Origin: Alphaproteobacteria bacterium
GTDB taxonomy: Bacteria; Pseudomonadota; Alphaproteobacteria; JAUXUR01
DNA length: 64,000 nt
Reading direction: 5' to 3'
Assembly (NCBI GenBank): GCA_030696155.1
Contig: JAUYSY010000029.1
Location: 4,059-68,058 of the forward strand
The number at the start of each line of letters is the position of its first letter. Within the stretch, counting starts at the first letter, position 1. Shown here in pieces: positions 1-64,000 of this stretch. A model generated the notes under the pieces. That model made no database searches. It worked only from the letters and a program-made list of their open reading frames with translations, and was not told the origin of the DNA. Made by a program: the position numbers and the translations under genes.

Positions 1-310
1 AAACACTACAAAAGTCTCGTCCTCCACAAAAATACCTGAGTGTTTGCACAAAGGTGTTTGTGGCAATCCACACTTTTTATCGAATTATTCAAAAGTGTGG
101 ATTGCTGCGCAGCTTCGCTGCTCGTAATGACGAACTGCTTGATTTTAAAATACTTTTCAACATGTAGCTTTTTCAATTTATTTCACTAAATATAATATTT
201 GATCTCCAAACTCAAGCATCTTTTTGATGCTGCGAACAAGTCTTTGTATGTAGGTAGTGGTTGTGGAGTCAATGCTGGTAGTAATTTGTTAACACGTTTA
301 AGTGTTTTAT

Positions 311-353
311 AAAAAAAAGGGTTGTTGACTTTCACGCACAACAACCCTTTTTT
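311..353. terminator. Bidirectional rho-independent terminator: GGGTTGTTG stem, loop, CAACAACCC, flanked by an A-run and a T-run
   Basis: Perfect 9-bp GC-containing inverted repeat at 319-327/339-347 followed by TTTTTT and preceded by AAAAAAAA. Lies immediately 3' of the minus-strand helicase gene. Confidence 0.75.
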
Positions 354-369
354 AGTTTAAGGCGCTAAA

Positions 370-2610
370 TTAAGCAGCGCGTGCTCTTGGTTTAAATGGT
401 TTGCGACCATCTTTATCAAAGGATTTTGCACCAGAACTTGGGGCAAAACTCTTCTTTTGAAAGTCTCTTTTAGGTTTATCAAAACCTGCTTTAGGTGCCG
501 CACCATCACGTGAAAAACCTGGTTTCGGACCGTCGAATTTAGGTCTTTCAGATCTAGGTCTATCTTCACGGGGCCTATCGTCTCTGGGGCCTTTTGGACC
601 ATCAAAAGCTGCGCGTTGGGCGCGTGGGCCTTCAAAACGTTTAGGCGCTGTTCCATCTCTGTCAAATTCACGACGTGGAGGTTTAGAGAAACCGCCTTCG
701 CGTGGTGTGTCTCTGGAGAAACCTTCGCGATTTCCTTCAAAACGTTGTTTAGGCGCTGATGGACGATCAAAATTATTTTCTTTGGCAAATTCACGACGTG
801 GTGGTTTGGAAAAACCGCCTTCGCGTGGTGTGTCTCTAGAAAATCCTTCACGATTACCTTCAAAGCGTTTTTTAGGCGCAGATGATGCATCTCTATCGAA
901 TTCACGACGTGGAGGTTTTGAAAAACCGCCTTCGCGTGGTGTGTCTCTAGAGAAACCTTCACGATTACCTTCAAAGCGTTGTTTAGGCGCTGATGAAGCA
1001 TCTCTGTCGAATTCACGACGTGGAGGTTTAGAAAAACCGCCTTCACGTGGTGTATCTCTCGAAAATCCTTCACGATTACCTTCAAAGCGTTTTTTAGGGG
1101 CTGAATCATCTCTGTCGAATTCACGACGTGGTGGTTTGGAAAAACCGCCTTCACGTGGCGTGTCTCTGGAGAATCCTTCACGATTACCTTCAAAGCGTTG
1201 CTTAGGTGCAGATGGTCTATCATTATCAAATTCACGACGTGGAGGTTTTGAAAAACCTTCTGTGCGTGGTTTATCTGGCGAATAATGGTCGCGCGGTGCA
1301 CCTTCAAAGCGTTGCTTAGGTGCTGATGGACGGTCATTATCGAATTCACGACGTGGTTTTGAAAAACCACCTTTACCGGCGCCTTCAGATTTAAATCCAC
1401 CAAAAGGTTTTTTAGGATAGAAAGGATCTTGTTTATCAAAATCACGACGACGATTTTGACCAAAAGATTTTGAATTTTTATTAGTTGATGATTTAGATCC
1501 ACCATTTCTTGGTGTTTCAATTTTTTGATCTGGATTCATTAAACGTTGAATTTCGCCCCATTTTTTTGTTTGTTGCGGTGTGATCAAGCATAATGAAAAA
1601 CCAGTTGCACCAGCACGTGCAGTACGGCCAATACGATGGATGTAATCTTCAGGACATTGCGGCAAATCATAATTGATAACATGCTGAATATGTGGAATAT
1701 CAAGTCCACGCGCTGCAACATCGGTTGCAACAAGAATTTGCGTGCGACCAATACGGAAGCCATGAATAACGCTTTCACGTTTTTTTTGTCTTAGATCACC
1801 ATGAATCGCTGAAACGCGATATTTTTCTTTGTACAAATTATTCGCCAAGCGATCAGCACCAATTTTCGTTTTAACGAAAATAATAACAGAACCTTCACGT
1901 TCACTTAATTGTGACAATAATTGTGGATATTTTTCTTCTTCAGAAACTTTAAGAATATCTTGCTTAATGGCAGCAGCAGGTTTGAAATTTGATCCAACAG
2001 AAACGCGTTTTGGATCTTTAAGATATTTCGCCGCTAATTTTTCAATGGTGACAGGAAAAGTCGCTGAAAACATCATTGTTTGACGATTTTTGGATAAATG
2101 CGGAATAATTTGATCTAATTGAATACCAAATCCCATGTCAAGCATACGATCTGTTTCATCTAAAACTAAGAAATGTACATTCTTTGTTTTGAATGTGCCA
2201 CGTTCTATATGATCGATCACGCGACCAGGTGTGCCCACAATAAGACGCGGATTCGCATTAAGCTGTTGCATTTGGCCTGGATAAGGATCACCACCAATTA
2301 ATAATGCTGTTTTAAGATCGCCACGTATGGCTAAAAGCTGTCTAATGGCCGTATGAACCTGCTGTGCGAGTTCACGTGTTGGCGTTAGAATTAAAGCGGA
2401 TTCATATGGATTTGCCATCAATTTGGCAATTAAAGGAATACCAAAAGCAAGTGTTTTGCCGGTACCTGTTTGCGCAGAACCCATAACGTCATGATCATTC
2501 ATGGCTAAAGGAATTGCTTCCAATTGTATAGGCGTGGGTGCTGTAAAGCCTAATTTATCAATATATTGAAGGAGTTCTTCTGGGAGACCCATCTGGTGAA
2601 AAGCGTTCAT
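370..2610 (-). CDS. rhlE: ATP-dependent DEAD-box RNA helicase (RhlE/DeaD-like) with long C-terminal Arg/Gly/Asp-rich tandem-repeat tail
   Basis: N-terminal core has helicase motifs AQTGTGKT, PTRELA, DEAD (VLDETDRMLDMGF), SAT, HRIGRTARAG. Start chosen at ATG 2610 (MNAFHQMGLPEEL) rather than the upstream ORF-track start. C-terminal ~280 aa are 40-aa repeats PREGGFSKPPRREFDRDxSAPKQRFEGNREGFSRDT. Confidence 0.85.
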   Translation of the reverse strand: MNAFHQMGLPEELLQYIDKLGFTAPTPIQLEAIPLAMNDHDVMGSAQTGTGKTLAFGIPLIAKLMANPYESALILTPTRELAQQVHTAIRQLLAIRGDLKTALLIGGDPYPGQMQQLNANPRLIVGTPGRVIDHIERGTFKTKNVHFLVLDETDRMLDMGFGIQLDQIIPHLSKNRQTMMFSATFPVTIEKLAAKYLKDPKRVSVGSNFKPAAAIKQDILKVSEEEKYPQLLSQLSEREGSVIIFVKTKIGADRLANNLYKEKYRVSAIHGDLRQKKRESVIHGFRIGRTQILVATDVAARGLDIPHIQHVINYDLPQCPEDYIHRIGRTARAGATGFSLCLITPQQTKKWGEIQRLMNPDQKIETPRNGGSKSSTNKNSKSFGQNRRRDFDKQDPFYPKKPFGGFKSEGAGKGGFSKPRREFDNDRPSAPKQRFEGAPRDHYSPDKPRTEGFSKPPRREFDNDRPSAPKQRFEGNREGFSRDTPREGGFSKPPRREFDRDDSAPKKRFEGNREGFSRDTPREGGFSKPPRREFDRDASSAPKQRFEGNREGFSRDTPREGGFSKPPRREFDRDASSAPKKRFEGNREGFSRDTPREGGFSKPPRREFAKENNFDRPSAPKQRFEGNREGFSRDTPREGGFSKPPRREFDRDGTAPKRFEGPRAQRAAFDGPKGPRDDRPREDRPRSERPKFDGPKPGFSRDGAAPKAGFDKPKRDFQKKSFAPSSGAKSFDKDGRKPFKPRARAA
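520..1350. repeat. Intragenic tandem DNA repeat (~120-bp unit, about 7 copies) encoding the helicase C-terminal tail
   Basis: Near-identical 120-123-nt units are visible directly (ttcacgacgtggaggttt...ccttcaaagcgtt...). They generate long spurious ORFs in the other frames (357..1520 minus, 707..1285 plus). Confidence 0.8.
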
Positions 2611-3296
2611 TGTTGACCTATCTATATTATTGTCAATTGTTTTCTCTTTCAATCGACTACATATCATATAGGATGGAAGAGATTTTTGATGGTATATCTT
2701 TATATATACCTATTATGCAAATTGTCAGGATTATCAGATTTTGGCATTGCACTATTATTGTGTCTTTGAAACAAAGAGTATCTGTTTAGCCAATTATTTT
2801 CCTACCTACATTTTGAAATAAGAACGGGATAATTTAGAAAATATAAAATTTTAGTTTTTTCTAAAAAGGATTCGCTTATTTAAGTTGGACTGTATATCTT
2901 TTTTGCTTAAAAAGCAAGATAAGAATTTAATCTATATAAAATTAGTAATGTTGAAATCAATATTAAATGCTATTGGCATTTGGGTTTAATAAAATATCAA
3001 TGGCATCTAATATTACAAATTTTTATAGCGCGTAAAACCTTAAAAAACAATCCAGAGAAATAGCTCTTATAAAGGTCTATATATACGATTTATTTATCGC
3101 ATTACAGTAAATTTCGTTGTTGAGTTCTGAACTCACAACGAAACACATGATCCAGAGAGCATGCGTCTAAAGTTATTTAACCTATAAAACCTATGAAAGT
3201 CAGCATTTCCATGATATCTTTAACATGTTTTTATTGTAACAAAGTCAAATCGTATTAATTGCTTTGTTTACATTCATTTGTGTCTATAAAAACTCA

Positions 3297-3579
3297 ATCT
3301 ACGGGACAATTTTTATTTTCATGCTAAAAACTTGCCCACACACCTTTGTTTTCCTGAACGCGTTGAAGCGAAGCTTCATACGTAGATTCAGGATCCAAAA
3401 CGCAATTCATGCTCGAAAGAGCATGGCAAAATTATTTAAATAACGTCATGATCTACGATCATGATTATTACGTGGACCCTGAATCGGCATTCGAGCCCTT
3501 TGGGCTCTCATTGGTTCAGGGAAACAGGAAGGTTGTTTGTAGCCTTCGAGATAAAAATTTATTTTTTGTCCCGTAGATT
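3297..3579 (+). repeat. Family-A structured MITE-like element, copy 1 (terminal inverted repeats atctacgggacaatttttatttt / aaaataaaaaatgtcccgtagatt, multi-hairpin core)
   Basis: Homologous to 46834..47111 and, as reverse complement, to 49930..50115. Contains hairpins catgctc-GAAA-gagcatg, catgatc-TACG-gatcatg, gagccc-ttt-gggctc, gaagc-gaa-gcttc and cctgaa...ttcagg. Confidence 0.7.
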
Positions 3580-3615
3580 AATAAAAACTAAACAAATAGT
3601 TTCGAAAGAGGTCTG

Positions 3616-3810
3616 ATGCTTAAATTTTTAATTATTTCAGCCATTATTATTTTTATAGTATATAAGATTAGACGTTATATGATCCATTTGCTATTTCCAC
3701 AACTTAAAGGCGAAAATGCAAAAATATCAGATCTAACTTATTGTAGATCATGCAAAAGCTTTCATTTGGAAGGTGACCAGCATTGTAAAAAACCAAAAAA
3801 AGATTCTTAA
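3616..3810 (+). CDS. Small hypothetical membrane protein (one TM helix plus Cys/His-containing tail), upstream of htpX
   Basis: 64-aa ORF with hydrophobic N-terminus LIISAIIIFIVY and a CRSCKSF...HC motif. Sits 130 bp upstream of htpX on the same strand. No recognisable family. Confidence 0.3.
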   Translation: MLKFLIISAIIIFIVYKIRRYMIHLLFPQLKGENAKISDLTYCRSCKSFHLEGDQHCKKPKKDS

Positions 3811-3943
3811 TACTATAGATACAAAAGCATCATTGTTTTTAACAGTTTTAATAATAAACGCAACCAAACCCTTTAAAATTTCTATTTTTAAGATATATTA
3901 GTAGGGGTATGCAAGATTTTAAATAAGACCTTAAAGGAAAAAA

Positions 3944-4792
3944 ATGGCACGCACTTTTCTACTCCTAGCAGGACTTACGGCTCTTTTTGTAGGTATAGGC
4001 TTTTTAATTGGTGGCACAAGCGGCATGATAATTGCGCTTGTTATTGCTTTAGCGATGAATTTCTTTTCTTATTGGTATTCCGATAAACTTATTTTAAATA
4101 TGTATAATGCGAAAGCTGTAACGCCTCAAGAATCGCCAGAATTATATAGCATGATTAAAGAACTCGTCATGCGCGCGCAATTACCTATGCCTAAGCTTTA
4201 CCTCATTCACGAAGATCAGCCCAATGCATTTGCAACGGGCAGAAATCCAGAAAATGCTGCCATTGCTGTTACAACCGGTTTATTAAATGCTTTAAGACCT
4301 GACGAGGTTAAAGGTGTCATTGCTCATGAACTCGCGCATGTCAAAAATAGAGATACGCTTATCATGACAATTACTGCAGGTATTGCAGGCGCCATTTCAA
4401 TGTTAGGCCATTTGGCACTTTTTACATCACATAGCAATGATAGCAATAACAAAACAAATATATTTGGTACAATTCTTATCGTTATTTTGGGTCCTATTGC
4501 TGCTATGCTCGTTCAAATGGCGATTTCCAGATCACGTGAATATGAGGCTGATCGATTAGGTGCACTTATTTGTGGACATCCTTTGTGGCTTGCAAGTGCG
4601 CTTGAAAAAATGCAAAACGCGGCACAGCATATTGAAAGCCCCAAGGCAGAAAATAATCCTGCAACAGCACATATGTTTATCATCAATCCTTTAAGCGGAC
4701 ATTTAATGGATAATTTATTTTCAACACACCCAAACACCCTTAATCGCATTATGCGTCTTAAAAAAATGGCAGGATCTAACCCATGGTCGTAA
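3944..4792 (+). CDS. htpX: Zinc metalloprotease HtpX (M48 family)
   Basis: [10 protein letters not shown] zinc-binding motif, four TM segments, C-terminal [13 protein letters not shown] aaaggaaaaaaATG. Confidence 0.9.
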
Positions 4793-4794
4793 GC

Positions 4795-6117
4795 ATGCCC
4801 ATTGATCATCAAAGCTTTCTAGAAAAAGAAGGTGTATTGCCTCGTTTTCTCGTTATTAAAGCATTAGAAGCCTTATGGCAAGGCAAAGAAATTGATTTTA
4901 CACATAGTAAAGGCTACAAACAATTAAGCCAAGAAGATAAGGGGTTTTCTAAATTACTCTATCTTACGGTAATCAGAACATCAGGGCAATGTGACGCACT
5001 TATTGATTCGTTGGTTCTTAAAAAGATAGAAAAAAGGAATATGATGATACGCGATATTTTGCGCTTAGGCATTGTGCAGCATCATTTTTTGAAAACACCC
5101 GCACATGCTATTGTAACAACAGCGCTTCATTTAATTGATCATTTAAATCAAAAAAACTTTAAACCTTTTATTCATGCCGTTTTAAGTAAAATCTTACGCG
5201 ATGAGCATAAATTCCTGATCAAAGAAACAGGTGTTGATAAAAACTTCCCTGAATGGATGTTTAAACGTTGGCGTAATAGTTATGGCCTAGGCAAAGCGCA
5301 AGAAATTGCTTTCGCTTTTTCAAGAGAGGCACCAACCGATTTTACCCTTAAAACTGATCTAGGTTTATGGACTGAAAAGCTTAATGGTAAAATATTACCT
5401 TTTAATACAATTAGATCTTATCATCAATCGATCATTGAAAGCTTAGAAGGCTATCATGAAGGTGAATGGTGGATTCAGGATTGGTCATCTTCTTTACCCG
5501 TTAAATTGCTCAATCCTATTAAAGGTAAAAAAGCACTTGATTTATGTGCGGCCCCCGGTGGTAAAACAGCACAATTAATAACTTATGGTCTGGATGTAAC
5601 AGCCATTGATAATTCAGCTCATCGATTAAAAAGATTACACGAAAATTTAAAACGTCTCAAAATGCACGCAACTATCATTCAAGAAGATGCAATCACTTGG
5701 AAAAGCAAAGATAAATTTGACTATGTCCTTGTTGATGCACCTTGTAGTGGCACTGGCACTTTTAGACGTCATCCTGAACGTAGGTTCCTAAGAAAAGAAA
5801 ATGATCTTGATTCATTACTTGAGATTCAAGAAAAAATACTTTTAACAGGTTTGAAGCATTTAGCAAATGAAGGTACATTGATATATTGCACTTGCTCACT
5901 TGAACCAGAAGAAAATTCACAACAAATTGAAAAAGCGCTTGCTCAGTACAAAACTATAGAACGTGTTCCGTTCACATTGGAAGAGGTCCAAGGGATCAAA
6001 TCTATTTTAACACCCTCGGGCGATATACAAGTTTTACCTTTTGAATTATCAGAGTTCGGCGGCGCTGATGGCTTTTTCATCGCACGTCTAAAGAAGAAGC
6101 AAGTTATACCCAAATAA
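4795..6117 (+). CDS. rsmB: 16S rRNA (cytosine-C5)-methyltransferase RsmB/Sun family
   Basis: SAM-binding DLCAAPGGKT, catalytic DAPCSGTGT and TCSLEPEEN motifs, N-terminal NusB-like region. Start placed at ATG 4795 (MPIDHQ) just after the htpX stop. The ORF track gives 4783 with a 10-nt overlap. Confidence 0.8.
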   Translation: MPIDHQSFLEKEGVLPRFLVIKALEALWQGKEIDFTHSKGYKQLSQEDKGFSKLLYLTVIRTSGQCDALIDSLVLKKIEKRNMMIRDILRLGIVQHHFLKTPAHAIVTTALHLIDHLNQKNFKPFIHAVLSKILRDEHKFLIKETGVDKNFPEWMFKRWRNSYGLGKAQEIAFAFSREAPTDFTLKTDLGLWTEKLNGKILPFNTIRSYHQSIIESLEGYHEGEWWIQDWSSSLPVKLLNPIKGKKALDLCAAPGGKTAQLITYGLDVTAIDNSAHRLKRLHENLKRLKMHATIIQEDAITWKSKDKFDYVLVDAPCSGTGTFRRHPERRFLRKENDLDSLLEIQEKILLTGLKHLANEGTLIYCTCSLEPEENSQQIEKALAQYKTIERVPFTLEEVQGIKSILTPSGDIQVLPFELSEFGGADGFFIARLKKKQVIPK

Positions 6118-6334
6118 TATGAAACTACCGTTTTTAGCCTATGACCTTTGGTCGCTTTTTGAACCAAAAATTCCTAAGGTAAACTCATTACCTGTCGCAA
6201 TTTTTTGCACCAAAAATCACCTCAAACTTCATGCCTAAAAATCGGCTTTTCAGATTATTTGGGTATATTTCTTGCAATGTTGAATAATTTTTGATATAAG
6301 TTATTTTCGAGTTTTGAAATAAGGGGTTTAGACC

Positions 6335-6562
6335 GTGAAAAAGAATATCCATCCAAATTACCATGAAATCACCCTCATCTTAACGGATGGCACGAGTTAC
6401 AACACGCGCTCCACATGGGGAAAAGAAGGCGACGTTATGCGTCTTGAAACTGATCGTACTTCCCATCATGCATGGGTAGGTGGTACACAAAGAATTCTAG
6501 ATACTGGCCAATTGTCACGTTTCAACAAACGTTTCAAAAGCTTTGGCTTAGATAAGCAATAA
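6335..6562 (+). CDS. rpmE: 50S ribosomal protein L31
   Basis: [22 protein letters not shown]... is the typical L31 N-terminus. GTG start preceded by AAGGGG. Confidence 0.9.
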
Positions 6563-6577
6563 AATACAGATTTTGCG

Positions 6578-6603
6578 GGCAAATCAATCAATAAATTTGC
6601 CCC
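6578..6603. terminator. Possible hairpin terminator between convergent rpmE and the DUF1465 gene
   Basis: gggcaaat / atttgccc 8-bp stem with a 10-nt loop. T-tract is weak. Confidence 0.3.
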
Positions 6604-6656
6604 GAAAGTAAATAATTTTCTTTTGTATGCTATACTTTTACCTTAACATTAACCAA

Positions 6657-7055
6657 TTATTTCTGATTAATCATTACCTCTAAACGTTCAACGCGTTCAA
6701 ATAATGTTTGACTACGATCAAGCAATGATTTGAGTTTGCCTGGAATGGGTAACTTTGTTTGTTCGGGATCAAAATCTATCCAGCGTCTTAGACTATTGCG
6801 ACCTTCCTTACCTTCATCAGAATGCATCTCGCCTGTATGAACAGCTTTTTGAACCAATAGCCATGCCATAATGTCCGTCAATTGCGCTGTAAGACGCATC
6901 GTAAGACACGTAAGTGCTAATCTTATAGCTGGTTCTGCTTGTTTTGCCTGATTTGGCTGATATGCTTCTAAATAATCCCTAACCTCGACGAGCAATTTTA
7001 GGGCATCATCATAGGTTTTCCCAAAAAATGCTGTTGCATATATTTTACTGCCCAT
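6657..7055 (-). CDS. DUF1465 family protein (RcdA-like regulator of CtrA degradation)
   Basis: 132-aa protein with the alphaproteobacterial DUF1465 signature (YATAFFGKTYDDALKLLVEVRDYL...). Strong RBS taggaggagacaATG. Confidence 0.65.
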   Translation of the reverse strand: MGSKIYATAFFGKTYDDALKLLVEVRDYLEAYQPNQAKQAEPAIRLALTCLTMRLTAQLTDIMAWLLVQKAVHTGEMHSDEGKEGRNSLRRWIDFDPEQTKLPIPGKLKSLLDRSQTLFERVERLEVMINQK

Positions 7056-7244
7056 TGTCTCCTCCTAACGTAATAACTTATTTGTGTCGTTATATTATTA
7101 TTTTGGCGTAATTAAGTTAAAATTAGATTAAAAGAAAAAACTATATCTTTAAATTTTTTTTAAAATTATCTTATAAAGGTGAGCAAATAAATAATGAGTA
7201 TATATAAGTACGAAAGAAATAAATATAGAACTGAATAGTTTTTT

Positions 7245-7287
7245 TAAAAAGAAAAGGCCCAGCATTATACTAATATTCTGCTGGGCC
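7245..7287 (-). terminator. Rho-independent terminator of the DUF2059 gene (GGCCCAGCA...TGCTGGGCC followed by a T-run on the minus strand)
   Basis: 9-bp GC-rich stem at 7256-7264/7279-7287. The minus-strand transcript ends in TTTTCTTTTT. Confidence 0.65.
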
Positions 7288-7295
7288 TTGTTATA

Positions 7296-7913
7296 TTAAT
7301 CGATTTCTTCTGCTTCGCCTTTTTTAGCGCCTTCTTCTTGCATTTTTTGGAATTTTTCCATCATTTCTTTTTGTTTCTTAGCTTCTTCTTCACGTTTTTC
7401 AAGAAGTTCATCAACTAATTTTGGATCAATACCAGCTTTTTTTGCAGCATCCATACCTTTTTTTAACGCATCTTGCATTGCAGGCATTAGACCTTTGCTT
7501 GTGTCTTGCATGACTTTTGACATTTCTTCCATGACTTTAGGCATCATATTTTTTTGCTTTATGCCAGCGGGTGATTTCATAAAAGCAGTAATTGCTGTAA
7601 GATCTTCTTCAGTGAAATGCTTGTCATAAAGACCAGCTAATTGTGGCATAACTTTGCCATAAATTTCTTTTGTGATACGAACTAATTCTTCTTTAACAGC
7701 TTTTGTGAAAACTTCATCAAATTTAGTTTGTTGATCGCCAAATTTACCTTTAAATGGATTGGGGACATTTTTAGTAATTTGTGCAAATGATTGCTCAATT
7801 TGTTTGTCTGCTTCACTTAATTTGATAACTTCGTCAATAAGTGCTTTTTTGTCAGCTTGTGCAAAGCTTGTTACAAGCACAAAAGCCAGCGGAAGGGCAA
7901 AACGTTTAAACAT
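7296..7913 (-). CDS. DUF2059-domain secreted/periplasmic protein
   Basis: Signal peptide MFKRFALPLAFVLVTSFAQA, then a Lys/Glu-rich helical protein. Start moved to ATG 7913, which has RBS aaggaa; the ORF track starts at 7967. Confidence 0.6.
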   Translation of the reverse strand: MFKRFALPLAFVLVTSFAQADKKALIDEVIKLSEADKQIEQSFAQITKNVPNPFKGKFGDQQTKFDEVFTKAVKEELVRITKEIYGKVMPQLAGLYDKHFTEEDLTAITAFMKSPAGIKQKNMMPKVMEEMSKVMQDTSKGLMPAMQDALKKGMDAAKKAGIDPKLVDELLEKREEEAKKQKEMMEKFQKMQEEGAKKGEAEEID

Positions 7914-8000
7914 AAGTAAGATTCCTTTGGAGGGTTCAAATAAATTTCTAATTTGAATATTATACAAAAAAATTCATAAAAAATCAAAAAATGTTTGTTT

Positions 8001-8510
8001 TTATATTTTTTTTGATAAAAAGATCGCCAATTTTGTGCCCTGACGAATCATTTGCCTCAGCACAGGATAACAAGGTGCAGCTTTTGCAAATTTTTCAATG
8101 CCTTGTTCCTTATGATGAATTTCATCATTTTGAAATTCTTTAATTTTATCTTTTAAATCTCTATCGATTTCAGGATGCTGTAATTGTTCTTCGTAATGCT
8201 CTTCAATAACTTCCTCAACAGCGACTGTACAGGCCATGGCAGCACGTCGTCCCAAAAGAGCAGTCCCAGCACCTAAAGCAAAACCCATCACACGCCAAAA
8301 AGGGGTCAACATTGTAGGTCTTATATGTTCATTTTTTAATTTTGTATCAAAATAAGCAAAATGATCTTCTTCTTGAGAAAGCATCGTTTCGATCATTTTT
8401 TTTGTCTCACGTCGTCTTAAAACAGCAAGTTGACCTTTATAAATCTGAACTGCACCAAACTCACCCGCATGGTTGACGCGTATCATTGATTCGTATTCTT
8501 TATTTTTCAT
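8001..8510 (-). CDS. coq7: Demethoxyubiquinone hydroxylase COQ7 family (ubiquinone biosynthesis)
   Basis: Di-iron carboxylate motifs RVNHAGEFGA and EExEH(Y) are characteristic of COQ7. Confidence 0.8.
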   Translation of the reverse strand: MKNKEYESMIRVNHAGEFGAVQIYKGQLAVLRRRETKKMIETMLSQEEDHFAYFDTKLKNEHIRPTMLTPFWRVMGFALGAGTALLGRRAAMACTVAVEEVIEEHYEEQLQHPEIDRDLKDKIKEFQNDEIHHKEQGIEKFAKAAPCYPVLRQMIRQGTKLAIFLSKKI

Positions 8511-8513
8511 TAT

Positions 8514-9029
8514 TTAATTCCTTTTCTTAATAATACCTAAAAATGATAATATCATTAAAAAACAGGACAAAATAAAATTATATCCCGTCATTGACAGCCC
8601 AAATAATGACCATTGCACGATTGCACATTGAACAACTGGTGTTGCAAGAATCTGTTTACGCATTTCATCAATATCATCTTCGTCACCCAACGTTGAGCTA
8701 CATATTTCATGATCTGTCCACCAAGATTGCTCTATACCAAAATGGTAAAAACTAATACCAACATTTGCCGCAAATGTAAAAAATAGAAATGCATAGAGAA
8801 CAAAACGAATTTTAGATTTTTTATATAAAAAAAGCCCAAAAACGCTTAGCCCTATCGCAATCCAATAAGGATAACGTTGATACAGGCAAAGATTACAAGG
8901 TTCGAGCATATCAACATATTGACTGTAATATGCATAAGAAAGCACAAAAAAAGAGGTAAGCGCAAAAAATCCAAACATCAAAAAGTGAAATGATATTTTC
9001 GAAAAAATAACTTTTTTAATTGCCATCAT
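8514..9029 (-). CDS. dsbB: Disulfide bond formation protein B
   Basis: Four-TM protein with a CNLCLYQRYPYW-type Cys pair and a second periplasmic Cys pair. Confidence 0.7.
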   Translation of the reverse strand: MMAIKKVIFSKISFHFLMFGFFALTSFFVLSYAYYSQYVDMLEPCNLCLYQRYPYWIAIGLSVFGLFLYKKSKIRFVLYAFLFFTFAANVGISFYHFGIEQSWWTDHEICSSTLGDEDDIDEMRKQILATPVVQCAIVQWSLFGLSMTGYNFILSCFLMILSFLGIIKKRN

Positions 9030-9082
9030 GTAAAAACCTATTGACCATTTTCAAAACTTCGTTAAGATTCAAACTCGTTAAT

Positions 9083-9168
9083 GCCCCTGTGGTGGAATGG
9101 TAGACGCGGCAGACTCAAAATCTGTTGTCTTTGCGGACGTGGGAGTTCGAGTCTCCCCGGGGGCACCA
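9083..9168 (+). tRNA. tRNA-Leu (anticodon CAA)
   Basis: Cloverleaf: acceptor GCCCCTG/CGGGGGC, anticodon stem GCAGA/TCTGT with loop CTCAAAA, long variable arm, T-arm GGGAGTTCGAGTCTCCC, 3' CCA encoded. Confidence 0.9.
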
Positions 9169-9172
9169 AATC

Positions 9173-9736
9173 TTATTTGTTCTTTTTATTATTATCTTTC
9201 CATCCTGGCAACATCCTTCTTAAGATATTATCTTTCAAAATAAAGTGATGGTAAAGACCGCCCACAATATGAAAAGCCGTAAAACCAATAATCACCCAGA
9301 TCATATATTCGTGTACTTTATTTGCAAATTTTGAAATTGCAGGATTTTTCATGATTGGATCTATTGTGAATAAATCAAAAATTTTAATAGGATGACCCCC
9401 AAGCGTTGACATCAAATATCCACTTATAGGAATAATCAGCATCGAAAGATAAAGTGCCCAAATCACACCTTGCGCCGATTTCTTTTGCCAATTAGGCATT
9501 GGTGGATCTTTAGGCACAACATTTAAAAAACGCCAAAAAAGTCGTAGCACTATAATCAATAATGCCAACATACCTAATGCTTTATGTAGATCAAATAATT
9601 TCCATTTTTCATCGCCATCTGGAAAGTCACCCATCACAAAACCAAGCGTAATTTGGCCGATCAAAAAAGCAAAAATAAACCAGTGTAAAAATTGTGTAAC
9701 GATACCCCAACTTTGATCGCTATTTCGTAAATTCAT
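9173..9736 (-). CDS. Cytochrome b561 family protein
   Basis: Four-TM haem-binding protein with conserved His (HWFIFAFL...H). Start moved to ATG 9736, which has a GGAGG RBS. The upstream part of the ORF-track call runs into the family-C repeat. Confidence 0.7.
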   Translation of the reverse strand: MNLRNSDQSWGIVTQFLHWFIFAFLIGQITLGFVMGDFPDGDEKWKLFDLHKALGMLALLIIVLRLFWRFLNVVPKDPPMPNWQKKSAQGVIWALYLSMLIIPISGYLMSTLGGHPIKIFDLFTIDPIMKNPAISKFANKVHEYMIWVIIGFTAFHIVGGLYHHFILKDNILRRMLPGWKDNNKKNK

Positions 9737-9751
9737 AATTCCTCCGTTTTT

Positions 9752-9947
9752 TATAATTATTGGTAACTCCCCAGCCCCCCTGCTACGCCCCGCTCCAAAA
9801 CCCGCAGTGTCCATGCCAAAAAAGTAAAATGATAAATATATATCGTTACTTTTCAACAGGTTTTATGGATCTCGCGGTCAAGCCGCGGGACGTAGGGGGT
9901 GAGATGTTCAAATTTTGTATCTCCCCTCCTGGGGAATTACAATTATT
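9752..9947. repeat. Family-C GC-rich palindromic MITE-like element, copy 1
   Basis: Arms ccccagcccccctgctacgccccgc ... gcggtcaagccgcgggacgtagggggtgag, with a conserved right end gatgttcaaatt. Related copies at 28150, 36450, 53355 and 57489. Confidence 0.7.
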
Positions 9948-9979
9948 GAGAATTTGCCCATAAGATTGGCGTTAACCTA

Positions 9980-10648
9980 TTAAAAGTCTAAATTGACATA
10001 ATGTCGAGAGGGTAATATGCCCGGTACGACTTCATGCAATAAAGGCCTAAAACTAGGACGTGATTTTATTTTAGCATACCAATCCTTGGCTTCTGGGTGT
10101 TTATCCCAGGAAATATCTCCTAGATAATCAATTGACGAAAGATGAGAGGCTGCACAAATATCAGCCAAAGAAAAACGATCCCCTGCAAGCCAATTGCGTC
10201 TTTCAACCAAATATGAAATATAGGCTAGATGGTTATTCAAGTTAATGGCACCGGCACGTAAAGCGCTCGATGAAGGTGCGCCACGTCCATAATAAGCCTT
10301 AAAAGTTTTCTCTTCCAGCAGATTAACACTTACCTCATGATAAAATTTTTGATTGAACCAACCAACAAGACGTCTTACTTCTGCGCGTGTAATAGGATCC
10401 CGACCTAAAAGAGGTCGATCAGGATAGACTTCGTCTAAATATTCACAAATGGGGTTTACTTCAGCTATAACATCGCCTTCTGATTCTACCAAAACAGGTA
10501 AATCGCCTGTGGGGTTTAAATTAATAAATTCGGCACGTCTTTCCCAAGGCTTTTCTAAGATAAGATCAAAGCTTAATGATTTTTCAGAAAGACATAATCT
10601 CACTTGGCGAGAGGCCGGTGATAGCCAATAATGATAAAGTTTACGCAT
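9980..10648 (-). CDS. Glutathione S-transferase family protein
   Basis: N-terminal thioredoxin-like fold (KLYHYWLSPASRQVRL) and C-terminal GST helical domain. ATG 10648 has RBS aaagga; the ORF track begins at a TTG 18 nt upstream. Confidence 0.7.
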   Translation of the reverse strand: MRKLYHYWLSPASRQVRLCLSEKSLSFDLILEKPWERRAEFINLNPTGDLPVLVESEGDVIAEVNPICEYLDEVYPDRPLLGRDPITRAEVRRLVGWFNQKFYHEVSVNLLEEKTFKAYYGRGAPSSSALRAGAINLNNHLAYISYLVERRNWLAGDRFSLADICAASHLSSIDYLGDISWDKHPEAKDWYAKIKSRPSFRPLLHEVVPGILPSRHYVNLDF

Positions 10649-10873
10649 TTTTCCTTTTTCGTTCAAATTAGGATTTTCGTTATTACAATTTTACGGTAGA
10701 CTTCTTTTGAATCTTTTTTAAGATCGATAAAAACATAAGGCATGCTATGTCATTAATATTAAATCATTCTATCAAATCAATGCATTTAATAAAAGAATCA
10801 TTAACGTTTTTGTGTAGAAAATATGCAATGAGCCTTAAAATTGTGCTGAATCCTATTTTTGTGAGTTCTATAA

Positions 10874-11083
10874 ATGACTGATATTAATCCTAAATTGCTT
10901 GAAATTCTCGTTTGCCCTCAAACAAAAGGTAGACTTGTTTATAATAAAGAACAACAAGAGCTTATTTCCCCTTTGGCTGAATGTGCTTATCCTATTAAAG
11001 ATGGCATTCCTATTATGCTTATTGATGAAGCAAGACATTTAACAGAAGATGAAATCTTAAAATATAAAAAGAAAACAAGTTAA
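10874..11083 (+). CDS. Trm112/YcaR family protein (UPF0434)
   Basis: [14 protein letters not shown] ... DGIPIML is the canonical Trm112 zinc-ribbon-like motif. Confidence 0.7.
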
Positions 11084-11153
11084 AAGAAACTTGTTGTTAA
11101 AAATGCCATTACATGTTAAAAAAAATACAAATTAACCTAAGTTAGAGTATATT

Positions 11154-11420
11154 ATGAACAAATTTTCTTTACTTTTTTGCGTTTCTTTATTTTTATCAGG
11201 CTGCTTTCATTACGAACCACAAATGTTTGGTGTTCCTCAAAGCATTTGGGTAACACTCAGCGAAGCGGAACGCGTCCATGTCATTGATGGCTACAATAGG
11301 AAAAAAGAGCTTGAAGAAGCTAACCGTCCAGCACGAGAAGCACTAGCAGCCACACAAAAATTATTAGAAAATCAAATGACGATTAATAACAATAACATGA
11401 ACAAAAAACATAAATATTGA
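11154..11420 (+). CDS. Small lipoprotein, hypothetical, with Asn-rich C-terminus
   Basis: Lipobox LFLSGC after a signal peptide. No family recognised. Confidence 0.45.
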   Translation: MNKFSLLFCVSLFLSGCFHYEPQMFGVPQSIWVTLSEAERVHVIDGYNRKKELEEANRPAREALAATQKLLENQMTINNNNMNKKHKY

Positions 11421-11523
11421 TCCTTATGTATTCCGTTTAAAAGGTTTTTTTCTGGATTGCCACGGGGCTTCTTTTAAGTTTGAGCCCCTCGCAATGACGA
11501 GTCACTTTTGCTTTTTCAAAAAA

Positions 11524-12813
11524 TTATCGAAAAATGGATTTTTCCATACGTATTATTTGTCCTACAAAATATAAAGAACCTGTAAACACTATCTTTGCGT
11601 TACGATCTAAATTATTATTAAGATTTTCTAAAAATGCATCCAAATCTTGAATTTCTTTAATTTTTATACCCATTTTAGAAGAAATATTAATTAACGCAGC
11701 AGAAGAAATAAAATCATCTGACGGATTTTGATAGGCATATAAATTAAAATTTTTATGTTTGAAAGACTCTAAAAACAAAACAGGATCTTTTGTTTTAGAA
11801 AGACAAAGAACAATGTGTAGATCGCATTCTTTTGACCATTCATCTAAAGTCTTCAATAAAACTTGAGCGCCACCTTGATTATGAGCGCCATCTACCCAAA
11901 TCTCTGCATCTGATTTTAAGGATGAAATCTGTTGAAGTCTTCCTGGCCATTGCGTATTTTTAATAGCATCGACAATTATATCTTGTTGAATGTCATAGCT
12001 TTTTTCTTTAAGAACAATACTCGCCATAATAGCCAAGGAAGCATTGGCTAATTGGTGTTGACCCCGTAATCCTAAAGTCGGAATGATTATTTCCAAATTA
12101 TTCGATTGAAAACTAAAGCCTTTGTCAATTTGTTTGAAACTATAATCACGATCAAAAATTTTTCCTTCTAATGCATTATCGATCATATAATTTTGATAAA
12201 AATCAAGAATCTCTGGTGTGTTTTGACCAATTAAATTAACAGAAGATTTTTTTAAAATGCCTGCCTTTTGAAAGGCAATTTCTTTCAATGTCTTGCCTAA
12301 TATATCTTGATGATCATATGAAATAGATGTAATTAAACTTAATATTGGATTTTCGATGATATTGGTTGCATCATGAAGACCTCCAAGACCTGTTTCGATG
12401 AGACAAAAATCAGCTTTTGTTTGACTGAAACTTAAGAATGCAACACAAGTGAGCAATTCAAACCAAGTAAGTGAAATATTAGAAGCAGCTTTTTCACATA
12501 ATTGAATAAAATCAACTAAATAATTATCGTCAATTTCTTGATTAGCAAGAACGAAACGTTCATTTAATTTGACAAGATGCGGTGATGTGAAAACATGAAC
12601 CTTAAAACCATGTGCTTTCAATATGGTATAAAGAAAAGCGATCGTTGAACCTTTTCCATTTGTGCCCGCCACATGAATCAATGGTGGTAATTTTAAATGT
12701 GGATTACCAAGATTGTGTAAAACAGAAAATAGTCGATCAAAAGTTAAATCTAAAAATCGTGGATAGGCAAAAACTTTATCTTCTAAAGTAGAACAAACCG
12801 AATTATGATGCAT
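11524..12813 (-). CDS. folC: Bifunctional folylpolyglutamate synthase / dihydrofolate synthase
   Basis: P-loop VAGTNGKGST, Mur-ligase-like middle and C-terminal domains. Confidence 0.85.
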   Translation of the reverse strand: MHHNSVCSTLEDKVFAYPRFLDLTFDRLFSVLHNLGNPHLKLPPLIHVAGTNGKGSTIAFLYTILKAHGFKVHVFTSPHLVKLNERFVLANQEIDDNYLVDFIQLCEKAASNISLTWFELLTCVAFLSFSQTKADFCLIETGLGGLHDATNIIENPILSLITSISYDHQDILGKTLKEIAFQKAGILKKSSVNLIGQNTPEILDFYQNYMIDNALEGKIFDRDYSFKQIDKGFSFQSNNLEIIIPTLGLRGQHQLANASLAIMASIVLKEKSYDIQQDIIVDAIKNTQWPGRLQQISSLKSDAEIWVDGAHNQGGAQVLLKTLDEWSKECDLHIVLCLSKTKDPVLFLESFKHKNFNLYAYQNPSDDFISSAALINISSKMGIKIKEIQDLDAFLENLNNNLDRNAKIVFTGSLYFVGQIIRMEKSIFR

Positions 12814-13028
12814 TTTTATAAAAATCTTTTTTTAAATTAGAATACGTCATGTTTTATTCCCTATTGTTAAAAACTCAGTAAATTGGAATCTATATATGTT
12901 TTTTTAATCCTAAAGCTAGAAATAAAAATCCTTTCCAACTAAAATATGCAGACATTTTCTTGATTTTTTACTGCATTAATTGTTATAGTCTCTTTATTAC
13001 AAATATCGTATAAAAATAAGGATACATC

Positions 13029-14255
13029 ATGATCGAAAGAAAGCAAACCATTGCCGTCAAAATTGGTTCTATTCAAGTAGGTGGTGGTGCGCCCGTTGTT
13101 GTACAATCGATGACAGATACTGAAACGGCAAATGTTGAAGCGAGCGTTGCTCAAATTAAGGCACTTGCAGATGCAGGATCAGAACTTGTTCGTCTGACAG
13201 TTAATGATGAAGATGCTGCTAAAGCTGTTCCCCTTATTCGCAAAAAATTAGACGCCTTGGGGTGTCATGTTCCTTTGATTGGCGATTTTCATTATAATGG
13301 ACATCGGCTTCTAACATCTTATCCTGAATGTGCTCAAGTTCTTGATAAATATCGTATTAATCCAGGCAATGTAGGCTTTGGTGAAAAACATGATCCTCAA
13401 TTCAAAATGATGATTGATGTTGCCATAAAATATAATAAACCAGTACGCATTGGTGTTAATTGGGGTAGTTTAGATCAAGGATTACTTGCACAATTAATGG
13501 ATCAAAATGCATGTGCCAAAACACCTAAAGAAGCCGATGTTATTCTACAAGATGCCCTTGTTTTATCGGCATTAACGAGTGCTAAAAAAGCGCAAGAAAT
13601 AGGTCTTCCCAAAAATAAAATTATTTTGGCTTGTAAAGTAAGCCGCGTTCAAGAATTATTGCAAGTTTATCGTCGATTAGCTGCAGAAGATAATTACGCA
13701 CTTCATGTGGGTCTCACAGAAGCGGGTATGGGATCTAAAGGTATTGTAGCGTCTTCGATTGCCATTGGCGCTATGCTGCTTGAAGGTATTGGTGATACGA
13801 TTCGTGTGTCTTTAACACCTGAACCAGGTTCATCCCGCACAAAAGAAGTTATTGTTTGCCAAGAAATTCTTCAAACAATGGGTATACGCTCTTTTGCCCC
13901 TATGGTTTCTGCGTGTCCCGGATGTGGGCGTACAACAAGTTCATTTTTTCGTGAACTCGCAGGTGAAATACAAACCTATTTACGCGATCGCATGCCCGCA
14001 TGGAAAAATGTTTATAAAGGCGTTGAAACAATGAATGTGGCCGTGATGGGATGTATCGTTAATGGACCTGGAGAAAGTAAGCATTCCAATATTGGTATTA
14101 GTCTTCCAGGAAGTGGTGAGTCACCAGCAGCACCCGTTTTTGTTGATGGCAGGAAAGTTGCAACACTTCGTGGTGATAATATTGTTGAAGAGTTTAAAGC
14201 TATTTTAGAAGATTATGTAGATACAAAATATGGCGTATCCCAAAAAATAGCATAA
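13029..14255 (+). CDS. ispG: 4-hydroxy-3-methylbut-2-en-1-yl diphosphate synthase (flavodoxin)
   Basis: GcpE signature including the C-terminal CPGCGRT 4Fe-4S cysteine motif. RBS aagga. Confidence 0.95.
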
Positions 14256-14322
14256 AGATTATCTTGAAAAAGGAAAAAACGATATTACTCTTAAAGGTGA
14301 TAGCAATTACTAACGAAAAAAA

Positions 14323-15051
14323 ATGTTAAAAATTCTTTACCTTTTTATGCTTACTTTTGTATCTTTTTCACTGAATGCTGAAAATTATTGTCGGGTGCCT
14401 GAATCAAAAAGATCTGCACAAGCTAAAGAGCGCGTGCTTGCAAAACTTAAAACAGCCTTGCAACAAAAAAAATTAGAATTAGGCAGTAATGTTTTTGTTA
14501 GAATCTTCAAAAAAGACAAAGAATTAGAACTTTGGATTAAAGGAAAAGATACCTTCCAACTTTTCAAAACCTACCCTATTTGTGCAATGTCTGGTGTTTT
14601 AGGGCCTAAAATGAAACAGGGTGACAAACAGGCACCTGAAGGTTTTTATACATTATCAGCCGATAGTTTGCATCCCAATAGTCGATATCATTTAGCACTT
14701 AATGTTGGCTATCCAAATCATTACGACAAAGCGATGGATTCAACAGGATCACATATCATGATTCATGGTGATTGTCGCTCGATCGGGTGTTTTGCAATGA
14801 CGGATCCACAAATTGAAGAAATTTATACCCTTATACATTTCGCTTTGGAAGCTGGCCAAAAACAAGTGCCTTTGCATATTTTTCCTTTTCACTTAAAGCC
14901 TGAGCATTTAAAAAATCATATAAAAAGTTCGTGGTATTTTTTCTGGTCAATGTTACAGCCCATTTATTTAGAATTTGAAAAAACAAAAATACCGCCTGTT
15001 ATAAAAATTAAAAACAGACTCTATTGTTTTGCTGAAAGTAGTAATTCTTAA
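14323..15051 (+). CDS. L,D-transpeptidase (YkuD-like) family protein with signal peptide
   Basis: Catalytic HIMIHGDCRSIGCFAM (His ... Cys) motif. N-terminal signal sequence. Confidence 0.75.
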   Translation: MLKILYLFMLTFVSFSLNAENYCRVPESKRSAQAKERVLAKLKTALQQKKLELGSNVFVRIFKKDKELELWIKGKDTFQLFKTYPICAMSGVLGPKMKQGDKQAPEGFYTLSADSLHPNSRYHLALNVGYPNHYDKAMDSTGSHIMIHGDCRSIGCFAMTDPQIEEIYTLIHFALEAGQKQVPLHIFPFHLKPEHLKNHIKSSWYFFWSMLQPIYLEFEKTKIPPVIKIKNRLYCFAESSNS

Positions 15052-15512
15052 TGATTTCTCACACTATTTTGGACTTTAAATCGGCATTACCCAATCGTGG
15101 CAGATTATTAGGATTTGATTTAGGTGAAAAGACATTAGGCATTGCACTTTCTGATCTTGATCGCATGATTGCCACCCCACTTGAAACGCTTATTAAAGAT
15201 AAATTCTCAAAATTATTGGAAGAAATTCAAACTATTATTCAAAAACATAACATTAAAGGCATTGTCATCGGATTGCCCATGAATATGAATGGATCAGAGG
15301 GTCCTCGATGTGAGTCCGTGCGTCAATTTGCAAAAAATATTGAACCTTCCATTGATTTACCACTGCTTTTTTGGGATGAGCGCCTTTCAACAATGGCCGT
15401 AAGCCGCATTATGATTGAAGCTGATTTAACGCGCAAAAGACAAAAGCAAGTTGTTGATAAAATGGCAGCGTCTTATATATTGCAAGGCGCTTTGGACGCA
15501 TTGAAGTATTAA
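15051..15512 (+). CDS. ruvX: Putative pre-16S rRNA nuclease / Holliday junction resolvase-like YqgF
   Basis: RLLGFDLGEKTLGIALSD N-terminus and RNase H-like fold motifs. Start overlaps the upstream stop by 1 nt (TAATG). Confidence 0.85.
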   Translation: MISHTILDFKSALPNRGRLLGFDLGEKTLGIALSDLDRMIATPLETLIKDKFSKLLEEIQTIIQKHNIKGIVIGLPMNMNGSEGPRCESVRQFAKNIEPSIDLPLLFWDERLSTMAVSRIMIEADLTRKRQKQVVDKMAASYILQGALDALKY

Positions 15513-15548
15513 ATCTTTTTCGAAATCTACTACTGTCATTTTGGTATT

Positions 15549-15691
15549 AGGCTTCTTTCAAAACTCGCTAATGTGGGACGAGTGATAGAAGATTCGGCAC
15601 GGAAGACCACAGTGTATTCTTCATACATGAGGATCTGAGTACCGAAACGACGCATCAATCGACCGCAGTAGTAGAGTTTTGAAAAAAGTCT
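15549..15691. repeat. Family-B palindromic intergenic repeat, copy 1
   Basis: Imperfect palindrome (ctactactg...cagtagtag). Core gtgtattcttcatacatgaggatctgagtaccgaaacgacgc. Ends in gagttttgaaaaaagtcta, as does the copy at 58888..59029. Confidence 0.65.
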
Positions 15692-15693
15692 AT

Positions 15694-16863
15694 TCAAGTT
15701 TCTTTAAACAATTCACGTCCAATAAGCATACGTCTTATTTCAGATGTGCCTGCGCCTATTTCATATAATTTAGCGTCACGTAAAAGTCTACCTACTGGAT
15801 ATTCATTGATATAGCCATTACCACCTAAACATTGAATCGCTTCTAAGGCCATCCATGTTGCTTTTTCAGCAGAATATAAAATTGCACCCGCTGCATCTTT
15901 GCGTGTTACTTCACCACGATCACAAGCCTTTGCCACCATATAAACATATGATTTACAAGCCATATAGGTTGTATACATATCCGCAAGTTTGCCTTGCATG
16001 ATTTGGAACTCACCAATCGCTTTCCCAAATTGTTTACGTTCATGCACATAAGGCAAAACGATATCGAGTGCTGCCTGCATAATGCCTAATGGACCACCTG
16101 AAAGGACTAAACGTTCGTAATCGAGACCACTCATCAAGACTTGAACGCCTGCATTAAGCCCGCCCAAAATGTTTTCTTCAGGAATTTCACAATTATCAAA
16201 AACAAGCTCACATGTATCAGAACCACGCATACCCAATTTGTCTAATTTTTGTGCTGTACTAAAGCCTTTCATGCCTTTTTCAACGATAAAAGCCGTAATA
16301 CCTTTCGTACCACCTTGTGGATCAGTTTTGGCGTAAACAACCAAGACATCAGCTTGTGGACCATTGGTAATCCACATTTTTGTGCCATTTAAAATATAGC
16401 GATCACCTTTTTTATCGGCTTTCAAACGCATGGATACAACATCAGACCCAGACCCTGCTTCCGACATCGCAAGCGCACCCAAATATTCACCCGATACTAA
16501 TTTTGGTAAATATTTCATTTTTTGTGCTTTATTGCCATTTATATGGATTTGATTCACACATAAATTGGAATGCGCACCATAACTTAATCCAATGGAAGCA
16601 GAGGCACGTGAAATTTCTTCCATCGCAATAACATGTTCGGTATACCCCATCTGGGCACCGCCATATTCCTCACCCACCGTGACACCAAGCACCCCTAAAT
16701 CACCTAATTTTGGCCATAAATGCCGGGGAAATTCATTATTATGATCAATTTCTTGCGCAATAGGCGCTATTTCTTTTTGCGCAAAGCTTTTAACAGAATC
16801 GCGTAATAAAGTTGCTGTTTCACCGAGATCAAAATTTAAAAATGGGGAGCGATTTGGAATCAT
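15694..16863 (-). CDS. ivd: Isovaleryl-CoA dehydrogenase
   Basis: Acyl-CoA dehydrogenase fold with the IVD-type active-site region ([20 protein letters not shown]). Confidence 0.85.
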
Positions 16864-16872
16864 AATAAACCC

Positions 16873-18234
16873 TTATAATAAAAAGATAGACGCTAATCCT
16901 AAAAACAAGAAAAAGCCAATCGTATCAGTCATAGCAGATAATAAAACACTTGAGGCAATCGCAGGATCGACAGATGTTTTTGAAAGTCCAATAGGTATCA
17001 AAGCACCAACAGTGCCCGCCACAACAAAATTACCAATCATAGCAATACCAATGGTAATACCAAGATTAATATGCTGGAACCATAAAGCAGATGCAATACC
17101 TGTTATAACTGCAAAAATAATACCATTTGCAATAGCTACAAAAATTTCTTTAAAAGCCAAGCGTCGTGCATTTAATTCTGTAATTTCTTTGGTCGCAAGA
17201 CCACGCACGACAACCGTCAATGTCTGCGTCCCTGCATTGCCGCATAAAGCTGGTACAATAGACATTAAAACAGCAAGTTCGACAAGATGATCAATGGTCG
17301 TTGAAAAACAGGAAATAACAAAAGAGGATAAAAAGGCTGTGCCTAAATTGACAAGCAACCAAGGAAAACGCATTTTGAGCGTTTCAAAAACAGCACTCGA
17401 TGTATCTTTTTCAGAAACACCACCTAGATGCATAATATCTTCTTCAGCTTCTTCGTTAATAACATCGACAACGTCATCAACGGTAATAACACCGACCAAA
17501 CGTTCGTCTTGATTAATAACGGGCGCTGAAACCAACCCATATTTTCTAAAAAGAGAGGCAACTTCTTCTTGATCCATATCAACAGGTATTGGCCAATATT
17601 GCTTATCCATAAGTTCGTTTACAAAAACTTCACGTTGGCTACGCAATAAACGTGATACAGTCAGCACACCAACGGGTCGATATTTTGGGTCTACTACAAA
17701 AACAGCGTAAAAATCTTTAGGTAAATCAACATTTAAACGTATAAGATCAATAGCTTGACCCACTGTCCAATGTTCTGGCGTTACAACCATTTCTCGTTGC
17801 ATAAGCCGTCCCGCACTATCCTCGGGATAATGAAGACTTTGCTCGAGAATCGCACGATCCCGCGCAGGCATGGCTTGTAACAAATCGTTACGTTCTTCTT
17901 CTTCCAAATCTTTAATAACGTCAATGACGTCATCGCTTTCAAGATTTGGCAATAAAGATGCAAAACGATCGCGTCCTAAAAGTTCTAAAACTTCCTCTTG
18001 GACATGTTCTTCAAGATAAGGCAATACTTCTGGATCAAGTGCCGAAGATAAAGCAGTGATCAACGCTACACGGTCAAGTTCTTTAGATTTATTTAATAAA
18101 TCAGCAAGATCCGCCGCATGTAAAGGTTCAACAAGATGCTGTACCTGTTCTTGGTCCCCATGATTGAGCGCATCATGAAGCGCATCCATAAACTCAGGCG
18201 TCAGCTGAAAATAAATTTCTTGTTGATCAGGCAA
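16873..18234 (-). CDS. mgtE: Magnesium transporter MgtE
   Basis: N-terminal MgtE-N domain, tandem CBS domains, C-terminal 5-TM MgtE domain. The true start may be a downstream ATG; the ORF-track start is TTG. Confidence 0.85.
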   Translation of the reverse strand: MPDQQEIYFQLTPEFMDALHDALNHGDQEQVQHLVEPLHAADLADLLNKSKELDRVALITALSSALDPEVLPYLEEHVQEEVLELLGRDRFASLLPNLESDDVIDVIKDLEEEERNDLLQAMPARDRAILEQSLHYPEDSAGRLMQREMVVTPEHWTVGQAIDLIRLNVDLPKDFYAVFVVDPKYRPVGVLTVSRLLRSQREVFVNELMDKQYWPIPVDMDQEEVASLFRKYGLVSAPVINQDERLVGVITVDDVVDVINEEAEEDIMHLGGVSEKDTSSAVFETLKMRFPWLLVNLGTAFLSSFVISCFSTTIDHLVELAVLMSIVPALCGNAGTQTLTVVVRGLATKEITELNARRLAFKEIFVAIANGIIFAVITGIASALWFQHINLGITIGIAMIGNFVVAGTVGALIPIGLSKTSVDPAIASSVLLSAMTDTIGFFLFLGLASIFLL

Positions 18235-20578
18235 TGGCGTAATCCCCTCTTTTTCCAGTCTCTTTCAGCACTAGTTTTTTCTTGGCCAAACGACTTTGGG
18301 CATCAACAACAGCAAGAGCAGCCATATTAACAATCCCACGTACCGTTGTTGAAGGTGTTAATATATGCGCGCTTTCAGCAACACCTAAAAGCATAGGACC
18401 AATCGAAAGTCCTTCACCCAAGCTTTTCAATAGATTGAGCGCAATGTTGGCTGCATCTAAATTAGGCATAATAAGTACATTAGCCATGCCTTCTAACTGC
18501 GCATTCGGAAAAATAGCCGCTCGTATTTCTGGTTGAAGCGCCATATCAGCATGCATTTCACCTTCTATTTCAAGATGAGGTGCCTTCGCTCTCACAAGAT
18601 CAAGGACATTACGCATTTTTTGCGCTGAAGCTGATCTTGAAGATCCAAAATTAGAATGTGATAAAAGGGCAATTTTAGGCTCCAACCCAAAACGCTTTAC
18701 CATATCGGCAGCTAATATTGCAATTTCAGAAAGCTGTTCTTCAGTGGGATCTTGACAAAGATAGGTATCTGTTAAAAAGACCGTTCCTTTAGGCATCACA
18801 ACAGCGCTTAAAGCGGCTGCGACTTTAACTCCTTCAGACAAACCTAACATATCATAAATATAATGATAATGTTCAGGATAGGTACCGACCAAACCACATA
18901 ACATCGCGTCTGCTTCACCCCGCAGCATCATGAGTGTTGCAATCAACGTCGTTTCCGTGCGGACTTCTGTTTTAGCAATGGAAGGCGTTACACCTTTGCG
19001 TTGCATAAGTGAATGATACAGGCTCCAATATTCATGAAAACGAGGATCATCTTCAGGATTTACGATCTCAACATCTTTATTAAGCTTCAATCTTAAGCCT
19101 AATCTTTCAACGCGGTGGGCAATAACTTCGGGACGACCAATTAAGATAGGATGTACTAATTTTTCATCCAACAATACTTGAACAGCCCGTAAAACTTTTT
19201 CTTCTTCACCTTCTGCAAAAACCAGACGCATCGGATTTTTACGCGCTGTTTGCATAACGGAACGCATTAAAAAGCTAGAACGATACACATAAGAATGAAG
19301 AGTGTGCTTATAGGCTTCAAAATCTTTAATAGGGCGCGTTGCAACATTACTTTCCATGGCAGCCTTGGCTACAGCAATAGGTATTTCAAGGATTAATCTG
19401 GGATCAAAGGGTTTTGGTATTAAATAATCAGGACCAAATTTTTGATCCTCGTCCCCATAAGCCCGTGCGACAATATCAGATGATTCGGCCATCGCAAGAT
19501 TTGCCAAAGATTCGATACAAGCGAGTTTCATCGCATCATTAATTTCAGTCGCCCCCACATCAAGCGCGCCTCTAAAAATAAAGGGGAAACACAAGACGTT
19601 ATTTACTTGATTGGGATAGTCTGAACGCCCTGTTGCAATGATCGCATCGCTTCGAATTTTTTTGATCTCTTCAGGTAAAATTTCAGGTTCAGGATTGGCA
19701 AGTGCTAGAATAAGAGGCGATTTTGCCATTAAGGCCACCCCTTCTGCAGGCAGGGCTTTAGGCGCTGATAATCCTAAAAATATATCCGCATCTTGCATAA
19801 TATCGACAATTTTACGCGCGTCAGTTTCTTGTGCATACATGGATTTACGTGGATCCATGGCAATTTCGCGACCTTTATACACGACACCATAAAGATCTGA
19901 AACATATACATTTTCGTATTTTAAGCCCATTTTTACAAGCTGATCAAGACAAGCAAGCGCTGCGGCGCCAGCACCTGAACAAACGAGCTTAACCTGAGAG
20001 ATATCTTTTTTAACAACGCGTAATCCATTACGAATGGCAGCTGCTACAATAATGGCTGTTCCATGTTGATCATCATGAAAAACAGGAATCGTCATACGTT
20101 TTTTTAATTTTTCTTCAATTTCAAAACATTCTGGCGCTTTAATATCTTCTAAATTAATGCCCCCGAAGGTAGGCTCTAAACTAGCAATAATATCAACAAG
20201 TTTGTCTGGATTTTTTTCATTAATTTCAATATCAAAAACATCAATGCCGGCAAATTTTTTAAAGAGAACAGCTTTACCTTCCATAACAGGTTTGGCAGCC
20301 AAGGGACCAATATCACCCAAGCCTAAAACAGCCGTCCCATTGGTAATCACGGCCACTAAATTTGAACGTATTGTATAATCAGCAACGCTCGCCGGATTTT
20401 CAGCAATAGCAAGGGAAGGGGCTGCAACACCTGGCGAATAAGCAAGCGATAAATCGCGTTGATTAGCAAGTGGTTTCGTTGGGACAACAGAGATCTTACC
20501 TGGTGTCGGATCACGATGATAATCAAGCGCACTTTTTGACATATTTTTAGCCAATTCAACCTCATATGGAAGATTCAA
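18227..20578 (-). CDS. maeB: NADP-dependent malic enzyme (MaeB type, malic enzyme plus phosphotransacetylase-like domain)
   Basis: [17 protein letters not shown]-terminal signature, malic-enzyme NAD(P) domain and a C-terminal PTA-like domain. Start is uncertain between TTG 20578 and ATG 20542. Confidence 0.9.
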
Positions 20579-20669
20579 GTCCTTTAAAAAGGGCTATTTT
20601 ATTTTACCTTAATGGGCTTGCCATGGAAAGGGAATACAGATACCTTCACAACATCTTTCTGTATTTAAA

Positions 20670-51552: not shown

Positions 51553-52203
51553 TTATACTAAAGAAAGTAATAAGTTTTTAAATATCATCCAATCGTTTTT
51601 TTTATAAATAAAATGATGTGACAAAATGCCAATATTGGACGTTTTTTTTAATAAATTTTCTAATTCAACGTATAATTCCGTTTCAGTTTTAAAGCATCTT
51701 TTTTTCCAATTGATAAGATCAAGATGTGTATTCACATAAGATGTATGCAGATGAATGCCAAAAGCAGAAATAAAATCATAATGTTTTAACATGGGTACTT
51801 CCCAAGAAATATCCATTCTATTCCAGGGCGGCACAAAAATAGGTTTAAATGAATCCTCAAAAAGATCTTCCATGCGTTTTTTTTCGCTTAAAAGATTTTG
51901 TAATTGCGGATCATTAAAAAATACAAATTCTGATTTTTTTTGGAGTGCTATTGCCTTATTTTCATGACAAATACCGTGTTGCAAAATGGATAATTTGGGA
52001 TAATTTTGTGTATAATTCTTTAAATTTTTTGACATCCCTGCTGGAATCACAGCCAATGCAACAGGTATTGCAAAAGACGCACAAATATCTAAGAATTGAT
52101 CCATTTTAGAATTAGGTATTGTTAAATCGTCATCTCGTATCCAAAAAGATGGTTTTTCTTTTTGCGCGTCTATTAAGTGAGGTATATTTTTAAATGATTT
52201 CAT
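51553..52203 (-). CDS. Hypothetical protein, possibly polysaccharide-deacetylase-like (DUF2334-like)
   Basis: N-terminal FWIRDDDL motif resembles the NodB/DUF2334 Asp-Asp metal-binding motif, with conserved His downstream. Weak call. Confidence 0.35.
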   Translation of the reverse strand: MKSFKNIPHLIDAQKEKPSFWIRDDDLTIPNSKMDQFLDICASFAIPVALAVIPAGMSKNLKNYTQNYPKLSILQHGICHENKAIALQKKSEFVFFNDPQLQNLLSEKKRMEDLFEDSFKPIFVPPWNRMDISWEVPMLKHYDFISAFGIHLHTSYVNTHLDLINWKKRCFKTETELYVELENLLKKTSNIGILSHHFIYKKNDWMIFKNLLLSLV

Positions 52204-52276
52204 CTCTTACCTAAGATTGATTTTACTTTTATACCAAAACCTACTAAAAATAATGAATATTAACAATTGAAATAAA

Positions 52277-53221
52277 ATGATGACTTTTATCTCTCTCGAT
52301 GAAGCAATTGGCTTTTTACACAATAAAAAAGCAATTGTCTTTCCCACCGAAACTGTTTATGGTCTTGGCGCTGACGCTACAAGTGATATAGCTATTGCTG
52401 AAATTTATCGTCTTAAAAACAGGCCATCATTTAATCCACTCATCGTTCATTTTTATTCAATTGAGCAAGCGCAACTTTATGTTGAGTTTTCTGATCTTGC
52501 CTTAAAATTGAGTACTCTTTTTTGGCCAGGTCCTTTAACTTTGATTTTACCCCTTAAATCAGATTCACCCATATCCAAACTTGCCTCTGCGGGTCTTCAA
52601 ACCCTTGGCGTGCGCATTCCAAATCATCCTATTGCCCTTGAATTACTGAAAAAAATAAATCTACCATTGGCCGCCCCAAGTGCCAATGTTTCAGGTAAAA
52701 TAAGTCCTACGAAAGCTGCCCATGTGCATGCTTCATTCGGTGACAATGCACCAAATATTCTTGAGGGCGGCACATCTGTTGTGGGGCTTGAATCCACGAT
52801 TTTAGATTTATCAGGTCCCACACCAACTTTATTACGACCAGGTTTTGTTTCTTTCGAAACATTAAAAGAATATATGCCTAATTTATCTATAGGCTGTAGT
52901 ACTGATAAAATTGATGCGCCTTTGATTGCGCCTGGCCAATTAAAAAGCCATTATGCGCCGAATCATAAAATACGTCTAAATGCGACTGAGATTAAAGACA
53001 ACGAAGTGCTTCTTGCATTTGGGCCACATCCACTCGCTACAAAAGGATATATATATAATTTAAGTGAAAAAGGTGATCTGGTAGAAGCTGCAAGTCATTT
53101 TTTTGAAGCATTACATATTCTTGATGCGTTGGAATCGACTGGCATTGCTGTTATGCCCATTCCGAATGAAGGTTTAGGGCGCGCAATTAATGATCGTTTG
53201 AGTAGAGCTGCAGCCATTTAA
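52277..53221 (+). CDS. L-threonylcarbamoyladenylate synthase (Sua5/YwlC/YrdC family, with Sua5 C-terminal domain)
   Basis: YrdC-fold motifs (VFPTETVYGLGADA, SANVSGK) and ~110-aa Sua5-type C-terminal extension. Confidence 0.85.
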   Translation: MMTFISLDEAIGFLHNKKAIVFPTETVYGLGADATSDIAIAEIYRLKNRPSFNPLIVHFYSIEQAQLYVEFSDLALKLSTLFWPGPLTLILPLKSDSPISKLASAGLQTLGVRIPNHPIALELLKKINLPLAAPSANVSGKISPTKAAHVHASFGDNAPNILEGGTSVVGLESTILDLSGPTPTLLRPGFVSFETLKEYMPNLSIGCSTDKIDAPLIAPGQLKSHYAPNHKIRLNATEIKDNEVLLAFGPHPLATKGYIYNLSEKGDLVEAASHFFEALHILDALESTGIAVMPIPNEGLGRAINDRLSRAAAI

Positions 53222-53295
53222 CACTATAGTTGATAGACATTGGAAGGATACATCATCACGCCTCGCTTATGTATATAGGAATACACTTCATTTGT
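53222..53295. repeat. Family-B-related short palindromic repeat
   Basis: catcatcacgcctcgcttatgtatataggaatacac is approximately the reverse complement of the 35275..35320 core. Confidence 0.5.
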
Positions 53296-53354
53296 TGTTC
53301 CTTGTCCACTTTTCAATTCTATCAACAAGTAAATTTTGATAAAATCGTATTACT

Positions 53355-53486
53355 AACCCCCCATTTTCCTACTCCCCGCGGCTTGACCGCTGGGTCCATA
53401 AAACCTGTTGAGAAGTATCGATAAATTTATTAATCTAACTTCTTCACAATGGATCCCGCGGTCAAGCCACGGGAAGTAGGAGATTG
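53355..53486. repeat. Family-C MITE-like element, copy 4
   Basis: cctactccccgcggcttgaccgctgggtcc ... ggatcccgcggtcaagccacgggaagtaggag. Confidence 0.7.
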
Positions 53487-53508
53487 TAGAATTTCGAAGA
53501 AGTCTATT

Positions 53509-53943
53509 TTATTCAGCTGACACAGGTTGTACAACAGCTTCCGCATGTGCTGCAGGTGCCGCATTTGTATGTACGTTTTGTGCATGTGCTTGAATAGGAT
53601 CTTTAATATGCTGACTTGGTGTTTCGCTCACAATTTGCGTCAATGTTGGTTTAAGACCTCTTTCAGCAGGACGTGCATTTGTTGAAACTTTTTTTACAGC
53701 ATTTTTAGATGAATTAACCAATTTATCAGAAAAAAGAATGGCTTGTTTTTCGCTTGGATGTCCTTTTTCAGGCGCAATATGTTGATGATCAGCAGACACA
53801 ATTTGTGCAGATCCATCCTTATAATGGTTAAGCGTAATAGTGTGTTGGCTGATTGCAGCAGGTTCTTCTTTTGTTTTTTCTTCAGAAAAAACGATATTAG
53901 AGACGAAAGAAAAAGCAGCAATAAGTAAAAGTGATTTCTTCAT
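53509..53943 (-). CDS. Small secreted hypothetical protein (Ala/His/Gln-rich)
   Basis: Signal peptide MKKSLLLIAAFSFVSNIVFS. GAGGA RBS. No family recognised. Confidence 0.45.
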   Translation of the reverse strand: MKKSLLLIAAFSFVSNIVFSEEKTKEEPAAISQHTITLNHYKDGSAQIVSADHQHIAPEKGHPSEKQAILFSDKLVNSSKNAVKKVSTNARPAERGLKPTLTQIVSETPSQHIKDPIQAHAQNVHTNAAPAAHAEAVVQPVSAE

Positions 53944-54162
53944 TCTTTAGGGTTCCTCTATAAAATTATTATCGTCAGCATAATGCCATGAAATGTTTTA
54001 GGATTTCAACATATACTCTTCCTTTTTCAAACTGTGGAGGTCGTCAGATTTCGGGATTCAACATGCTCATGTATAAAGAGATACATTCCGCGTGTTTCAC
54101 CGCTCATCTTCCTACCCACATTTTGAAACCGATCGAGTATATAAGGATAAGGATTTGGAATT

Positions 54163-54801
54163 TTATAATTCTTCAAATTGATCTATTTTATCGTTATATG
54201 CATTAATAATACCCGTTGATAAATCAAAAAACCAACCATGGATAATTAAATTGTTTTTTTGAACATTTTCCTTAATCCATGGAAACGTCATAAGATTTTT
54301 GAGTGAGTTTATAATGGCATATTTGCCGCAAAAATGATTTTTTGCTTCTGGGTTCGCTTCAGCATGCTGTAGATAAGTTTGATCACAAGCAGGTTGAGCC
54401 AATTCCATCCATTTGGTTATAAAGCTATAGGATAGATATGGCGTTATTGCATGATCAAGAAGTGATTGAATACCAGCGCATTGGCTATGCCCAAAAACAA
54501 TAATATGATGAACTTTTAAATTACAAATCGCAAATTCAAGCGCAGCACTTGTGCCATGCAGCGAATCATCTGCCTGATAAGGTGGCACAAGATTGGCGAC
54601 ATTACGAATAACAAATAAATCACCTGGTTCACAATTGGTAATAATGGCTGGATCAACACGTGAATCTGAGCAAGCAATCATTAAAATTTTAGGCTGTTGT
54701 CCTAAACGTACAAGATTTTCAAAAGCTGAAGACGTTCCATCAAAATAATTTTCTTTAAACATTTGATACCCTTTGATTAAATCTTCTATATTTTTTGCCA
54801 T
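54163..54801 (-). CDS. Beta-class carbonic anhydrase
   Basis: Zinc ligand motifs CSDSRVDP and HSQCAG. Confidence 0.85.
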   Translation of the reverse strand: MAKNIEDLIKGYQMFKENYFDGTSSAFENLVRLGQQPKILMIACSDSRVDPAIITNCEPGDLFVIRNVANLVPPYQADDSLHGTSAALEFAICNLKVHHIIVFGHSQCAGIQSLLDHAITPYLSYSFITKWMELAQPACDQTYLQHAEANPEAKNHFCGKYAIINSLKNLMTFPWIKENVQKNNLIIHGWFFDLSTGIINAYNDKIDQFEEL

Positions 54802-54936
54802 AGCCTATTTTCCTTTATTAAAATATATTTAGTCGTACCATAAAATTTAAGAAATAAAAAAGACATAATAGTTGACTATTTTTTAATTCTATTGTATCTT
54901 TCTTGTATTTATTAAAAATGAAAAAAGGAACTTCAA

Positions 54937-57465
54937 ATGAAAAAATTTTTTTTTCCTCTAGTATATCTTTCTTTGTGTGGCCCGTTAGTTTCTGCATCAC
55001 CTTTAGAAAATAAAATTACAAAAAACTTTAACAACAACATATCAGGTTATCAAGAACATTTTGATAATGTAAGCAATTATGTAAATAATGAACTTTTTTC
55101 AACTACATCTAAATGGCATACCAATGAAATTAAAGAATATATCAACTTATTAAGCCAAATGAATGAAGAAGAATTTGAAACCCTAAAACTAAATATCCTA
55201 TATTTTGCTACGTCTTGTTGCTGTATGCATTCTTTTTCTTACACTAAATTTAAAAAAATAACTTTCTTGCTTCATACTAAACCAGAAGAATTCGATGATC
55301 TTCTTGAGTACAAAAATCAACATGATATATCGACCTCAGACTTTCTTCCTCTATTTTACGAAAAAATGGAAGACAATAAAGCTTCTGATCAATTGCTACT
55401 TACCGACCTTAAAACAAATAATGAGCAAACTTCCGATCAATTATCGCTTACTAACCATAAAGTTAATAATGAAAACCATTCTGATCAATTACCACTTACC
55501 GACCACAAAGTTAATAATGAAAAATTTTTTGATGATTTATGCAAACAAATTACTGCATCTCAAACAAAGGAAATAGTTCGTTGTACATTTCAAAAAGAAC
55601 CTTTCAATAAAAAATCAAGAAAGACAATTCATACATTGTTGTTAAATTTTATTAAATCAAGAGACTTTATAGAACTTGATGATTTTGATTTATCAAAATT
55701 TAAAGCATTATTCGGCCCTAACGAACAATATCGAAATTCTCCTAATTGTTGTCAATATGTTATAAATGCTATGCGTAATACGCATAAATTGTTTAATCAA
55801 CAACCAATATTGTTGTCTATCTATCAAGATATCTTAGAATTGTTTTTTAAATTACAAAATAACTCTAATGAAGTTTTTGCGTTTTTATCAAACACCCATT
55901 TAAAAGGAAACCTTTGTGTTAGTTTAAGTAATATAGAAACACAAATAAACACGATGATTAATGCTGAAAAATTAAAAAACATTGAATCGTGGGAACCTGT
56001 TTTTAGAAAAATAAATGTATACAATTTAGATCAACAACTGTTTAACGAATTATTCGAATTTATTTACGCTCATTCAACCCCCTCACAACACCTTATTGCT
56101 TATTTAGAGTTAATAAATAAAAATACATCAACAAAAATTACCAATAATTTTTTGGTAAAAACCATTATAAAATGCGATGAAAATCAATTAAGAAATGCAC
56201 ATCATCAATTAAAAAATATATGCAGCTCAACAAATTTAGATTTTAATTCTCATCAATTAATAGCTGCTTATATTTTATTAGCGCAAGATTCTTTTGAGAT
56301 TGCTCAACAATTAGAAACATATCTATTAAACAACCCTCAGCAACTTATCGAAGCGATGAAAGACATACACAAGTCTTTTCAAAAAAATGGTGCATCAGTC
56401 ATTTGCTATAAAAACGCTTTAAAGCTATTGATAAAAACAGAAAAACCAACTGATATTTCTTTGTTTTTAACATGCACCAATTACAATAAAGCATCTATTT
56501 CTTTTGATGATTTAGAAAACCTTATTGAAAAAAATATTAACACTAGAGATTTAAAAAACATTCAATCGTGGAAACAAGTTTTTCAACTTTTAGATATGTA
56601 TTGTTTACCTGAAAATTTATTTAATAATTTTTTAGACTTTGCGTCTTTATATTCAGAACCTCCACGTTCGCTTGTTTATTATTTAAAACTTATATGCCGC
56701 GGAACAAAAAATAAAATCACGAACATTTCTCTTGTCAAAACTATCATGAAAGTCAATCAATACGGAGAAGCAAGTGCCAAATTAAAAGATATTTTGTATT
56801 TATTAAAAGATATAAGTCTATATGAAAATTCAGGTATAATAAAATATTTTGGTTTTTTAAATCAATACGAAGAAAATATGTATTATAAAGCGCATTCTAA
56901 GTTAACTGATCTTTATTCAAGCGCATTGATTCCTAACGAGATTAAAGAGAATTTACTTAGATACATTCATATTTCAATTGAATATGGACGAAACGATTCA
57001 GAACTATGTTGTCTTGGAGCATTACGTGCACAGCATCTCTACAAAACCATTGAACCATATGATTTATTAAAAGAACATGCTTCTGTTACTCAAAAACGAT
57101 TACATGACAATGCAATATATAATATAAAAAACTTGAGAAATATTATCTATGATTTATCTTTTTCTTCACTTCAATCAATTGCAAATACTATTTTGTTGGC
57201 ACAAGAATCTCCAGAACTTCAAAAACGATTAAATTATACAATCGAAAAATTGCCTTTCTATTCATTAATGAATGAAAATAAGGTTAAAGTCAATCTACGT
57301 CAACATTTAAATTTTGTTTTTCAAAACAAAATACCTGAACCAAGAAAAAAATATAAGTTTAAATTAAAAAAATATTTAAACTTTATTTTAAATATGACAG
57401 AAGAGACGTTTAATTTGTTAATCGTTGACAACAATAAAGATTTTAACGATTTTAGAAATCATTAA
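54937..57465 (+). CDS. Large secreted Asn/Lys-rich hypothetical protein with internal duplications
   Basis: Signal peptide MKKFFFPLVYLSLCGPLVSA (RBS aaagga). Three tandem 16-aa units SDQLxLT(D/N)(L/H)K(T/V)NNE. Two ~105-aa paralogous segments (…NIESWEPVFRKINVYNLDQQLFNELFEF… / …NIQSWKQVFQLLDMYCLPENLFNNFLDF…). Confidence 0.55.
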   Translation: MKKFFFPLVYLSLCGPLVSASPLENKITKNFNNNISGYQEHFDNVSNYVNNELFSTTSKWHTNEIKEYINLLSQMNEEEFETLKLNILYFATSCCCMHSFSYTKFKKITFLLHTKPEEFDDLLEYKNQHDISTSDFLPLFYEKMEDNKASDQLLLTDLKTNNEQTSDQLSLTNHKVNNENHSDQLPLTDHKVNNEKFFDDLCKQITASQTKEIVRCTFQKEPFNKKSRKTIHTLLLNFIKSRDFIELDDFDLSKFKALFGPNEQYRNSPNCCQYVINAMRNTHKLFNQQPILLSIYQDILELFFKLQNNSNEVFAFLSNTHLKGNLCVSLSNIETQINTMINAEKLKNIESWEPVFRKINVYNLDQQLFNELFEFIYAHSTPSQHLIAYLELINKNTSTKITNNFLVKTIIKCDENQLRNAHHQLKNICSSTNLDFNSHQLIAAYILLAQDSFEIAQQLETYLLNNPQQLIEAMKDIHKSFQKNGASVICYKNALKLLIKTEKPTDISLFLTCTNYNKASISFDDLENLIEKNINTRDLKNIQSWKQVFQLLDMYCLPENLFNNFLDFASLYSEPPRSLVYYLKLICRGTKNKITNISLVKTIMKVNQYGEASAKLKDILYLLKDISLYENSGIIKYFGFLNQYEENMYYKAHSKLTDLYSSALIPNEIKENLLRYIHISIEYGRNDSELCCLGALRAQHLYKTIEPYDLLKEHASVTQKRLHDNAIYNIKNLRNIIYDLSFSSLQSIANTILLAQESPELQKRLNYTIEKLPFYSLMNENKVKVNLRQHLNFVFQNKIPEPRKKYKFKLKKYLNFILNMTEETFNLLIVDNNKDFNDFRNH

Positions 57466-57488
57466 TACTTTCTTACGTTTCAAAATTG

Positions 57489-57560
57489 ATGCAATTGTCC
57501 CCTCCTACGTTCGATTTATTCGTAGAACGCAGGAGGGGAGATTCTTAAATTTTTACACCA
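57489..57560. repeat. Short family-C-related hairpin (cccctcctacgttc...gtagaacgcaggagggg) between convergent genes, probably a bidirectional terminator
   Basis: 14-bp imperfect stem sharing the cctcctacg motif and the agattcttaaatttt tail with family-C right ends. Lies between the stop of the 842-aa gene and the stop of the minus-strand methyltransferase. Confidence 0.5.
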
Positions 57561-58345
57561 GACCCTATTAATACATCAAAAGTCGCTAAAATCTTATTAT
57601 CCTCAATGCTAAAATCATTTACATAATTGTAACACATACTATCAAAAACCCTTTTACTTAAAAATTGTCGCGAACGTTGAATCATTGTATTTGATTCACC
57701 CATTTTTTTTAAATCTCTTAAAAGATTGATAGGGTGAGAATAGGTTACCTCAAGACGATCTTCTGTGCTGAGCGAAAGCTCAAACCCTGCACGTTTGAGC
57801 AAATCACCCAATTGTTTCACCTCTATCATCGGCATAATATGTGGGAATATTTTTTGAGTTAGACTCATTTCTGCCTTATAAAAAGATTCTTTTAATTCCA
57901 TAAGGGTTTCACCGCCAAAAAGACTCCCTATAAAAACACCATTTTTTTTAAGACTTGTATGAAATTGCTTTAAAGCTCCAGGAAAATCATTGGTCATATG
58001 AAGATGTGTAGAAGATAAAATCAAGTCAAAGCTACCTGGTGCAAAAGGTAAATTTTCTTCATCGCCTTGAATAAAATTATATTTTTCATGTTTTTTTAAG
58101 TGTCCAAAATCCATTATTGTAATATTTTGAAAGTTATTATTATTTTCTAAATAATCGAATAAATTACTACTTTTAGACCCTATGATTAAAACTGTATCAA
58201 AAGAACGATTGAACTCTTTTAATCTTTCAATAAGCCTTTCATTTATTTCATAATGTAAAAAATCAAAAGGCGGAAGTAAAGGTAGCGTTTTTGTCCGTAT
58301 CGATTTAATATAGGCTTTATCAAAGATTTTAGGTATATTTTTCAT
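57545..58345 (-). CDS. Class I SAM-dependent methyltransferase, hypothetical substrate
   Basis: Rossmann-like methyltransferase region (VLIIGSKSS..., DLILSSTHLHMTND, GVFIGSLFGGETL). Confidence 0.55.
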   Translation of the reverse strand: MKNIPKIFDKAYIKSIRTKTLPLLPPFDFLHYEINERLIERLKEFNRSFDTVLIIGSKSSNLFDYLENNNNFQNITIMDFGHLKKHEKYNFIQGDEENLPFAPGSFDLILSSTHLHMTNDFPGALKQFHTSLKKNGVFIGSLFGGETLMELKESFYKAEMSLTQKIFPHIMPMIEVKQLGDLLKRAGFELSLSTEDRLEVTYSHPINLLRDLKKMGESNTMIQRSRQFLSKRVFDSMCYNYVNDFSIEDNKILATFDVLIGSGVKI

Positions 58346-58378
58346 GGTATTGACATTTTCGGTTCAAAAGGATGCATT

Positions 58379-58885
58379 GTGATTAAGACATTAGCTCATT
58401 TTTTTAGTTTTTGTCTAATTTTTAGTATGGCTCAAAATACGTATCTTTACGCAAAACTTCCTCTCAATTCAGGTCTTCCCATTCCGCGATTTGCAGCTTT
58501 AAGATCAGCAGACGTTAATTTAAGAACTGGTCCTGGAACACGTTATCCCATTTCTTGGGTTATTAAAAAAAAATTTCTTCCTGTTAAAGTAATTGCCGAA
58601 CAAGAAAATTGGCGTAAAATTGAACTTCATGATGGTACGATTGGCTGGGTTTTTCAATCAATGCTCACAGGCAACAAAACGGCTATGATTAATATTTCTA
58701 AGGCCTTTTTAAGACGTGCGCCTCAAGCTAGTTCTTCTATCATTGTAACAATTGGTGATGGTATCATTGGTCAATTAAAATTGTGCAAAGGAAATTGGTG
58801 CAGATTAACGCTGAGTAATCATAAAAATCATACAGGGTGGATTGAGCGTGAGCATCTTTGGGGAGCAGAATTTGATAAAAAATAA
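58379..58885 (+). CDS. Secreted bacterial SH3-domain (SH3b) protein
   Basis: Signal peptide, then VNLRTGPGTRYPISWVI...GTIGWVFQSML and a second SH3-like unit. GTG start with AAGGA RBS. Confidence 0.6.
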   Translation: MIKTLAHFFSFCLIFSMAQNTYLYAKLPLNSGLPIPRFAALRSADVNLRTGPGTRYPISWVIKKKFLPVKVIAEQENWRKIELHDGTIGWVFQSMLTGNKTAMINISKAFLRRAPQASSSIIVTIGDGIIGQLKLCKGNWCRLTLSNHKNHTGWIEREHLWGAEFDKK

Positions 58886-58887
58886 AT

Positions 58888-59029
58888 AGACTTCTTCCTA
58901 AACTCTACTGCTGCGGCCAATTGATGTGTCGGTTCGGTACTCAGATCCTCAAGTATAAAAGATACATTCCAGTCTTCCGTGCCGAAACTCCTATCACTTG
59001 TCTCACAGCAGCGAGTTTTGAAAAAAGTC
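58888..59029. repeat. Family-B palindromic intergenic repeat, copy 2
   Basis: tagacttcttcctaaactctactgctgcgg ... cagcagcgagttttgaaaaaagtcta. The core is the reverse-orientation homologue of 15549..15691. Confidence 0.65.
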
Positions 59030-59080
59030 TAATATTTTTGGGTATGTTTCTTGGTTTGTTTAAGGTTTTAGAATAATATA

Positions 59081-62000
59081 GTGAAGGATGTAAATTTTAT
59101 GGGTAAAGTACAGGCCATTAATATGATGAAAAACCGTAAAAGTGAACAAATTGAAAAAATTATTGATTTAGCAAGCCATTATTTTCCTTCAACTAAAAAA
59201 GAAATTCTAACGCTTTTTACCCGACATTTTTTTGATCATTTAACAAAAGATGATCTTATTTATGCATCACCTGAACATCTTGCGCATTATGTGAGTGGCG
59301 TTTGGGAATTTTTACAAGATCGTCAAAAAAACGAACTTAAAATTAGATTAAAAAGCAATTACGATCAAGAAAACAATTGGTTGGGCCCAAAAACAATTAT
59401 TGAAATTATTCAAACAGACATGCCTTTTGTCGTTGATTCTATTTCCTCTGAGCTTTTACGTTTAGGATTTTCGCCTTCTCTTTTTCTTCATCCAGTTTTT
59501 GTTATTGAGCGTGATAAAAATGGGAAAATAATGGATTTCCCTAAAACCTCAGATACGTCTAAGGAAACAATTTCAGTTGAATGTGTTATGCTTTTACAAC
59601 TGAATGAATCTTTAAGTGAATTCCAAAAAAATGATATTGAAGCAAATCTTAGACGCGTACTCGAAAACGTAGCCCAATCAGTTCATGATTGGCAAATAAT
59701 GCGCAAAAAATTATACTCTGTTATTAATGATATGACTTTTGTGCCAGGTCTTAAAATTGAAGATGAAGAAGAAGCCCGTGCTTTTCTTCAATGGTTAGAT
59801 CAAGACCATTTTACGTTTTTAGGCTATCGCGAATATCTTTATTCTGCGAAAAATGGTAAAATTCAAAATCGTGTTCTTTCAGATGAAGCTTTAGGGCTTT
59901 TTAAAGATCCCGCTTTTATGCTTTATGAAGATGAAGATAATGGGGATGTGCCGCCAGAAGTACAAGCATTGTCCACACGTCCCGATTTAATTATTTTTAG
60001 CAAAAGTACAAAAAGATCACCCGTTCATCGTCCTAGTTTTTTAGACATTGTTTCTATTAAAAAATTCTCTCCTAAAGGAGATGTTGTAGGTGATTATCAA
60101 TTTATTGGTCTTTTTACAGCCTCTGCTTACCACGATAAGCCAGAGCTTATTCCTATTTGCAGACGTAAAGCCTCATCTATTGTCACAAGATCGGGCTATC
60201 ACCCAAAGAGCCATGACGGTAAAGCCATTACCCATATTTTAAATAGCTTTCCACGTGATGAACTTTTTCAAATTTCAGCCGAAGAATTATATGAAATATC
60301 TTTAGGCATTTTAGAGCTTATGGCGCGCCCTGAAATTGCTCTTTTTATTCGTAAAGATCCGTTCGGAAGAAGTATTTCATGCTTTGTTTATGTACCGCGT
60401 GACAGGTATGATACAGCCTTGCGTGAAAAATTCTTAAAAATCCTGGAACTTTCATTTAATGGTAAAGTATCTGCATTTTATACCCATATTTCTGATGATA
60501 ATTTGGCCAGACTTCATGTTATTTTACGCATTAAACGAGGGTTTTTACCCCTTTATAATTTAGAAGAAATTACAGAACATTTAAGCTTAGCTGCTGAAAC
60601 ATGGCAAGATCATTTGCGTCTTGTTTTGTTAAATAAAAAAGGTGAAGAATTAGGGCGCGATTATTTCCGTCAGTTTTCTCAAGCTTTTCCCTTTTCGTAT
60701 CGCGATAAATATGCGCCTGAATTTGCGCTTGTTGATATTGAAATTTGTTTTGATGTCATTCAAAGTCAAAAATTAGGTATTAATTTATTTCAACTTCCAG
60801 ATCAAGACGAGGAACTTATTTATCTTAAGCTTTACCATCTTGCATCACCCATTCATCTATCAGATGTTATGCCAATGTTTGAAGGGATGGGATTACGCGC
60901 GATCAGTGAAGTGCCCTTTGAAGTTAAAGTTCAAGAACTTGATGAATCCTTATGGATTCACGAATTTTGCTTAAGTTCAAAACTCAAAATTGATTTGGAT
61001 CAAATCAAAGAAAAATTTGAGAATGCTTTTCTTAAATTATGGGAAGGTGCAATTGAAAACGATTATTTAAATGCACTTGTTATAACAGCTCAATTAACGT
61101 GGAAAGAAATAACGATTTTAAGAACGTATTCGCGTTATTTACGTCAAATCGGGGTCCATTTTAGCCATAATTATCTTGAAGAAACATTGGTTAAACATTC
61201 TCATTTGGCTAAAACCTTTGTAGACATATTTTATCTTTATTTTGATCCTAAAAATGAATCAATTGACCAATCGAAGATTCAAGAAAAAAGCACCTATATC
61301 TTAAAAGAACTCGTCAATGTTAAAAACGCTGATGAAGATCGCATCATTCGACGCTTTTTAAATCTTCTTCATGCAAGTTTACGTGTTACCTATTTTCAAA
61401 AGAACGCTTTTGGAAAATCACACCCTTATGTAGCGATTAAGTTTGATTCCCGTAAAATAGATGAATTGCCATTACCCAAACCATTTTATGAAGTTTTTGT
61501 CTATTCTCCTAAAGTTGAGGCTATTCACTTAAGGGGTGGTAAAGTCGCACGTGGTGGCATTAGGTGGTCTGATAGACGGGAAGATTTCAGAACTGAAGTT
61601 TTAGGTCTTATGAAGGCTCAAACAATTAAAAATGCATTGATTGTGCCTGTGGGTGCAAAAGGTGGTTTTGTTGTCAAATCACCTAATCCAACATCTCAAG
61701 AAGTTATTGATTGTTATTCGATTCTTATTAGGGGACTTTTAGATCTCACAGATAATCTATATGAAGATCAAATCATTTATCCTAAAAATGTTATAAGACG
61801 TGATGGCGACGATCCTTACCTTGTTGTAGCCGCTGATAAAGGAACAGCAAGTTTTTCAGATATTGCCAATAAAATATCACAAGAATATAATTTCTGGTTA
61901 GGGGATGCTTTTGCGTCCGGTGGTTCTGCCGGTTATGACCATAAAAAAATGGGTATTACAGCAAAAGGGGCTTGGGAATCGGTTAAACGTCATTTTTATG

Positions 62001-64000: not shown

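What the first reader, a model, noticed from the sequence alone, without database searches (positions are those of the whole stretch)
3297..3579. Family-A ~280-bp structured element: three copies whose hairpin loops vary but stay as stable tetraloops
Copies at 3297..3579, 46834..47111 and, reverse-oriented, 49930..50115 share 20-bp terminal inverted repeats (atctacgggacaatttttatttt). The core has nested stems cctgaa…ttcagg and four local hairpins. Between copies the stems are conserved while the loops change among GAAA/TAA/GTAA in the first hairpin and TACG/TGCG/TTCG in the second, which are GNRA- or UNCG-type loops in most copies. That pattern looks like selection on RNA (or single-stranded DNA) secondary structure, not only on transposition. 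All copies are intergenic and sit next to 3' ends of genes: before htpX, between thiolase and prmA, and after pepP. They could act as transcribed structured RNAs or terminators, or be a MITE family with an RNA-level function.
Basis: seen in the sequence. Interest (0 to 1): 0.65.

Follow-up and report, generated by a model that had tools for sequence, protein, structure and literature searches.

The report
Structured jumping DNA repeat (MITE)
This is a family of ~285-bp non-coding "jumping" DNA repeats (a MITE) in an uncultured alphaproteobacterium; it is a new family of a well-known kind, unusual mainly in that its folded multi-hairpin core is kept intact while the rest of the element drifts.

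Summary
The three copies are real. Refined coordinates are c1 3295-3580 (+), c2 46830-47112 (+) and c3 49882-~50141 (-, left end lost). A decayed fourth copy lies at ~3085-3195.

- The termini are 15-bp inverted repeats, CAATCTACGGGACAA...TTGTCCCGTAGATTG.
- Target-site duplications are 9 bp (c1) and 8 bp (c2).
- A related metagenome contig has the c2 site empty, with a single copy of the target.
- There is no conserved ORF and no Rfam match.
- Independent assemblies break inside the element, as expected for a repeat.

The 181-nt core folds into two long-range helices and four hairpins (z about -9 to -10). Stems are far more conserved than unpaired bases (c1 vs c2: 2.6% vs 24% divergence). Five base pairs of the long-range helices are doubly compensated in c3. 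So structure is maintained.

Both strands fold equally well, one copy has decayed, and a sister strain has lost 119 bp of the c3 core. RNA-level host function is therefore unproven. "UNCG tetraloops" is a misreading: those loops are 3-nt. "Next to 3' ends" holds only for c3. c1 and c2 sit 36 and 30 nt upstream of start codons. They must therefore be co-transcribed or carry outward promoters.

The parts
3295..3580 (+). Copy c1, full length (286 bp), termini CAATC...GATTA (GATTG in sister strains)
3286..3294 (.). Left target-site duplication of c1, ATAAAAACT
   Evidence: Read directly. The same 9-mer recurs at 3581-3589.
3581..3589 (.). Right target-site duplication of c1, ATAAAAACT
3295..3309 (+). 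Left 15-bp terminal inverted repeat of c1, CAATCTACGGGACAA
3566..3580 (-). Right 15-bp terminal inverted repeat of c1
3346..3526 (+). 181-nt structured core of c1. P1 is 3347-3359 paired with 3514-3526. Hairpin 1 is 3360-3383. P3 is 3385-3397 paired with 3473-3485. Hairpin 2 is 3408-3425, hairpin 3 is 3446-3464 and hairpin 4 is 3493-3507.
3085..3195 (+). Decayed relic of a fourth copy (hairpin 1 to hairpin 2 region), stems broken
   Evidence: E 0.034; L010 orthologue, E 6e-7
46830..47112 (+). Copy c2, full length (283 bp). It was inserted 30 nt upstream of the thiolase GTG start (46799, minus strand) and 108 nt upstream of prmA.
46822..46829 (.). Left target-site duplication of c2, ATGCATTT
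   Evidence: the empty site in L008 has a single ATGAATTT
47113..47120 (.). Right target-site duplication of c2, ATGCATTT
46881..47059 (+). Structured core of c2
49882..50141 (-). Copy c3 (~260 bp), an older and diverged subfamily. Its left terminus is missing. It starts right after the TGA stop (50142-50144) of the 433-aa ORF and ends 9 nt from the stop of the M24 peptidase gene.
49935..50115 (-). Structured core of c3, carrying the compensated stems CCUGGA/UCCAGG and GGGCCC

Best explanation

Inferred mechanism of movement: a transposase encoded elsewhere in the genome binds the 15-bp termini (CAATCTACGGGACAA) and inserts the element with staggered cuts. This duplicates 8-9 bp of A/T-rich intergenic target. 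The transposase is of the cut-and-paste DDE type, judged from the inverted termini plus the duplication. It was not found.

Shown: insertion happened at the thiolase-prmA site after the split from a relative that still has the empty site.

Structure: between the arms lies a 181-nt core. It folds into two long-range helices (P1, P3) and four short hairpins. This fold is kept by purifying selection in the lineage of source elements, while arms, linkers and loops drift.

Fate after insertion: copies behave as ordinary junk that can decay or lose the core.

Inferred consequence: c1 and c2 sit between the native promoters and start codons of neighbouring genes that remain under purifying selection. 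The element must therefore be read through as part of their 5' UTRs or supply an outward promoter. A compact self-contained fold is most likely what makes such insertions tolerable and/or transposition efficient.
For: MOBILITY
- Termini and duplications are read directly.
- Empty site: relative L008 (PrmA 87% identical) has 130 bp between thiolase and prmA, with one ATGAATTTCAAT. The window and strains L006 and L013 have 291 extra bp flanked by ATGCATTT.
- Multi-copy: there are 3 copies plus 1 relic in 64 kb. Short-read contigs L002, L011, L012 and L014 break inside the element. A further copy is seen in a more distant relative, L015, cut at the locus end.

NON-CODING, NOT A KNOWN RNA
- Reading frames are not shared between copies and there are no peptide homologues.
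- There is no Rfam family at gathering or E<=10 level, and no match in plasmids or phages.

DECAY AFTER INSERTION
- The relic at 3085-3195 has broken stems.
- Strain L013 has c3 with a 119-bp deletion between the two direct CCCTGGA repeats.

STRUCTURE MAINTAINED
- Folding z-scores are -9 to -10.
- c1 vs c2 divergence is 2.6% at paired sites, 24% at unpaired sites and 20-29% in the arms (p = 1e-5).
- 5 of 57 pairs are doubly compensated, all in P1 and P3. A rough Poisson expectation is 0.23 (p ~4e-6).

PROMOTER DISPLACEMENT
- The c2 left end is 19 nt from the thiolase GGGAG and 30 nt from its GTG (read).
- Thiolase differs between the window and L013 by 5.6% of nucleotides overall against 22% at 4-fold sites, which indicates purifying selection with the insertion in place.
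- Outward promoter-like hexamers occur at both c2 ends, but such matches are not above chance there.
Against: - No transposase and no full-length parent insertion sequence with these termini was found in the window (Pfam scans of 20 ORFs) or in the ~100 kb of related loci. The IS family is unassigned.
- Cut-and-paste transposases are not known to need internal hairpins, so the reason for the conserved core is inferred, not shown.
- In c3 the retained core differs at 1/51 sites between two strains while its arms differ at ~27/85. That looks like constraint acting after insertion, or gene conversion from other copies. A purely selfish-element model does not predict it.
- All compensatory changes come from one copy (c3), so they may be few events on one branch. 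In the shuffle control, 4 of 500 shuffles reach the observed value, and the tool's own caveat applies.
- Only 3-4 independent copies were available.
Confidence: 0.85

Rival explanations
1. The core is a functional structured RNA that the MITE merely carries: a portable cis-regulatory, stability or processing module, or a small RNA. Host-level selection on the RNA fold keeps stems intact at each locus.
For: - Stems are conserved and loops free, both between paralogues and, weakly, between strains at the same locus. There are 2 events in 263 paired sites against 7 in 158 unpaired core sites (p = 0.03).
- There is a U-A / U-G / C-G series at one P1 pair.
- The c3 core is 98% conserved between strains whose flanking arms are ~30% diverged.
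- The core sequence is almost identical in a distant relative (L015).
- c1 and c2 are necessarily in, or next to, transcribed 5' regions.
- MITE-derived sRNAs and RNase-processed MITE transcripts are documented (PMC10969869).
Against: - The minus strand folds as well as or better than the plus strand in 5 of 6 copies, so there is no G-U strand signature.
- Orientation and position relative to genes differ between copies (5' regions for c1 and c2, 3' ends for c3).
- A relic copy has been allowed to decay.
- L013 lost hairpins 1-3 and P3 of c3 without consequence for the neighbouring genes.
- The thiolase-prmA site works without the element in L008.
- There is no Rfam match.
- Conservation of c1 and c2 between strains is shared by their non-element flanks, so it is not element-specific.
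Confidence: 0.2
2. The structure matters only as DNA. The palindromes extrude as hairpins or cruciforms in single-stranded or supercoiled DNA. The apparent compensatory changes arise from intrastrand template switching (quasi-palindrome correction) or from short-tract conversion between the internal direct repeats, not from selection on RNA.
For: - Folding is equal on both strands, and the element matches its own reverse complement (E 1e-22).
- The four CCTGAA/TTCAGG segments all changed in the same way in c3 (A>G, T>C), as expected if repeats are corrected against each other.
- The L013 deletion runs exactly between the direct repeats CCCTGGA that flank the folded region. This is a classic hairpin-stimulated slippage product.
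- Hairpin loops are mutational hot spots. The middle base of the hairpin 4 loop is T, A and C in three ~99% identical c2 orthologues. Loops take 4 of 10 substitutions while making up 13 of 283 nt (p = 7e-4).
Against: - P1 and P3 arms are ~155 and ~76 nt apart, which is far for template-switch correction.
- The mechanism does not explain why unrelated local hairpins with perfect stems are retained over the divergence separating c3 and L015 from c1 and c2.
- It was not directly testable here.
Confidence: 0.25
3. It is a REP/REPIN-type element, mobilised as single-stranded hairpins by a RAYT (HUH/Y1) transposase, or an IS200/IS605-type palindrome-associated element.
For: - The termini contain CTAC...GTAG, reminiscent of GTAG-tagged REPs (title and abstract of PMC3733652, listed).
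- The element is hairpin-rich.
- The same window contains a separate REPIN-like family.
Against: - 8-9-bp target-site duplications and an empty site with a single target copy are not produced by HUH/Y1 transposases (established knowledge).
- The GTAG is part of a 15-bp terminal inverted repeat whose partner is 270 nt away, not the foot of a local 20-40-bp palindrome.
Confidence: 0.03
4. The repeats encode a small protein or a conserved protein domain.
For: ORFs of 55-61 aa overlap c1 and c2 and share the peptide NNVMI.DH.YY.DPESAFEPFGLSLVQ.
Against: - The frame is broken in c3.
- There is no homologue among 5.8 billion proteins.
- Gene callers did not call ORFs in the element in the four loci carrying a full-length copy (L006, L010, L013) or the internally deleted c3 (L014).
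- Variation follows base pairing, not codon position.
Confidence: 0.01

Closest known systems
QMITE2 / QMITE1 of Coxiella burnetii (as summarised in PMC10969869, Figure 2 and section 4.1)
   Same: - Non-coding and intergenic.
- Terminal inverted repeats and 7-9-bp direct repeats.
- A core between the arms, with the whole transcript predicted to fold into a very stable stem-loop (about -113 for QMITE2 in that review's figure legend, against -103 to -110 kcal/mol here).
- Promoter-like sequences and sRNAs have been reported for the Coxiella elements.
   Different: - No sequence relationship was tested or is apparent.
- The host is an uncultured alphaproteobacterium, not a gammaproteobacterium.
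- The strict TIR here is 15 bp, against 23-29 bp.
- The core here is longer (181 nt of structured core in a 283-286-bp element, against 113-145 bp) and is a multi-branch fold with four local hairpins.
Correia / NEMIS elements of Neisseria
   Same: - A small TIR-bounded repeat often inserted just upstream of genes.
- Co-transcribed, folds into a long hairpin, and can supply outward promoters and be cut by RNase III (PMC10969869).
- The c1 and c2 positions imply comparable co-transcription or promoter donation.
   Different: - Correia elements are 100-155 bp and duplicate TA (own knowledge). Family A is ~285 bp with 8-9-bp duplications, so a different transposase family is implied.
- No IHF site or RNase III processing was tested here.
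ERIC/IRU and pneumococcal BOX/RUP/SPRITE repeats
   Same: - Interspersed intergenic repeats whose transcripts form stable structures that can alter mRNA stability or termination (PMC10969869; title and abstract of PMC3049150, listed).
- They cluster and insert into or beside one another, as with the relic beside c1.
   Different: - There is no sequence similarity.
- BOX is modular and lacks TIR/TSD, and RUP duplicates TA (own knowledge).
- Family A has a single fixed architecture.
REP/REPIN elements with RAYT transposases
   Same: Hairpin-forming repeats in which compensatory stem changes are classically taken as evidence for selection on single-stranded structure. A GTAG motif lies near the ends.
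   Different: REPs have no terminal inverted repeats spanning the element and make no target-site duplication. Family A has both, so it is not a member.
Rickettsia palindromic elements (RPE)
   Same: Palindromic repeats proliferating in a low-GC alphaproteobacterial genome.
   Different: RPEs are ~100-150 bp, frequently inserted in frame within genes, and lack clear TIR/TSD (own knowledge). Family A copies are all intergenic, with TIR and TSD.

Membership tests
Prokaryotic MITE (criteria of PMC10969869, section 2.1) | Total length under ~500 bp | tested here: met
   286, 283 and ~260 bp
Prokaryotic MITE (criteria of PMC10969869, section 2.1) | Terminal inverted repeats of ~4-30 bp | tested here: met
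   15 bp, CAATCTACGGGACAA. It is 15/15 in L010 c1, 14/15 in the window c1 and 13/15 in c2. The c3 left end is lost.
Prokaryotic MITE (criteria of PMC10969869, section 2.1) | Flanking direct repeats from target duplication in young copies | tested here: met
   c1 has ATAAAAACT on both sides and c2 has ATGCATTT on both sides. The empty site in L008 has one copy. The c3 duplication is not recognisable.
Prokaryotic MITE (criteria of PMC10969869, section 2.1) | No transposase or coding capacity | tested here: met
   No conserved frame and no protein homologue.
Prokaryotic MITE (criteria of PMC10969869, section 2.1) | Multiple dispersed copies, inserted in A/T-rich intergenic DNA | tested here: met
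   3 copies plus a relic in 64 kb, and one in relative L015. Contigs break in the element. Targets are A/T-rich. The genome-wide copy number is unknown.
Prokaryotic MITE (criteria of PMC10969869, section 2.1) | Transcript predicted to form a stable stem-loop structure | tested here: met
   MFE -102 to -110 kcal/mol, z -9.2 to -10.2
Prokaryotic MITE (criteria of PMC10969869, section 2.1) | A cognate autonomous IS with matching termini that mobilises it in trans | not testable with these tools
   No transposase in the window ORFs scanned or in the called genes of related loci.
Correia/NEMIS or RUP (IS630/Tc1-like mobilisation) | TA target-site duplication | tested here: not met
   Duplications are 8-9 bp.
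REP/REPIN (RAYT-mobilised) | Local 20-40-bp palindrome with a GTAG/CGTC head, and no target-site duplication | tested here: not met
   Target duplication and an empty site are demonstrated. The GTAG lies within a long-range TIR.
Any curated RNA family (Rfam 15) | Covariance-model score at or above the gathering threshold | tested here: not met
   Only three tRNAs reach threshold in the window. The best hit in the element is SNORD96 at 22 bits against a threshold of 43.
Structured functional RNA (generic) | Statistically supported covariation across many independent sequences, and strand-specific expression | tested here: inconclusive
   5 compensated pairs, all from one copy; 4 of 500 shuffles reach the observed value. 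Local hairpins are invariant. Both strands fold equally well. Expression is not testable.
Intrinsic terminator | G+C-rich hairpin followed directly by a U-run, at the 3' end of a gene | tested here: inconclusive
   Hairpins 2 and 3 are flagged on both strands with weak T-rich tails. Only c3 lies at gene 3' ends; c1 and c2 lie upstream of start codons.

The most novel reading that the evidence does not exclude
The 181-nt core is a mobile, self-folding RNA module: two long-range helices, four hairpins, and possibly two alternative pairings of its four CCUGAA/UUCAGG segments. On this reading it is under purifying selection in its own right across an uncultured alphaproteobacterial lineage. It would spread on a MITE chassis and act as a portable UTR element that sets the stability, processing or read-through of whatever gene it lands beside. 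It would be a new class of transposon-borne cis-regulatory RNA rather than a mere by-product of palindromic DNA.
Probability: 0.12. Interest if true: 0.6.

Novelty: new member of a known kind. Interest (0 to 1): 0.3.

Why it matters
MITEs with stable predicted folds are common, so the existence of this family is not surprising.

Its value is as a clean case. It has a demonstrable empty site, intact duplications, an internally deleted copy and a decayed copy. It also has a core whose paired bases evolve about nine times slower than its unpaired bases, with compensated long-range pairs.

With the full genome, which probably holds tens of copies, it would allow a proper test of a still-unsettled question: whether bacterial MITE structure is selected as RNA, as DNA, or for transposition.

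Two copies sit between genes and their original promoters. This shows that the element rewires 5' regions of housekeeping genes (thiolase, and the ORF64/htpX region) in a poorly known, uncultured alphaproteobacterium.

Tried and rejected
SEARCHES THAT FOUND NOTHING USEFUL
- Exact-pattern scans with GCATTCGAGCCCTNTGGGCT in genome contigs and metagenome contigs, and with GCATTCGAGCCCNNNGGGCT in viral contigs.
- A search of 5.8 billion proteins with the spurious element-encoded peptides, meant to find other copies. Result: none.
- blastn (distant mode) against plasmids and phages: none.
- Literature search for the terminal sequence: none.
- Rfam at gathering and E<=10 thresholds: nothing credible.
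- A covariance model of the core (R1), searched over the window and 7 related loci. It found no further full copies. It returned only the known ones, the L015 fragment, the relic, and a weak hairpin hit.
- Look-ups of the 1614-aa, 765-aa and 604-aa window ORFs, meant to walk beyond the window. They failed because there was no exact product on record.
- TIR search in the window for a parent IS: only the four termini of c1 and c2.

READINGS REJECTED
- I first read GGATCTAGGTGACGATTTTTATTATAA (~50187-50161) as the c3 left TIR lying inside the 433-aa ORF (20/25 matches). I rejected this because the encoded C-terminal motif MDLGDDFYYNPNDFN is conserved in 45-55%-identical homologues. The resemblance is chance, and c3 is 5'-truncated.
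- The high between-strain conservation of c1 and c2 at first looked like constraint. It is shared by the adjacent non-element DNA, which forms low-divergence tracts, so it is not evidence about the element.
- I rejected the UNCG-tetraloop reading of hairpin 3.
Full report
OBSERVATION

The three stated loci were read and aligned. They are clearly homologous, with 81% mean column identity over ~300 columns. A profile built from them finds exactly these three in the 64-kb window, with E-values of 1e-104, 1e-102 and 2e-85. It also finds one weak hit just upstream of c1. Two core motifs of 19-20 specified bases occur three times each, against 0 expected in shuffles. Each copy folds far better than dinucleotide shuffles: -109, -103 and -102 kcal/mol, with z-scores of -9.2, -10.2 and -9.2. 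The repeat family and its strong secondary structure are therefore real.

BOUNDARIES AND TERMINI

Near-identical strains from other metagenomes refine the ends. In L010, L011 and L012 the right end of c1 reads GATTG where the window has GATTA. The termini are therefore a perfect 15-bp inverted repeat, CAATCTACGGGACAA...TTGTCCCGTAGATTG. The refined spans are:
- c1: 3295-3580, flanked on both sides by ATAAAAACT (3286-3294 and 3581-3589).
- c2: 46830-47112, flanked by ATGCATTT (46822-46829 and 47113-47120).
- c3 (minus strand): 49882 to about 50141.

The c3 right end is recognisable but diverged, and its left arm is short and lacks the terminus. I briefly took a 20/25 match inside the last codons of the adjacent 433-aa ORF for the missing terminus. 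The peptide it encodes (MDLGDDFYYNPNDFN) is conserved in homologues only 45-55% identical, so this resemblance is chance.

PROOF OF INSERTION

PrmA homologues led to contigs from related organisms. L008 has PrmA at 87% identity, and its thiolase-prmA spacer is 130 bp. It contains a single ATGAATTTCAAT. The window and strains L006 and L013 have 291 additional bases at exactly that point, bounded by the duplicated ATGCATTT. This is the classical filled-site versus empty-site picture of transposition with an 8-9-bp staggered cut.

Several independent short-read assemblies end inside the element: L002 at window 3550, L011 at 3559, L012 at 3470, and L014 inside c2. This is what happens at multi-copy repeats. 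A further copy begins at ~18440 of L015, a contig from a more distant relative. In that organism the homologue of the 433-aa protein is 55% identical and GC is 37%. The copy there carries the almost unchanged core start GTTTCCCTGAACACGTTGAAGCGAAGCTTCATACGTAGATT behind a different left arm that again starts CAATCT. The locus is cut there, so the rest could not be fetched.

WHAT IT IS NOT

- It is not coding. The 55-61-aa ORFs over c1 and c2 are frame-broken in c3. They have no homologue among 5.8 billion proteins.
- It matches no Rfam family, at either gathering or permissive thresholds.
- It matches nothing in the plasmid or phage collections.
- No transposase is present among the 20 window ORFs scanned or among the called genes of the related loci.
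- The organism is an uncultured low-GC (34.9%) alphaproteobacterium. NCBI names the identical protein 'MAG: Alphaproteobacteria bacterium'. The best named PrmA relatives are ~47% identical Rhodospirillales.

ANATOMY OF THE CORE

Between the A/T-rich arms lies a 181-nt core (c1 3346-3526). The consensus fold has these parts:
- P1: GUUUUCCUGAAC / GUUCAGGGAAAC.
- Hairpin 1: GCGUUGAAGC-GAA-GCUUCA(U)ACGC.
- P3: GAUUCAGGAUCCA / UGGAUCCUGAAUC, which encloses hairpins 2 and 3.
- Hairpin 2: CAUGCUC-GAAA-GAGCAUG.
- Hairpin 3: CAUGAUC-UAC-GAUCAUG.
- Hairpin 4: GAGCCC-UUU-GGGCUC.

Loop identities are as follows:

| Hairpin | Loops seen |
|---|---|
| 1 | GAA / AAA |
| 2 | GAAA, GUAA (GNRA) or UAA / GAA (triloops) |
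| 3 | UAC / UGC / UUC, closed by C-G (triloops, not UNCG) |
| 4 | UUU / UAU / UCU |

IS THE STRUCTURE MAINTAINED?

Divergence between paralogues, by class of site:

| Comparison | Paired core sites | Unpaired core sites | Arms |
|---|---|---|---|
| c1 vs c2 | 3/114 | 17/72 | 20-29% |
| c1 or c2 vs c3 | 11% | 34-38% | 40-76% |

For c1 versus c2, the paired-versus-unpaired difference gives Fisher p = 1e-5.

Most paired-site changes in c3 are compensated. Five pairs in P1 and P3 changed on both sides. They include CCUGAA/UUCAGG to CCUGGA/UCCAGG in both helices, GGAUCC to GGGCCC, and a U-A / U-G / C-G series. A rough expectation for random hits is 0.23 such pairs.

There are three caveats. All five compensations are in one copy. 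The shuffle control is reached in 4 of 500 trials. The four local hairpin stems never vary, which says nothing either way.

Among orthologous copies in different strains, paired sites took 2 substitutions in 263 sites, against 7 in 158 unpaired core sites (p = 0.03). Hairpin loops are hot spots. The central base of the hairpin 4 loop is T, A and C in three c2 orthologues that are ~99% identical. Loops take 4 of 10 substitutions while occupying 13 of 283 nt (p = 7e-4).

RNA OR DNA?

Plus and minus strands fold equally well (for example -110.6 vs -114.0 and -104.2 vs -112.0 kcal/mol). The element also aligns to its own reverse complement. There is therefore no strand signature of an RNA.

Individual copies are dispensable:
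- A fourth copy at ~3085-3195 has decayed stems and is 18% diverged between the window and L010.
- In strain L013, c3 has lost 119 bp (hairpins 1-3 and P3) by deletion between the two direct CCCTGGA repeats.
- The thiolase-prmA site is functional without the element in L008.

One observation points the other way. The part of the c3 core retained in L013 differs at 1/51 sites from the window copy, whereas the c3 arms differ at ~27/85 (p = 7e-6). Either the core is constrained after insertion or it is homogenised by conversion from other copies. I could not separate the two.

The high between-strain identity of c1 and c2 is not informative. Adjacent non-element DNA is equally conserved, while neighbouring genes are 7-22% diverged at 4-fold sites. 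These are mosaic, low-divergence tracts.

CONTEXT

Only c3 lies at gene 3' ends. It sits between the convergent M24 peptidase gene and the 433-aa ORF.
- c1 lies 36 nt upstream of the ATG of a conserved 64-aa ORF that precedes htpX.
- The c2 left end lies 19 nt from the thiolase Shine-Dalgarno GGGAG and 30 nt from its GTG start. Its right end is 108 nt from prmA.

Thiolase has stayed under purifying selection with the element in place: 5.6% nucleotide divergence against 22% at 4-fold sites. By inference, the element is either read through as a 5' leader or supplies an outward promoter. Promoter-like hexamers exist at both c2 ends (TTGGCA-16-TATATT at 47068-47095, and TAGACA-18-AAAAAT on the minus strand at 46873-46844). 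Such matches are no more frequent than in shuffles. Hairpins 2 and 3 are flagged as weak bidirectional terminator-like sites. This fits only c3.

INTERPRETATION

All testable defining features of a prokaryotic MITE, as listed in PMC10969869, are met. These are length under 500 bp, TIRs, flanking direct repeats, no coding capacity, dispersed intergenic A/T-rich insertion, and a stable predicted fold. The cognate transposase could not be sought genome-wide.

The 8-9-bp duplication excludes TA-duplicating families (Correia, RUP) and HUH-type REP/REPIN or IS200/605-type mobilisation. The closest described analogue in architecture is Coxiella QMITE2, which has 7-9-bp direct repeats, TIRs, a core, and a fold energy of about -113 in that review's figure legend. 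No homology is implied.

My best account, with confidence 0.85 for the MITE identity, is a trans-mobilised non-autonomous transposon. Its source lineage is under selection to keep a compact, self-contained fold, and its inserted copies then drift, decay or get deleted. Why the fold is kept is inferred only. The options are efficient transposition, harmless co-transcription in UTRs, or a genuine cis-acting RNA role. I put an RNA-level host function at about 0.2 and a purely DNA-level explanation of the compensations at about 0.25.

NOVELTY AND SCORE

This is a new family of a well-known kind. No sequence relative was found anywhere searched. It is a tidy example rather than a surprise, so interest is 0.3. 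The most novel reading not excluded is a transposon-borne portable structured RNA module conserved across a lineage (probability about 0.12).

Noticed in passing
window 9851-9898, 28238-28379, 36454-36572, 53358-53482; L008 ~9630-9660: A second repeat family. Its unit is a G+C-rich palindrome, TCCCGCGG-CTTGAC-CCGCGGGA, with an adjacent CGTAGG (a GTAG tag). It occurs singly and as inverted doublets 22-59 nt apart, which looks like a REP/REPIN family. The relative's contig L008 ends in such a unit just after pepP, where the window has c3.
   Followed up: partly
window 15545-15708 / 58871-59034; 24687-24817 / 54013-54143; 35093-35183 / 36254-36344 / 35287-35335: Further interspersed repeats of 90-165 nt share a core like GTGTATyCTTCATACATGAG. 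Strain L013 carries the 54006-54139 unit in the opposite orientation (L013 9128-9260). This genome is rich in several small repeat families.
   Followed up: no
window 49882-50141 vs L013 11273-11416: In a sister strain, c3 has a clean 119-bp deletion between the two direct CCCTGGA repeats that flank the folded centre. It leaves P1 plus hairpin 4. This looks like a hairpin-stimulated slippage product.
   Followed up: yes
window 50142-51443 (-): The 433-aa ORF has no Pfam domain and is only 76-77% identical between strains whose DNA is ~96% identical overall. The N-terminal half and a C-terminal motif, DFYYNPNDF, are conserved. It is a fast-evolving, possibly secreted protein.
   Followed up: partly
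window 649-1452 within ORF 370-2667 (-): The DEAD-box helicase has a C-terminal tail built from 111-nt (37-aa) tandem repeats, in 5-6 copies of 60-90% identity.
   Followed up: no
window 3010-4066 vs L010; 45000-49990 vs L013: Strain comparisons are mosaics. Tracts of ~1% divergence (3250-3810 and 46650-47250) abut tracts of 9-19% divergence. Four-fold-site divergence ranges from 7% to 22% between neighbouring genes. This suggests frequent recombination between lineages.
   Followed up: partly
L008 vs window 9173-12813 and 45621-46844: Gene order differs between relatives. In L008, cytochrome b561, GST, a Mur-ligase-like (FolC-type) gene and a WG-repeat gene lie directly beside thiolase. In the window those genes are ~33 kb away and an efflux operon abuts thiolase. 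L010 also diverges from the window upstream of ~3010, next to the relic copy.
   Followed up: no
L015 8641-8673; L016 3018-3049: Directly after the homologue of the 433-aa ORF, distant relatives have a hairpin, GGTTCTTTGGACC-AATAAA-GGTCCAAAGAACC. It resembles helix P1 of family A (weak covariance-model hit, E 0.0035). It may be an ordinary bidirectional terminator or a last remnant of an element.
   Followed up: no
window 32122-32313; 55383-55540: In-frame tandem repeats of 96 nt (2 copies) and 48 nt (3 copies) lie inside large ORFs.
   Followed up: no

Follow-up and report, generated by a model that had tools for sequence, protein, structure and literature searches.

A fast-evolving orphan gene for a putatively exported, internally duplicated protein from a small group of uncultured alphaproteobacteria

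The 64-kb window considered here (the whole stretch of alphaproteobacterial DNA that was analysed, 64,000 nt) contains an open reading frame of 842 codons. An original prediction, made from the letters alone, described its product as a secreted, Asn-rich protein built from internal duplications, and likened it to variable surface or effector proteins rather than enzymes. This raises the question whether the frame is a gene at all and, if so, how its product is built, how it came to lie where it does and what it may do.

An intact gene and the parts of its product

The reading frame is a real gene. It starts with ATG and runs without interruption through the window, as originally described; the stops in the other five frames across the same interval number 52-96, and the probability of 842 stop-free codons by chance is about 1e-32 at the given base composition. 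A ribosome-binding-like site precedes it (Table 1), and a terminator-like hairpin, of which a similar sequence is found in the orthologous locus L002, lies between the convergent 3' ends of the gene and of the neighbouring methyltransferase gene. No promoter is claimed, since a promoter scan returned 28 sites against 26 in shuffled sequence.

Table 1. Features of the gene and its surroundings (positions in the window; aa, residues of the 842-aa protein; the slash marks the cleavage site)
Feature	Position	Strand	Remarks
Beta-carbonic anhydrase gene (Pro_CA)	54163..54801	-	Left boundary of insertion
Shine-Dalgarno-like site AAGGAA	54925..54930	+	6 nt upstream of ATG, read directly
Complete gene, 842 codons + stop	54937..57465	+	NCBI MDP3532113.1, Q8S31_02360, annotated hypothetical protein
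Putative Sec-type signal peptide, aa 1-21, MKKFFFPLVYLSLCGPLVSAS	54937..54999	+	Probable SPase I cleavage after VSA (-3/-1 rule); without canonical lipobox
Acidic N-terminal region, aa 22-149, pI about 4.9	55000..55383	+	Predicted helical
Three tandem 16-aa units SDQL.LT(D/N).K.NNE.., aa 150-197	55384..55527	+	48-nt period; predicted non-helical linker
Basic segment, aa 198-273	55528..55755	+	Near-neutral evolution: dN/dS 0.97, 38% aa identity to L003
Duplicated unit 1, aa 274-469, ~196 aa	55756..56343	+	About 12 predicted helices; BLASTP, hhalign, alignment
Duplicated unit 2, aa 470-775	56344..57261	+	Collinear end to end with unit 1, plus insertion about aa 609-724
Basic C-terminal tail, aa 776-842, pI 9.85	57262..57462	+	75% identical between orthologs; invariant NLRQHLNFVFQNKIP motif
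G+C-rich hairpin, terminator-like	57496..57541	.	dG -27.3 kcal/mol, z -4.3
Class I SAM methyltransferase gene	57545..58345	-	Right boundary of insertion

Three orthologous loci came to light by synteny: L003 is intact (783 aa), L002 is frameshifted and the third is a fragment. The frameshift in L002 is a 28-nt deletion that takes out a conserved motif, and it indicates either that at least one population can do without the gene or that the L002 contig carries an assembly error. An interruption of the ORF, named beforehand as something that would speak against the prediction, is thus absent from the window and present, in part, in the L002 lineage.

The sole hydrophobic segment of the protein spans aa 5-23 (Kyte-Doolittle mean over 19 residues 1.49), is preceded by MKK and followed by VSA/SP; a hydropathy scan of the 842 residues found no other membrane-like segment. 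Judged by rule and not by SignalP, the succession of MKK, FFFPLVYLSLCGPLV and V-S-A/S has the make-up of a SPase I signal peptide. The whole arrangement is kept in the L003 ortholog, and the dN/dS of the signal is 0.32. The predicted signal peptide is therefore upheld as a conserved, signal-like N-terminal segment, from which we infer export by Sec and the point of cleavage; the N-terminus could also serve as an uncleaved anchor.

Behind the signal, aa 22-149 are among the stretches that diverged most between the orthologs (71-74% DNA identity), and the lowest value, 67%, falls in the adjacent window of the repeats and aa 198-273. The three 16-aa units (aa 150-165, 166-181 and 182-197), which together make up 48 of the 842 residues, were recovered by Tandem Repeats Finder at 55383-55524 with a period of 48, 3.0 copies, 76% matches and a score of 149. 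Only the window lineage has this array: the comparison across strains that had been proposed as a check revealed real variation, namely 48 nt in three copies in the window versus a 129-nt duplication in two copies at the same site in L002 and L003.

The larger repeat had been described as two paralogous blocks of about 105 aa with a shared motif string. The duplication itself is significant and the motif string reappears in a four-copy alignment, but the length has to be corrected to a unit of about 196 aa. BLASTP aligns aa 296-428 with aa 491-619 (38% identity over 133 aa, E 6e-21) and, in a second collinear piece, aa 420-459 with aa 725-765 (E 5e-4), and a profile-profile comparison of the two units by hhalign gives a probability of 98.6% (E 1.3e-15). 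The insertion in unit 2 comprises about 110 aa, and a 77-aa block of it (aa 643-719), present in the window and in L002, is missing in L003. No third copy of the module was found in the N- or C-terminal regions with hhalign, and no paralog elsewhere in the window with tblastn and an HMM of six unit copies. Identity between the first units of the window and of L003 is 67%, compared with only 34-37% between unit 1 of the window and either unit 2, so the duplication is older than the split of the orthologs. The modular, repeat-evolving architecture that had been proposed is accordingly borne out by the repeats, the duplication and the variation among orthologs.

Composition, family and fold

The Asn- and Lys-rich composition, which had been taken as a sign of a surface or effector role, does not bear this weight. 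The GC3 of the gene is 0.20 and equals that of the rest of the genome, so the richness in Asn and Lys reflects AT mutational bias acting on weakly constrained proteins. FYMINK residues account for 40% of the protein, and an excess of AT-encoded residues is common to every family-less ORF in the window. The richness in these two residues is no functional signature.

The statement that no family could be recognised was confirmed throughout. Pfam and NCBIfam contain no matching family even at E <= 0.1, PHROGs returned only noise (E >= 0.05), PADLOC returned nothing, and a profile search of the PDB sequences likewise yielded noise, with a designed coiled coil (E 0.0027) and a nitroreductase (E 0.13) at its top. 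No catalytic family or motif was found, and in the four-copy alignment most invariant residues of the duplicated unit are hydrophobic or structural; the view that the protein is not an enzyme is thereby supported.

The product, of about 97 kDa, is predicted to be all-helical. The structure models are all-alpha at low confidence (pLDDT 39 and 58), the full-length AlphaFold2 model (pLDDT 39) being unusable, and Foldseek found nothing significant in the PDB (best match E 0.7). An alpha-solenoid-like fold of the units may be inferred from the models, but with such low pLDDT values the resemblance is weak. Alpha-solenoids (HEAT/ARM/TPR-like, MIF4G, designed helical repeats) consist of repeats of 30-45 aa, whereas the recognisable repeat here measures about 196 aa and the model that looks like a solenoid (pLDDT 58) has no significant Foldseek match. 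Pfam profiles of HEAT, ARM, TPR and Sel1 do not match, and self-comparison shows just the ~196-aa duplication. An autotransporter (type V secretion) is not indicated either: there is no Autotransporter match in Pfam, and the prediction is all-alpha through the C-terminus, with no beta-barrel.

Distribution, probable insertion site and rate of evolution

The gene is known only from a small clade of uncultured alphaproteobacteria, and its presence varies even there. HMMER, run exhaustively over 1.84 billion representative proteins, revealed one true relative, P0002. The only other match, P0003, whose 1739 aa translate a perfect tandem repeat of eukaryotic origin, was rejected as an artefact because its E-value of 2.5e-10 sums 24 copies of one weak 42-aa match. 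A word-indexed protein search returned only the protein itself with a single query, and only itself and P0002 with a profile. No relative was found in the GTDB species genomes, which were queried with the neighbouring methyltransferase and glutamate dehydrogenase, and there was no match in scans of metagenome contigs and of viral contigs or, with tblastn, in plasmids and phages.

In two relatives that stand somewhat further off, the flanking genes adjoin directly, and the simplest explanation of the gene is therefore a clade-specific insertion. In L004 and L005, whose methyltransferases are 79-82% identical to that of the window, methyltransferase and carbonic anhydrase follow each other at distances of 216 and 35 nt and the 842-aa-type gene is absent; the spacer of L004 contains no gene remnant. 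Both are successive outgroups in a neighbour-joining tree of the methyltransferase, which means one gain versus two losses, although this argument relies on an unbootstrapped tree of a single gene. Most simply, therefore, the gene would have been gained by insertion in the common ancestor of a few close relatives. No flanking direct or inverted repeats pointing to a transposon or to integrase-mediated insertion were found.

Inspection by eye of the orphans nearby suggested an OTU-like Cys motif and, behind a poly-proline run, a WH2-like repeat. Searches of Pfam and of PDB sequences do not support them, and these resemblances are no evidence for host association.

The gene evolves fast yet under constraint. 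Its dN/dS is 0.50 over 761 codons (144 synonymous changes at 429 sites, 357 nonsynonymous changes at 1854 sites), against 0.065-0.14 in the neighbouring genes, so that it evolves 4-8 times faster than they do. DNA identity to the orthologs is 67-74% in the 5' third versus about 86% in the flanks. In every segment of the gene dN/dS stays below 1, and there is consequently no positive evidence of diversifying selection. Remodelling of the gene by duplications, repeat gains and deletions is ongoing.

Probable role and significance

What the protein does can be proposed only with reserve. We favour, at a probability of roughly 0.45, a Sec-exported, non-enzymatic helical protein that would bind a partner at the cell envelope or possibly beyond the periplasm; a host as this partner is speculation. 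The gene would have been gained between the methyltransferase and carbonic anhydrase genes in the ancestor of the clade and afterwards remodelled by duplication, repeat expansion and indels. Its lineage-restricted product would be exported by the Sec pathway and, after removal of the 21-residue signal peptide, leave a mature protein of about 97 kDa. In order, its parts would be an N-domain that is helical and acidic, a short, acidic and disordered linker formed by the repeats, a basic segment under almost no constraint, two helical-repeat, possibly alpha-solenoid-like modules of about 196 aa derived from the internal duplication, and a conserved basic tail. Most likely it would serve, in the envelope or extracellularly, to bind or scaffold a partner subject to rapid change, such as a host, predator, phage or competitor.

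The combination of an export signal with fast evolution can have several other explanations. On the one hand, the protein may be a resident of the periplasm or envelope with a structural or chaperone-like, purely cell-internal role, its rate reflecting low constraint. In a diderm, a Sec-type signal by itself brings a protein no further than the periplasm, neither a dedicated secretion system nor an autotransporter beta-domain nor a lipobox was found, and dN/dS is below 1 in every segment. However, housekeeping proteins of the envelope are normally conserved across orders, whereas this gene is absent where the methyltransferase is still 79-82% identical and, bar P0002, from 1.84 billion representatives, and the protein tolerates 77-aa indels and a frameshift; we therefore regard a cell-internal role as possible, but as clearly the lesser candidate. 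On the other hand, the gene may be functionless or decaying, recently acquired or newly arisen and already on its way to being lost, its repeats and duplications being neutral results of slippage in AT-rich DNA. The frameshift in L002, the dN/dS of 0.97 in aa 198-273, the AT-driven composition and the variable presence among close relatives would fit. Yet 842 and 783 open codons were kept in two lineages about 14% diverged at the DNA level, in DNA of 26% GC, which should give a stop about every 12 codons; overall dN/dS is clearly below 1; conservation extends to the signal peptide, the two units and the tail; and the frame is kept by the two large indels that separate the intact copies (repeat region, 77-aa block). 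Decay is thus an improbable account.

Two further explanations concern the route of export. A surface-anchored lipoprotein, lipidated at the conserved Cys14 of LSLC and serving as a variable antigen of the outer membrane, would be consistent with the invariance of Y-L-S-L-C between the window and L003, where the following residues vary, and with a +2 residue that is G or S and not Asp. The sequence L-S-L-C14, however, has Leu at -1 in place of Gly, Ala or Ser, departs in this from the lipobox [LVI][ASTVI][GAS]C and fails a PS51257-type pattern of PROSITE, and a good SPase I site, VSA/SP, which is also conserved, follows seven residues further on; we consider lipidation very unlikely. Least probable of all, and barely credible on the present data, is an effector of type I or type IV secretion, delivered to the host by an intracellular bacterium like the Ehrlichia TRPs or Dot/Icm substrates. 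The short acidic tandem repeats, the basic C-terminal region (pI 9.85), the orphan status, the AT-rich composition and the other family-less ORFs in the window would suit such a protein. But these substrates lack a cleavable N-terminal Sec signal, of which a conserved one is present here, and no T1SS or T4SS gene was found in the 64-kb window, nor was any secretion system seen there; the sole OEP and HlyD-like genes there adjoin two RND pumps.

Known systems provide partial parallels to the protein. Most of the Sec-delivered effectors (SDEs) in 'Candidatus Liberibacter asiaticus' measure less than 250 aa, unlike the 842-aa protein with its large duplicated helical modules, to which they have no sequence similarity. 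Both nevertheless are lineage-specific products of an AT-rich alphaproteobacterium, belong to no family and have a classical N-terminal Sec signal peptide as their sole recognisable feature, as in SDE1 (PMC7662370). Liberibacter is a proven intracellular pathogen, whereas the present source is the MAG of an uncultured alphaproteobacterium. In the Ehrlichia TRPs the organisation of the repeats varies between close relatives, as it does among the close relatives of the 842-aa protein. TRP32, TRP47 and TRP120 are likewise orphans with short acidic tandem repeats rich in Ser, Asp, Glu and Asn (PMC3417381, PMC8112483), and the repeat regions are likely disordered in both. However, the TRPs leave the cell by type I secretion, directed by C-terminal signals, and have no Sec signal peptide, in contrast to the Sec-type signal found here; repeats dominate them, compared with three copies and 48 of 842 residues in our protein; and there is no sequence homology.

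A bolder reading, which we hold only tentatively, is that of a young family that arose within this one clade, either de novo or by transfer and such strong divergence that its origin can no longer be recognised, which about doubled in size by duplication of the ~196-aa module and would act as a secreted factor in host or prey interaction, with a fold so far absent from structure databases. If this is true, the locus would offer a clean, datable emergence of a new gene and its growth by internal duplication, with the empty ancestral site in sister lineages.

The gene is an ordinary example of a fast-evolving, putatively exported bacterial orphan and adds one more to the very many uncharacterised orphans of this kind in bacterial genomes. 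Its modest value is that of a well-bounded case: two sister lineages still show the empty insertion site, the internal duplication goes back further than the divergence of the orthologs, and three kinds of remodelling (repeat expansions that arose independently, an indel of 77 aa and a frameshift) occur in just four sampled populations. It also teaches that richness in Asn and Lys is not to be taken as a functional signature in an AT-rich genome. If the organism is host-associated, interaction factors could sensibly be sought first among this protein and the five further AT-rich ORFs of the 64 kb that belong to no family.

An open frame of repeats and duplicated units

The original prediction of an intact gene for an 842-aa Asn-rich protein is borne out by a frame that is open throughout (see the table), in DNA whose five other frames carry 52-96 stops. 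At 26.5% GC one stop is expected per ~12 codons, and the probability of an 842-codon open frame arising by chance at this base composition is ~1e-32. The database entry for the product, MDP3532113.1, describes a hypothetical protein from a MAG labelled 'Alphaproteobacteria bacterium'.

The internal repeats are likewise recovered by alignment tools. Tandem Repeats Finder places an array with a 48-nt period at 55383-55524 (3.0 copies, 76% matches, score 149), in agreement with the three tandem 16-aa units described originally. The two paralogous blocks share 38% identity over 133 aa in BLASTP (E 6e-21), with a second collinear piece at E 5e-4, and reach 98.6% probability (E 1.3e-15) when ortholog-based profiles are compared with hhalign. 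The duplication therefore stands, but the length of ~105 aa first given for the blocks does not: in the alignment of six unit copies from three orthologs, which set the limits, the duplicated unit is longer and spans I(N/E)AM..HK.F to the LLAQ(D/E)S...Q..L helix, with a ~110-aa insertion in unit 2. The unit duplication is older than the ortholog split. No third copy was found in the N- or C-terminal parts of the protein, nor was a paralog found in the rest of the window.

From the N-terminus, where MKK and the sole hydrophobic segment (aa 5-23) are followed by V-S-A|S-P in the classical Sec/SPase I layout, we infer export and the cleavage site; the mature protein has 96.6 kDa. The AlphaFold2 model of the full-length protein is unusable (pLDDT 39), yet all-alpha, and a model of unit 1 with unit 2 supplied as its alignment contains 12 helices (pLDDT 57.6, pTM 0.48). 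The protein may share an alpha-solenoid architecture; HEAT, ARM, TPR and Sel1 profiles gave no match. Residues invariant across all unit copies are mainly hydrophobic, with a few Lys, Asn, Thr and Ser, which suggests a structural or binding role and not a catalytic one.

Features of the gene, its product, its orthologous loci and the surrounding window
Feature	Position or source	Strand	Remarks
Gene for the 842-aa protein	54937..57465	+	ATG start, 842 uninterrupted codons
AAGGAA site	6 nt 5' of the ATG		read from sequence
Strong hairpin	between convergent 3' ends of this and the methyltransferase gene		dG -27.3 kcal/mol, z -4.3
Acidic helical N-region	aa 22-149
Acidic repeat linker	between aa 22-149 and aa 198-273		predicted coil
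Tandem 16-aa units	aa 150-165, 166-181, 182-197
Basic segment	aa 198-273
Unit 1	aa 274-469		six-copy alignment
Unit 2	aa 470-775		six-copy alignment
Basic tail	aa 776-842		pI 9.85
Locus L003	SRR7589087		intact 783-aa ortholog
Locus L002	JGI 3300055294		gene split by 28-nt deletion
Locus L007	JGI 3300055001		C-terminal 299 aa, identical to L002's
Family-less ORF	25475-28006	-	843 aa; sole hint a TPR hit below threshold, E 0.003
Family-less ORF	31395-33404	+	669 aa, GC 31%; hydrophobic signal-like start
Family-less ORF	33638-34288	+	216 aa, GC 24%; signal-like start
ORF	50142-51443	-	433 aa, 13.9% Asn, GC 28%; signal-like start
Family-less ORF	53509-53943	-	144 aa; signal-like start
RND efflux cluster, four genes	36786-45628	+	membrane-fusion protein, two 1035-aa ORFs, outer-membrane factor

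Relatives, gain and remodelling of the gene

No family had been recognised for the protein, and this holds for Pfam, NCBIfam, PHROGs and PADLOC, none of which has a curated match; no PDB sequence match was found, and searches of plasmids, phages, viral contigs, metagenome contigs and GTDB genomes yielded no relatives. With phmmer, an exhaustive comparison to 1.84 billion representative proteins yielded two matches: a 424-aa protein (P0002) with 74% identity to aa 420-839, and a translated perfect tandem repeat (P0003), which was rejected as an artefact because its score sums 24 copies of one weak match. The orthologous loci were reached via the contigs of P0002 and of homologs of the neighbouring methyltransferase. 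In L002, the 28-nt deletion eliminates a conserved motif of unit 1, TNNFLVKTII, and causes a frameshift; it represents either pseudogenisation that happened very recently or a fault of the assembly. It lies at 960-1000 (window ~56135-56165), after an A-run, and the gene halves are otherwise open (323 and 424 codons).

Two related loci lacking the gene, L004 and L005 (methyltransferase identity to that of the window 82% and 79%), have the methyltransferase gene directly followed by the carbonic anhydrase gene on the same strand, after gaps of 216 and 35 nt; the L004 spacer is free of any remnant of the 842-aa gene. In the window, the 2.5-kb gene stands between the methyltransferase and carbonic anhydrase genes and is encoded on the other strand. 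A methyltransferase neighbour-joining tree, based on one gene and unbootstrapped, places L004 and L005 as successive outgroups to the clade bearing the gene, which would make one gain more parsimonious than two losses. Transposon-like flanking repeats were not found around the gene. Sharing one orientation and lying only 35-216 nt apart in L004 and L005, the methyltransferase and carbonic anhydrase genes may be co-transcribed there; in the window, where the inserted gene separates the pair, carbonic anhydrase must now be transcribed from the 135-nt divergent intergenic region at 54802-54936, between its own gene and the inserted one.

A comparison of the window with L003 gives the gene a dN/dS of 0.50, as against 0.14 for the methyltransferase, 0.09 for an SH3-domain protein and 0.065 for glutamate dehydrogenase; by segment it is 0.27 in the repeats, 0.32 in the signal peptide, ~0.5 in units and tail, and 0.97 in aa 198-273. 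DNA identity is 67-74% in the first 1.1 kb, 80-89% in the remainder and ~86% in the flanking genes. The repeat-evolving architecture proposed originally is corroborated by comparison of strains: the threefold 48-nt array of the window is absent from L002 and L003, in whose repeat region a 129-nt stretch encoding F(L/S)PLFY(Q/E)K...SDQ... is duplicated and occurs in two copies, and L003 is without 77 aa within unit 2. The dN/dS pattern, the repeat differences and the indels argue that the gene is constrained enough for a functional coding sequence, though weakly constrained and structurally plastic, and that it would be dispensable in at least one population, unless the L002 deletion is an assembly error.

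Along the locus (window ~55756-58345), dS relative to L003 is uneven too: it is 0.31-0.43 over the 3' two-thirds of the 842-aa gene and over the methyltransferase gene next to it, but 0.6-1.1 in the 5' third of the 842-aa gene and 0.83 for glutamate dehydrogenase. Recombination between lineages may have left a tract here, or synonymous sites may be under selection.

Composition and genomic surroundings

The richness in Asn (10.9%) and Lys (9.1%) is real, and FYMINK residues make up 40% of the protein, but as a sign of a surface or effector protein it fails, GC3 (0.20) being within the genome range of 0.14-0.32. Overall GC is low, 26.5% versus 34-42% in housekeeping genes, because of codon positions 1 and 2, i.e. 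AT-encoded amino acids, and four of five other family-less ORFs (25475-28006, 31395-33404, 33638-34288 and 50142-51443) display the same pattern. The composition is that of AT mutational pressure on a weakly constrained protein and does not speak for a function at the surface or as an effector. The observation behind the original prediction is confirmed and refined, its interpretation only partly supported.

Family-less coding sequence, this gene included, amounts to ~9.5 kb of the 64-kb window and is markedly AT-rich, except in the 144-aa ORF; tRNA-Arg (25302-25378) and tRNA-Leu (33506-33593) adjoin two of the ORFs 25475-28006, 33638-34288 and 53509-53943. In the 669-aa ORF, two repeats of ~35 aa (..(I/M)E(L/F)QGQ..KLK(S/P)AKDREL.P.K) come after a poly-proline run, PVPPPPPPPLPP, an arrangement that to the eye resembles the proline-rich/WH2 modules that bind actin; neither Pfam at E <= 5 nor phmmer against PDB gave a match. 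In the 433-aa ORF, 'DLACGFRAFGY' by eye recalls an OTU-type Cys motif, a likeness without Pfam, NCBIfam or PDB support. The rest of the window consists of ordinary alphaproteobacterial housekeeping genes (coding density ~84%). The efflux cluster, whose two 1035-aa ORFs are assigned as putative RND pumps by their length and location, contains the only OEP and HlyD-like genes of the window.

A candidate exported binding protein

The closest proposed function is that of Liberibacter Sec-delivered effectors (PMC7662370), of which the protein is not a member: there is no homology, and size and architecture differ. Its short acidic repeats resemble Ehrlichia TRPs (PMC3417381, PMC8112483), but again it is no member, lacking homology to them and possessing a Sec signal, which TRPs do not have.

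We tentatively favour, with a probability of about 0.45, a non-enzymatic helical binding or scaffold protein that would be exported by Sec, act in the cell envelope or extracellularly and follow a changing partner, its gene being a recent gain of the clade. That the protein is instead purely periplasmic, without an external partner, seems unlikely. A drifting, effectively functionless gene is improbable in view of two long open frames and a dN/dS of 0.5. We consider a lipoprotein very improbable, the conserved Cys14 (L-S-L-C) departing from the lipobox rule because of Leu at position -1. An effector of a T1SS or T4SS can hardly be entertained, given that the same signal peptide is conserved in the intact L003 ortholog and that the 64-kb window showed no genes for a T1SS ABC exporter, a T2SS or a T4SS.

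Exported orphans that evolve fast and contain internal duplications, of which the binding or scaffold protein favoured here would be one, are already familiar as a kind; its gene founds an unnamed family with three or four known sequences.
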